Shown here: one piece after another, positions 1 through 64,000 of the stretch
Layout: each line of letters begins with the position of its first letter
Position numbering within the stretch: position 1 is the first letter of the stretch
Assembly (NCBI GenBank): GCA_904063045.1
Contig: CAJFCJ010000028.1
Coordinates: forward strand, 558,001-622,000
Origin: Dimorphilus gyrociliatus
Lineage: Eukaryota > Animalia > Annelida
DNA length: 64,000 bases
Reading direction: 5' to 3'
Position numbers and translations under genes: made by a program
Notes under the pieces: model-generated
What the model was told of the DNA's origin: nothing
Seen by the model: only the letters and a program-made list of their open reading frames with translations
Databases searched by the model: none

Positions 1-3000
1 TAAATAGTTTATTGAAATAAAGACTTCTTTGAGTGTGAACTTTCTAACGGGTTCATAAAAATTCTTACTAAAATTCCTTTTATTAAAAGCTTCAAAGGTT
101 TTCGAGCTATAAAATTAAATCCTTTTTATTTACATGATAAAATGATTCTTTTGTTAAAGGTCTCTACTATCGGACGAAGTGGAATTGGGCAACAGTGAGG
201 CCAGACAGGAGAGGATAAATTTTATATATAGGGTCTGATATATTATAGAATATGTAAAAGGAAAAGGACATATTCAATCATATCTGCTTGTTATATCATA
301 CTTGTAAATATTGTAATATATCTCTTTATATTAATATCTTCAAGTTTACACTTGAAAAACACTCGAATAAGACACGATAAAAAATAGAAATTTTGAACAA
401 TTTCACTATATTTAAAGGGTCTACAAAGGTATATATTAGAGGGTAAACAGTAAAAGTATTGCAATCGAAAAAAAAAGAAACTTTTAACTGTTTTTTATGG
501 TAGAGTACAGTTGATTTTTATCTTTTATAGTGATCAATTTGCTTTAAAAGAATCTCTCACCATTGATTTCAATACGCTAATGGAATTTTCAACTTAAAAT
601 GAATATATCTTTTAAAAGTAAAAAATACCCAATTATATATAGTATAAAAAAAGTATCATTTTATAAATAACTGTTCAAAATGTCATCTGTCTAAGGCATA
701 GTCAGTAACTTCCAAGTCATATTCGTGTATATATAAGTGTATATATATATATGATATTTATTCAGATTCAAACTTTTATACAAAGGATATTTTTGAATGT
801 TAAAGTTGAAAAATAATGCCTACATTATCACTTTTTAAGTAGTTCAAGTTTATGTAAACTTTACCAAATATATTTTTTTATAGCTATTCCTTTTTTATTT
901 AATGCTCATAGGCCTATTAATACTAAAAATATTTTTTGCTTTATGCCGTAGTATATGGCATAGAGATGTTAAAAATAGGAATGAAAGATTTTTAATAGAT
1001 AATAGAGATTTGAAGATTAATGGAAAAAATTGAATAGTAATTTTTATTAGAATAGAAAGAGTGGAATGATTAAGAATAATAAAGAAGCTAAAAGTTTATT
1101 CTATATGCAAAACTTGCTGGCTTGCTGTTTTTCTCTTGGCTCAAAATACTAACAACACATTGCAACTCTTTATATAAACCAATTGCCTTCGCTACTTCTG
1201 ATTCTTTCTCTATCCTTCTTCCTCTCTCTTTCTCTCTCTTATACTGTATACCCCTCCCATTTCTTATTAATTCGTTTTTCTTTGAATTTCGTGCTTCCTT
1301 ATTCACTTCTTTTCATTTGATACCCACTTTTTTTTTATACAGACCATTACTTAACTTTAATACTTTCTTTATGAATAATAATAAAAAAAACACATGTATG
1401 AAAACTTTCGCCATTCTTTTCTTAACCTTTTTTGTGTAATAATAATAATAATAATAAATATAAAAGGTATCTTTGAAGAATTTAGATTTTCTTTTCCTTT
1501 TCTTTCTTTCTATCTATCTATCTCTCTCCTCTCTCTCTCTCTCTTCTATTCTCTTTTTTCTTTCTTGCCCTTTCCTTTTCTTAAAAATTCTTTATGGTTA
1601 AAAAGTAGAAAAGATTGAATAAAAATGCCCACGTGTACTATTAGATTTTCTCTTCTGCCTCATAATAGGCCTATTTAACTGTTCATACATACAACATATT
1701 CGACATTTAAAAAGAATTGTTTACACCGTTGGGTTTAGAGTTTATGTAATATAAAGCTAGTTATACGAATTTGCGGTTAACGTAGTTTGTTTTATAGTAA
1801 GTGAAGGAGGTTTGAAGATTTTTACAGTTAGTAGGTCTATAAATTAATATTGTTATAGTTTATATGCAAAGGTTAATAATAATAATAACAACAATAATAG
1901 AATATAGAATAAATTATCGCATAACAGTTAGGAGAGCATTAGAAAGTTTGCAAGGTTATGTTTATCATTAAGGCTAGCACTTTAGCTATTATTCTGTTTA
2001 ACGTAAAAATTCTCGATTGCATGTCAACTATAGAATAGAGTAGAAAAGTTTCGGGTCTTAAAAATACGAAAGAAACTATTGCAAATGATATATAAATAGA
2101 AAATACTTTTTGCTCAGAATGCGTAAAATTGTTTATGAATATCAAATATAGAAACATTTGATTGAAAAATAAAGGTTATTTTTGAAGAGTTAATAAAAAG
2201 AATAAAATAAAAAAGGTTAGGTTTAGCCCAATCTGTTATGCGTAGGCCTAACCGACGATGAATCCCATTAAACGTGCTTCGAATTTTATAACCCCAATTT
2301 ATAAATTAAAAGTAGATTGATTCGTATTAAAATAGACTGGGAGAAAGCGAGAACTAAAGATAGAGGCAGGGAAACTATTTCATTGATAGAGCTGTAAGCT
2401 TATTTTTGACATCTATTTATTATGGAAAACGTAATATTTTGTATATCTTGTACGGTCTATCAATCTTTGAAAAGGAAAAAGAATAACACAGAGTAGAGAG
2501 GTAGGAGAGAAAAAAATCACTTTGTCGATAACTTTTACGCCTTAGGCCTATACCGACATATATTAAGTAACTGAACAATAATTAAGAGACAATAAACAGT
2601 TAGAGGTTAAATATCAGATTCCGCCCAATCGGACACTTTTACATCTGGGTAATGGAGTAAAAAACGTCATTTTATGTCGCACTTGACAATAGAATATTGT
2701 TTTTCCCCTACTCCTTGCTATTAAGTACTTTCAATATTGGGCGATCATCTTTCTAATCTAATAACAATAGGATATAAAGATAAGAAAAGGATACTTGTAA
2801 AGATTTCTTTAAAAATATGTCACTTTTTTCACGATATTAACAAGAATCCAAAAAAAAGAAGAGAAAGAAGAGAAAGAAGAAGACAAGTTCAGATCATAGT
2901 CCAAAACGTATAAAATAACCTTAAAATTTTTAACAAAACGATTTCTTATTCTTTTCAAGTTCAATAGTGAAAATATAAGAAAAATTCATATACAGTATAT

Positions 3001-6000
3001 TGTCTATATACGTTTCTGCATAGTATATATCTACTGTATATAATCATTGAGCAACTAGCCACATGTGTTTAACCAAATGCGTTATATCGTATTACAATCA
3101 TAGGGTCGGAAAACTCTGGAACTGCAATACATTTTCTCCAGATTAATTGATAATATATATCAGAACTGAGTCTATTTTTTCCTTTATTTGTGTATAATTT
3201 CAATATTTATTTACAATTTGCAAAGTTATATTACCTCTCTTTCAAGTAATATTACTTAATATTTTAATTTTCTCTATAAACCTTCTTCAGTTGTGTATAT
3301 ACTATACTTTCTTTTCTTTTCTTTTTGTTATAATTTACATGAAATTAATGATCTATTCAACACGTGTTCTAAGTTCCTTTGGCAAAGAAAGGAGGGAATC
3401 TTGCCTTTCAACAAGTTAAATTATCCCAATTTTTCATTAAAGAGAAAACAACGACTGCTTATTCTCTTCTTTCTATTATTTTCGTTTTTTTCTTCTATTT
3501 TGTTTTAATAAAATTAACTTTTAACAAAGTCTATATTTATTTAAATAAACTGATAATTTAATATTAAATTTTTGTTCTATTTCTTTCTATTTTAAGTACA
3601 AAGTATGCATAAGAATAAAAGAGGAAAACATGCATTTAATTAAAACGTTAGAATCGATAAATGGATATCTTTGCTTTCTTTCTTGTTTTAAAGTTTTACT
3701 TTCTATTAAAAAGTTTTAACTTGTTTTCATTGTAAATTTATACTAGTCTGACTCTGTTCAGCACGTGTTTCCAAGAGTTTTCCAACTTAACTAATTCAAA
3801 GAAGGCAAAACACACTTATTTTTTTGGATTTTCCTTTTTTTTTTTACATTTGACAAATTGACAAACAATATAATAGAAATCATCGGATAATTAATTACTA
3901 TATATAAGTACAGTATAAAAAAGAAAGTATAGATCAAGTTGTCTTGAAACTCTCTATCTATCTCCATCGAATCTTTGACAAGGATCCAAAAAAGAGGAAT
4001 ATAAGCAGCAGAAATATAAACAAATGTTCAAGAAGAGTGGAATTCTTTGCCGGATGTTTAGAGATTGATTGATAGAAGATTCGTGGATTAGTGGGAAAAA
4101 TCGAAAGTATTTGAAAAAATAGCTTGAAATTATAAGGAATTGGGGGAAGGAAAATTCTCAAAACAGCAACTTCAAAAGCTGTTTTCCGGCTATAAAACAC
4201 GCGAGTTTTGCAGTTGTTTGGCAGATGCAACAACACACATTACACGGCCGCTTCATCTTTTACGATCGCTTCGTTTCCGACCCCCTCCCTCTATCTTCTC
4301 TACTAAGCACCTTGCTCGCCCTTTCTACCCTTCTCGCCCTATGATCGTCGCTCCTCCCCACTTCTCTCTTTCGTTATCTGATTGAGTATAAACTCAGAGA
4401 TGAAAGAAGTGATATACAGATTTCACTTCCTTTATTCCTAAAGATTCGCATCACTCGACCCGTATTTTTTTAGAATATACAATTTATATTCGAAGGTGGG
4501 AGGGCGCCATGAAGCTGTAAAAGGCTAAAGGAGTAGGTTGGAACTGGGAGGTGACGGTTCCTATTTAACGCCCCCCAGTCATTTACTCACTAGTGGAATG
4601 ATTTATTTGTCATATATTCTTTGAAAGACTACTATTCAACAATATCCTCGTTCTAAGCGCCGCGTCACGCCTTATATTTTTCATATAATAGTCTACCTTT
4701 CGTATAACTTGAACTTTAAGTATAAATATACATAAAAAATTAGGTGACTTAAACAGCAATAATATACCGACAACAGATGTTAAGTCATACTCCTCTTCTT
4801 TGACTATTGGCCTATGTAAATAGTCAACTTAACCGTTAAAGAGCGGAAAGGAAAAAATAAAAAGAGAATAAATATAGAGAGGGGAAGAGAACCTAACCTA
4901 ACGGTAAAGCGTCATTGGTGTTTTTTTTTAAAAAGTCACCGTACAGCCTGGCAGGTGTTTGGCACGTGTTTCTTTTTTGGTTTATTTCATTTTATCTTAT
5001 TTATTTATTTATATTTTTTTAAAAAAAAAAAGAATATAAGAAAAACTTTTTAGTTTTTTATTCTATCGAAACAGTTCAATAACTTTTTCTATTCCAAAAC
5101 GCTCTGATAAGAGATAAGATTGGTTGTAAAATTATTAAGTACGAACAATCGCGGTAGCATTAAATTTCCTAGGCATATGATCTGCTAGCAGCCCGCCCGC
5201 CTAGAAAAGGATCGTCCCCATTTTATCTTATGGTATCTACCATAAACAGTGGCGCCCTCTAATAACAATTTTCATGTCTCTACTATCTATCGGATACGCT
5301 TGATAGGTTGTAATAGGTAAGAAAAAAACAAAAGTTTGCTATTTAAAAGTTACTAAATGCTGATAATCAGAAATTACTATAAAAAAAGTTATTGAATAAT
5401 ACGATAAAGATTTTATGAACTTTTGAATCTGCTATCTTATTGAAGCCATTGAATAACACGCATAAAACCGGTATAAACAACACTAGAAGCTATTTTTTTA
5501 AAGCCGTTTTATACCCAAATTTTATCCTTTTCTTTGATTAAACAGACAAATATATTTTGATGATATAAACTTGACAAAAAACATGAAATAAGCAAAAATT
5601 TACGACATCACTCGACTAAATGTGATAGCTAGGCATTTTGGGCAATTAAAATCGAATTAGCTCTTAGGGTTAGGTCGTTGGGGGGTAAAGGAATAAGAGA
5701 GTGGGAGAGAAAAGGCTTGGAAGGAGGAGAAGAGTTGAAAAATGCCCGTAGGCTATTCTATCGCATTCCAGAATCGAAAAGAGCTTCCCTTTCCTTCTCT
5801 TTATATCATACATCTCTAACCTTCCTATCGACTACCCCCCGTCCCGACTTCTTTCTTTCTTTCATTCAATTTTACTTTTATCTCGAGCACTTTCACTCTC
5901 CTCCCATCTTTTTACGAAGAGACCTTGGCTCTAGAAATTATTCGAAAAGCTCTCCGGCAGCTCGGAAGCCGCTGAATGAGATTTTTTTTATCTCCGTCTC

Positions 6001-6944
6001 GACCTTTCTTGCATTAAACCTACACTACTGATGGACCGGTACTCTTGATAAGGATTTTTACTGTTTGTATTGATAAAAGATAGCTTAATTTGCTGATTGA
6101 TACCGAAATCAGCGTTAAGTAAGTTTTTTTTGAATCTTTAATAAATTTCTAAGAATAGTAAAAAAGTTTGTACAAACCGTTGAAAGGATTTTGAGAGTTT
6201 GCTAATAAATGACATAGGAAAACACAAATTAAAGAGTAATAATGCATATCCAGTTTTCTTTTCGAATTTTTAAATTATATGCAAGTTTGCTCCATCAATC
6301 ATCTTTTTCTGTGAATATAATATAACACCAAGTTAGTCTCTATCTCAGCTATCCGAATGCTCCCATACTACTGGCAGATCGAGAAACTAGGCCAATAGTA
6401 TAGGTTTAAAAACTGACATGCGCACTGGGAATTCGAGTGTTGATTGGATAGTTTACATTTGCCGCTAGATATTCAAAAAAGTTTTTGGGGTTTATTCAAA
6501 ATTTGTATTCTATGTTGCATTGTTATCAAAGTCAAGAGGGAGCAGGTGCCTTGAAATCTAGGTCGTTATGTATCCAAGATAAGAAAGGCATACACCCTAT
6601 ATTTTTTTAATAGAAACATATCAACAATACGCCATCTATTATCAAATTTACGTATTATTCAAAACAATCAAAAAACATTTATCTCAGCCAAGTATAAGTT
6701 TTTTTCCAAAAAAAAAGAGAAAAAAGTAGAATAAACATATTTCTCTAAGTCAAATAATGTAACTTAAAAGTTACCGATAAATAATTATAGGCCTAGAAGG
6801 CAAGATCGCTTTTTAGATTATAAACGCGTTAGCGATATAATCAGTCAGTGTTGCATAAAAACTTTTCTAGTGGCTCCTTTGCAAAAATGTTTAGCATGAA
6901 AAGAGTAGTGTCTGTATAAGTAATAGTGTATAAGCAATATATCA

Positions 6945-6947
<3 letters not shown>

Positions 6948-6985
<38 letters not shown>
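6948..6985. repeat. (TA)n microsatellite
   Basis: About 19 uninterrupted TA units. Confidence 0.9.
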
Positions 6986-6986
<1 letters not shown>

Positions 6987-7602
6987 CAAAAAGGACATTT
7001 TTTAGTGTACATGTGTGTCCTTTTACCTCATTTCCAACCTTGAAAAAAATTGTTTTTTTACAGCTGATAAGATAATAAAATAAACAAATTTTTTTTACTT
7101 CATAATTTAAATTGAAAAATATAGACACATAAAATATATATTATCTCTTTCATCCATAAGATTACACTGCTATTGATTCAATTATACTTAAAAGTTACCT
7201 CTTTTCCTATATAAGGCATATAAGGAATTTATATAATTCATATTTTAATATTTATATATACACTGTATATATAAATATATAAATACTCTTCAAGATTGGA
7301 AAGATTAAATAGAAGAAAAGTTATTTTTTGTTAGAAAACTTGTTTTAGACATTTTTAACAATAGCTATTGTAAGTATAATCTATCTTACAACTACTTTCT
7401 AATTTTAAATAACGTACCTATTCATAGATTCAAACTTATTGAAATATATCTTTATAGTTGGTTTTACCCTATTTTCTTTAGCTAATAAACTACTTATATA
7501 ATAAAATTTAACGTTAGGTGGCGTAGTGGTAGGCATGTAAATAAGGTTTTACTGTATTGTTTTAATAGGGAAGGGAGAGGGGGAAAAACCTGTTAGAGAC
7601 GT

Positions 7603-9901
7603 TTATATTAAAGTTATTTCACAGATTTCTTCGGGTTGACCATTTCCAGATCCGAATAGGACTATGTAAACATCATTACACAAATCATTCTGACATTCGC
7701 ATATGTACTTGCACTTTGTTGCTTCCGCAGATTCGCTAGTCCATGTGCCAGAGCAGATCATCTTCAGTTTTGGATTTGTAATATCCGTAAGATATATAGT
7801 TAGATAATTATTTGAATCGTCTAGAAGATTACGTTCACTAGTAGAATCGTTAAAAGTAACAATAACTTGTAGAAACTTCTTGTTGAAGTTTTTTGGCTTT
7901 AATTTTATCAAGAAATAATTAGATTTATCAAATTTAGTACACGTTGTTTCATCTTTATCGTACATGTAGGCAAGTTCTAAGTGTTGATTACATAATGTAT
8001 TATTGTTTAAAGTATTATTTGTATTCGTATATATGTCAAATGAATACGTTTTAACTTTCTTCTTTTTCTTTGCTTTATCTATTAATTAGAAAAAAGTTGA
8101 CAAACAGTTATTTATTGTTATTGTTACGTAATTGAATTGTTTGTCTTTATTTTTATCATATAAAGTAGTTATATATTTTTTATATATTTTACCTGAAAAC
8201 CAGTTAAATATTTGAATTTCATGCGCTAAAGTTGTAGATTCTGAACCAAAGCGAACTTTATTTGGGTCCAATTTATTACCAGTAGAATTTATTGACAGTA
8301 ATGTTTCTTGTTTGTCAAATAAACGACCAAATTGTATACTCTCGCTGTTCCATTTTACAAAGAATTTCTCCCATTCTAAGTATTTTGGAGACAAAGAACC
8401 AGAATTTGACAAACCGTTATACGTATTTAATACTGCTGTTTCATTGTTAATTTCCAACTGAAAAATAGGTAATAAAACGATTGTTAATAGGTAATTTAGA
8501 ATATTTGTCTCTTATCTTTGTCTTTACTTTAATTAATGTTTGATTTTCCTTTAACAAAATCATTATCAAATTACTAAAAGTATTCTCTTGAGCGTTTAAA
8601 CTTTTAATACTAAATTCTATTATATTCCAATCTTTACTTTCAGCTTTATATAATCCATTAGAATTTAAGGAATCTATTCCAGAATAGTACGAAAATAGTG
8701 TATCATCTGGAAAATATTAAGATATTTACCAAATGACCTAAAAGATTTAATAGTAAATTTATCATTATAATGAATTTTTTTTTGTTACCATTATTAAACA
8801 TTCCTATAAATACTATTCCAACTTTATCTTGGTCTTCGGACCAAACTTCTTTAACAGTTAATTTAAACCATTCAATATTTTCAAGTTCCTTATCAAAGCA
8901 ATTTATCTTATAATCACTGTTTCTTTCGATTTGTAATAGTTGTTTGTCGCCATTAGACCATAATATTTTGGCTACTTTTATTTGAATATTTCCCATAGCT
9001 GTTATTGGATTTATTATACAGAATTTAAAATTGGACACTGATTGAGAAAGATTAAATAATAGATTTATTTCGCTATCATTACAACTCAATCTCTGACATT
9101 TTGATGATAGCCAATAGTCAAAAGAATAATTCTGTATTTGATTGCAATCTTTCTTATCTTCAGTACTAATATCAGTGCATTTTGTTATTAGGTTACTTCC
9201 GTAAACTTGGCTCATTTTCTCACCATTTTCGCCTATAAGTAATAATAAATATAAGCGACTTATGCATATAAATATTGAAGAGAAAGGAAATTTTTAAGTT
9301 GAGACTTACTCGTGTAACCCCATACTCCTATCTCCCCAAGGGCAAATTCGAATGGGTCTGGTTCGTAATATCTCTCAGGAGAAAAAACAAGAGAAGATTG
9401 ATCTTTTAAATGAACTACATGACATCTATAGTCATAATCTTTTTGAAGATTTAGGAAAAGATTTTTCGGAGTGTCTTCTTCCTTGAAAGTTACTCGAATT
9501 TTCTCAATAAAGGAAGTTGTATTTGAATTTCTTGTGAATCCTTGACGAAAGCAAATTTGCTGAATGTCATATTTTCTTGCAAATGTTACAGTAATATTAA
9601 CAAAAGTACAAGATTCTTCTAAGCCGCATTTTATTACAAATGAACTTGGTTGCTGCCATATTGGGCTTAGTGAATTTTTACATTCGTAAGTAAAATTAAA
9701 TTCCTCAAATTCGGCTTTACTCGTATTGCAAATAGCGTTATTTTCCAATGAAGCAAAATTTTTAAAAGCTCCATCTGTTAAAGAAGATTATAATTGAAAA
9801 TATATTATATAATAATGATTTCTTGAAATAAAACAACCTAAATTGAGTTGATAAGTTTTCAATAACAGCGAATATATGAATAATATTATAAAGAGAAACA
9901 T
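7603..9901 (-). CDS. Uncharacterised secreted multidomain protein, paralogue B (630 aa): signal peptide, two galactose-binding/discoidin-like domains, FAMeT (Methyltransf_FA)-like domain, C-terminal Cys-rich domain
   Basis: Six exons: 9901-9838, 9774-9310, 9232-8789, 8706-8528, 8457-8193, 8078-7603. All five introns are GT-AG (63-114 nt, phases 1,1,1,0,1) and the exons sum to 1893 nt (631 codons). Hydrophobic N-terminus MFLFIILFIYSLLLK, many NxS/T sequons, no TM helix. WEKFFVKWNSESIQFG resembles the FAMeT-domain F-W-x-x-W...I-x-x-G motif. Domain names are by motif resemblance only. Confidence 0.8.
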
Positions 9902-10386
9902 TGGTCTTTCTCCTTCTTCTTCCTAACGTTGAAGTAGCAATGAAAACAGTAAAAATGAAAAAGAGAATACAAACAATCAAACTTCAATTAGTATATGAAA
10001 TACAACTAATTGACTTCATTAAAAACTGTAAAATGAAAAAGTCCGCTCAAATGATTTAATTGTCTTCTTTATTCTATCTCTTTGATGATTTATTAATTAT
10101 TAATTATTAAATGAAGGTTACTCTTAATTAATTAAAAATAGTTGAAGGAGAAAAAAAAGGGCACAAACTTTTTTTTTTAAAGAAACAATATAAACTATTA
10201 TTCTGGAAATAAGATAGTAAATTACCAGGATGATTGATGATACGAGTCTATCTATTGGCAGTTTAATAAATCAAAATATTTTTTTTCTTATTTTTTATAT
10301 TGAATATACAGTATTTTAAGAAAGATGAATTCTGCAAGATGGTCATCTTCAGTAGGTTAATTCGAGAGATATCAAAAACAGACTTT

Positions 10387-12543
10387 TTATTCTATGAAAT
10401 CATATGTTATATCACATATATGAAATGGTAGATGATTTACTTTTGTATACATAATATTAATATTATTGCAATTGTCTTCAACACACGTACAAGCAAATGA
10501 ACAGGTTATTAAATTACCCGCCCCTGTTTGACTATTTAATTTACATATAGACAAAAAATTTGAAGAGGTGCGTACAAGAACTACAATATTATTCTGGTTT
10601 TGTCTATCGATATCACAGGCATCAGGTAAATCCTTTACAGTAATTTTTACTTTAACAGTTTCCCTATCTGACGGTAAATTATTGTGTTTAACAGTCATTT
10701 TCACCCAATTGTTAAATGAAATACAACTAGCCATATTTCTATCAATTAAATTTTCAAAGTGTTTCTTCATCAGACAAGAAGAAGGACTATTAGCTTCAAC
10801 TGTAAAATCCTTATCCAAATCTGCGGCTAAATTTAGAGCATACAAAAAGAAAAATTATCACAACGTTATCTATTGTATTATCGATTAATTAATTAGGAGA
10901 TTTTACCTTCAAACCAATCAAGGAATCTAATTTCAAAGATATTTAGCTTATTTATTGTTTTAATTGCCAAACTTTCCGGTAAGAATGGGCCGTCTTTGTC
11001 TATAGAGAGTATCTCTGTTTCATTTTCTAAATCATCGGAAAGTATTCCAAATCGTACTTCATCAGACCAATCAATGTAAAAATTTACCCATTTGTTACAA
11101 CTTAAATATGAATTTTCTGAAGTTTCTTCATCACCATTAACGGATAATATATATCTAGGTGCCGTTAATTTTTCCATAGTTAACTTTAAAGAAAAACTCT
11201 TTTAATTAATAGATTAATATAATTATCTATAAATCATCATTACGGTCATAATTGGAGCCAATTTTTCGTATAAGATTATATAGAATCCATTACAATTTGA
11301 ATGGGATCTTAGAGAAAATTTTGTAATATTCCAGTTAGCAGGTCTAGCTTTGTAAAGTTTATATTCATCTTCACGAGCTTTTATTGACAACGAATTTCGC
11401 TCTATTTTATAAGGAAAAAAAGACATGAATTTATACAAAGAATCGTCTATATTAACGGTCTACCAGATTTGATTACTGCTATCCAATCAATTGTCCAAAT
11501 TTGGGGTATTTCAACACCTGAGACAGCTTCTGGAGTAAATTTAACCCACCTTTCAATATCTGATCCATTATAATTTAAACATTTGACGTTATGAGGTGAT
11601 GAGTCAAGATTTATACTCTGAGTATAGCCTGAGCTCCAAGTAATAAGCCAAAAATTGTATTGACGATCGACCACATTTTTAGCGCATATTTGGTCAGGCC
11701 TGATTGCTTCGGTTAATGTAACATTAAATTCAAGACCATCCACAGGGCAAGACGGCAATGGACAGTTTACATCGTCGTCGGTAGGTCCATATTTTATAAT
11801 GTTGTTACATTTTGGAGATGGTATTATAGAAAGACAACTATCTAGATAATTTCTTCCATACTCTTCGGCCGGAAAACTTGTTATTTCGGCTTTACAAATA
11901 AAAGAAAAGAATAATAAATAATCAGTTGACTTTCCTGAAACAAAAAACAATTAAACGGAAGAAAGTACACCAACGGTTATGTGCCCATACGCCGACTTCA
12001 TTAAATCCAATATCATTAACGCTTCCAACAATTGTCAACTCTTTAACGTAAATTCTGATTTTATTACAATGGACAAAGTTGATTAAATGACATCGATACT
12101 CGTAATCATCCTCCAAGTCAAGTTGGCGAGTTTGACCATTACACTGGACATCAACTTTTTTGATTGCTTTTGATTGACCGATATAAGTGTTTCCGTAACC
12201 TTGGCGGAAACATATCAATTGCAGATCGTAGGAAGTTTTAAAAGAAATATCAAAAAAGCTAGTATGGCACATGCTAGAGCAATTAAATAAGAGAGGATTA
12301 GGATCTCTCCATATCGGCTTTAAGGCATGAGTACAGCTATATGTAAAACCATTTATTGTTTTTACACCAGGTGAAACAGATAGGCATGTAGCTCCGGCAT
12401 CCACAGAGGCAACGTTTACGAAAGCTCCATCTTAAAGAAGCATTATACATTATGAAGAAATAATAATAAAATATAATTAACAAACTTGTGTTAAATTGAA
12501 GAGAAGAGCGGAAATTTAAGATAAGAATGAAGAGAATTTTCAT
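10387..12543 (-). CDS. Uncharacterised secreted multidomain protein, paralogue A (604 aa), same architecture as paralogue B
   Basis: Six exons: 12543-12486, 12430-11975, 11889-11464, 11401-11244, 11183-10907, 10826-10387. GT-AG introns of 55-85 nt, phases 1,1,1,0,1; total 1815 nt (605 codons). Signal-like MKILFILILNF. Motifs shared with B: GAF-x-N-x-AS, ICFRQG, DY-x-YRCH, E(V/I)GVW, YG-x-N, W-x-x-F-x-x-x-W, IC(D/E)IT. Confidence 0.8.
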
Positions 12544-14163
12544 CTTTCTATATAGAGACCTATCTAAATCAAAACAGCAGCTTTCCTTCGACCCTCTATT
12601 TCTAACTGTCAATCACCTTTCTTTCTTCCTCTTTTTGTCCATCTATCTAATGGATCCGATAATCTTTGTGAAAAGTAAGTCATAAATATTTAAGAAGTGC
12701 ATATTTCGATATAAACAATTGAATAACTGGAAAATATAGAAACAATAAATTGAGAATGATCTTTTTTTTCTGTTTATGAGTGTTATGAAATAATAAAAGA
12801 CCTAATTGTTTGAAAATTCATTTATATACAGTATATATAAAGTAAATGTATAGAGATAAATTACTGATTAATAAGTTGTAATACCTTTTCCTTTTGTAAA
12901 AGTTCTAGTAGTGTCATATATTTTAATATATTAAACAATTGTTTGTCCAAGTTCTTTCTAATCTTTTCTATGTTCTCCGTTTCTATTTTATCCCGTTTAC
13001 TGTTTATCTCTCTGTTCCTAACCATTACCGTAGAATATAAATAAATATATATATATATATATACTGTATATACTGTATATATAGGTTTTTAAAGGAAAAT
13101 CTTTATAAAAATAACACCAGACAGAATATCTTGTATGATAAATGCTGTAACAAAATGATAAGATTTTATATAAATATTCACATGTTATATACAATTGAAA
13201 CATTTTAAATATATCTATTTTAATGAATAAACTATATTTAGAATTGTCTATTTTTGTTATAATATTTATATAACAGTATAATAAATTTGTATTGGGTTCT
13301 TAAACGATTTATTAATATTTTTGTTCGAGTTGATCAATTTTCATTTTGATGTGATATAGTTATAATCTTATTACTTTTGTTCAATTTTTAGAATTAGGTC
13401 AAAAACGTTCAATTACGTGCTTTTTTATTAAAAAATTTTCTTCTAATATACCATCGGCTAGATGTCGTTAGTAATGATTTTTGTATTTTTTAAAAAAATT
13501 TGGTGTGTACTTTATTCCTTTGTTAAAGCTGTTAGTCATACACCTATCCACTCATAGTGTTCCAGCCCTGAGTGAACTGAAATGTTTGTAGTCAAGCAAA
13601 AGTCTCTTATTCAATATTGCTTTAAAAAATGTTCAATTAAAGCGCCATCTGTCATTTATAACTCATGCCCTACTTTTCAAATACAATGGCTATGACACAG
13701 GGTGTACAAAGGACTTGAAAAGCATCAACAACTAGGCCCATGAAACCCGTAGTATTAAAAAATAAATAACGGCCATAAAAGAGTATTAAATCATGTTTTT
13801 CAAGTCTGCTTCTGTGTTTACGTTGAGTATTTTAGAAAGTATACCGAAAATACGAGGTTTTAAGGAGAAAGAAGGATAAATTATTCTCTTAGCATAAAGA
13901 AAAATCTATCTATTTATCTCTACATCGCAAAGTGAAGAAAGAGAAAAGGGAAAAAAGGATTTAAAAGAAAAATAAGATCTACTTATTCGTCCATTTTTTC
14001 CTCATTTGATTATAATTCCAATAGAGACAAAAATAGACATTAGTGTGTATATATATGTTTATTTGCGGTCAAGATAGAAAGGAGAGACAGACGTCGAAAG
14101 TTGAACTGTATTTTTATCTCTTTAGTTTAAGATTTTTGCTTGTATAAAAGAAATAGAGAGATT

Positions 14164-15190
14164 ATGACTAATGTTACTAATACTTTAAATTTACTTAATG
14201 AAACAACAACAAATTTGTTATTGACTGCCGTTTATAGTACTTTTCAAGTTGAGAATACAACTCGAATTGTTGAGAAGAGCTCGATAAAAGATCCTAGCAA
14301 TAATGATGATAATGGTGATATAAATGCTGGAATAATTGCGGCTTGTTGCGCAGGAGGACTTGTAGTTTTATTTGCTTTCGTTTGCCTTGTACTTCGATAT
14401 AAATGCAGGTTAGTATCACTTATTATAAAATATAGCAAATACAGTATATGATTGATCAGTATATAAATAGAGATGTGCACTGTATATTTCATTTTTCAAG
14501 ATTTATCGATTAGATATCCATTGCTTTTTGAATTCAATACTGTTTTAAAGGATGCCAGCAATACCGCTAGGGGTAAAATGGTTTACATGTATTGAACAAG
14601 AGGATAAATAGATGTAGCTAAGGTGAAAATATATAAATTTTATAGTACATATATATGTACATAAATCTAATATATATGTATATGTGTCAATGGGAGTAAA
14701 CAGCTTATGAAATAAGGTCGTTTAGGACAAAATACAATCTATTTCAAGGTTATAACTATCGCTTTCAAACAGAAGTGTATCGACGCCACTAAAATCCAAT
14801 AAGAGACGCTTCCAAGAGAATTTTGATAATAAGAATTTCGTATTTGAAGATGAGACTTTAAAAATTGAACGTCCTCTACCTCCAGAACCAAAAAACCATA
14901 TTGAAGTATTAGAAAGAGCAGAAGAAGCTATTGAGAGTTTAGATTTATCAGACGGTATCACAGAAAAGAAAATATCAAATAACGATCGTAAAATTAACGG
15001 TGATATCAATCTATCTGAAAAAAGTAACCTGTCAAATGGTGAAACCGTGGTTGAAGTTCACAGAGAACTAACGGAAAGTGAAAAGAATCTAAGGGACTTA
15101 ACAATTACACCAGACGAACTGGATTATCAGTCCAGCATAAATGAAATAGACAAAGTGTTAAATAATTTGGTCGATGAAGAAAGCATTTAG
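14164..15190 (+). CDS. Orphan single-pass membrane protein (about 220 aa; N-glycosylated N-terminus outside, acidic cytoplasmic tail)
   Basis: Exon 14164-14408 (MTNVTNT...GIIAACCAGGLVVLFAFVCLVL RYKC) joins across a phase-2 GT-AG intron to exon 14773-15190, a 139-codon open frame ending DEESI*. Sequons NVT/NET/NTT precede one hydrophobic helix followed by basic residues. Extra small exons in the intron cannot be excluded. Confidence 0.65.
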
Positions 15191-18100
15191 GTGAAAGAAA
15201 ATAAGAAGATAGTTCTTGCCTGAAATAAACTACGGTTCCTTTGTTGACAAATGACAAACAATTAAACCGATTAAATGTCTTCTCTAGTTAATCATATATA
15301 TATATACAGTATATATATATATGTTTGTGTGTGTATTATAGGGTTCCCCCCTTCTGATTTCTTTTTATTTTAAGCTATACTATACCAAAAAGAAAACAAA
15401 CACTCTTTTTTTTAAATTAAATATTCTTATTCCTTTTTATAATGTGTTTTATTTGTATTGTAGCATTTTTATTTTTCTTTTACCTCATTTTCTATCAGTT
15501 TTTCTTTTTTAAGTACGTCCGATCAGTTATTAGAAATGTCTATATAAAAGGTTAATTAATATTCTTATTGAGCTTTTTTACGAAGCTATTTGTTACTCTT
15601 TTTTTTAAAACTATCTAAAAGTTTATTACTTTTTACCGAAAGATAAAAAAATTGGAAGAAAAGAGGAAAAGGGTGGAGAGAAAGCCTTCTGTCTTATATA
15701 AATGATTTAGGAGAAGAATTCTTTAAAGATTATGATACTGTTCCATTATTTTTCATTTTTTTAATTCTCTCCTCCTCTCTTGTTCTGTGATCTGAAACAA
15801 AGAAAACTTCAAGTAAAGATATCTCTTTTAATGAAATTCCGAGAAATATTACTATTAGGTTTCCCAAAATTTTTTCATATAATACTTTTTAGATTTTAGT
15901 TAATGACTGATAAAGAGACTCTCTTAGTGGAGGATTTCCTTAATAGTGAAGAACATCTAATGCATTTATTCATTTATTCTAAAACGAACAGCTTTTCTGT
16001 TTCGTTTCTTGCTTGTTGCTCCTTCTTCTATCTGCTTGTCATTATATTTCTATTTCTTTTCCTTCCATTTAGTTGCCTCTATCTTTCTCCATTTTGTCCT
16101 TCCCTTCTTGTCTCTTCCTCTCTTTTTTACTTCGTTAAATATATTACACTATAAATGTATTTTCCTTTTGCTACATTGATTAGAGTTTCTGTTTTCATTT
16201 TCCGAAATTTGCACTCAGAGCACGGTCTTCAAAAAACTCCAGCCTCTAGAATTTATCGTTATCAGATTTCATTATTCAATATAACCCTTACTGATAGAAT
16301 GATACTTTTTCCGATGAATGGCGTCTGCTCTAGTAGGCTAAATTTCCCTATTTGTACAAAACGACAAAAGAGATTATCGTTTATTTCGATATAAAAATTT
16401 TGGAACTTCATTTCTATTTATAGGAGCAATGTCAATTGATTTTAGAATTTCATCCAAATCTGAAATAATTTTACATGAAAGGAAAAAGAGTAGAACAATG
16501 TTTAATCTTAAATCAATCCCTTTTTCTCTGTTTTTTTTTAAAAAAACAAGAAACCGAGCTTCTATGTATAATATCTAGATTCATTTAAATTGTTACGTCA
16601 TCAACTATGGTAACTTATTCCTCTATTGCGGAATTTTATAATTCAGATTCAAATTTTGCTGTCTTTTTCTTATATATAAAAGCAAGATGAGGATAATGTT
16701 ATTCGAGTGGGCGTGAGAAATGAACATTGCTGCTTACAGTCTGTTCTGGGCTGATTGTGGCAGAAATTATTCATACAGGCAGAACCATATTAAGAAAATA
16801 CTTTCAATGCCATAGACTGGTCTAATTCTTTTTTCTATATACAGTTATATAGATCTATATTATCCGCAAATCGTGTTCTCTTTTCATATTTAGTCCCCTC
16901 ATGCTAAGTTAAATACGTAAAATAGTTGATCTCCTTACAATGTTAATTAGACTAAAAGATTACGGAATTAAATATAATAGAATGAGGAATTACGTTTTAT
17001 CAGAGATTTTTAAAATTCCCCCCTCCATTCTCCTCCGCTCTCTCGCTTTTTAATATTTGATTATAACATTCTTAAGCTGTTAAAAACACCCTCCTTTAAG
17101 GATATACGCATCTTTGATGTAGAATAGGGATACTCTTCCCTTCGTATAACCTAAATAAAAAGGTTCAGACTTACTAGATAAGCGATTTTCCTTTTTTTGT
17201 TTCATTTTTTTTACATTTACTCTAAAGCGCCGTTGTCGAAAGAAAATCGGATTATGGAAAACTAGAATGACGGAATATATATAGAAAATTTATAGAATAA
17301 AGAAAAGTAAGCAAAAACCTCTTCAACTTTCATTCTAAAATGCTCTAATTTAGTCATTTATTCAAGTTTTTTTACTTTCTAATTGATTAATGTCTTATTT
17401 AGAAGATGTTTGTAATATGTGCTCCTTAGTATACACTGAATTGATTTCCGCAGAAAGATGTCGCCACCTATACTTCAAGGAAAGTAACAAATCAGTGTGT
17501 AAGAGAATATAAAGTAAATTCTTTAAACGTTCGGGTAAGCTGTGTGCTCGTACGAAACCAAATATCGGAATATGCCCTCAAAAAAACACGTTACAAAATA
17601 AACTAAACTAAGAGAAAGAATTAAAGAGCAAGATGATTTAGTTGATGAAGATAAAAGAAGGAAACATTTTGTTTGACCTCTAAAAGTCACCTAGGTTTTA
17701 ACCTTTGATATTAGGAAGAGAGGTGAAGTTAACCGGGAAGAAAATTCAATCGATAGATTAGGAGAGAATACATTTATTTTCTTTGAACAGAGAGAAATAG
17801 GAAAAATCTAAGAAAAGAAAAACAAAATAACATTAAATTTTATTTTAAAGGATTATTTAAACCGTTCTTGTTGGATTTATAATCGTTTTTTCATGTATAG
17901 CATCTCCTAATACAATAATCCTACTATCCTAATAGTAAAAGTAGAAAAAAATCTGCAAAGTGGAAAACCTAAGTAGAGATACAACTAGAAAATTAACAGC
18001 AACAAGAATACTTGATGTTTTAAAACAATAAGTAATAAAACATGAAGAAGATAGGTTAAAGTTCAATGTAATATTGTCACTTAATGTAAGAAACTACTAA

Positions 18101-20405
18101 ATAGATTAATGCCGGCAAATGTAAATAATGTATATAGTATATTCTAATATTGTCTATTATATAGCAGTCTTAATGGATTTTCAGCTTCTATTTCTCCATG
18201 TATTTGTTTTAAAATGATATCTTGAAAAGGAAGATAGAAAATGAAAAAATTCACATTTCATGATTAAATTAGTATTGGAAGAAGATTGAAAGAATAGTAA
18301 ATGTTATAGAGTAAACAAAACAGAGATACGTTTTAAGCTGCAACTATAAGTAAACAAACTTTTTAAAAATACTTAGAATGCTTATTACGTAATACATCGA
18401 CAAAAAGAAACAAGTTATAGGGAATAATCCAAAATTCAATTACAATAAACATTATTTTAGACTTAAAGATGTTGCTGTGAATAAGTGATAAGAAGATTTA
18501 AGAGTCGTAAGAGTGATTCTTATTCTCCTTTTATATAATCCATTGAATAAATGTTTTAGTTGATAGTAGATTGTTTTAAATAAATAAATATACAAAAACT
18601 ATTCATAATATGAAAGAATGACCTATTAACATATAATATCTATTATTCGTTTTAAGTGAAATATACAATATAAAGTAAAAGACTTTAACTTGGAAACTAA
18701 TCTTTAAAAATTAGCGTTTCTTTCAAATGAACATGAATGTCACTTGTTAATAGTAAAAAATAGTTTAAATCGTTATTTTTAATCTTGTAGTTTATTTTTA
18801 TCTATCCCTTATTTAGATCTCGAATCCCTTTCCCTTAATGGCTCTTTCATTCTTTTCTATTATCAATATTTCGAGAGTCTTTCAATCTACAGTCCATTTA
18901 TCTCTACCCTTTTTTTTATAACGAGAAGGAGTAAGCATATGTTTCAACTATTAGTTAGACTATTTACAGTGAAATCAATGTAAGGTTAGTAAAAAAACTT
19001 ATCTATATCTATATCAATTAGATATATAAGGATAAATAGAATAAGATCCAAAAAGTTTGCTTGTTAACTAGATTTAGATCAATAACACCCATTTCAGGGA
19101 AAAATATCATTTTAAGAAGAGATAGATAGATAGATAAAAAAAAAGAGAGAGAAAATATTCGTGGGTGAGAACCAAAGATTACACGTAGAAGTTTAGATAG
19201 GAGGAATATAGCAAACGGAAGAAAAAGAAGAAATAAAAAACTACTTGTATCAAATTTAAAACACTTCAATTAATGATATGTTACTAATTGGTTGGTCATT
19301 TAAATGGGGACGCGAGAGTAATGCTTGGGTTAATGTTCTAAATTAATACTCTAAGGCAAATGCAGTACATCTATTCTATATTTATATATTAACACAATAG
19401 CACAGTTTATAAATACCTAGCTTTTGGATATCATCTAGCCCTATACTAAAAATTAATTTGTATGACGTATAATGTTACATTTTTAGATCATATTTATATC
19501 TCTCTTTCAAAATGGAGGATAGGAATAGCATCTTATTCGTTCTAGTTATTTTTCTTTATGGTTTTATAGGTAAATTGCCCTTTCATATCCTACATATTTA
19601 TGCTATATTAACAAGAAAATGTGATCGTTTCTTTACAATATATCATCTTTTATAAAACAACCGATGTGTTGTATGATTGAAAGCTACTTTTACAACTTAA
19701 TGCTATCCAGGCGCCATTTGACGCCTCAAAGCTTTCGATGACGCTTTTAAACGTTTCCCACCAGTCTTATTCTTTTTTCTCGCAGTATAACTACAAACAA
19801 TATTACACAGTAAACTTTTAACAGTATGTCATATTTTCATAATAATAGGAAGTAAATCGCTGAATTTTTTATGTAGGTAATTATCTTTTGTTTTCCTTAA
19901 ATTGACTTATCCACCGAATAGATAATTTTCCTTTAAAAAAATCGTTACTCTATCTAACTAACTTGTGAGATGACATTTTGAAAATATTGAATGAATGAAT
20001 GAATGGTTGAACGATTGAATGAATTAATTTAAATTGTTAAAGTATAATTTTTGTTATGTAGAATATTTCTATTATTATTGTTATGTGTTTTGTATTTATT
20101 TATTCACTGTAAGACGCCATTAAAAAATATCAATTAAACTAAGAAACAACCATCACGATCGATGGTTTGGATCTGCTTAAATCTAATTTGTCATATTAAA
20201 AATAGGTTCTATAGATACTAATATATAGAAAACTTTAGATATTTGTAAAATATCCTTATCATCCTTGTGTTTTTTCTTTCGTTTTCCCTTTCGATCTTTG
20301 TCTGTGTGTGTGTGTCTGTCTGTCTGTCTGTCTATTTATATACACATATATTTATATATATATGTTTGTCATCCCCTCGCTCACCCCATCCCCCTCTCTC
20401 TCTCT

Positions 20406-20408
<3 letters not shown>

Positions 20409-20437
<29 letters not shown>
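20409..20437. repeat. (TC)n microsatellite within a longer low-complexity tract
   Basis: Uninterrupted TC units, with adjacent GT/CTGT/TA repeats upstream. Confidence 0.9.
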
Positions 20438-20442
<5 letters not shown>

Positions 20443-23400
20443 ATTTCTATTTATTGCATACTTTTAAAATGTTACTCTTTCCACCTCTATTGAATTATTC
20501 AATAATGTAATTCAATTGATAGAAATTAAATAATTAATTCTGTTCTCTTCTCAATAGATTAGTTTCTATATCTTGTACACATCTTACTCGTCTCTTCTAA
20601 TTTGTTACAGATTGTTTATCAATTCTCTGTCTTGATATCTTGTTTATATACGATTAAAAATATCGTTTTAGCATACATACAAAAAGATGCAAGACATTAA
20701 TTCCATCATTTATCGATAAACTTGTATAAAGTATCACAAAGGTAAAGAATAAACGAATGAAAAGTACTTCCTTCTAATTTATGATGATAAAAAAAAGAAA
20801 ATTTTGTTTATATTGTCATTTTAAAGAAACATATTAGTAAAATTTTATGAGGAAAATTTCAAAAAGTTTATTCTACTGAAGCTTTTGAAGAATGTTTGAT
20901 GTTTTCATTTTAGAAAGTGATTTCCAGACTTAGATTGATTGATAGACATTTACTTGGATTCTTTAAATGCTAAAATTTTCTAAAACAAAGACTAAAAAGT
21001 TTTATAAAATATGGCGGTTAAAAATAGATAGTAATCTACTGCATTTCCACGATCTATTTAATATGTAAAGTTGTTAAATTTTGTTTTTTAAAAGAAGAAA
21101 GAGTTTGTTAAGGAAGGCAATAGATAAGAAGGAAAAGGAGGAAGAAGAGATGTGAAAAGAGAAAATGACAAACAGTTCTAATCAATAGTTAAGTTGTTTA
21201 GTGGCTTAATTTGTTAAGTAGTTTATTCCTTTATCTTTTCTTTTGTGAAATAGTAGAGTCGTTATGCTTGTTTTAAAATTTTCTTTTTCTTACATAAACG
21301 CAGATATATCTGTATGTAAGCTCATTGGAAGTAGCTATTGTTAACCTGGATCCATTTGGAGGTATAATTAATCGCTGAGAACATTTTGTTGAAGTTTTAA
21401 AGAAAAGGTGAAAGTGGATTTAGTGGACATCTCCTTGAAAATGGAAATTGAAAAAGAAAAATCGTATATAATATTAAATATAGTAGGATATAGTAGCTTC
21501 CGATTTAATATAAATATTGCAGTTTAAGAGCAGATGACGTTTATGGAATACAGAACATTTCCAGAATCGTTTATTGGGTTCTGCTTTTGATTAACACGCT
21601 CTTGTATTTTAGACTTCTTTTCTATTCGACGGCCACCGGTTATTTCCTCTTCCCGTGCGTATTGTACATCAATTTACGGCTAGTTCTGCGTTTATTTATA
21701 GGAATTGAGCTTCTTCTTATTGCCGTTTGATTTTTTAGCAAACTTTTTACTGTTCGTCTAGCTTTTCTATCTATAAAGAAATGATTAAGGAAAATGGGGA
21801 TTGACTAAAAGGCATAAAGAAATTACGTACATGACGAAAGACGGGAAAAAAACTCTTCTTAAAAGTTCCTAGATATTCCAAGGTCATAATTTCCCTACCA
21901 TACAGTACAACAGAAGAAATTCAAATATGTTTGGTAGAATTCGTATCAAATTACGAATAGCTTTAGATTTCAAGTCATTATTACGATAAATTTTAGACGC
22001 TTTTCCAGTTTCTTCATAGCGGAATTAAGGTTTCTTATGGATTCATCAGATGGAACAAATTTCGAAGGTTTCCTAATTTAATTCATGTTTAATTTTATAC
22101 ACTTTTCCATTTTGAACAACCTTGAATTTTATACATTCTAAGAAAAGAATTTCCCAAAATATCTTATAAAAATCATGGATAGAAAAAATGAAGATAAATT
22201 ATAAAGAATCTTCTAGCATATAGGAGATTGTTATAATAATTGTTACGATTAAATCTTCCCCACTAAGAGAAAAAAAGAAAAAGACAACCTCAACTATAAA
22301 GTGTTGACTTGACAATATTTACTTATGAATTTTTTTCTATTATCAAAACAATTGTATCAGATATTTGATACTATCATAACCACGTTCAATTGCTAGTATT
22401 CCTCTATCGATTAATTATACTTGTATACTGAACCGGAAGTGTACATGCCCTTTTCCGCAAGTATGATTTTATTTTCATAATACGAAATATGTGAAAATCT
22501 CGATATTTTCATCAAAAAGCAGTAATAATAACAATTATCGTTTACTTAAAGAGAAAAGCCTGATTAGTGTAAAATTATGACGTATCGGTAAAGAGACGTT
22601 CTTCCTATCTAACTCTTTTCTTTTCCCCTTCGGCTTTTTACCGTTTTATTATTTTTCCTTCTATTCGGTTAGCATATTTTTTCTTTTAAATTTTTTATAC
22701 CTCTTCTGCCTATAATTATTTGTAATTTTACGGTCCAAAGACTAGGACATGACTCTGCTCAGCTGAGCAATCTTATTATAAAAAAGCAATTGTCCAGACT
22801 ACGATCACAGTTACTTCTATTTCAAGTTTAGTGCAAAATCCTATGCCATACTGTCTTATTAGTTTAAAGTAAAAAAGAACTAAAGTATTTAAATACTTTG
22901 TTGTTTCACATTTGCTTTATTAAGCAAAGAAAGAATTGGTTAAAAAAAGAAAAACTATGGAAAATATATCAACGTTTTATGAAATTTTGAAACAAATATA
23001 AGTGAAAATATATAGAGAGAAAAGAAGCTAATACATCGATATATTGTTTGTTCTTACAAACATTATTATTTCTATAATGTTTAGTTATAATCACGATTGG
23101 TAAAGTACTTTTAAAGCGGTTAAACGATATAGTTCTCTCTACTGATTTGATCTATAAATCTGATAATCTCATTCTAAATTACACTGCGCCTTAGGATCCT
23201 TCATTTTTACTCTGATTAGTAAGTCTTCGACGACAATTGGCAACAGAAAGAAACGCTGGGGCGAAAGAGACGTTTTTGTGCTTTGGCATTAGCGAAGAAG
23301 GGGGTGGAGGTTGAAATGAGGAAAGAAAGGTGTAAAGAGCCAGGGGGAAGTATTGTTAGACTATTTTCAAAAAAAGAACGAAATTTCTCCCAATTCAACA

Positions 23401-26400
23401 TCAGGATTAAGCGATTGTCGGGGGTCTATAGCGAATATACTCCAAGATCCGATTATCGATTTAGAAATCTTTTTATACCATATCTTTTTTACTTTCGCTA
23501 AAGAACTCCTTCTCTTTTCCTAAAGAACGAACAAAAGACGCTAACGATGGTCAATTTTCAACCCACAACTACACTTACCAAATAGTGATACATTCGTTAA
23601 GATATGTTCTGCAGCCTGCCTTATAGAAAATATGCTATTCCGTATTTTTTTACGCGAAATTGGCGTAATTGACGATGCGGATCTAAGTATCCAAGAAGAA
23701 AAAAATATTAAAGACGCTGAACCGTAAATTATGCTCTGCAATCATTTCATTATTTTCCATATATCTTAATAATTTCTCTTCGTCTATTGTCTTATTATGA
23801 TTATAAGTATGATGATGATTATTATTATTAATAATGATGATAGAGGAAAGAGTTAAGTAAATGAATTGAATTATAATCCTTAACTAAGAAATTATAAATT
23901 ATATATAAAAAATAATTACAATCAAGGAAAAAGTTGTTTTTAGAAATTAGCAAATAAGCGGATTTGAAAAGTCGAATATTGATTCTGTCAGATTTTCAGT
24001 TGAATTGATCTAGAGACGGAAATGTGGCTGATATATGGGACGATTTTTCCTTAAAAACTTTCATTCTATTCCCTTCCACTCTTCCTCTTTTACTGCTAGC
24101 CGAACTTTTAAATTCTTTAACGCTTTGTTTCATTATTATACATTATTATTTAATGTCCTTAACGGTCAATCAAACTATTCATCACAAATAGAAAAAGTAT
24201 CTTAAAAACCGGAAGTGAATGAAAGGAAAATAAACTTTTTTCTAGTATTTTATCGGAAAAAAAAGGAATTTTTTTCCTTTTATTCTTTCATTCTATAAAA
24301 TAAATATTAAAGAACAAAAAAAACTAACAATAAAAAGATGTTTAGGCGTAGAACAAAGAGAAAGAGAGAAAAAAAACAAAATGGAGAAGAAATATCAGAA
24401 AGGCTGTAAGAAGAGAAGAAAAAACAGAGGTCGTTCAGCTATTAATCAAGCGGTACGGTACATACACAATCTTATAAAGCAAACTTAGAAAGTATGTATA
24501 ATATATAGCAACTAAGTTTAAGCAAATATGCAGATAGAAAAAATTATTGAGCTTTACCGTACAAGCTATTTACTAAAATATGAGCTTAATATATCTTATT
24601 AATATTCATAATTAATATTTCCTATTCAACATTTTCAACGAATTCTCAATAACTATTCCCCTTATGTTTTTCCTTTTTCTTTTCCCGCTTTATTATAATA
24701 AGGTAATAGTCTATCTTTTGTGAATAATACAAATTGATAATTGATAATATTATAAGTATTTGATTTTTTCATCAATAGATGTCACTAGAATGGTAATGAG
24801 AATACTACGTGACTACGTGCAATGACAATGGAGCTGATCCTATTTCTTTTTAAAACCCCCGTAGAGTACAGGATTTATTGCTTTTTACATTTATTGATCA
24901 AAAAGAGAAAATATATAGAATGTATTAGTTGAAAATAAATGACTAGAAAACTATAAACCTAATAAAATATACATCATAAAAGAAGGCCAGAAATACATAT
25001 AGCCATAATTTCTATAACTGCATACAACTTTTTTGAATAAATAAACATCTTAATAACAACCACTTTAAATACGGATGATCGTATTATACATCTTTAACAA
25101 AATATGCGCTAAATACTCTATATATAAAGCAGTAAATTATTTAACATTTATACATAAATATATATATATGTATAGACTACATTCACTATGAACTTTTCAT
25201 TAGTGCCATAAGTTTTATATTTCATAATATAAACAAAGAAATTATTCCAAACTAAACATGGCAAGAAAAAAAACAAACAGAAAAACCTCCCAAAACATTA
25301 TAAAAGTATGATTAATGAAATAGATATAGTAGAATATATATAAATATAAATATATATAAATTTATATATATATTTATAAATACACTTTTTTTTATAAAAA
25401 AAAAAGTTAATAATAAATTAAAAAGAAAAGAAAAAATTCTTAATTTTTTTTTTTAAATTTAACGCCTACGTTTAACGTGATAAGAATATAAAAGAACAGA
25501 GAGAGAGAGAGAGAGAGAGAGTGGTTTATTCTTTTCAGCTTGTACATATTCTTTAAATTTTAATTCAACTAAATATTCTAACTTAGATAAATAATTTATA
25601 TTAATCATATATTAAATATACTGCATACTTATATCTATATATCTTATGTATGAGTATAATATACCGCAAAATGTTTGCTGAAAGTTATAACTTTACGAGG
25701 AAGCTGATGTATAAACTTGTATCTATAATTTTTTTTAATATTGATATACTATCTACTGGAATATCAATCTCTTAAATTGTTTAATACGTAAATATATCCA
25801 AGTTTTATCAACTATCTTAACTTCAGAGAAAGAGAGGAATAAAGAGAGAAATAAAGAGAGAAGAAGAGAGAAAAATGATCAGCTGTTGTCAATTACTTTT
25901 CTGATATTCTTTACATATACTTAACTCAAAATGTAGTTTTATTTTTTGTCGGTAGACGGCGCTTCGAACAGAAATTGGCGCGAAACTGTCTGCGTTTCTC
26001 CAGAAGGCACTTCGATGAGCGGCGTTTAACGCCGGGTTTTTTCCGTGAGACTATTTTCAGAAATTTAGACGAAGCGTAATTAGCTATTTAAGGAGAAACA
26101 CGCGAAATTCAAATATCTTCCATTCGTTGAGTGTCTCTTTCTCAATTTTAAACAGAAATATGCATTGAAAGGTTGGTAGATGTTTCTCTTTTATGTCTCC
26201 TTATATCTTTATATACGTTTGTACATCTGTACGTAAACGTCTGTGTAAATATTGTACATAGTTTGAAAACTCTTAGTAAAAGCGTCTAATTAAGCTATAC
26301 AATGTTTTTCTAATGTGTTGATAAGAATTTGATCAGAGTCACGTGCAAGGTATCAACTTTCTTGGAAGGTAATAGGACTGTAAAGTGAAAAAATCCCCTC

Positions 26401-27685
26401 TAGCATTTAAGAATTAATACTTGGACACGAAGTTTTCTGGAATTGATAATTTTTTCAAAGAATTAATCATCAAATTATTTAAAATATACAATTATAAAAT
26501 GCAAAAAGGGAAAGATAAACTTTCAAACCAATGAACGTATTCCTGATGAAATTAACCTTCTCACACTCTTTCTCTTTCTTTCTCTCTCTCTTCCTCGTTC
26601 TTTATTTTCTATTTTTCTTCGTTATTCTATTCATAGCTAATGAATAATAGTTTTAAAGCCTAATTTTCTCTTTACATCAGAAAAAATCGCTTATTTGTTA
26701 AATCTGAATAGATTTTTTAATTAATAAAATATCTTTTATTGCACTATAAATAAGTTAATGAATTATACCTTTTCTAGCTAATAATTCAAACACATTGTAT
26801 ACTAAATAGAAGTTATTTGTTAGTAAGTTTCCTTTTCTTTAAAATCTCTTATGTCTCTCATTACTATTGATTTTTAATTTATCATTTAAAACCTTATAGA
26901 AATAAAGTATAGACAACTTAATTTATACGGATAATTAATATACTTTTATATAAAATACTAATAAACAAAAATGGAGCGTACTCTTTCCTTTTAAAGTTTA
27001 TTATTCTATTACTTTATCCAATATTTCTTTAATGTTCCAATCTGATACGTATGACATAAATAGTCAAAAGCCTATTATTTACCGATTCGTCATTTTATAA
27101 AACATTTTTACCCTTTTACCTATATATGATTTAGGCGTCTATTCCATTAATATTTTCAGGCAGAACAGTTTACTTTTAAGTATTTTCGTTGGTTTTTTTT
27201 TACTTAAAAACTTTATTAATCCTATTATATTTTAATACTTAGTTGTCGGAGTGGGCTTAGTTAGAGAAGAAGCGGGAAAAATAAGAGAGACTAAGGCAGA
27301 TAGGAGAACATATAGAGATAGATATGAAAACATAAGAGGCGAACAAAAGAAACGTCAAGATAATAAAAATGTAAAAGAAAGAAAACTCTCCTTCCCTAAA
27401 TCTTCAACCTTTATTATCTTTCAGAAGTATTGCAAAAAGGAAACAGAATTTCCGAAAAAGGCGTACTATTATTATTATTCTTATACTAAAATTTCTACCC
27501 TAGAGTAATGAAGAAAAGATAGAATTTTTATTATAAATTATACATCCATAGATAGAATCAAAGTTATATTTTCAGTTTATTTAGAATATTTAATAAAAAC
27601 TAGGTATTATCTATATTTTTAGTTTGGAAATAACCTATTTTTTTAGTTGATGGATTTTAACTATAAAGTTGTGTTTATAAATGCG

Positions 27686-27688
<3 letters not shown>

Positions 27689-27718
<30 letters not shown>
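27689..27718. repeat. (AG)n microsatellite
   Basis: 15 AG units. Confidence 0.9.
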
Positions 27719-27721
<3 letters not shown>

Positions 27722-30700
27722 AATACGATATTTTTTAGGTTGTAGTATTGTAAAAAATCTATTAATTAGATATGATTTGCAAGGGAGAACATTGAAAAAA
27801 ACTTTTATTGATTTCTTTTACATATTGATCAAATTTTTTGGATAATCCTAAAAACATAACATAAAAACAATATTTATATACATATATACGCTTTATCCTG
27901 TTTTTTTCATTTAGTTAAGGAAATAACTAAATGATAAAAAGCAGAGACAAGAGATTGCAGAAGGAGAGAATTATATTGAAAAGACCAAAATCTTTTGTTT
28001 GAAGAAAGGGTAGAAGGATGAGGAGAGCTGAATAGGAAGATCTTTAGATAAAATCCAAAAGATTAGACTCTAAGAGAAAAGGATTTCTAAATAATCTAGG
28101 ACCTTTCAAATAGACCTATAAAAATTACTTGATCCTTACTTTATGCTAAAAAATAATCATTCAAGATTAGTAAGAATAAAGTTATTAAATGGAAAATTTC
28201 AACTTGTTTATATAAAGAGAAGAAAAACAAGTCTTCTCCTCCAACTCTTTCTCACTGACATTTTCTCTTTTTCTTATATTTTTTAGTTATTATTGTTAAG
28301 AGATATTTAATTTAGATCAGACAGTATTTTTTTTCCTTGCAATTACCTATTGCGGTTGCTATCGACGTGATGAAATGTCCTGAAATTGTTGAAAATAGAA
28401 TTTTCTGTAAACTCTTTGCTGGCACGTATGGCGTCGAAAGTTGCCAAACCGGATATAGTATCTAGTCTTAATGAGACTCACTTTTAAGCGTGCTGCTACA
28501 TTAATTTTCTTTTTGATTTTCTCTTTACGTGACTATCCTTAGTGTTGATTTAATATACTTATATATTACTCACTGTTTGACTTGTAGCCTCACTTAAGAG
28601 AATGGTTCATAGGTTCAAAATATGAATAATAAAAAACAAATATAACCAAAGCAATTGCTTTACAAGTCATTCCCTCTTAAATGTCTTAAGGGTTTTAATC
28701 TTCTTTCTACTATTTAGTCTTTACACTGCTTTTAAGTTCCCAGTATGGAATTTTTATGAAATACCATATTTTTTAGGAAATAGATAACTAAGAATTGATA
28801 AACTTTAAAATGTTAACAGTGTTTAAGAGTGATTTAATAATTTTGTAAGTTGTTTCTTCTTTATACTTTGATGTTAAAGTTTAATCATATACGCCTCGAT
28901 ACAGCACTCCGTTATAACTATCTGACAGGGGCCTAGTTTATGTCCTAATTTACTTTTACCCTGTTTATCCATTTTCTAACACTGTCCATATATATACTAA
29001 TATATATATATATATTGTTGAGTTATTTTCATCATAAGATTATTAATTTATTAAGAAAAAGGGGAAATCTTCCTAAAAACGGAAAAAAATTAACTATTAG
29101 GGAATGAATAAGTGTTTTCGTTATTAACAAGCAAGAAAATAAATATCTTATTGTACGCAGTTTATTACGATAATAATACAAAAAAAGAGGAGAAATTAGG
29201 TTGGTAGATTCATATTTCTAAAACGCAGAATTCATATTTCAAAAGTTAACTTAAATAGTTTCTTTTTACCTTTTTCTAAATGGAATGTTAAGAGAAAATC
29301 TTTATAAAAAACAAACATAACTAATAAAAGCAACGTATTTGTATAAATGAATTATATAAACATATATCTATATATTCATACGTAGAACATCATTAATATA
29401 TTCATTTATTGAAATTTCACACATTACTTTTTCTTTGCTATACAAGTGTTTTTCTTCTACTATTCAGCGGTTAGTTTTCTTCCTAAAGGATCACAGATTA
29501 AAGAGAGTATACTGAAGGGAAAAGTGTCTACTTCTGTTTTGCTAAATACGACAATTGTTTTCAAAAGCTTCTCTAAAAGAAGTATATACTTATATCAGGA
29601 AAATATATGTATACTGTATATTTAAGATAGTCTCTACAATACTATATGAAGAGAATGTACTTCTAGTGCAGCCCACCAGTTATATATTGCCTCCAATTTA
29701 ATAAACTGTTAAATTGTAATCTATTCGATGACAAACGTTTATTCATATAGCATTCTACTGTCAAATCTACAACTTATACATTATATTGCTCTTCATTTTA
29801 TAAATTATACAAAATAGATTTAATGTTATTCCTAATTAAATTTTTCTTCGAAAAGAGATAAATAGATTTTATAAAGCGTATAAGCGTTGTTTTTTCTCCT
29901 ACTTATTATTAAAATTAATGCAATTTCTTCAAAAGACCGTTTTTTCCCAGATGTGCATGACAGGCAAAGGTTTTTTTTTCGTTTAATTAATAATAAATAT
30001 TAAATATGCATATATAATCCATGAATAATCATGTTTTAAACAAATTTGAATATTTATACAGAATATTAAAGTGAATTAGATATGAATATTTAAAGATAAA
30101 CAGAAAATATTACTAAATAAATTCCCACTGTCTGTTGTTAATTACCTTTTTCTGACTGTATTAAGAAAACAAGAGGAGAAATTATGTCTACAAAAAACTT
30201 CAACTATTCAATTTAGTATACAAAATGTATTTGCTAATTGAATTTTAACTTAATTAATAATTCAAACGAAACATTTTTAGGAAGCAAAAAAAAGGGACTA
30301 TTTTTAATTTACTCTATGCTTTTAAGTAGTTTTTAGGTCAGACTGTTAATAAGAATAAAGATAAGTAACAACAGGTTTATGAATAAATATGTAAAACAAT
30401 ATAAATGAAATTTATGTAGTGATAACTATTCTATTTATCTATTTTTCTAATTATTGTATTCCACTCGTTATTTAACTTGTATAAAAAGTAAGAAGTTATC
30501 ATGCATTTATATCTTTCTTTCATAAAGAGGGAAATGAAAGTATGATTATTGTCAAATTAATATTTAATTGGTCTAGACAAAAAATGATAAAGGCAGGATA
30601 AGTACGTTGAATCGGCTCTTAAGTTTTTATTACGTGACAAAACTAATAAAAGTAGTGAGGTTGCTTTACAAAAAATACTCTGTCAAAGTAAATTAAAACG

Positions 30701-33138
30701 TTAAGTAATTTACATGTAAATATATGCACAATAGATTAACCATTTCATAAATACTAATATATGCAAATGAGTACAATAAAACCAAGCTATGATTAACAAA
30801 TCTAGTAATATAAATAGAGAGAGAAAGAGCTATGGTTGTGAGAGAAGGGAGAATTGCTTTATTTTAAGAAAAGTAAGATGATATTCCTATTGTTCTTGAC
30901 AGATGAAATGTAAGATAAATCTATGTTGGAATTATCTAATCCTAGTTGTCTAATAATAACATGTAGTTACATATAAGGTTTCCTAAAGAACACTAGTATT
31001 TATATCGGATTAATAACAAAACACATAGTGAAGGTAGCTGTTGTTCTATACTATCTTAACAATAAAACTAATAGCCAAAATTACAGAAGATTCTTCACCA
31101 GTAGAATCACATTTATATGCTGAAATCTCTATTTGGTAACAATATTGCAAATTCTTAACAATAGATATGACCTTATTATTATTACATGAGGAAAAATTAC
31201 GGTTTATGACAAACTACGAAACATACGCTTATTTTATATTATACAGTATATAAGTACTTTAATAATTTTCTAGGATTCCTAGAAGTAAACTCAAGTTATA
31301 TTATATAGTCCTTTAAACACGATGTTTCATTTTTTGCACTAGCGTTTAATGTGACGCCTTATTAATCAACCTATAAAATCGTCAATACAGTCAGACAACA
31401 GAACCTAATTAAGTAAAGACGGTCAATTTTTATTCTTTCTTCCTTTCGTGATAATTAGATTATTGATACAAACAAGGATTTCAGATACATTTTTAGGTCA
31501 ATTTCTAGACTATCGGGATCATCTGCAGGCCTAATAGTGGGTAGTTTATTCGCTCAAATAGCCGAAATGATTGGATAGTTTATTCCTGCGTAAGTTAGAC
31601 ACTTATGAACAAGCTTTCAATCTCAAATACTTTCTGCTAATAAGGAATATAGGATATTTATATCTGGATATGCAAATATATACGTTTACGTATATACAAT
31701 ATATATATATATTCCATGTATAAAAAAGAGAAAGCATCAACTATAAATTATCTAATAAAGGACATGAAGAGCGATTTTCTTCATGTTGTAGTGCATTGTG
31801 CATATATATGATTATTTGTATATATAAATATATATACATGTATTTATGTGTGTGTAGACATACGCCCCTAGTAATGTATGTTAATACCTTAATATTCATT
31901 CCTAAAGTTCTCTTTGTAAAAAATAAATCTCAAAGGATTATGAAATTGAGAGATGTACACAAAGAATAACATTTAAAAAAGCATACATTTCAATGTTGAA
32001 TGTTAGGCAATAAATTCTCATCTGCTAATATAAAAACAAAATTTAGAGAATAGGCTATGAAAAACAACGCAAACGTATACATTTTATAATCCTTCCTTAA
32101 AAATTCTATGACTATCTTCCATTGGATAAAGGAAACTGGTAGAGATCAGATAAAGTGTTTTTATCTTTTCGCCTAATACCTTTTTTTCTTTTTTGTTATA
32201 TTTCCGGTTACTTTTTATGCCAAGTAGATTTATCTAGAGTTTTTTAATAATTTTTATCTTTCAATTTGTATCCAATTCACAGAAGGAAAAAAAGGAGAAA
32301 TTTTGTATTTAAATCCTTTTTTTATAGTCTAATAGAGATAAATGAACAAGAAAGATAGAGAGATATTTAATCCTTAAAACAATTTAAAAATGTCGAAAAG
32401 GTGATTGAACGTTAACATGAAAAAATTTTCTAACAGATTTCTTCTAGGAATGGTAGGATTAAAAAGTTATACACATTGTACGATTACTCTATCCATTTCG
32501 ACTTTACAGTCGATTAATTCAGCGATTTATATAGCAGTATATATCCCTTTAACTATTGATAGCTTGTAAAACTGTTACAGATTAGAATGATGATATTAAA
32601 TAAATAAATAGATCTATCCATATACTGTATTTATATGCTGTATACATTTCTTCTGGAAATGATAGGAAATATACAGTACCATATATATTTATAAATTAAC
32701 CCGTTATGTTAATAGTTAAAATATGTAATGTTAACGATAAACTTATACAAATACAGTATATGAATAGTCTGTAGAAAGGAAAATAATATTTCTCGTCGAA
32801 ATATTAATCATCATATGTTTTCCTTTCCTATAGTTGTATAACTTTTTATGCCTCGTCCAACTATCTTTACCTTTTCTTTACTCATTTCTGTAGACAATCG
32901 TAAAGGGAAAAGAAGCCGACATAAATCGAGTGACGTAAGAGATACAAATTCTCAAAGATAGCAAGAAAAAGAGTAGATAAAAGGGCAAGAGGGAAAAAAA
33001 GGAATAATACTATTTATAAAGATTCTTTATAAATGTTTTTTTTATTGACTTCCGGTTTATCTGCTCTTTGTCAGCTCATACAGACACAAAAAAATTAACT
33101 TCTTACAGAAGAATAAAAATGAAAAGAGGTAGATAGAT

Positions 33139-33142
<4 letters not shown>

Positions 33143-33173
<31 letters not shown>
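33143..33173. repeat. (AG)n microsatellite
   Basis: About 15 AG units. Confidence 0.9.
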
Positions 33174-33180
<7 letters not shown>

Positions 33181-36100
33181 AAAGAGTAATTTTACTACTA
33201 TAAGAAATTAATGAACAAAATATATTAATAGTTCAGAATTTACTACTCGCTTGCGTAGCATTAAAGTAAATTGGTCAATTTGAAAAACATGAATTTTTAA
33301 AAAAACAATGCTACTGTCTATAATCAGTTCGCTATGTTTCAGGTAACCAACAGCCTATAAAAAAAACACTATTCTATATTAAAAACTTCGCTTTTTCTCT
33401 ATTTCTCCTTTCATCACTACATTTACATTTCCATAGAAAATTCCTAGAATGTAGAAACGTGGACTATTTATTTTACATTTATAATTTAGTTGGTTTGGAG
33501 CTCAACTCCTTTTAATATTTTCATTCTCACTCCTATTTGTATAATAAAACCAATAGCTAATTAAAATTGAATATAAACAAACGGTAACTTGTTTCAATCC
33601 CGTGAAATTCATATATTATAGATTAGACGCTTTTTCAAAGCGTTAGTGATCATTTTTTTTCTCATTCTGCTCTGAATAAAACCCTCTCAAAACCGATTGA
33701 AAAAAAGCGGAAGAAACTGAATATGCAGCATTTTCGTTAACTAATTCGTTAATTTATTTTATAAGGGAAAAAGTAATTAATTTTTATAGTTTTCCTATCA
33801 GTATTGACTTTTAAAAAGGACGCTTTGTGATTTATATTAATTCCACCCACTGTTTTTTAAATATTCATGCTAAAATTTGTATCTATTTATAAACATCTTT
33901 CATTGTTCTCTCCTAAAGCCAACTTCACCCCCTCTCACTATCGACCTCTTACTTCTATATCTTTTTTTTTTATAATTAATTAAGCTACTAAAAGTTTTCC
34001 TCTACGTCGTCCTTTTTTCTTCTTCGCTTTATAATGTGTGTATAATATACAAGGTATATTCACTCTCTATAGAATTATATAAGATAAATATATCAGAAAA
34101 ATAGGGCAGAAAGGAGAGAGAGGAGAGACAAACAGTTTTAAAGGAAAAAAAGAAAGGTTTAAAGTTTTTGAACAATTTCCTCAGTTCTTTGGTTAAATAG
34201 TTTTTTCTCTCTCTAAACTGGATAAATTCCGTTATAAATTGATTTTTTTTTCTTTTGTGACTAATCCATATGTACGCTGAATATAGGCCGCGTGATTTTC
34301 TCATTGAACCTTGCGTGGAAGTAAATTATTTCGTAAATATCGTTGGCGTACAAGATATAATCTAGATAATGTAACAATGTCTTTCTTAACTAGAAAGAAG
34401 CTTAAACAAGAGGAGAGCAATCTCTTATAAGTAAAACAAACGTACAACATATCCAAATGAATTTTCTTTAATCTCCTCTCTTTTCGGCTAAATATAACTA
34501 TATTAATATATGGAGAGAAAGTAAATTATTATCAAAGGTTTTGTATATATTAATTAACGAATGTTTGTTTAAAATAATATTTTCCTTTGGACATAAAAAC
34601 CTCTTTTATAGAGCAATCTATATGAACAAAAACTAGCAAAATATGATGTGAAGATAACAGTACTGTTTATAATGTTTGTATAATCAAAAATATACAATAT
34701 ACAATGCATACAATGCATATAGTGTGTTGTAAAATGTATACTATATTTATAATACTTTTTATTAGTATTGCTTGATATATTTTTGTTCTTTAATAAAGCA
34801 AAAAAACGATTCTTGTTTTTTATTCCTCTTTACACTCCCTCTTCATCTCTATTTAAATGATACAATATTATACAATTCACGTTCTCGCCCTTTTATATAT
34901 GAAAAAGCATTATACAATCATAGAGCTTTCTTTTCAATAGGCATTGTCGTTATAATCTAACGCTAAACCTTAATATTTTATTTACATGGAAAGAAGCAGG
35001 GGGGACAATAGAGACAGATAAAAAGACAAAGAAAAGGTGAGAAGTGTATAGACATGTTACTTTTCTTTGATGCTCTTTAAAAACATTATTGCAATGGAGC
35101 TGAACATCGTTTCCACTTTTGCCGTTCCATAATATAACTTTCCTCATTTTCTACCCAATAACTCTGTACGATAAACGAATAAAAAGTTGATAAATAATCA
35201 ATCATAATCACTTAAGCGAGTTATGAAATTTTGAGTGATAGTGATAAGAACAAGAAATAGTCGCTGTCTAGACGAAAGACAAAGCACTATAATCTTATCT
35301 TATGTTAATGTCGTGCACAGGAAAGTAAATACCTTTTTGGTTTATTAATGAATTTATAATTATTTACTAGATATATTATTCCAGTTAAAACATTGAAAAC
35401 AAGGGATTCGGATTATCACTAGTCATCTTTTAGTTAATCATAATTACTTTAACAGACAATGACTGCTGTCTATAATCATCATAGTTTCATTTTTCTTTTC
35501 TTCATTTGCATCTTCTTCTTCCTCTCTTATTCATCTCAACTTAATTTTATTAGTCTACAGTAAATTTTATATCGAGGACGTCAATTAAAGGATATTTTTT
35601 CCCTTGCGATAGTAGGCTTCGATGACGATGAATTTAGTCACGTGATGTGCATTTTAGAAGTTACTTTTCTTAACTACTTGCTTGTCGAACCAAAAAAAAT
35701 ATAAACATTTGCAATTTTTTAACAGAAAACATTCATGGATAATAGAGGAGGTTATTGTTTTCTTGTTTAATAGAGTATAAACTACAAGTAGCAAACAAAT
35801 GAATAACTTATTAGTTAAAGAGTGAAAAAAGATTGGAGAGAGGGGTGATTAAGAAGTTTAGATGATAGACTTACGTTTCATTCATATTTGATTATTTTCA
35901 CTTACAAGTATGTCAAGCTCAAAATAAAAAAAAATTATGGATATTTATGAATATTCATAAATTATTCCCAAGAAAACCAGATTGACAATATACAATAAAG
36001 GTATTTCTTTTAAAATGTTTTAACTACTATTATCGTCTAATATATAACTCTTGACATTTTATTCTATCAATCGTAATTATAACTTTAAGGGTAAAAAGTT

Positions 36101-39100
36101 TCCATATAATAATAAAATATCTTTTAGTCTCAGATAAATTTTTCAGGCATATACATCTATATATTTTACAAATAAAATTTGTCGATTCTCAGATGTATAG
36201 GACTATACTGAAACGCTTAGTTTAGAAAATACTGCAAATCGCTTCCAATAATATATATATATATATGCAGTATATACTGTATATAGAAAGAGAAATCTGA
36301 TTGAAATATCCGGAAAGAAAGAAATGAGAGCTGAAGGAGCTGGGTTATCTGATAATATAAACGAAAAATTATTAACAAAAGAGGAGAAAGAGAAGGAGAG
36401 TGCGTAAGAATGAGAGAGAAATAAAAAACGAGAGATAGAGAGAGAGAGAGGGGGAGGAAAGAAACCAGATAGGGTAAAAATATACTGAAAGACGCAAATA
36501 ATTGTTAAAGATTTTATAGTTTATTTTTTTGGCACCATTCTATGATGAATTTGTTATTTTCACTCTATCTAACCTCGCTGATTTAAGTCGATTCATGTAG
36601 AAGTATGTATAACATTCAAAGAGACTTTTTTTTATATTATAGAATTAAATAGCCCTAAGGAATCAATATGGCTGATCAGTACACTTTATGATCTATTTTA
36701 TTAAGACGGTTCGGTTTCATTTGCTTTATCGAATAATTTCAGTAATGAAGTTTGTCCCAAATAGGTTAGTATCATCTCCATAATTTGTATGCAACGAATA
36801 CGAAAGCAAGCAGTTTTGTATTTTTACAACCATCTCTCTTTTTTATTTCTTTATTATCTGCAAACCATGAAGGTTTTTTCTCGCAAACGCTATTCTAGAG
36901 TAATATATAACGTATATATATATATTAGTATATACAATGTATGCAATATAAACTAGGCTTAAAGCAGCAATATTTGCTATGGTAGACACTACAACATATA
37001 CGTATATATTTTAGTAAAGGTAAATATGTTAGTTCAGATTGTTTTTAAAAAACCCACAAAAGAAAAGACAGTAAGTATACAATAAATTATCGATAACGGA
37101 TTGTCTGTATCCCTTACCCCTTTCTAACCACCCTCTAGGCAAATGGTAATTCTTCCTAATCAATTAATTCCTCCACGGATGGCAAATTTTTTAAATAAAA
37201 ACGATCTTAAACCGATCAAGCAGCTATTCATTTTGTTTGTTTCTTAAAGTTTGTTTTTTAAATAAATCTATTTATATCAATTATTTATTCCATTTATAGA
37301 AGTAAAGAAAAAGCAATTCTCTCTTTTTTGTTATTGATATCTAAATAGTCTGTTTCGTTTTCTTGTTTTTTTGTTTGTTCTTTTATTCATTTTCAAGATC
37401 ACCGTCTCCCACTCTTCGTCGTTCTCCTCCTCCTCCTCTTTCCTTTTTCTTCTGTGTTATAAATTCTAGTTCTTACTATTATATTTATGTATTGTGTTTC
37501 TTTTAGTATAATATAATATTTATACAACTATTAATTTTCTTCATTGGCATTTTATGTATTAAATGAATATTCGTCAAAGTATCTCGTAACATTAAAATAG
37601 TTGAATAGCTATTAATTATTGTTCTTCTAGTTTTTACTTGTTTTAAATTTACATCTTTTCTCTTTAAATCCTCAATATTTCGCCTTTTTGTTTATAATAA
37701 GACATTAACAACTAATATAGAAAACATTCACACTTAATATTATCATATTTATCAAATTTACCGCATTAATATCATTACTATCGCAGTGTTATGGGACATT
37801 TATAGCAATATTTTTTTCTTTTCTTATGAATAATTCATAATCTTTTCTGATGTTAACCTAAAAAGAAATTCTACTATCTATTGTAAATTATTGAATGAAA
37901 TGACAAGCTATACTAACAATCATTACATTATAGTTACATAATAATAATTATTATTAATTCATTAGTTTAATTGCTATCAAAAACACTTATTTAAACTAGT
38001 TTACCTAGAAAAGATGCTCTATTAGATAATTGAGAATAGTTTTCAACTTGATCAATGGCTGTGTAGGTGTCACTAAATCTAAAATTGATCGTTTACCTTG
38101 TTCTATGTTCGATATTTTCTTTTATTAAGGTTTCTTTTTTTTATTAGAGGTCGAAGAATTTTTTCTAACAAACTATATGAAAGCGTCTTGCAACTAGAAT
38201 ACAATATTCATTAAGTGCTATTTATGATTTTATAAGATTTCCTGAAAAGCTGTTCATAGAATATCTGAGCAACTTGTCCTTCTGGTATTATGCTAAGGTC
38301 ACTTTTTTCTCATATGACAAAGAACTCTCCACTAGACATCCTCGTTCCTAATATTTACTATTATTATCATATTATGATTGATAAAAACTTAATTAATTGC
38401 ACAACTGAAATTTAGTATCACAAAAATAAAAGATACGATACGTCTGAAACATTGTAATAGATATATACAGGCGAGATAGGGAGGGAGCGTAAGATGGTTA
38501 GATAGGTGTACAGGTAGATTGATAGAGAGAGGGAGAGAGAGAGTAGAAGAGAACAGAAGAAAAATATATTGTCTGATATAAGGAGGAAAATTTGCATCTA
38601 GTCACGTTCCAATATCACGGAAGAGGGATGTAAAGCTACCGAATTCTTTAAGGTTACCATCGTCCATTCCTCCCACTGTTTTATCTATTTTTATCCTCAC
38701 TATCCCCTTCCTACTATTAATTTACATTTCCCCTCGCTTAGAAATATATACGGCTCAAAGAATTCTTAAAGGCTGTTAGAGGAAAATATTTTTTAATAAT
38801 TGAAAAAAAGAAAATCAAAATTTTTCTAAAGCAAATCATTAATTATTCAGTTATTTTTCTCGAAAATAGAGCGATAATTTGATAAAAATGGCTTAACATT
38901 AAACATATGTCGGAAAAGAAAAGAGTTGTTATATTCAAACAGACACAAAGTCAAATAATAAATGGAACTTTTGCTTCAAGAAAACTGATTAATGTTTCTT
39001 TTCCTTTATTACAATCTGAATTTTTGAGGGGGAGAGAGGTAGGGGGAAGCGGAGGAAGATTGATAAATAATTAAGAGAAATAAAGGAAAAGTAGAATGAA

Positions 39101-41044
39101 AATTAAATTAGAGACTAATTAATATCTATTATACCTAATACAATGAATTTGAAGAAGATGGCAAATTGTTCACAAGCTATATACTTTAATTAAGGAGCTA
39201 ATAAACTCTCATGTGCATTTACTGTTAACACTCATATACCTTAGTACATTAACCTTTTATCGCGTAACGTTAAGAGCAGCTTTTCTCCTCTTTCCCTGCC
39301 TCACAAACTCTGATAGCCGTCGTCAAACGTAGGTCTTCTGTTCAACATTGAGAAGGGCTATAAAGAGGTTCGCAAGGTTAACTGTTAATTTAGATAAATG
39401 GTTTCAAAATGAAAACAATACGTCTAATGCGTTTATGATATAGACATAAACTGTATTATTATATACAGCGTAGCACACTTAAGAACGAATCTGTTTGTAA
39501 ACGAGTACATAAACTGTATTTGAAATATAGAGCACAGTCTATCTGTGTTATATTATGCTATATATTGTACAAACATCTCTTAGCGATGAAGAGTTGATGC
39601 ACAAAATTGTCACTTGAGATATTGTTCAGAAAGGGAAGAGACGATAAAGAAAAAAATGAATACGAATAAATATCGTATAAGTAGCAGTCATATATGATAG
39701 AAATAGATTAAATATCTATAAATTTATATATACAAAACAAATATAATACATACATTTATCGACTAGTAATATTTAGAGATGTATAAATCTGCTTGTAAAC
39801 CTAATTTTAAAAAAGAAAAGATATGAACTATAATTTAGAAAGACTAAAGCAGCTTTTATTTTTTTCTAAAAGGAAGATATCGTGATACTTTATAAATGAA
39901 TAAGGGAAAAACAGTTTCCAAACGATGTTGATAATTGTTCATTTTCTTTTCTTTTACATAAGTTAAAGTTAATAATTTACATATAGCATGTATTAGTAGT
40001 ATTAATAAAGATTTTACTCTTCAAACTCCTTGTTATCATACAACTACAAGTATAATATGGTAAATTTTCTGAAAGTTCGGTGAGTAAAAGCTTTTTAGAA
40101 GGGTTAATTTTATCATATCCCCCTTTTTTGATCCTTCATATTAATCCTTATATTATTTAAATATAATTTGTCTGCTTTTTTATACGTCCCAAGGCTAGAG
40201 TAAAAATTCTATCGATTATAAGCAGGGTTGACAACTCATTCATTACGCAATTCATCTTTATAAGATTTATTTAAGACCTAAACCGCAATTTGTAAAATTA
40301 TTTATAAAGTATATATGTTTCTAGGTGATGCACTGCATATTTACTTATAATTTCAGTATGTATTATATGCTTGTTAACAGTTATCTATCATAAATACGTT
40401 TTATATATCTATAGCTCTATTTTTTCATTAAAAGACGATGATTACACATTGTGATAATTTTATAATACTGTTCAAATATCAACATTCTATTTTATCATAG
40501 ATATTATAAATAATATAGAAATAATGATAAAATTTCTAATTATTCTCCAGATTCTCTATCCTTGATAGATAGATATACAAAGTATAAATTTTTCATAAAT
40601 CTAGTTAAGTTAATATTGATAAGCCAAACAAATATAAAAAGGTCATAGTTGAATATTTTTCCCTTTGCTAAGTAATCTTTGATAAGATTATTCGTGGGTG
40701 AATATAGGCTACAAAAACTTTCAAAACCTTCATATAAATATTGCAATGAAAAAGCTATTTGATTGGGATGATAATACAATTATAGAATGTGAAAACAGAA
40801 ATGGACTGAGGGAGGAGAGATAAAAGAGTGCAATCCATTGTATACAACTTCTTTATGTTTCATTTTCTTGTCATATACTAAAACAATTAAATAAGAAAAA
40901 CTTTGCTTACTTTCTAAGGCATTCTATATTATGTTATTAAAAATCAATTTGCTCTATTACTTTAATCTAAATATTCCGCAAGAATGAATATGAAATTTTA
41001 AAAAAATTTCTCTCCTTCCCCCTCCTGCTCTCTTTCCCTTCCTG

Positions 41045-41047
<3 letters not shown>

Positions 41048-41075
<28 letters not shown>
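41048..41075. repeat. (CT)n microsatellite
   Basis: About 14 CT units. Confidence 0.9.
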
Positions 41076-42156
41076 GCTTTTCTCTATTATCCCCTCTTCG
41101 CCTGTATTTCTAAAAGAAACGCATAGAACGTTTCTTCTTCCTAATTTATAATCTAATGATTCTGTTATACAATGTAATACTAATTAATTAAAAATATAAA
41201 TTACCTATATCTCTTGGAACATTTATTTAACAAGATTGTTAGGAGAGAAATATGAAAGCCTTCCAAGATTTTGTATGAATCATATATCATATTTTTTTCT
41301 AACTACAAGCACATAGAAGAAACAGTACTTTGTTTTCTTCAGGTGCCAAGTTAATGAAAAAAACTATATACAATAGTTGAAAGCTTTTTATTGCTAGTTC
41401 TAGTTAAAGTTTCTATACATATTTGAAAATGCAAGTACAAGATATATCATTCGTTTATTCTTACTTACGCACACCAAATACGAACAAAAAATCAAGTAAA
41501 CTGCACTGTAGCAGTAGGTTGTTAACCCCACTCATCAGTCAGTCGGTATTTCGAGGAAGAAAGACAAATAAACGACTTAGAGGATCCACTATGAAGTAAA
41601 TAGTGACAATGCTTTGAATTCGAAATCCCCTTTAGATCATTATTTAACCTTCGTGATTGGGATACGGTTTGTATATAATCTAATCTAAAGAAGTATTGTC
41701 CATTTCCTATTGAATGTAAAAAGAAAAACAAAAGTATAGGCCTAACAATAAGTAAAATGCCAGAGAAAAGTTTTATTATGTAAAGAAAAAGGGAAGAGTA
41801 TAGGATCCCATAGATGGCTCTCCAGATCAATTTTGTTTTATTTGTTATAGCTTTCTTCCGTGTCATTTCCTACCTTTTCGTTAAAAACACTATTGAAAAG
41901 GATAAAAATTAGATTCTTATCAAATGTATACATTGCATACGCTCTAACAAAATATAAGGTTATAAAATATACTTTATAAACATATATATATATATATATA
42001 TATATAAATTTATATATATGCTTTATTTATACTGTATATAAATAACTGTAAATTATAAAAAATAAAACAGATTTACACCAATTTCATATTAAATACATCA
42101 CATGCTATATTTCTTCTCTTTTTCGCAGCTAAGAGAAGGGGATCAAGAACAAGATT

Positions 42157-44023
42157 ATGTCGACCTCTTTCCCATTTACGACAAGACATACTCCCTTAAA
42201 CAACACGGATGGTGACATAAAGTTTTACGAAACCGTCCAGTGGATGATTGGTCTTTTCTTCACTCCAATCACCTGCATACCGGGAGTTGTTGGAAATGCC
42301 GCCATTATCATCATCTTCACGCAAAAGAATATGAGATCATCAACTAATGTTTACCTTATGGCATTAGCCGTATCAGATTTCTTAAAAGTATTCAACGATT
42401 TTCTCTACTTCCTGGTAGTATTATTTAAAGAAATTGACGATGATCTCCACCATTTAGCCTATGTTCATATGTATCCATACGCTCATTTTATATTTGGATA
42501 TTCCACTTGCGTTTCAGCCTTGTTGACAGTCAGTGTGGCAGTTGAAAGATATATTCTTGTTTGCCATCCCACACGGTCAAAGACGTGGACATCGATAAAG
42601 AAGGCCAAAATTTTTTCAGCAAGCATCTATATTATCGTTGTCTTGCTCAACATACCGCACATGCTAAGGTAAAATAATGAAATCTAGTCTTTTTAATTAA
42701 TCTCATTACAACATCATTATAACAAAAACAAAAAAAGTATAACATAAGAGAAATTCTAAATTTATTTCCAATTAAAAAGTTAATGCTTGACCGAAAAAGC
42801 GAATAGAATTTCCCCTAAGAATCTCAACCGGAAGTGGTAGTTATTTTAGCGGGGGATGACAGTGTTAAAAGCAATCGTAAACCTTAGGGAATTAAGAAAT
42901 CATCTAAAAGAAGAAAAAGAGTATATAATTATTCCTTCCATGTTCCATACATTGGAAATTAATCTAACAATTTATTAATAATTTTCATAATAAATATTTT
43001 AAACAAAGTCAAAAGAATTGTATGAAAAGAGACATTAGTATCTAGCACTATGATAGTTTTTATTTCCCTTGCGAAACAAAACGTCTCGTATTCCATTAAA
43101 AAGAGAGAGAGAGAGAGAGGTTATAATCGTCACCTTGAAGATATAAAAATTATTAAAAATGTTCAGTTAGGGCTTAGTCTACCAAATGGAAAGAAAAAAA
43201 AGATCAATTTTCTCTTGCTTTTATATTCCGTAATATGAAATATTAAAGTAAAAATTTGCTTTCTTTCTCTCCTCTCTTCCTTTTACCTTTTATGCGAAAA
43301 TTGCATATTTTTTAGTTGAACCTTTCGCTCTTCTAATTCGATCCATGTGCACTTCATTCATATATCATTCCTTCAAGTTTACATATTATATATGACTCTA
43401 TATTTCGTTGTTTTTACCTTCTTAGATATGAAAAAAGTGTCCAATTTAAAGTACTAAATGGTCGAAATGTTAGTGAGCCATCTGTAAAAGTGACTGAATT
43501 ATGGGAGAATAAAAAATTCGTAACGGCTATCAATTGGATTCAAAACCTTATCCGATCTATAATTCCTGTCTTCATTCTTATTGTTATGAACTTTTTTATT
43601 ATAAGAGCTCTTCGGAAAACAAGAGCAAATAAGAAATTGGCGTCCAGGAACAGAATAACTACAATGCTTATCATTGTTATTATATTTTTCCTATTATTCA
43701 TATGTCCTGATGCTATTATGTCGTTCTTCACTGGCTACACAGAAGAACCAGCAAGAGTCAGAGCCGTCAGAGAGATTACAGATTATTTGTTATGTGTTAA
43801 TTCAGCTATTAACTTTTTCCTATACATTATTTTTAACAAACTATTTAGAGATGCTTTTCTCGATATGTTCTGTACAAGATGCTTAAAAAGGTGGAGGAGA
43901 ACAGAGAGTAGAAGAGACGAACGGGAAAAGGAGTACCGGAAATTGGCTGATGGGAGTCCAAGACATCGTAGTAATATTAATGGAGTTGTCGATGGTAGCC
44001 GAACGGAAACGACAACAATTTAG
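42157..44023 (+). CDS. Class A (rhodopsin-like) GPCR of the FMRFamide/sex-peptide(MIP)-receptor-like peptide receptor group (369 aa)
   Basis: Exons 42157-42668 and 43426-44023 (phase-2 GT-AG intron). Motifs: TM1 GVVGN, TM2 STNVYLMALAVSD, TM3 VERYILVCHP, TM6 FICP, TM7 NSAINFFLY. An in-frame TAA at 42130 precedes the ATG, and an acceptor at 42127-42128 implies an upstream 5'UTR exon. Confidence 0.93.
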
Positions 44024-46503
44024 GACGTGGGTGTCCGGAAATTTTTTCTATAATGAAATCCATTTACTTTTTCATGGGGTTAAAAATTATAGGGCTTTAT
44101 TTTATCCAAAGAGGAAACGTCGGAAGGATCTTCCAGTATTGCTTCCGGCCTTTAAATATAATAATGGTTATTTATCAACAATTCATTACAGGTCATTAAA
44201 CAACCCGAAATAAGCCTATTATTGTTCTTGATAAATTCTTTCAACAAATATAAATTGACAAATAACCATATTAAAGTACTTAAGGGCTACTAATAATCCC
44301 TTCTCAGTAATAATTGACAATATAACTGTCAAATATTCGTGTTTCTCCCAATCCATCATATTGTCTTGTAATAATATTTTCAAAGGGAAAAAAAAAAGGA
44401 AAACTTTTTGTGTTTCATTCAAATCAATTACTTTTTTTTAACGACAGAAACAATGTTTGAATAGTTGTTTTATCCATAGAGAAAGAAAAAATAATCAATA
44501 CCATTTCAGAATCATCAATTCATACAAAAGAAAGCTAAAATTTAATAAGGTTATTCCAAATAATATGACACAATCAATTGAGAAAATATAAAAAGCATTA
44601 ATTTTTTCTTCATAATGTAAGTATTATGACATAAAACAATAAATTATGCATGATAAAAAAACGGTTGGTAAACTATGCAGTATTTAAAGATATCTATTAA
44701 AAGAATAATTTACAAATTACTTAAATTCTCATCGTAAGTCTACTATAAGTAACTTTCTTTATATTCTTGGATATTTTTCTTTTTTTTTGTTAAATAAACT
44801 AAAAAATGTTGAGCTGGTAAAATAATTAGAATGTTTACTGCAAAAAAAGGCAGTAACCATGACTGGAATTTAACGTGTGCCTTAACTATTCACTTTCTCC
44901 TTTCTCTCTCTCTCTCTCCTTTTTTTTCTGTATTCTGTATATAGTGTTTTATCCTGCCTTTTCTCAGCTTCAGGCCTATTTTATCTTTCATTTACATTCA
45001 CTGAAAATTATTAAAATATAAACAAAAAGAGAGAGAGGGAAAACGTGTAAAATCGAATATAAATAATTCATTTTGTCTTCATTTTTCTAGTAATATATAA
45101 TATAATGATTTATCATGAAGTCTATATGTAAAATACTTGTTTTATTGGTATGAGAATTATATAAATTTTCTGTTTTGTTAATTATATACAGTATATACAT
45201 ATATCTTATTCTACTACTGTTGTTTTATTTTAATAATTATGCTGTCAGTAATTTTCGGACACCCAAAAAGAAGGGAAGAATATATTTTTACTGCATATAC
45301 ATATATATATGTATATATACATATATAAAGTATGAATATCTTATTAGATATATAACTTTTTCTTATTTTGAGTTTTATGGCAGATACAATATGCATGTAA
45401 AATGTACAGAAATTGATTAAAGTATAAATGTGCAAGTACTTGTAGGAATTGCATATACATATACATATACTGTATATTGATATGCAGTATGTATTTAAAT
45501 TTTACCATTAAATATCTTTTGTATTGATAACTGTGTCTGCTTTTTAGATAAAAAAAAGAAAACAACAATAACAACAATTTATCTCGCACCAGTATTTTGT
45601 TGATGATTATAACGCACTTGATCTACATTTATTATGTTATTTAAGCAACAAAACAAATAAAATCAGTATTTATTTTCTTTTCATCTAACAAAAATATGAA
45701 ATAAATATTGCAAGAAAATTTAATAGTACAATACATTCGTTCTTTAAATATTTGTTTTTTTTCCTTTAAAAGTCATAAAACAACAACTTTAAAAATTATT
45801 AATAAGAAATTATTTGAAATGATAACTTTATTACTCTTTCAAAATAATCGAATAATAATCTTATTGCTCTCTCTAAAAAGATTACAAATCTTTTCGCTTC
45901 CCTCTTTGAAGATTTTTAGGAAGTATTAATTTTTGAAATTTAAGAGTTTAAATACTATTTAACGATATGAAAGGCAGAGAGAAAAGAAAATTAGATTAAA
46001 TTAGGAGAATTCCAAGAAAATAGTTTTTGAAAGTGACTGCAATTGTTAAAAGAGTTTTCATTTAATCAAAAGTATAACATTGAAACGAAATGCTACTGAA
46101 TTGTGATATATATTGTGGATTAACAGTTCTCTTGGATGGATTCTCTTTATTTACTTTATTCTGTACATTTTATTTCTTTTTTAAAGTTATTAATATAGAT
46201 GTTACTCTTTTTAAAATACAGCACATCTTGCTTTTTTTATTCTTTGACCTAAATGTTGTCGGTCTAAGATAGAATTCTTAATCCATAGCCGAACGATGAC
46301 AGGCTTTAGGGAGTCAATGCTAAACCTTGATAAAGATAAATAGGGGAACAAAGAATAAATTTAAGGACTAGTTTATGAAATTATTATCTTAACAGTAATC
46401 TTCCTATCGTCCCTCTCCCATCTTTCCATCACATAATACAGAATGTATTTTCCATGCCTATCTAGCCTACTTTGTCTAGCCTATATTGTCTACTTTTACT
46501 TGT

Positions 46504-46541
46504 ATCACATGATTTGTCACGTGCCGTTCAGATCATGTGAT
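46504..46541. promoter_or_regulatory. Cluster of three E-boxes (M-box, CLEAR-like, M-box) just upstream of the beta-mannosidase start
   Basis: ATCACATGAT (46504-46513), GTCACGTG (46516-46523) and ATCATGTGAT (46532-46541). The outer two form a perfect 10-bp inverted repeat, ending 39 nt before the ATG. They match MITF/TFEB-family site consensus. Confidence 0.55.
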
Positions 46542-46579
46542 TGTTTAGTTTGATATTTGATAGAAAAAAAAGGAGAAGA

Positions 46580-49500
46580 ATGAAATTCTTTATTATATTT
46601 TTAGTAATACTTGAAATAAATAGCGAAAAATATATTCCACTGGATGGTTTATGGTCTCTTAGATCAAATAGTAAGATAGAATAAAGAATTGTCACTTAAT
46701 TCGTCTTTAAAAGGAAAATTACATTCAACAACAATTAAATTTACAGGCAAAAACTTGACAAATATTCCTGCAACTGTTCCTGGTAATGTCTACACAGACT
46801 TAAGAGCGCATGGTATACTTAAAAAGCCACTATATTACAGAGATAATGATCAGAAATACAGATGGGTCAGTAGAGTTGACGATTGGACTTATACAAGAAA
46901 TTTTACAGGTTTTACCAAAATCAATTAGCTTAGTATAAACTAATAAGATAAAGAAGCTTAGCATTATTGTATTTTTCCATTCTTTCTATTCCAGTCTCCC
47001 AAGACGACATAAAACATGGAAAAATTGAACTAGTTTTCGAGGGATTAGATACAATTGCCCAAATCTATATAAATAAGATAATGATTTATGAAGCAACCAA
47101 TATGTTTCGACTCTACTCTTTTAACATAAAAAGCTTGCTGAAAGCGTCCTTGAACAGTATAACTGTAAAGTTTTCTTCTCCTATCAAATATTCAGCTGCA
47201 AAAGCATCTCAATATAAAAAGAGGTTTTCTTATGACGTTCCTCCAAAGTGCCCTCCAACTGTGCAAAATGGAGAATGCAATTTTAACTTTATCAGAAAAC
47301 GAGCGTCCAGTTTCAGTTGGGATTGGGGTCCAGCTTTTCCCGGAGTAGGAATTTGGAAAAGCGTCTACCTAAGACTCTACTCTTCTGCTACTTTAACTCA
47401 AATTGTCGCTTATCCTGTCAAAGACGGTAGAATTTTCAATTTATAATTATCTAACACTTAATAAAGCGACCAATAGATGGCGCCTATGTTTGGTACATTT
47501 TTTAGTAAAACTCGGTCTCGACCAATTCGATTATAAAATGTTAAATAAGTCGAATATTAAAGAGCTTTATTATCATTTATATACAGTATAGTATATAATA
47601 TATATACTGTATATATGCATAATATAGATAGTAATATAATATGTACTATACTACTGTATATACACTGCATATTTATATAAAACTTCTTTGTGATAGCCAA
47701 GTTGGGCTGGTTTGTTAAAGGCTCTCTATATTTCAACGTAGTTTTGGCTCAAAAAGGAAAATTAACCTTATCCATCGCCAATGTTATTAAAGTAAGCAAT
47801 GACGTAGTACTGTTTGCTGATGAGCATAAATACGACTTCTCAATGCATGTCATCCGAGTAAGTTAATTTTCGAATCTATTTAACTTAAGATTTTACAAAC
47901 ATTCTAAGAGGTAATAGATACCGCTCTTTAGTTTTATTTTAACTTTGTCCTTCCTTGCCTTCTCCTCTTCGACACCTAGCCAATAAAGCTGTGGTGGCCT
48001 AATGGCTATGGAAAGCAAAATCTGTACAATCTAACTATCAAGTTTACTACTTCTGACGAAAGTACTGAAAAAACAGTTGAAATCGGATTTAGAACAATAG
48101 AACTTATACGAAATCCAATTGGGAACGATAAAAAAGGAGATTATTTTTATTTTAAAATAAATAATCTACCAATATATATTAAAGGATCAAATTGGATTCC
48201 AGCTGATAGTTTTCCCAATGAAATAAGCGTTGCAAAATTAGAGTTACTATTAAAATCAGCTAAACTTACAGGAATGAATGCTTTAAGAGTTTGGGGAGGT
48301 TTGCAATCAAATAAATAATTCATTTAATTCAGAGATAATTATTTATATATTCCACTAATTTTAGGTGGAATTTACGAATCAGACAAATTTTATCAATTGA
48401 CCAATCAATACGGAATAATGATATGGCAAGATTTAATGTTTGCTTGTAGTATGTATCCAAAAGATGAAGAATTTCTTGTTAATGTGGCAAGGGAAATTGA
48501 CTATCAAGTTTTAAGGTTATCAAATCATCCATCTATAACTGTATGGTCGTTTAATAACGAAAATGAAGCTGCACTAAGAGAGAATTGGTACAACACTTCG
48601 AATAATTATCGCCAATACTATGAGGATTATATTAAATTATATATTAAGACCATCAAGGGAATTGTCGAAAAAGACTCCACTCGTCCTTCTACCCCTTCTA
48701 GGTAAGGAATTTGCATTATCACCCTGATATCATATCACACAACTCAAAGCTACTTTTTTATCTTTTATTACGAAACCAGTCCATCAAACGGTCTATTAAC
48801 TGAGAAACAAAATTGGGTTGCCAATAATCCTCAAGACCCACTTTATGGAGACGTGCATTACTATAATTATATAGGTGATAGCTGGAATTGGACAATATAT
48901 CCAATACCACGGTTTTTATCAGAATTTGGTTTGCAATCTTGGCCGTCAAGTTACACTATGAACACGGCTTTCGACAAATCGGATTGGTTCATCAATAGTT
49001 CAGTTGCTAGTAATAGACAGCATCATCCGAATGGTACTAAAGAACTAAATGCTCAAATTCAGAGTCACTTTAAAGATTTGCCAAAATCTAAAGACCCCAA
49101 AAAATATTTTGAAGATTTTATGTTTCTTACACAGGTTAGTAGGTATATATATACAATATATATTGATATTATACTGCATTTTTATTCTCTTTAATAAATA
49201 TAAATGATTTTCCTCTCTCTCCGTTTCTTCACATTTAGATTAACCAAGCTGAAGGAATACGGACAGAAGCCGAACTAATGAGACGTATGCAAAATTTTTT
49301 CAACAGTAAAGGGCAAGGCCATACTATGGGAACGCTATATTGGCAATTAAATGACATTTGGCAAGCGCCAACGTGGTCTTCAATAGGTCTTTTTTTCACT
49401 TTAAAAAACTAAACAAATAGTAAATATATTCTATTATACTATGCTTCTATCCAATAGATTATCTCGGCAAGTGGAAGATGTTACAATATTTCGCCAGGAG

Positions 49501-50140
49501 ATTCTACTCCAATCCGACTCTTTCAAGTTATATAGATAATGATGTTATTAAATTACATTTTCTACAGGATATCTTACCCAATAATGACACAAACGACAAT
49601 AATCTAAGATTTAGGTCTTTGCTAAACCTAGAGCCCGGAAACTATGTCAAAAAGAGTCTTTTAGTTTTAAAAGTAATAGTCTTCAAATGGAGTTCTTTAA
49701 ATCCTATTGCATCTCAAAAGTTTAATATCCAACGGCCAATTTATTCTTCTGCGGAAATATATCAACAAAATATTAGACAACTGTTACAAATGGCAAATGC
49801 TTCGAAAAGTGAACTCTTTCTTGTCTTTGAAGCCACTTCCGACAATATAATTCTGTATAATTGGATACCTCTCGCCTATTATAAAGACATTAATCTTCCT
49901 AAACCCAAAATACAAATTAAGGACTTAACTAAAAAAACAGCAACCAAGTTTACAATTGAATTATCTACTGATAACATTGCTGCCTACGTTTGGCTAGAAG
50001 TTTATGAATGTCAGGGTTATTTTTCGGAAAACGGTTTCTTAATGTACAGGAGAGAGTATCAAGTGGAATTTTACAGTTGGAAAGAATGCAATAATCTTAA
50101 TGATATAACAGTTAAGACTTTGAACCATTTATATAATTAA
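46580..50140 (+). CDS. MANBA: Lysosomal beta-mannosidase, glycoside hydrolase family 2 (895 aa)
   Basis: Nine exons: 46580-46670, 46747-46908, 46995-47426, 47697-47857, 47980-48298, 48365-48701, 48780-49134, 49239-49386, 49458-50140; total 2688 nt. Signal peptide plus motifs FEGLDT, SFSWDWGP, LWWPNGYG, KGSNWIP, RVWGGGIYE, WQDLMFAC, NNENE (acid/base), RFLSEFG (nucleophile), LYWQLNDIW. Confidence 0.96.
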
Positions 50141-50348
50141 TATCAATATTTGCTTTTGGTAAAAGAAAATTTATTAAAGATTATTATTTCTTTCACCAGA
50201 GTAACTTTGAGATATTTTACATCCATATCTGTACACCTTTTTACATTTAAAAAAATACGACTTAAGAAGAGAATCCATACAGCATGCTTTTTTTCTTCTT
50301 TTGAAAAAAACAGCTTTTATACGCTATATGTAACAGTCAAAACAATTT

Positions 50349-52035
50349 TTAATCCTGCTCCACGTCCAACATAGACGAATCCAATTTCGTCTGATTATTT
50401 TCGTTAGGCAAGTTGGAACTTTGCAGTGTTGGTGGTAATATATGATCTTCGCAAAATACAAGGTCGGGACAATGGGAGATAATAGGTTTTCCGCAATCTT
50501 CTCTTAAACACTTCGAAAAAAGCTGTTAAAATCAAACAAAAACAGTTACTAAACAAGACTTTTCGATTTTGAAGATAGTCACTTACTACTTGTTCAGAAT
50601 CACTTAAAATGTGCTGCAAGCAGTGCTTGGTGGCAGGCAGGACTGGCTCTTGACAATTAGTTTGGACGCAGAGTTCAGTGTCATCGATCTTCTTTTCAAT
50701 TCCTTTGTTCTTTTGAGCTTCGTGCAGCAATGCTTCCTGATAACAATTTACTTATTAAAAAAATTCATTTCACTTGTAAAAGATAATGAAAGATAATCTA
50801 TTTAAATCCCTGCTCAAAGATCCCTCAGATTTTTCTTTCAATTAATCAATGTTTTAATAATAACTATTCTTAAAGAAAAGATATAATACAAAAGAATTTT
50901 ATTGTGATAGATTTACTAACAATTCCGGATGGCTTATGAAAATTCTTCATCGCCTTCATGCATTCGTAGTCATAACGTTGTTCGGGATCATATTTAGCAT
51001 GTCTCGTACTTCCGTAGCCTGTTTCCGCTTCAATTTTTCTTGCCAACATATACTTTCTTCTCTTCTGCTTCAATTCGTACTGAAACAGGAGCAATAAATA
51101 TACAATTACTTCGTAAATAATGTCCTATTAGAAAGATATGCATATATACATATATATATATTTTAATACAAACTTGTAAATAGCGAAATTGTTCTATATA
51201 TAATGTTTGTAGTCTCATAAGCTTCTCTTTCATTAGGGTTGCAAGTTCTTCAGGTGTATATACTCCCGCATTGCTAATAAACGAAATATTGCTCTTAATT
51301 GGCATTTTTGATATGAACTGAGTCTTTTGTTTAATATAAATGAAATTAATAAGCACTTTAGAGGCTCCGCAGGTTCATTGTCCAAGCTGTCATTGTCGCT
51401 ATCATCTTCTCCAGTCCATGTGTTAGAAACACACATACTTTCGAGATCTGATTCGTCTGACCCATTTGGTTCACCTGTTGAAAGAAAAAAAGGATAAACA
51501 AAAATAGATTTAATATTTTATATAGATTTTATATAAATTAGTTTAAGATAATATTTCATTATTCTTTTAGTTAATTATACACTTTATAATAAGAAATATT
51601 GGAAGTATTCTTACATAAAACTTTCTTGGCTAAACTTTCTTGAATTGGATCAATGCTTGTTGGATTTTTAACTGCATATTTATCCAGTTGTCCTAATAAA
51701 TTGTCAGGCGTATCTTTTACGCCGCGTTTTTTCTTCAACTTTCTTCTTTGAGCTTGTGTCTTTTTTAAATGATCGTAGCACATTCTATAAAAATATCATA
51801 TGACTTTAGATGAGTGCTATCTTTAACTAATAATTTTTACTTACAGCTCTTTACAACCACTTCGGTCACTCCGCAGAGTCGGCTTACAGCATCTTCGTGC
51901 AGTTTTGGCATCGGTATATGTACATTGCTGCAATTGACTATTTTTGTCTTCTAATAAATGGCTTGTACAATAGTCGTATCCATCGTGTTTATTTCGGAGA
52001 CACACTCGGTGTGGATAGGCACAATATATATCCAT
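50349..52035 (-). CDS. KANSL2: KAT8 regulatory NSL complex subunit 2 (353 aa)
   Basis: Seven coding exons: 52035-51845, 51784-51615, 51474-51357, 51273-51174, 51079-50921, 50736-50587, 50522-50349; total 1062 nt. Probable 5'UTR intron 52173-52047. N-terminal C/H zinc-finger-like region (CAYPHRVC...YCTSHLLEDK), AGVYTPEE...MKEKLMRLQTLYIEQF, GIEALLH, LPATKHCLQHI...QVLFSKC. Confidence 0.92.
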
Positions 52036-52174
52036 TAACGGTTAATCTGAAAATTTTGGCGGGTGTGTAAGTAACGCCATCTACTAGTCTTTGAAAATTA
52101 GAAGATAATATGAATTTTCCTATTCACGCAATTTTTAAATCCTTGCTAGCTAAATAAATTATTATGTATTTACC

Positions 52175-52482
52175 TGGAATGTTACATAAAATATCACACG
52201 ATTACCGTTCCTTTTATCGAGAAAACGGTGATGCGTATGAGATTTTGATGGCCGATCCAAAAGGAAGCTTCGTAATCTTAATTGCGGGACTACAATTCAA
52301 TAATACTTAATATAAAATCGCGACAAAAAATACCTTTCTAAAATTTATTATAAATTTATTTCAGCGAGTAGATATAAATGTTTTTTCTTTATTTTCTCGT
52401 ATTTTAATTTTTTTTAAAACATTTGAAAGAAGAATTTTTTAGCCAATGAGCGTCGAGAAATTATTCAATGCGGGAGGGATTA
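52175..52482. promoter_or_regulatory. Short bidirectional promoter region shared by KANSL2 and cyclin T
   Basis: Divergent genes whose start codons are 448 nt apart. CCAAT box AGCCAATGAG at 52441-52450, locally raised CpG. TSS positions are not determinable from sequence. Confidence 0.55.
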
Positions 52483-55264
52483 ATGGCGGCTGGTAGCAAA
52501 CGATGGATCTTTACAGCCGAACAACTTCAAAATACGCCTTCCCGGCAAGATGGAGTAGACGGAAAAAAAGAATTATATTATAGGCAACAAGCTGCTAGTA
52601 CAATTCAAGATTTAGGACAAAAATTACAAGTGTATCCTTTTTTTTCGTTTTCCAGCATGCTGTCAAAAAGGTTGATGGCTTTCGCTATATATTGTATGGC
52701 TTATTTAGTATTTTATGCAGTAAGCAGGTCAAATAGGGGACTGTTAGCTAAATACCTATTTCTCTGTGGAAGAGATTAATTAAAATTCAGGATTATATTC
52801 TCGATGAGTCATTTCCTTAACTAGATAGTACGCAATTATGTATAAATACAGCTATAGTTTATATGCATCGTTTCTACATGTTCCATTCCTTCCTGAAGTT
52901 TTCAAGAAACGTAAGTATTAGCTTTTTTTCAATATTTTGCTCTTGAGCAAGTTAAAAAAACACGTGATCTACCTTTCCTGAGTATCTTTAGTTTTCGTGT
53001 GAATTTTAAAGTAATATATATAAAAAACCTTAGGTTTAACTTCAAATTATCATATGTAATATATTTAAGCTCAGAATTTCTGTAAAACAACCTAATTTCA
53101 CCGAAATCTGAATGAAAAACTCAATTTTGAATTATTGATTAAATTTACCGGCAGATGAGATGATTATAGCAGCTGTACTTTATTTCTAATAAAGATGATA
53201 AAATTTGATATATTCTTTAAAACTTACAATAAATTAACTCTTAATATCTGCATTTTCAGACCGTCTCCCTTGCTTGTTTGTTTTTGGCTGCCAAAGTGGA
53301 AGAACAACCGAAAAAATTAGAATACTTAGTCCGATATAGCTACATGATGTCCCACAACAAAGATCCAAAGAACCTGGACGTGAAAAGCAAAGTAATTAAT
53401 TATCATTTGTAAATTATTTTATTTTTTAACGTTCTTATTATTTATAGGAATTTAGTGAAAAAGGTCAAGAATTAATCGAGTACGAGAGTTTCTTACTGCA
53501 AACATTAGGCAAGTGCTTTTTTATAGGAAGGCACAATTGATTATAAAGTAGTTTGTGCAGGATTTGATTTGACTGTCACTCATCCTCACATGCACGTTAT
53601 GGAGACATGCAATCTAGTCAGAGGTAATTATACAACTTTTCTATCTCTTCTAAACTTACTTTCATAAAAAGTTTGCATTGCAAGACCAAAGAATTTCAGC
53701 TTTTATGTCTATCCAATCGAAGAGCCGAGATTATTAAGAACAGTTAAAAAAACCATACCTGAATATTTATTTGGATGATATTCTTAAAAACTCCTTCAAG
53801 GGAGTTGAAGCAATTATCAAGAATACATTCGTTTAAAAAATTGCTTTATTATTCTGTCAATTATTTAGTTGATAATTCTTACCTTAAATGCGGTTCAGGG
53901 ATTCGTGCAAAGAAACAGCTTTCTTCGTATACTTTAAATTTTTAAATTTTGTGATTTTTACAGCTCCCAAAGATTTAGCTCAGACATCTTACTTTCTAGC
54001 AACAAATAGTTTACATTTAACAACTTTATGTTTACAACACGAAACTAAAGTTGTATCAGTTGTTTGTATTCATTTGGCATGTAAATGGTCAAATTGGGAA
54101 ATTCCAGAATCTAGCGAAGGAAAACCTTGGTGGCATTACACGGATAAGAGCATAACGAACAAATTGATTGACAGTAGGATATCCAATTTTATTTTGTTAA
54201 AAAAATATAAAAGCTAAAAGATAATTACCAAATTCATAATGTTAATTCACCTTATTCAATTTCAATTTACACAGAACTGACTGACGAATTCCTAGCAGTT
54301 TTAGATCAATGCCCCAGTAAATTAAAAAGCAAAATTATGCAATGGGAGGTATGAAGCGATATGTTTATAAAATATATCAAATATGTTAAATTGAAATTAT
54401 TTTAAGAATAAAAAACCAAGCGATTCACCTCCCCAGTCTTCTGACAGTCCAGTTTCTACGACTGTTAGCAAACCACCAGTTAAGACAAGTACAGCAAGTG
54501 AAACTCAGAAACCTCAAGTGCCGCCAGCAACTTCATCACATCAACATCATAATTCTGCACCAGGGAAACTAAGACCTCCTCATCTTCCTTCCACCGATAC
54601 CAGCACATTACGACGAACATCAACAGAACCTGTCTTGGCTCACCATCATCACAATACCCATCATCATCATACCTCTGGGAATCCAAGCATGAGCAAACCC
54701 CCTCAGTCCCATCCACATAAAAAAATAGCTCCGCCAAGAACTCCTCTCGGATCCCCACCTCCTGCAAATATTCGACGCAGGGCGAAACCGCCGGAGGTGA
54801 AGAAACCAGAAGCCACAGGTCCGAAACAAGAACCTAAGAGAGAGATACCCGAAGTTAAAAAAGAAGCTACTGAACCGTCAAAAATACTTAAGGACGCTTT
54901 GCCCTCCCTTCCAAAGCCATTAAGTCCATTGGACAAAGTAAAACCAGAATCGTCCCCACCCAAGCAGGATGAACCAAAAGATTCAGAAAAAGAAAAGCTT
55001 GAGCTAGGTAAGATTACGATACGTATCAAAGTACCGACCGCTCCCGATGATCCTGCTGCTTTGGCATCTAATTCCAAAGATAAAAAGAAAAAGAAAAAGA
55101 AGCATAAAGAAGGGAAAGATAAAAAGCATAAAAAAGATAAGGATGATAGAAAAAGAGCTCATAGTCCAATAGCCAGTTCAGAAAGACCAAAAAAATTTCC
55201 AAAATTAGAGCCTGTATTAAATGGTGATAACGATAAAGGATTAAAGGTTAAGCTAAAAAAATAG
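52483..55264 (+). CDS. CCNT: Cyclin T (P-TEFb/CDK9 regulatory subunit), 542 aa
   Basis: Eight exons: 52483-52631, 52829-52910, 53260-53391, 53448-53508, 53561-53623, 53964-54173, 54275-54348, 54407-55264; total 1629 nt. Motifs [54 protein letters not shown]...[20 protein letters not shown]. His-rich tract [10 protein letters not shown] and ITIRIKV in the tail. An in-frame ATG at 52468 is an alternative start. Confidence 0.96.
52632..52828 (+). other. U12-type (minor spliceosome) GT-AG intron, cyclin T intron 1
   Basis: 5' end GTATCCTTT, branch sequence TTTCCTTAAC at 52812-52821, no polypyrimidine tract, and AG at 52827-52828. Splicing here restores the conserved [12 protein letters not shown] frame. 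Confidence 0.88.
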
Positions 55265-56338
55265 TCTGCTCAATGTTACGGGAAAGTGAATTTGAAGTTG
55301 TCCAATAGGGGTGGGTTGAATCTATGAGGGATAGGAATTTATCATTTTTTTGTACATAATATCAAATTTTAAAAAAAAACTGTAAAACGTCTCTTTGTGC
55401 GAATTTAGCGTGAAATATGTTGGATCACATGCAGAAAACGATTCATTTACTATTTATTTCTTTGTAACGTCATGGTGTTTTTATGGGACCACGATTAGGA
55501 TTAGTTGTACATAAAATAGTGGTGTAAATGATTTTTATACATGATATTCAGTCTTTGGTTATGTCTTCTGTACAGGTTAACAATATATTAACCGTTAGTC
55601 ATTCTTGAAAAAAGCCTCTTCCACTTTGTTAACTGCTGTAGTATCCTTTATATTTATAAAACTAAAGAATATGTTTACCTCATAATGACAACTTTTTTCA
55701 AGCTTAAAAAAATGAGTTTGCTCATTTTTTTACAGATATCTTATGTTTTAATCGTTACACCAAATAGCATAATTTAAATGGCAAGTTTTATTATGTGCTA
55801 AATTTATCGAGGGAACAAAAATGTGAGTCTAACTGAGCTAAAGTTTCTAAACATAGGAGCTACAAAGGTTCACTCATCTTTGCACGTGTTTAGCCAGGTT
55901 TTTTTAGTTAGACTATAATCGTGTTGAAAAAACACTGCCTTTTCTATTATTTCAACCGTAAAAGTCGCTCTAATTAAACACTGTTTAAGACAATCATTTT
56001 ATTAATTGAATGATTAAATCATAATAATATTATGTATTGCATAATTTGTATATGTGTATACTGTATAATATATATATATATATATTTAAAAGCTAAGAAC
56101 GAAAGTCTTGGTCGTCCCAAGATCATCATTCTTTGCCAAAAAAATAGCAAACAGACAAAAAAAAGTCGAGCAGGAGATACGAAACCTCAAACATTACTTT
56201 ATCACTTTTTTCTGTCAGTAATTAGACTTTGATAAGATTTTATACATTATTTTCATACAGTGACTGTTAAACAACATTTTTTTGAGTTTTTAAATGAAGT
56301 TATATAATTACTATATAGGTTATATTTTATTATATAAA

Positions 56339-59300
56339 CTATGATATCAATAATTTTTGCTTCGTTTTCAAGTAGGAATCTGCGGAATTGTTGATTGATA
56401 GAAGAATCCCAAAATTTAGCTGTAGTTGAACGAAATAATTAAAAACAACATAAACTACTTGTATATATTTATGGATTGTTTAGTGTGTTTTACCTTATTT
56501 TTCTTTAATCTATTAAGAAACAGAAGTGGATTTTTATCTTTTTTCGCCGTATGCTGATCTATGCAAATCATTTGACATCGTTTACAATCTCCTGTTTTCT
56601 AAGTTGAGTCAAAAAACACTCCATTAGTTTGAATTAGATTCTAAGTAAGATTGAAATAAAAAACTACAGATGGCATGACGGTCTAATGAATGACTGCCTG
56701 TGGTTTGGTTTTTTGCTCTACCAATCCGATTTGAGACGGTTTCAATTTCAATTTCCACACCATCTAGAGATTTCTAATCTATTCTTGAAACTTACTGTTA
56801 AATTCAGCCCGTCTATCGTAATTTCCTTCCAGCACTCTTCGTGAAAGGGTGGAGAACCGCTCACAATTAGGTTTGCTCTGAATCGATCCTCTTCCCTTAC
56901 ATCTGTCGAAGATAATTCAATTAGGGAAAACCCTAGAATTGGTGCAAATTTAGTTACCAAATTTTGGCAGGGAAAGAAGCGATTGAACACTACTTCTAGA
57001 GATCAAAAGTAATTTCTCTTGATTACTGAATAAATCGCCTTTTCCTTCATTTACTTTATGAAAATACAGATAATTTTCTTTTAAATGACTTACAATGTTG
57101 AATATTTATGTAGAAAGGCTTAATTTTTATCTTATTTACATGGAATTCTTCGAATTAAGCGGCAACCTGACAGTCCCAATATCTGATTAAACCACTCGCT
57201 AGCTTCTTCGTCTTCTTCAATACCCTCAACTCTTTGTGATGAATAGAAAAAAGGACAATTACTATCATTTCCTGTTAATTCTATATACAATTTTTTCCCA
57301 ATTAATCAACTATAAGTATACTAAATTATTGAATAAATCTTCTTCGACTCGACATTCATAACTATTTATCCAAATGAATTGATAAAATGAATTTACAAAA
57401 ATAGAATTCCCCTTATTCTTTCCTGTAGATGGCTCTTGTACTTACATTTTTCCACAAACAGTCGCCTTCCTAGTAATTCGTCCTTTAACGGACCTTTTTA
57501 AAGTAACAATTTGTTTAAATACTTTTATGACAGTTACTCATTTTTGCTATCTCTTTCTCTCTCTCTCTCTGTCTCTCTGTATCTGTATGTCTCTCATTGG
57601 TTCATCCCCCTTCCTTTCTCCCTAACTCTTTGGAATAGTTTTTTGACTATCTTTTCATTCTTTACAAGTTTAAGGACAAAAAATTTATCTAATAAAAACA
57701 AGAGTAAAAAAGTAGGAAGAATAGATTTTTTTGTGCCGAATTTTCATAAGATAAACTGAGAAAGAGAGAGAGAGAGAGAGAGGGAGAGAGAAGAGATTGA
57801 GAACTGAGAATAAAAATTTTCGTTTCTTTTCATTAGTGATTCTTATCTTAATTTTGATAATAGTTAAAAATAAAGATACTTTAGTTTGTATTAATTAATA
57901 GTAGTTTAAATTCACAAAAAGTTACTTTAAAGAGATAATTAAGTTGTCTACTCCTGAAGAAAAATGAGACGTGGCTTAATTAGTTTAATATACTTAAATC
58001 TTAATTTAAAATTTCGGAGTCACGCACCTGGATAGGACAGAGTTATTTTTTTTAAAGTTAAATCTATTTCTGGCTTAACTAAGCATAAATTTGCGTGTTT
58101 CTTTTGAGTTATAGTATCTCCTCTAGCTGTTATTATCATCCATTGTCTATCGTATAGTAATTCTTGATTGAGAATTGGCCAGCTTCCATCCTAGGGTAAG
58201 GGTAGACAAAAAAGAAAGATTTATAAAAAATGGAAAATTTAAAGAGATCCCAAAATAGGAGAGGGGAAGTAAATTTACTATTTCAAAGGCGGCGCAGGAT
58301 TTAATCGGATAGACGCAAATGCGTTCGATAACCACCGAACAAGATTCCCTTTCCTGGTGTTTAGTTGGGGTTGTCTCCTTGAGGGAAGAAAAAAAAACAA
58401 AAAAGATATCATCGTCTCATTCACATATTCGTTTCATCTTTAAAATTAATTAAAATAGGCCTAATCAAAGTTAACCATTGAAAAGGAGAGTATACTTTGA
58501 AATAGAGCTATGTACGCATATCTGACCTTAGTTTATAATTAATACGTATAGTTTGCACATTGTATACAAATTTATAAATTACTTTTAAAGTATAACCATA
58601 TATACAGTAGAATAAATTAATTTATGAATACTCATTAATGCTATGACCTTCATGAATAAACTATTTATCGGCCTTACATATGATTTATTATAAATAGTAA
58701 TTTGACAACTTTCCTAACTAATTGGCGGGAAAGCTGATTTATTTTTTAACATGTAGTCCTATACACAAAAAAACCAGATTTTCACTTTTATTTATTTACA
58801 TACTTCAATGTTTCTATTGAATTTTTAAAAGGAAGCTGTCATATCCATGATCTATGAGGTTATATATTCTATTGAAGATGATGGGAATGAGTGGGAAAAC
58901 TAGAGAGGCTTAGGAGATACGTTTTAAACTTACTATAATAATTTATTTGGCGGGGAAGAAAGCCATTAATAAGTAAATAAAATTTATCTAGTAATGAGTT
59001 GACAATTAAATAAGCCTTTCAAAGTATTAATCAAGCTTTATCAAGGCTTTCGTATAGTAATAGATTCTTTTTCACCGGAAATGGGAGCAGGGTGGTGAGC
59101 AGGCCCCACTACGTAATAGAACTAATATGGAAGAGTACTATGACTAGTTTTGTGCCTGTAAATTATAAAAATAGAGAAAGTCCATACACTCATACGCGTG
59201 AGAATGGAAGAATTAAGATGGCTAAATGTAGGACTGTTTTAAAAGAAAGGATAAAAGAAACGTAGGAATGGTTTGAGGGCGCTAGTAGAAAATGGTAAGA

Positions 59301-62300
59301 ACCTTGTTCTCGTCAACAAAGTTAGTTAGAAACTTCAAGAATCTCTCGACATCCTCCCATAAAGTCATATAGCCAAAAGAAATTCTTATAGCACCCGTTG
59401 GTTTATCATTAATGAGATCATTATCGTCCCCACACACGTGACCCAAATCAAACTGCTTAAGAACCTCATCGTCAGAAAGTTTCAGAAAGTAATGACAGGC
59501 TCCCAAATTACAGAAGCATCCAGTCCGAAATTCTATATTGAATACTTTTGCCAGCTTGGTGACACGGCTATATCCGATAACGTTTCCGGAGGCGTCGAAT
59601 AAATTAAAGGCAATAACTGGTCCTTGCGTGTCCTTATTAATAGTGTCGTGTAACGAATATATTTCTATCAATTTCTTTCCGTTTGTGTGTTGAATAGATT
59701 TCAGACGACCAGCACATTTCTTTACAAGCTTTAACAATAAAAATAATAAAATATAAAATATTTTCTGGTAGTTTTTTCTTTTAAAAAAAAAAGCAATCAA
59801 TAAAATAAAGATAACATTTCGAAATACGAAGCATACATTCCTATATCATTATTTCGTAATAAAATTAATTTATTCTAATTAATGTCATTATCCTTTAAAT
59901 AATTAGCTAAAAGTTAAACCAAAAACAAAGATAGAAAGAAGAGGAAAGGAAGGAGAGAGAAAGATAGAAAGAGTATGAATAATGACAAAATAACAATATA
60001 TTAGCTTCTATCTTTTTTTTTATAATTTAAATAATAATGAAAATACGTATAGGCTTTCTTTCATTATTTACCATAAACGGTGATGCTGTAAAGAGGAAAA
60101 AAAATACTAAGAACAAAAGGAAGCATAGATGATTCTATAAAATCTCACACTCTGAAGCATTTCCTAAGCCTATAACTCCTATAACTTCTAAGTTCCAATA
60201 GACTTTCCTCTTGTAATTGATACATGAAAGAGAGAAGAGAAAACCGTAAAGCCGGTTACGAGCAACCCATGGAAAGGAGAAATCAAGATGAAAATTTGGA
60301 TATAGTTGCTGTAATTTGTCCTATTTTTCAGGATTTTTTGTAACTTTTTAAGGCGTTATTTGATTATTCTAACAGGGCTTTTCTGTACTCATTTAAGCTT
60401 ATAATTATTTAAGGATTAGGAAAATATATGGGAAAAATACGTGGGATGCTTTGAGGAAAGGTATAGGGAAAAAAAACATGTTTACCTTAGTCTTCTAATG
60501 TACGTTTAGCTCCAGGGTGTTTCCTTAATATATTTAATGGGCAGTGATTAATAAGTAAACTTTTATCGAAATTCTCTTAGAGAAAAAGATCTAAGGAAAA
60601 GGTCTTTTAAAAGTATCATGGTTAATTAAGCAAAATACTTGGAATCAGGTTATTTTGATTCGTTAAGAGAAACTGATAATTCGTGACAGGATGAAAATGA
60701 CTTTAAATTATAAAATTACTAGTCTAAATTCAGATTTCTTTTCTCCTTTGAATTCTATTCACATAATTGTCGAGTTGGAAGAATCTATCTACAATTCCTC
60801 TGCCTATTATGAAGCAATACGATAAATGCAAGGTCTTCTATTGTGTTCTGGATTACCCTTTCAGACCTAATTGCTGCTGATTGGCAGTTCGTCCCTTTGG
60901 TTACTAAGGACTAATCTTAGTTTCCTAAAAAAATAGTAAAAGGAAACGCTGATATAGCGCCGTTCTGGGCCTTCATAAAACACAAATAATAATCCTCGCA
61001 ATACATTGGGGGGAATAAGGCCAACAATAATTGAGATTTCCAACTAAATTATCTCTTCTCTGCCGAGAAAAGAAAAACAGATAAAGCTATTCGATGCATG
61101 TTAAGAAAAGAAAAAAGAAAAAAAAATGAGGGTAGGAAAATATCTTTGCTTAAACATTAGCGTTAAAAAAATATAATGCTACACCTGTCATTTTCATTCG
61201 CTTGTTTTTACTGGGATTTACCTAATTGTCTAATAACGAGATTACGATATTATACGGAACTTATTATTGTATATTACTATTACGAATAAAATAATAATTT
61301 AATGTGTTAATTAATTAATTAATTAAGTAGCTTGTAAGCGATTATGTTAAAAATAATGGCAATAAATAATACCTTGAAAGTATAATTCTGAACGTTTAGT
61401 ATACCTCCTGCAAAACACGAGAAATGAAGGAATATTTATATACTGTATATATACTGTATAATTTGCATTAATGTATATTTAAAATAAAATATTAAGAAAG
61501 TAAACAAATAAAAGAAAATAATAAGTTTATATATATATAAAAAAGAAGAGAACAAGGCGAAGAAATCTTTCTTGTATTTGTATAAAGAGAAAATGTAATA
61601 AATGTAATTAGAATGAAAGTAAATAAAAAATACAGTATCGAAACAAAAGAAAGGTAAGAAAAGACACACAAATAATAGAAATCTCTCTTTTTATCAAAGA
61701 AAATTTGATTGAAAATAGAAACTGAAACAAAGTGAAGGGAAAGAAAGAATTTCAACATATGCAGTTGAAATTGCATATACAATAGCATATGTCTCTATAT
61801 ATTTTTATATCAGCATGAGAAAGGAGGGATAAAAGGAGAATATGAGAAAGAAAGAAAGAAAGAGAAGACAGACAAACTGAAGTAAATTAAGAAAAATATA
61901 TAGCAAATATGCAATATTTATTTTATATAATACGACAACCTGTCAAAGTTTCGAAAGCTACCATTGCGTGTTGCAGTGCTAATATTTCCGTGAAAGGCAA
62001 ACTGCCGTCTTCGAAGCTGCAAAAAAGATATATATGCACACCACAATAAGAAATAAATCATATATAGTGTAAACTATAGACTATATGTTTTACTTTAGTG
62101 AAAGAAGCAAACTTTGAAAATCCTAGTGCTACATCTTTTGGACCTATAAACTTTTCTAATCTCTTATAAATAATAAAGAAAAAGTGCTAAAATATAGAAA
62201 GATTTATATATATATATATATATAGAGGGAGAGAGTGAGAGTGAAAGAGAGAAAAAAGCAGAAAGATGCCAAGATTTTTTTTGTTTGATAAACATGTGTT

Positions 62301-64000
62301 ATATTTAAATAGAGACTTTTTTTTCAGTTTTCTTATTACATATATACAGTATATATATATTAATATATATATATATATACATATATATTCAATATATGTA
62401 TACATTATACTTATATATATAATATAAAAGATTTTCTACAATCCCCAAAGTGAGGAAATTCGTTTTAAAACGATCCTTAGTTAAGAAAAAAAAAATCTTT
62501 TCAACCTTCTTTGTACAGTTATTTCTATTAGCAGAAACCTTCTGCAAAGTAAACTTATACCGTTCGTGTAAATTCTTTTTGGCTACGTGATATCTCGTAT
62601 CAGTTAGAGCCATTAGAATAGTACCACCTCCAAAGTAACGTTTCTTCAGCAAATAATCCGAGGAGTTCTGTTTAAAGGACGATAATAATGCATTTTAGAT
62701 ATAGTTGAATAAGAAAAAGTGAGGATAAAATCTATCCTAAGGGAATATCTCAGGGAAAAAAAAAACAAGAATTTAAGTAGGAGAGAGGATCGACAATGTT
62801 CTATTCGGGTTCCAACAGATTATCTTCTTTAAAAGATTAAAATTTCTACGGGGAATAAAAAGACAAACGAATAGTCAATATATTATGTGACAAAAGTGAC
62901 TGGTTTATCATTTATAGTTCAATTTATATTACTAAATATAGATTATTGATACGTTGTACTCACAAATTATTTGTTTTTTATTTATATCAGCTTATTTGTC
63001 GCCAGGGAAGATTAAGCTACTTTACTATAAACTGTTAAGTGTCTTATTCTCTGTTCTTTTAAACTTTTTTCTTTACATACATATTCCCGTCTTCCCTATC
63101 CTTTTTGCTAAATTTTTCATTTTTTCCCTCTATCCTTCTATCCTCTCCCATTCTCTTCCTGTTTTTTTTTCTTTTTACTACTTGTTATTTATAGACAATA
63201 CTTTAGGGACTACGCGATAAATGCGAAGAGTGTAGAGAATTTGACCTAGAAAAATGGATCGAAACTAACCTTTACAATTAATGCTCCTAAACCAGTAGGA
63301 AAGCCGAAAATTTTATAAAAACTAACGACACAAAAGTCAGGTTTGAAAGCACTTAAATCCAAGAGTGAAGTCGAGCAGAAACTAGCTGCGTCCAAAAGGA
63401 CAGAAAATCCATTATCTCGACATCTCGAAATCCATTGCAGAGGGTACTTATTCCCTGAGAAATTACTTTGAGCAGTATACATGAATAAATTATGACAACC
63501 GGCTCGTCCTGTTAAATCAAATGTTCTAGTGCATTCAATTCGCACATTGTCCTTCATTAATTCCCTGATTCCCAAGGCAGATGTATGACAATCCTATAGA
63601 AATGCAGATTTTCAACCTACTACGTGTGTTCAAAACACCTTTTGTTTCATATTAAAATTTTAATAATGTAAAGATTAAAGTTTCTAAAAAACAACAATAG
63701 AAAACTATTATAGCCTATATAATATATATATATATATATATAATATATACAGCGTAAACTGTAATACACTATATATATGAAATTGAAGATTATCTGCATT
63801 CCTCATGATAGGCGAAGATGGATGAATCCTGGAAGTCAAAAGTTTCTCCTACCAATTTAAGAGAAGCTGTTGCGCCGGAGGAAAAAATCAAGGTGTACTC
63901 GTCGGAATTAGTCTTGAAAAAGTTCAGCACCTTTTCTCTGACATTTTCTATAAGATCGTACGTAAACACGCCACTTTCGTGTTTACTGTGCGGATTAGAA
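56339..64000 (-). CDS. MOCOS: Molybdenum cofactor sulfurase (NifS-like PLP domain + MOSC domain), 5' partial
   Basis: Fifteen exons in the window: >64000-63802, 63593-63270, 62667-62561, 62016-61940, 61407-61373, 59728-59303, 58377-58279, 58190-58028, 57953-57926, 57493-57446, 57231-57140, 57053-56958, 56902-56796, 56598-56494, 56419-56339. Motifs SNPHS, FSSGATASLKL, AQSNFSG, LLDAAS, SFYKIFGFPTGLG (PLP Lys), YFGGGT, RFEDG, RTGCFCN (catalytic Cys), YPIKSCAAF, YDRQWM, RFRANL, CKRCQMICIDQ. One junction needs a non-canonical GA donor. Confidence 0.94.

Follow-up and report, generated by a model that had tools for sequence, protein, structure and literature searches.

Tandem genes for predicted secreted four-module proteins of a large, divergent gene family in Dimorphilus gyrociliatus

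The annelid Dimorphilus gyrociliatus is a model of conservative genome compaction, with a streamlined gene set in which only nine families, mostly locally duplicated immune genes, are expanded (PMC7854359). The gene family described here resembles other expanded families of secreted multi-lectin proteins in invertebrates in that it is large, arranged in tandem clusters, fast diverging and built of signal-peptide-led chains of binding modules, but it differs from them in its domain set. Two kinds of described domains are most relevant. The F5/8 type C (discoidin) superfamily includes Dictyostelium discoidin I, neuropilin b1, factor V/VIII C2 and bacterial CBM32. The Methyltransf_FA domain (PF12248) is found in secreted CPAMD8 (PMC9363628), in UP5, a secreted component of the abalone shell matrix (PMC6003135), and in FAMeT proteins, where its partner is DUF3421 or another PF12248 (PMC10015273). 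In CPAMD8, in contrast to the proteins analyzed here, PF12248 is joined to macroglobulin and Kazal domains, and no Methyltransf_FA protein with two preceding discoidin domains was found. The F5/8 type C protein KAI0234515.1 of Lamellibrachia satsuma differs as well: it is anchored in the membrane, has two domains and mucin-like linkers, and lacks modules 3 and 4 of the present family. The literature searched yielded no paper on such an architecture.

Structure of the tandem gene pair

All positions refer to the window, i.e. the whole stretch of 64,000 nucleotides that was analyzed. Reading of the sequence revealed two paralogous genes at 7603-12543 on the minus strand, arranged head-to-tail with 485 nt between the stop codon of one and the ATG of the next. 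Exons were read from the sequence and assembled by hand; the exon sums of both genes are divisible by three.

10387..12543, minus strand: gene B, about 604 aa (exon sum 1815 nt = 605 codons), ATG 12543, TAA 10389-10387
12543-12486, minus strand: gene B E1, signal
12430-11975, minus strand: gene B E2, module 1
11889-11464, minus strand: gene B E3, module 2
11401-11244 and 11183-10907, minus strand: gene B E4a and E4b, module 3
10826-10387, minus strand: gene B E5, module 4 and TAA
7603..9901, minus strand: gene A, about 630 aa (exon sum 1893 nt = 631 codons), ATG 9901, TAA 7605-7603
9901-9838, minus strand: gene A E1, signal
9774-9310, minus strand: gene A E2, module 1
9232-8789, minus strand: gene A E3, module 2
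8706-8528 and 8457-8193, minus strand: gene A E4a and E4b, module 3
8078-7603, minus strand: gene A E5, module 4 and TAA

Every search was run with a single exon, with a paralogue segment from one exon or with a protein taken from a database. Exon-wise BLASTP of gene A against gene B gave identities of 28% for module 1 (E 6e-21), 24% for module 2 (E 5e-06), 33% for module 3 (E 4e-08) and 23% for module 4 (E 2e-07). The original prediction of a minus-strand tandem pair with this spacing and four matching modules thus holds at 23-33% identity, and the motifs that it named (NVAS..GATC, ICFRQG and GFNEVGVW) are all present in the sequence. Its exon limits were partly wrong, as module 3 spans two exons in both genes and the last exon of gene A starts at 8078 and not at an ATG at 7965, the longer form regaining one conserved Cys. 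The conserved Cys and Trp positions in alignments A1 and A5 survive only with the exon limits given here for gene A.

The N-terminal exons of gene A and gene B are hydrophobic and share the same splice phase, and all eight full-length paralogues begin with the same kind of hydrophobic signal start. Beyond the N-terminal exons, the highest 19-residue Kyte-Doolittle value is 1.21, and therefore no transmembrane segment is predicted. On both points, signal peptide and missing transmembrane segment, the earlier reading of the sequence had been the same.

In the public annotation, exons of gene A and gene B are joined in one model of 1059 aa, CAD5125711.1 (P0002), of which residues 1-561 are 87-100% identical to the gene B exons. 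If this model were correct, the locus would encode a single eight-module protein and the two-gene reading would be wrong, and a similar four-discoidin model does exist (P0001). However, the join omits the ATG and signal exon of gene A as well as the last 43 codons of gene B, where two Cys invariant across the family and the conserved terminal motif C-[DE]-[IV] lie right before an in-frame TAA. The fused model furthermore deletes 21 residues of gene A module 2, including two conserved Cys, and half of gene A module 3. Each of the eight full-length paralogues, in contrast, is 608-651 aa long with a single signal peptide and four modules. We consider an eight-module protein very unlikely; CAD5125711.1 appears wrongly to fuse two genes.

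Domain assignment of the four modules

The modules of both genes were assigned as follows; the iterated HMM used for module 2 was built from modules 1 and 2.

11970..12395, minus strand: gene B module 1, predicted F5/8 type C (discoidin) domain of divergent sequence, six Cys invariant in the family (alignment A1; family HMM E 2.2e-38; AF2/Foldseek/VIA)
9305..9739, minus strand: gene A module 1, predicted divergent discoidin domain (alignment A1; family HMM)
11464..11889, minus strand: gene B module 2, putative second, more diverged copy of the module 1 domain (iterated HMM E 1.6e-15)
8789..9232, minus strand: gene A module 2, putative second discoidin-like copy (iterated HMM E 1.9e-18)
10907..11401, minus strand: gene B module 3, encoded by two exons, Methyltransf_FA-like with predicted galectin-type beta-sandwich (HMM on second exon E 2.3e-4, iterated 3e-11)
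8193..8706, minus strand: gene A module 3, two exons, putatively Methyltransf_FA-like (HMM E 7.5e-5, iterated 2.6e-13)
10387..10826, minus strand: gene B module 4, C-terminal family-specific Cys-rich module, predicted beta-sandwich (alignment A5)
7603..8078, minus strand: gene A module 4, C-terminal counterpart of gene B module 4 (alignment A5; A-versus-B BLASTP)

On profile and model evidence, modules 1 and 2 are probably F5/8 type C (discoidin) domains of strongly diverged sequence. Profile A1 reaches the PF00754-positive proteins P0053, P0055, P0056 and P0061 with library-wide E values of 6.6e-7 to 1.4e-4 (6.6e-6 to 1.4e-4 for P0056, P0061 and P0053), and the A1-linked proteins score 36-53 bits on PF00754 (P0056 53, P0061 47.6 and P0053 44). 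No family member reaches the gathering cutoff of 28.2 bits; matches below it were obtained for eight of 26 paralogues (best E 4.8e-5; P0007 20.1 bits). Pfam searches with single window exons returned noise only (LolA, PapD_N, Pectate_lyase_5 and DUF7522; E 0.036-0.24), and the profile search of PDB sequences with modules 1-2 returned only APC10 at E 1.6. As regards structure, all top 50 VIA matches of the AF2 model of gene B module 1 (me27f2004cdbe, pLDDT 74, with a variable, low-confidence stretch between Cys4 and Cys21) are galactose-binding-like (Z 9.2-11.6, rmsd 2.3-3.6, 108-131 residues). They comprise discoidin, CBM32, DOC and neuropilin b1 domains, many solved with bound sugars, and Foldseek likewise matched galactose-binding-like folds (E from 5e-4). 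Sugar-binding residues were not identifiable. Module 2 was picked up in many paralogues by the module 1 HMM, and in gene A it retains all six Cys as well as the Trp and Phe that are conserved in this domain. With the F5/8 type C proteins named above, modules 1-2 share the predicted fold and the N-terminal pattern N[VI]A..GA.C..S, which is typical of that superfamily, but the family domain is set apart by six invariant Cys of its own and by the motif Y.CENALEP.W.

The evidence on fold, Pfam and language model for module 3 comes from paralogues, to which the window genes are tied by the family HMM, and it supports a probable Methyltransf_FA-like domain with a galectin-type fold. PF12248 was the top Pfam match for P0011 (16.8 bits, E 0.006) and two paralogue sequences in alignment A3 (E 0.0013-0.006 overall), all sub-threshold; no family member reached the gathering cutoff of 24.2 bits, and the window exons alone were unmatched. 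When the ESM Atlas was queried with paralogue L035, 16 of the 30 nearest clusters carried PF12248 (score 0.96-0.97, 205-211 of 256 features in common), these being mollusc, echinoderm and arthropod families. The paralogue model of module 3 matched galectin CRDs (VIA Z 14.3, rmsd 2.3, 128 residues), with Tl-gal at Z 14.3, galectin-4C at Z 14.0 and a Foldseek E of 3e-7. Module 3 shares only this predicted fold with galectins, at 7-12% sequence identity; galectin (PF00337) was absent from the Pfam matches of 31 module-3/4 sequences at E up to 1, and the profile search of PDB sequences with modules 3-4 returned nothing. The conserved residues of module 3 (C..W..FW and FG.G) are presumably of the Methyltransf_FA type and do not correspond to the sugar-binding signature of galectins. 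In gene A, module 3 has lost the two Cys found in gene B and in most paralogues.

Module 4 carries five conserved Cys together with D29 and T34 in alignment A5. The corresponding residues 165-303 of the paralogue model are all-beta, and their sole fold match is BbgIII (7nit) residues 1046-1208 with Z 10.7. A third discoidin copy was considered and, on present evidence, rejected because the hhalign probability against module 1 is 0.6% and there is no language-model neighbour above 0.79. The original prediction had called modules 1-2 galactose-binding-like or F5/8C, had seen a Methyltransf_FA resemblance in module 3 and had left module 4 without a domain name; the profile links, sub-threshold Pfam matches, language-model scores and fold matches bear out all three. 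A four-module architecture with these fold assignments and without a membrane anchor is demonstrated here for the predicted proteins of both genes.

Size, spread and divergence of the gene family

The D. gyrociliatus genome contains about 76 strong module 1 copies. Most of them lie on small contigs, and clusters with several copies per contig are frequent; part of the count may represent uncollapsed haplotypes on small contigs. Nine of the copies carry in-frame stops, and pairwise identities of module 1 have a median of 29%. The four-module layout was found in all eight aligned full-length paralogues and in most of 20 extended loci; it consists of a signal exon, two discoidin-like modules, a FAMeT-like module and the Cys module ending in C-[DE]-[IVM] (alignments A1, A2, A3 and A5), and alignments and family HMM matches show it in the window genes. 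Genome searches with single sequences of modules 3 and 4 detected almost nothing besides the pair, the paralogues of these modules being detected with family HMMs.

Among 1.84 billion representative proteins, family profile A1 matched 64, and nearly all matches checked were from D. gyrociliatus or from sequencing runs with orthologue-like copies. When the full-length alignment was used in a word-based search of proteins, which carries little information, just two members of the family came back and nothing from other species. One protein from a sequencing run, P0047, is 57% identical to gene A module 1 and clusters in the tree with the two window genes (SH-aLRT 91); the A/B duplication is read as predating the separation from the species bearing P0047. 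The family is thus large, deeply diverged, often clustered and partly decayed. Its near-restriction to this worm lineage supports the original proposal of a lineage-specific secreted family, in which the great size of the family and the fused public model had gone unnoticed. Its members carry only "DgyrCDS..." names, are almost invisible to Pfam and are partly mis-modelled in public data.

Possible functions and significance

Each gene would give rise to a secreted, disulfide-rich product of about 600-630 residues with four beta-sandwich modules in a chain. Such a protein could act as a multivalent binder outside the cell, several lectin-type modules gripping glycans or other surface ligands, and microbes, food particles, mucus or egg envelopes are candidate targets. 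By analogy with invertebrate recognition families, the many diverged copies may represent a repertoire of specificities kept by gene birth and death; evolution appears repertoire-like because of the about 76 copies, nine of them with stops, the median identity of 29% and the old A/B duplication. We tentatively favour this reading as multivalent extracellular binders with a repertoire shaped by birth and death of genes, at somewhat less than even confidence. That the about 75 secreted three-lectin-fold proteins form a dinophilid-specific, fast-diversifying, germline-encoded recognition system for microbes or food is possible but doubtful; such a repertoire would be comparable in logic to snail FREPs and amphioxus VCBPs, with a domain set not described before. 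A common fold alone is no proof of function, and discoidin domains also bind lipids and proteins, both of which count against a lectin reading. So do the DOC and IFT25 domains, which have the same fold and, to our knowledge, bind no sugar.

The proteins might instead form structural or adhesive extracellular material such as mucus, cuticle or egg cocoon, their modules cross-linking matrix rather than recognizing foreign targets. They are predicted to be secreted, Cys-rich and multi-domain, UP5 offers a precedent for a secreted Methyltransf_FA protein in a shell matrix (PMC6003135), and proteins of matrix and adhesion are known to contain discoidin domains, with neuropilin, factor V/VIII and CASPR2 among the VIA matches. 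Nevertheless, about 75 copies at 29% median identity together with pseudogenes are seldom needed for bulk structural proteins, and low-complexity or repeat linkers are absent; we regard a structural role as rather unlikely. A function in reproduction, e.g. in sperm-egg or male-female recognition, would explain fast divergence given the dwarf males and internal fertilisation, and would agree with the deep divergence and lineage restriction of the family and with the use of discoidin-type lectin folds in cell-surface binding. It seems improbable, as about 75 copies are many for gamete recognition and the sequence patterns are equally compatible with immune recognition.

The PF12248 resemblance of module 3 might also suggest catalysis, as in enzymes of the farnesoic acid O-methyltransferase type that serve in the synthesis of sesquiterpenoid hormones. 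This is extremely unlikely, since catalysis by FAMeT itself is disputed and the proteins combine signal peptides with domains of lectin type. Module 3 is predicted to fold as a galectin-like sandwich and not as a SAM-binding Rossmann fold, which lends no support to SAM binding; PF12248 is, moreover, also known from CPAMD8, which is secreted (PMC9363628), and from a protein of the shell matrix (PMC6003135).

In this compacted genome, where few other families have expanded, about 75 copies would amount to roughly 0.5% of the genes. As dozens of lectin-fold proteins are nearly invisible to Pfam and partly mis-modelled, they would make up a sizeable unexplained share of a small proteome, and many of the 270 genes assigned to species-specific orthogroups (PMC7854359) may belong to the family. 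If its members are recognition molecules, the family would provide a tractable case of a miniature animal keeping a diversified defence or adhesion repertoire, and a testable extracellular binding role for the widespread, functionally obscure Methyltransf_FA domain.

Gene structure of the tandem pair and its public model

In AT-rich eukaryotic DNA with short introns (GC 25-36%; C28:558001-622000 of the 77.9 Mb assembly), two minus-strand genes were delimited:

12543 (ATG) to 10389-10387 (TAA), minus strand: gene B, six exons, 1815 nt, 604 residues
9901 (ATG) to 7605-7603 (TAA), minus strand: gene A, six exons, 1893 nt, 630 residues

Exon limits were set at splice sites by eye with family alignments as a guide, and the summed exon lengths (1815 nt for B, 1893 nt for A) are each divisible by three. 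Single exons, single-exon paralogue segments or database proteins served as search queries. As the original prediction had proposed, gene A begins 485 nt downstream of gene B, head to tail; starts and stops were located for both. Comparison exon by exon yielded 23-33% identity (E 6e-21 to 5e-06), clearly indicating distant paralogues with the four matching modules predicted for each gene, a layout that recurs in paralogues. The first exon of both genes is short and hydrophobic, with a phase 1 splice just ahead of a (D/N)GAF.N.AS motif, and a hydrophobicity scan detected no membrane span outside the first exons (peak value 1.21), in agreement with the predicted signal peptide and lack of a transmembrane segment.

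In GenBank, a single gene model, CAD5125711.1 (DgyrCDS13917, 1059 aa), spans genes A and B. We consider this model faulty because of the segments that it drops. It exits gene B 43 codons short of the stop, so that two cysteines invariant in the family are lost along with the conserved C terminus (module 4 alignment, A5). The signal exon of gene A and the first half of its module 3 are missing, its module 2 is short by 21 residues including two conserved cysteines, and its last exon begins too late, so that one more conserved cysteine is lost. Since eight full-length paralogues (608-651 aa) each have a single signal peptide and four modules, 7603-12543 is read as two genes, not one. The database protein P0001 (1018 aa, four discoidin-like stretches) resembles a similar fusion of two adjacent genes. 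In the paralogue model P0007 (1155 aa), the family protein is followed by FLYWCH zinc-finger (E 3e-9) and MULE transposase (E 1e-13) domains; an adjacent transposon was probably fused into this model, a hint that family members are situated in transposon-rich DNA.

The following neighbouring features were observed:

6845-7128 and 20265-20510: simple dinucleotide repeats, ORF translations reading IYIYIY and SLSLSL
42157-44023, plus strand: rhodopsin-family GPCR split over two ORFs, one for the front half and one for the back (7tm_1, E 1.5e-16 and 1.8e-10)
46967-50140, plus strand: GH2 beta-mannosidase-like gene, with exons matching Glyco_hydro_2_N2 (E 1.3e-32) and Ig_mannosidase (E 2.9e-15)

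A published open-chromatin peak, scaffold028:571479-571853, is labelled promoter-TSS of DgyrT16072 (supplementary table, PMC7854359). If scaffold028 is C28, it lies at about 13479-13853, about 1 kb upstream of the gene B ATG; alternatively, it may serve a gene on the plus strand, one exon of which (14140-14451) encodes a TM segment.

Domain composition

Module 2 was also detected by the module-1 HMM in many paralogues, and modules 1 and 2 are thus copies of one domain. In the module-1 alignment (A1), this domain shows a Y.CENALEP.W motif and cysteines at six invariant positions. No family member reached the Pfam cutoff for this domain; below-cutoff matches among 26 members were to F5_F8_type_C (8/26, best E 4.8e-5), DUF7402 (6/26) and F5_F8_type_C_2 (5/26). 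At E 6.6e-7 to 1.4e-4 the A1 profile also found distant proteins that truly belong to the F5/8 type C group, with 36-53 bits versus the 28.2 cutoff of PF00754; through them the family has a transitive link to this type. An AlphaFold model of gene B module 1 (pLDDT 74) matched APC10/DOC, IFT25, muskelin, CBM32 and factor V/VIII C2 in Foldseek (E from 5e-4), and the best 50 matches in an independent VIA search were all galactose-binding-like (Z 9.2-11.6, rmsd 2.3-3.6, 108-131 residues). Modules 1-2, predicted to be galactose-binding-like or F5/8C, are accordingly classed here as highly divergent discoidin domains.

Modules 3 and 4 were modelled on the single-exon paralogue segment L033:2887-3795, using an alignment of both modules (A3, 31 rows, window exons included), with a pLDDT of 81.8. 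Residues 12-164 of this model best matched galectin carbohydrate-recognition domains (Tl-gal, Z 14.3, rmsd 2.3, 128 residues; galectin-4C, Z 14.0; Foldseek E 3e-7), followed by other concanavalin-like lectin folds. The predicted likeness of module 3 to Methyltransf_FA was supported: PF12248 was the top Pfam match of P0011 and two A3 paralogue sequences (E 0.0013-0.006, below cutoff), and the nearest ESM Atlas clusters were dominated by it (score 0.96-0.97). The second module-3 exon of the window genes matched the family module-3 HMM with E 7.5e-5 and 2.3e-4 before iteration. In gene A, module 3 (8193-8706) is without both cysteines kept in gene B and most paralogues, a joint loss that would fit the two sharing one disulfide bond.

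Module 4 is all-beta in the L033 model and conserves five cysteines, an Asp and a Thr-Cys (A5). Neither a Pfam match, a profile relation to module 1 nor a language-model neighbour was found for it, and its sole fold match was 7nit residues 1046-1208 (Z 10.7).

Family size, range and history

Gene B module 1 as sole query matched 54 genomic places, and the A1 profile, built from 26 copies, 111, of which ~76 were strong (E at most about 1e-20). In-frame stops occur in 9 of the ~76. Ten strong copies lie on the large contigs C2, C5, C12, C18, C26 and C28, and the remainder (~87%) on contigs numbered 36 and above (C36-C265; lengths seen 19-305 kb), one contig often holding several. Near-identical copies were found on C50/C113 and C221/C252, and an inverted pair on C129. 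As such copies could represent haplotigs, or else very recent duplications in hard-to-assemble regions, we put the true copy number only at "dozens". Pairwise identity of module 1 has a median of 29% (range 19-76%). In most of 20 extended loci, HMMs located both module 3 and module 4 on the downstream side of module 1, and the four-module layout is therefore family-wide. Module 3 occupies a single exon in most paralogues checked, in four of them together with module 4, whereas both window genes have an extra intron within it at the same place (8528-8706/8193-8457; 11244-11401/10907-11183); introns were thus gained or lost during family history.

In a search of all 1.84 billion representative proteins, the A1 profile reached only 64 (HMMER, E up to 0.001). 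Origin was checked for 30, comprising 17 D. gyrociliatus models, 9 sequences with Logan assemblies as sole source, 3 from ENA metagenomes, 1 from the marine transcript catalogue merc and 1 hypothetical protein of the tubeworm Lamellibrachia satsuma. The family, predicted to be lineage-specific, is almost lineage-restricted. The Logan sequences are distinct from the D. gyrociliatus assembly; P0016 shares 65% identity with the C2 copy, and P0047 57% with gene A module 1, versus only 29% between A and B. A domain tree set module-1 copies apart from module-2 copies and paired gene A with P0047 (SH-aLRT 99), with gene B sister to the pair (SH-aLRT 91). On this grouping, A and B are tandem duplicates predating the split from P0047's species. 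True F5/8 type C proteins from ENA and merc marine metagenomes and transcripts (P0053, P0055, P0059-P0064, P0066-P0068), all short and with one domain each, form a well-supported clade (SH-aLRT 99), which together with the Lamellibrachia protein P0056, left out of the tree, represents the nearest outside relatives of the discoidin-like domain.

Possible function

Overall, the original observation was confirmed and its domain calls supported: this is a real, almost lineage-restricted family with known folds, for whose domain combination we found no description. Its anatomy is shown, whereas its function is what we infer. Methyltransf_FA domains occur in secreted CPAMD8 (PMC9363628), in an abalone shell-matrix protein (PMC6003135) and in arthropod FAMeT proteins (PMC10015273), the latter with other partner domains. 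Genes A and B and their paralogues are very unlikely to encode FAMeT-like enzymes. A structural role in mucus, cocoon or cuticle and a reproductive role are both live rivals to a role in recognition or adhesion. Secretion, several lectin-type folds per chain and many cysteines, together with copies that are numerous, deeply diverged, locally clustered and in part decayed, are best fitted by multivalent extracellular binders evolving by birth and death. The products of genes A and B would then belong to a recognition or adhesion repertoire of D. gyrociliatus. For this species, the genome paper counts no more than nine families as expanded, "most of them ... implicated in immune responses", and 45 species-specific orthogroups holding 270 genes (PMC7854359).
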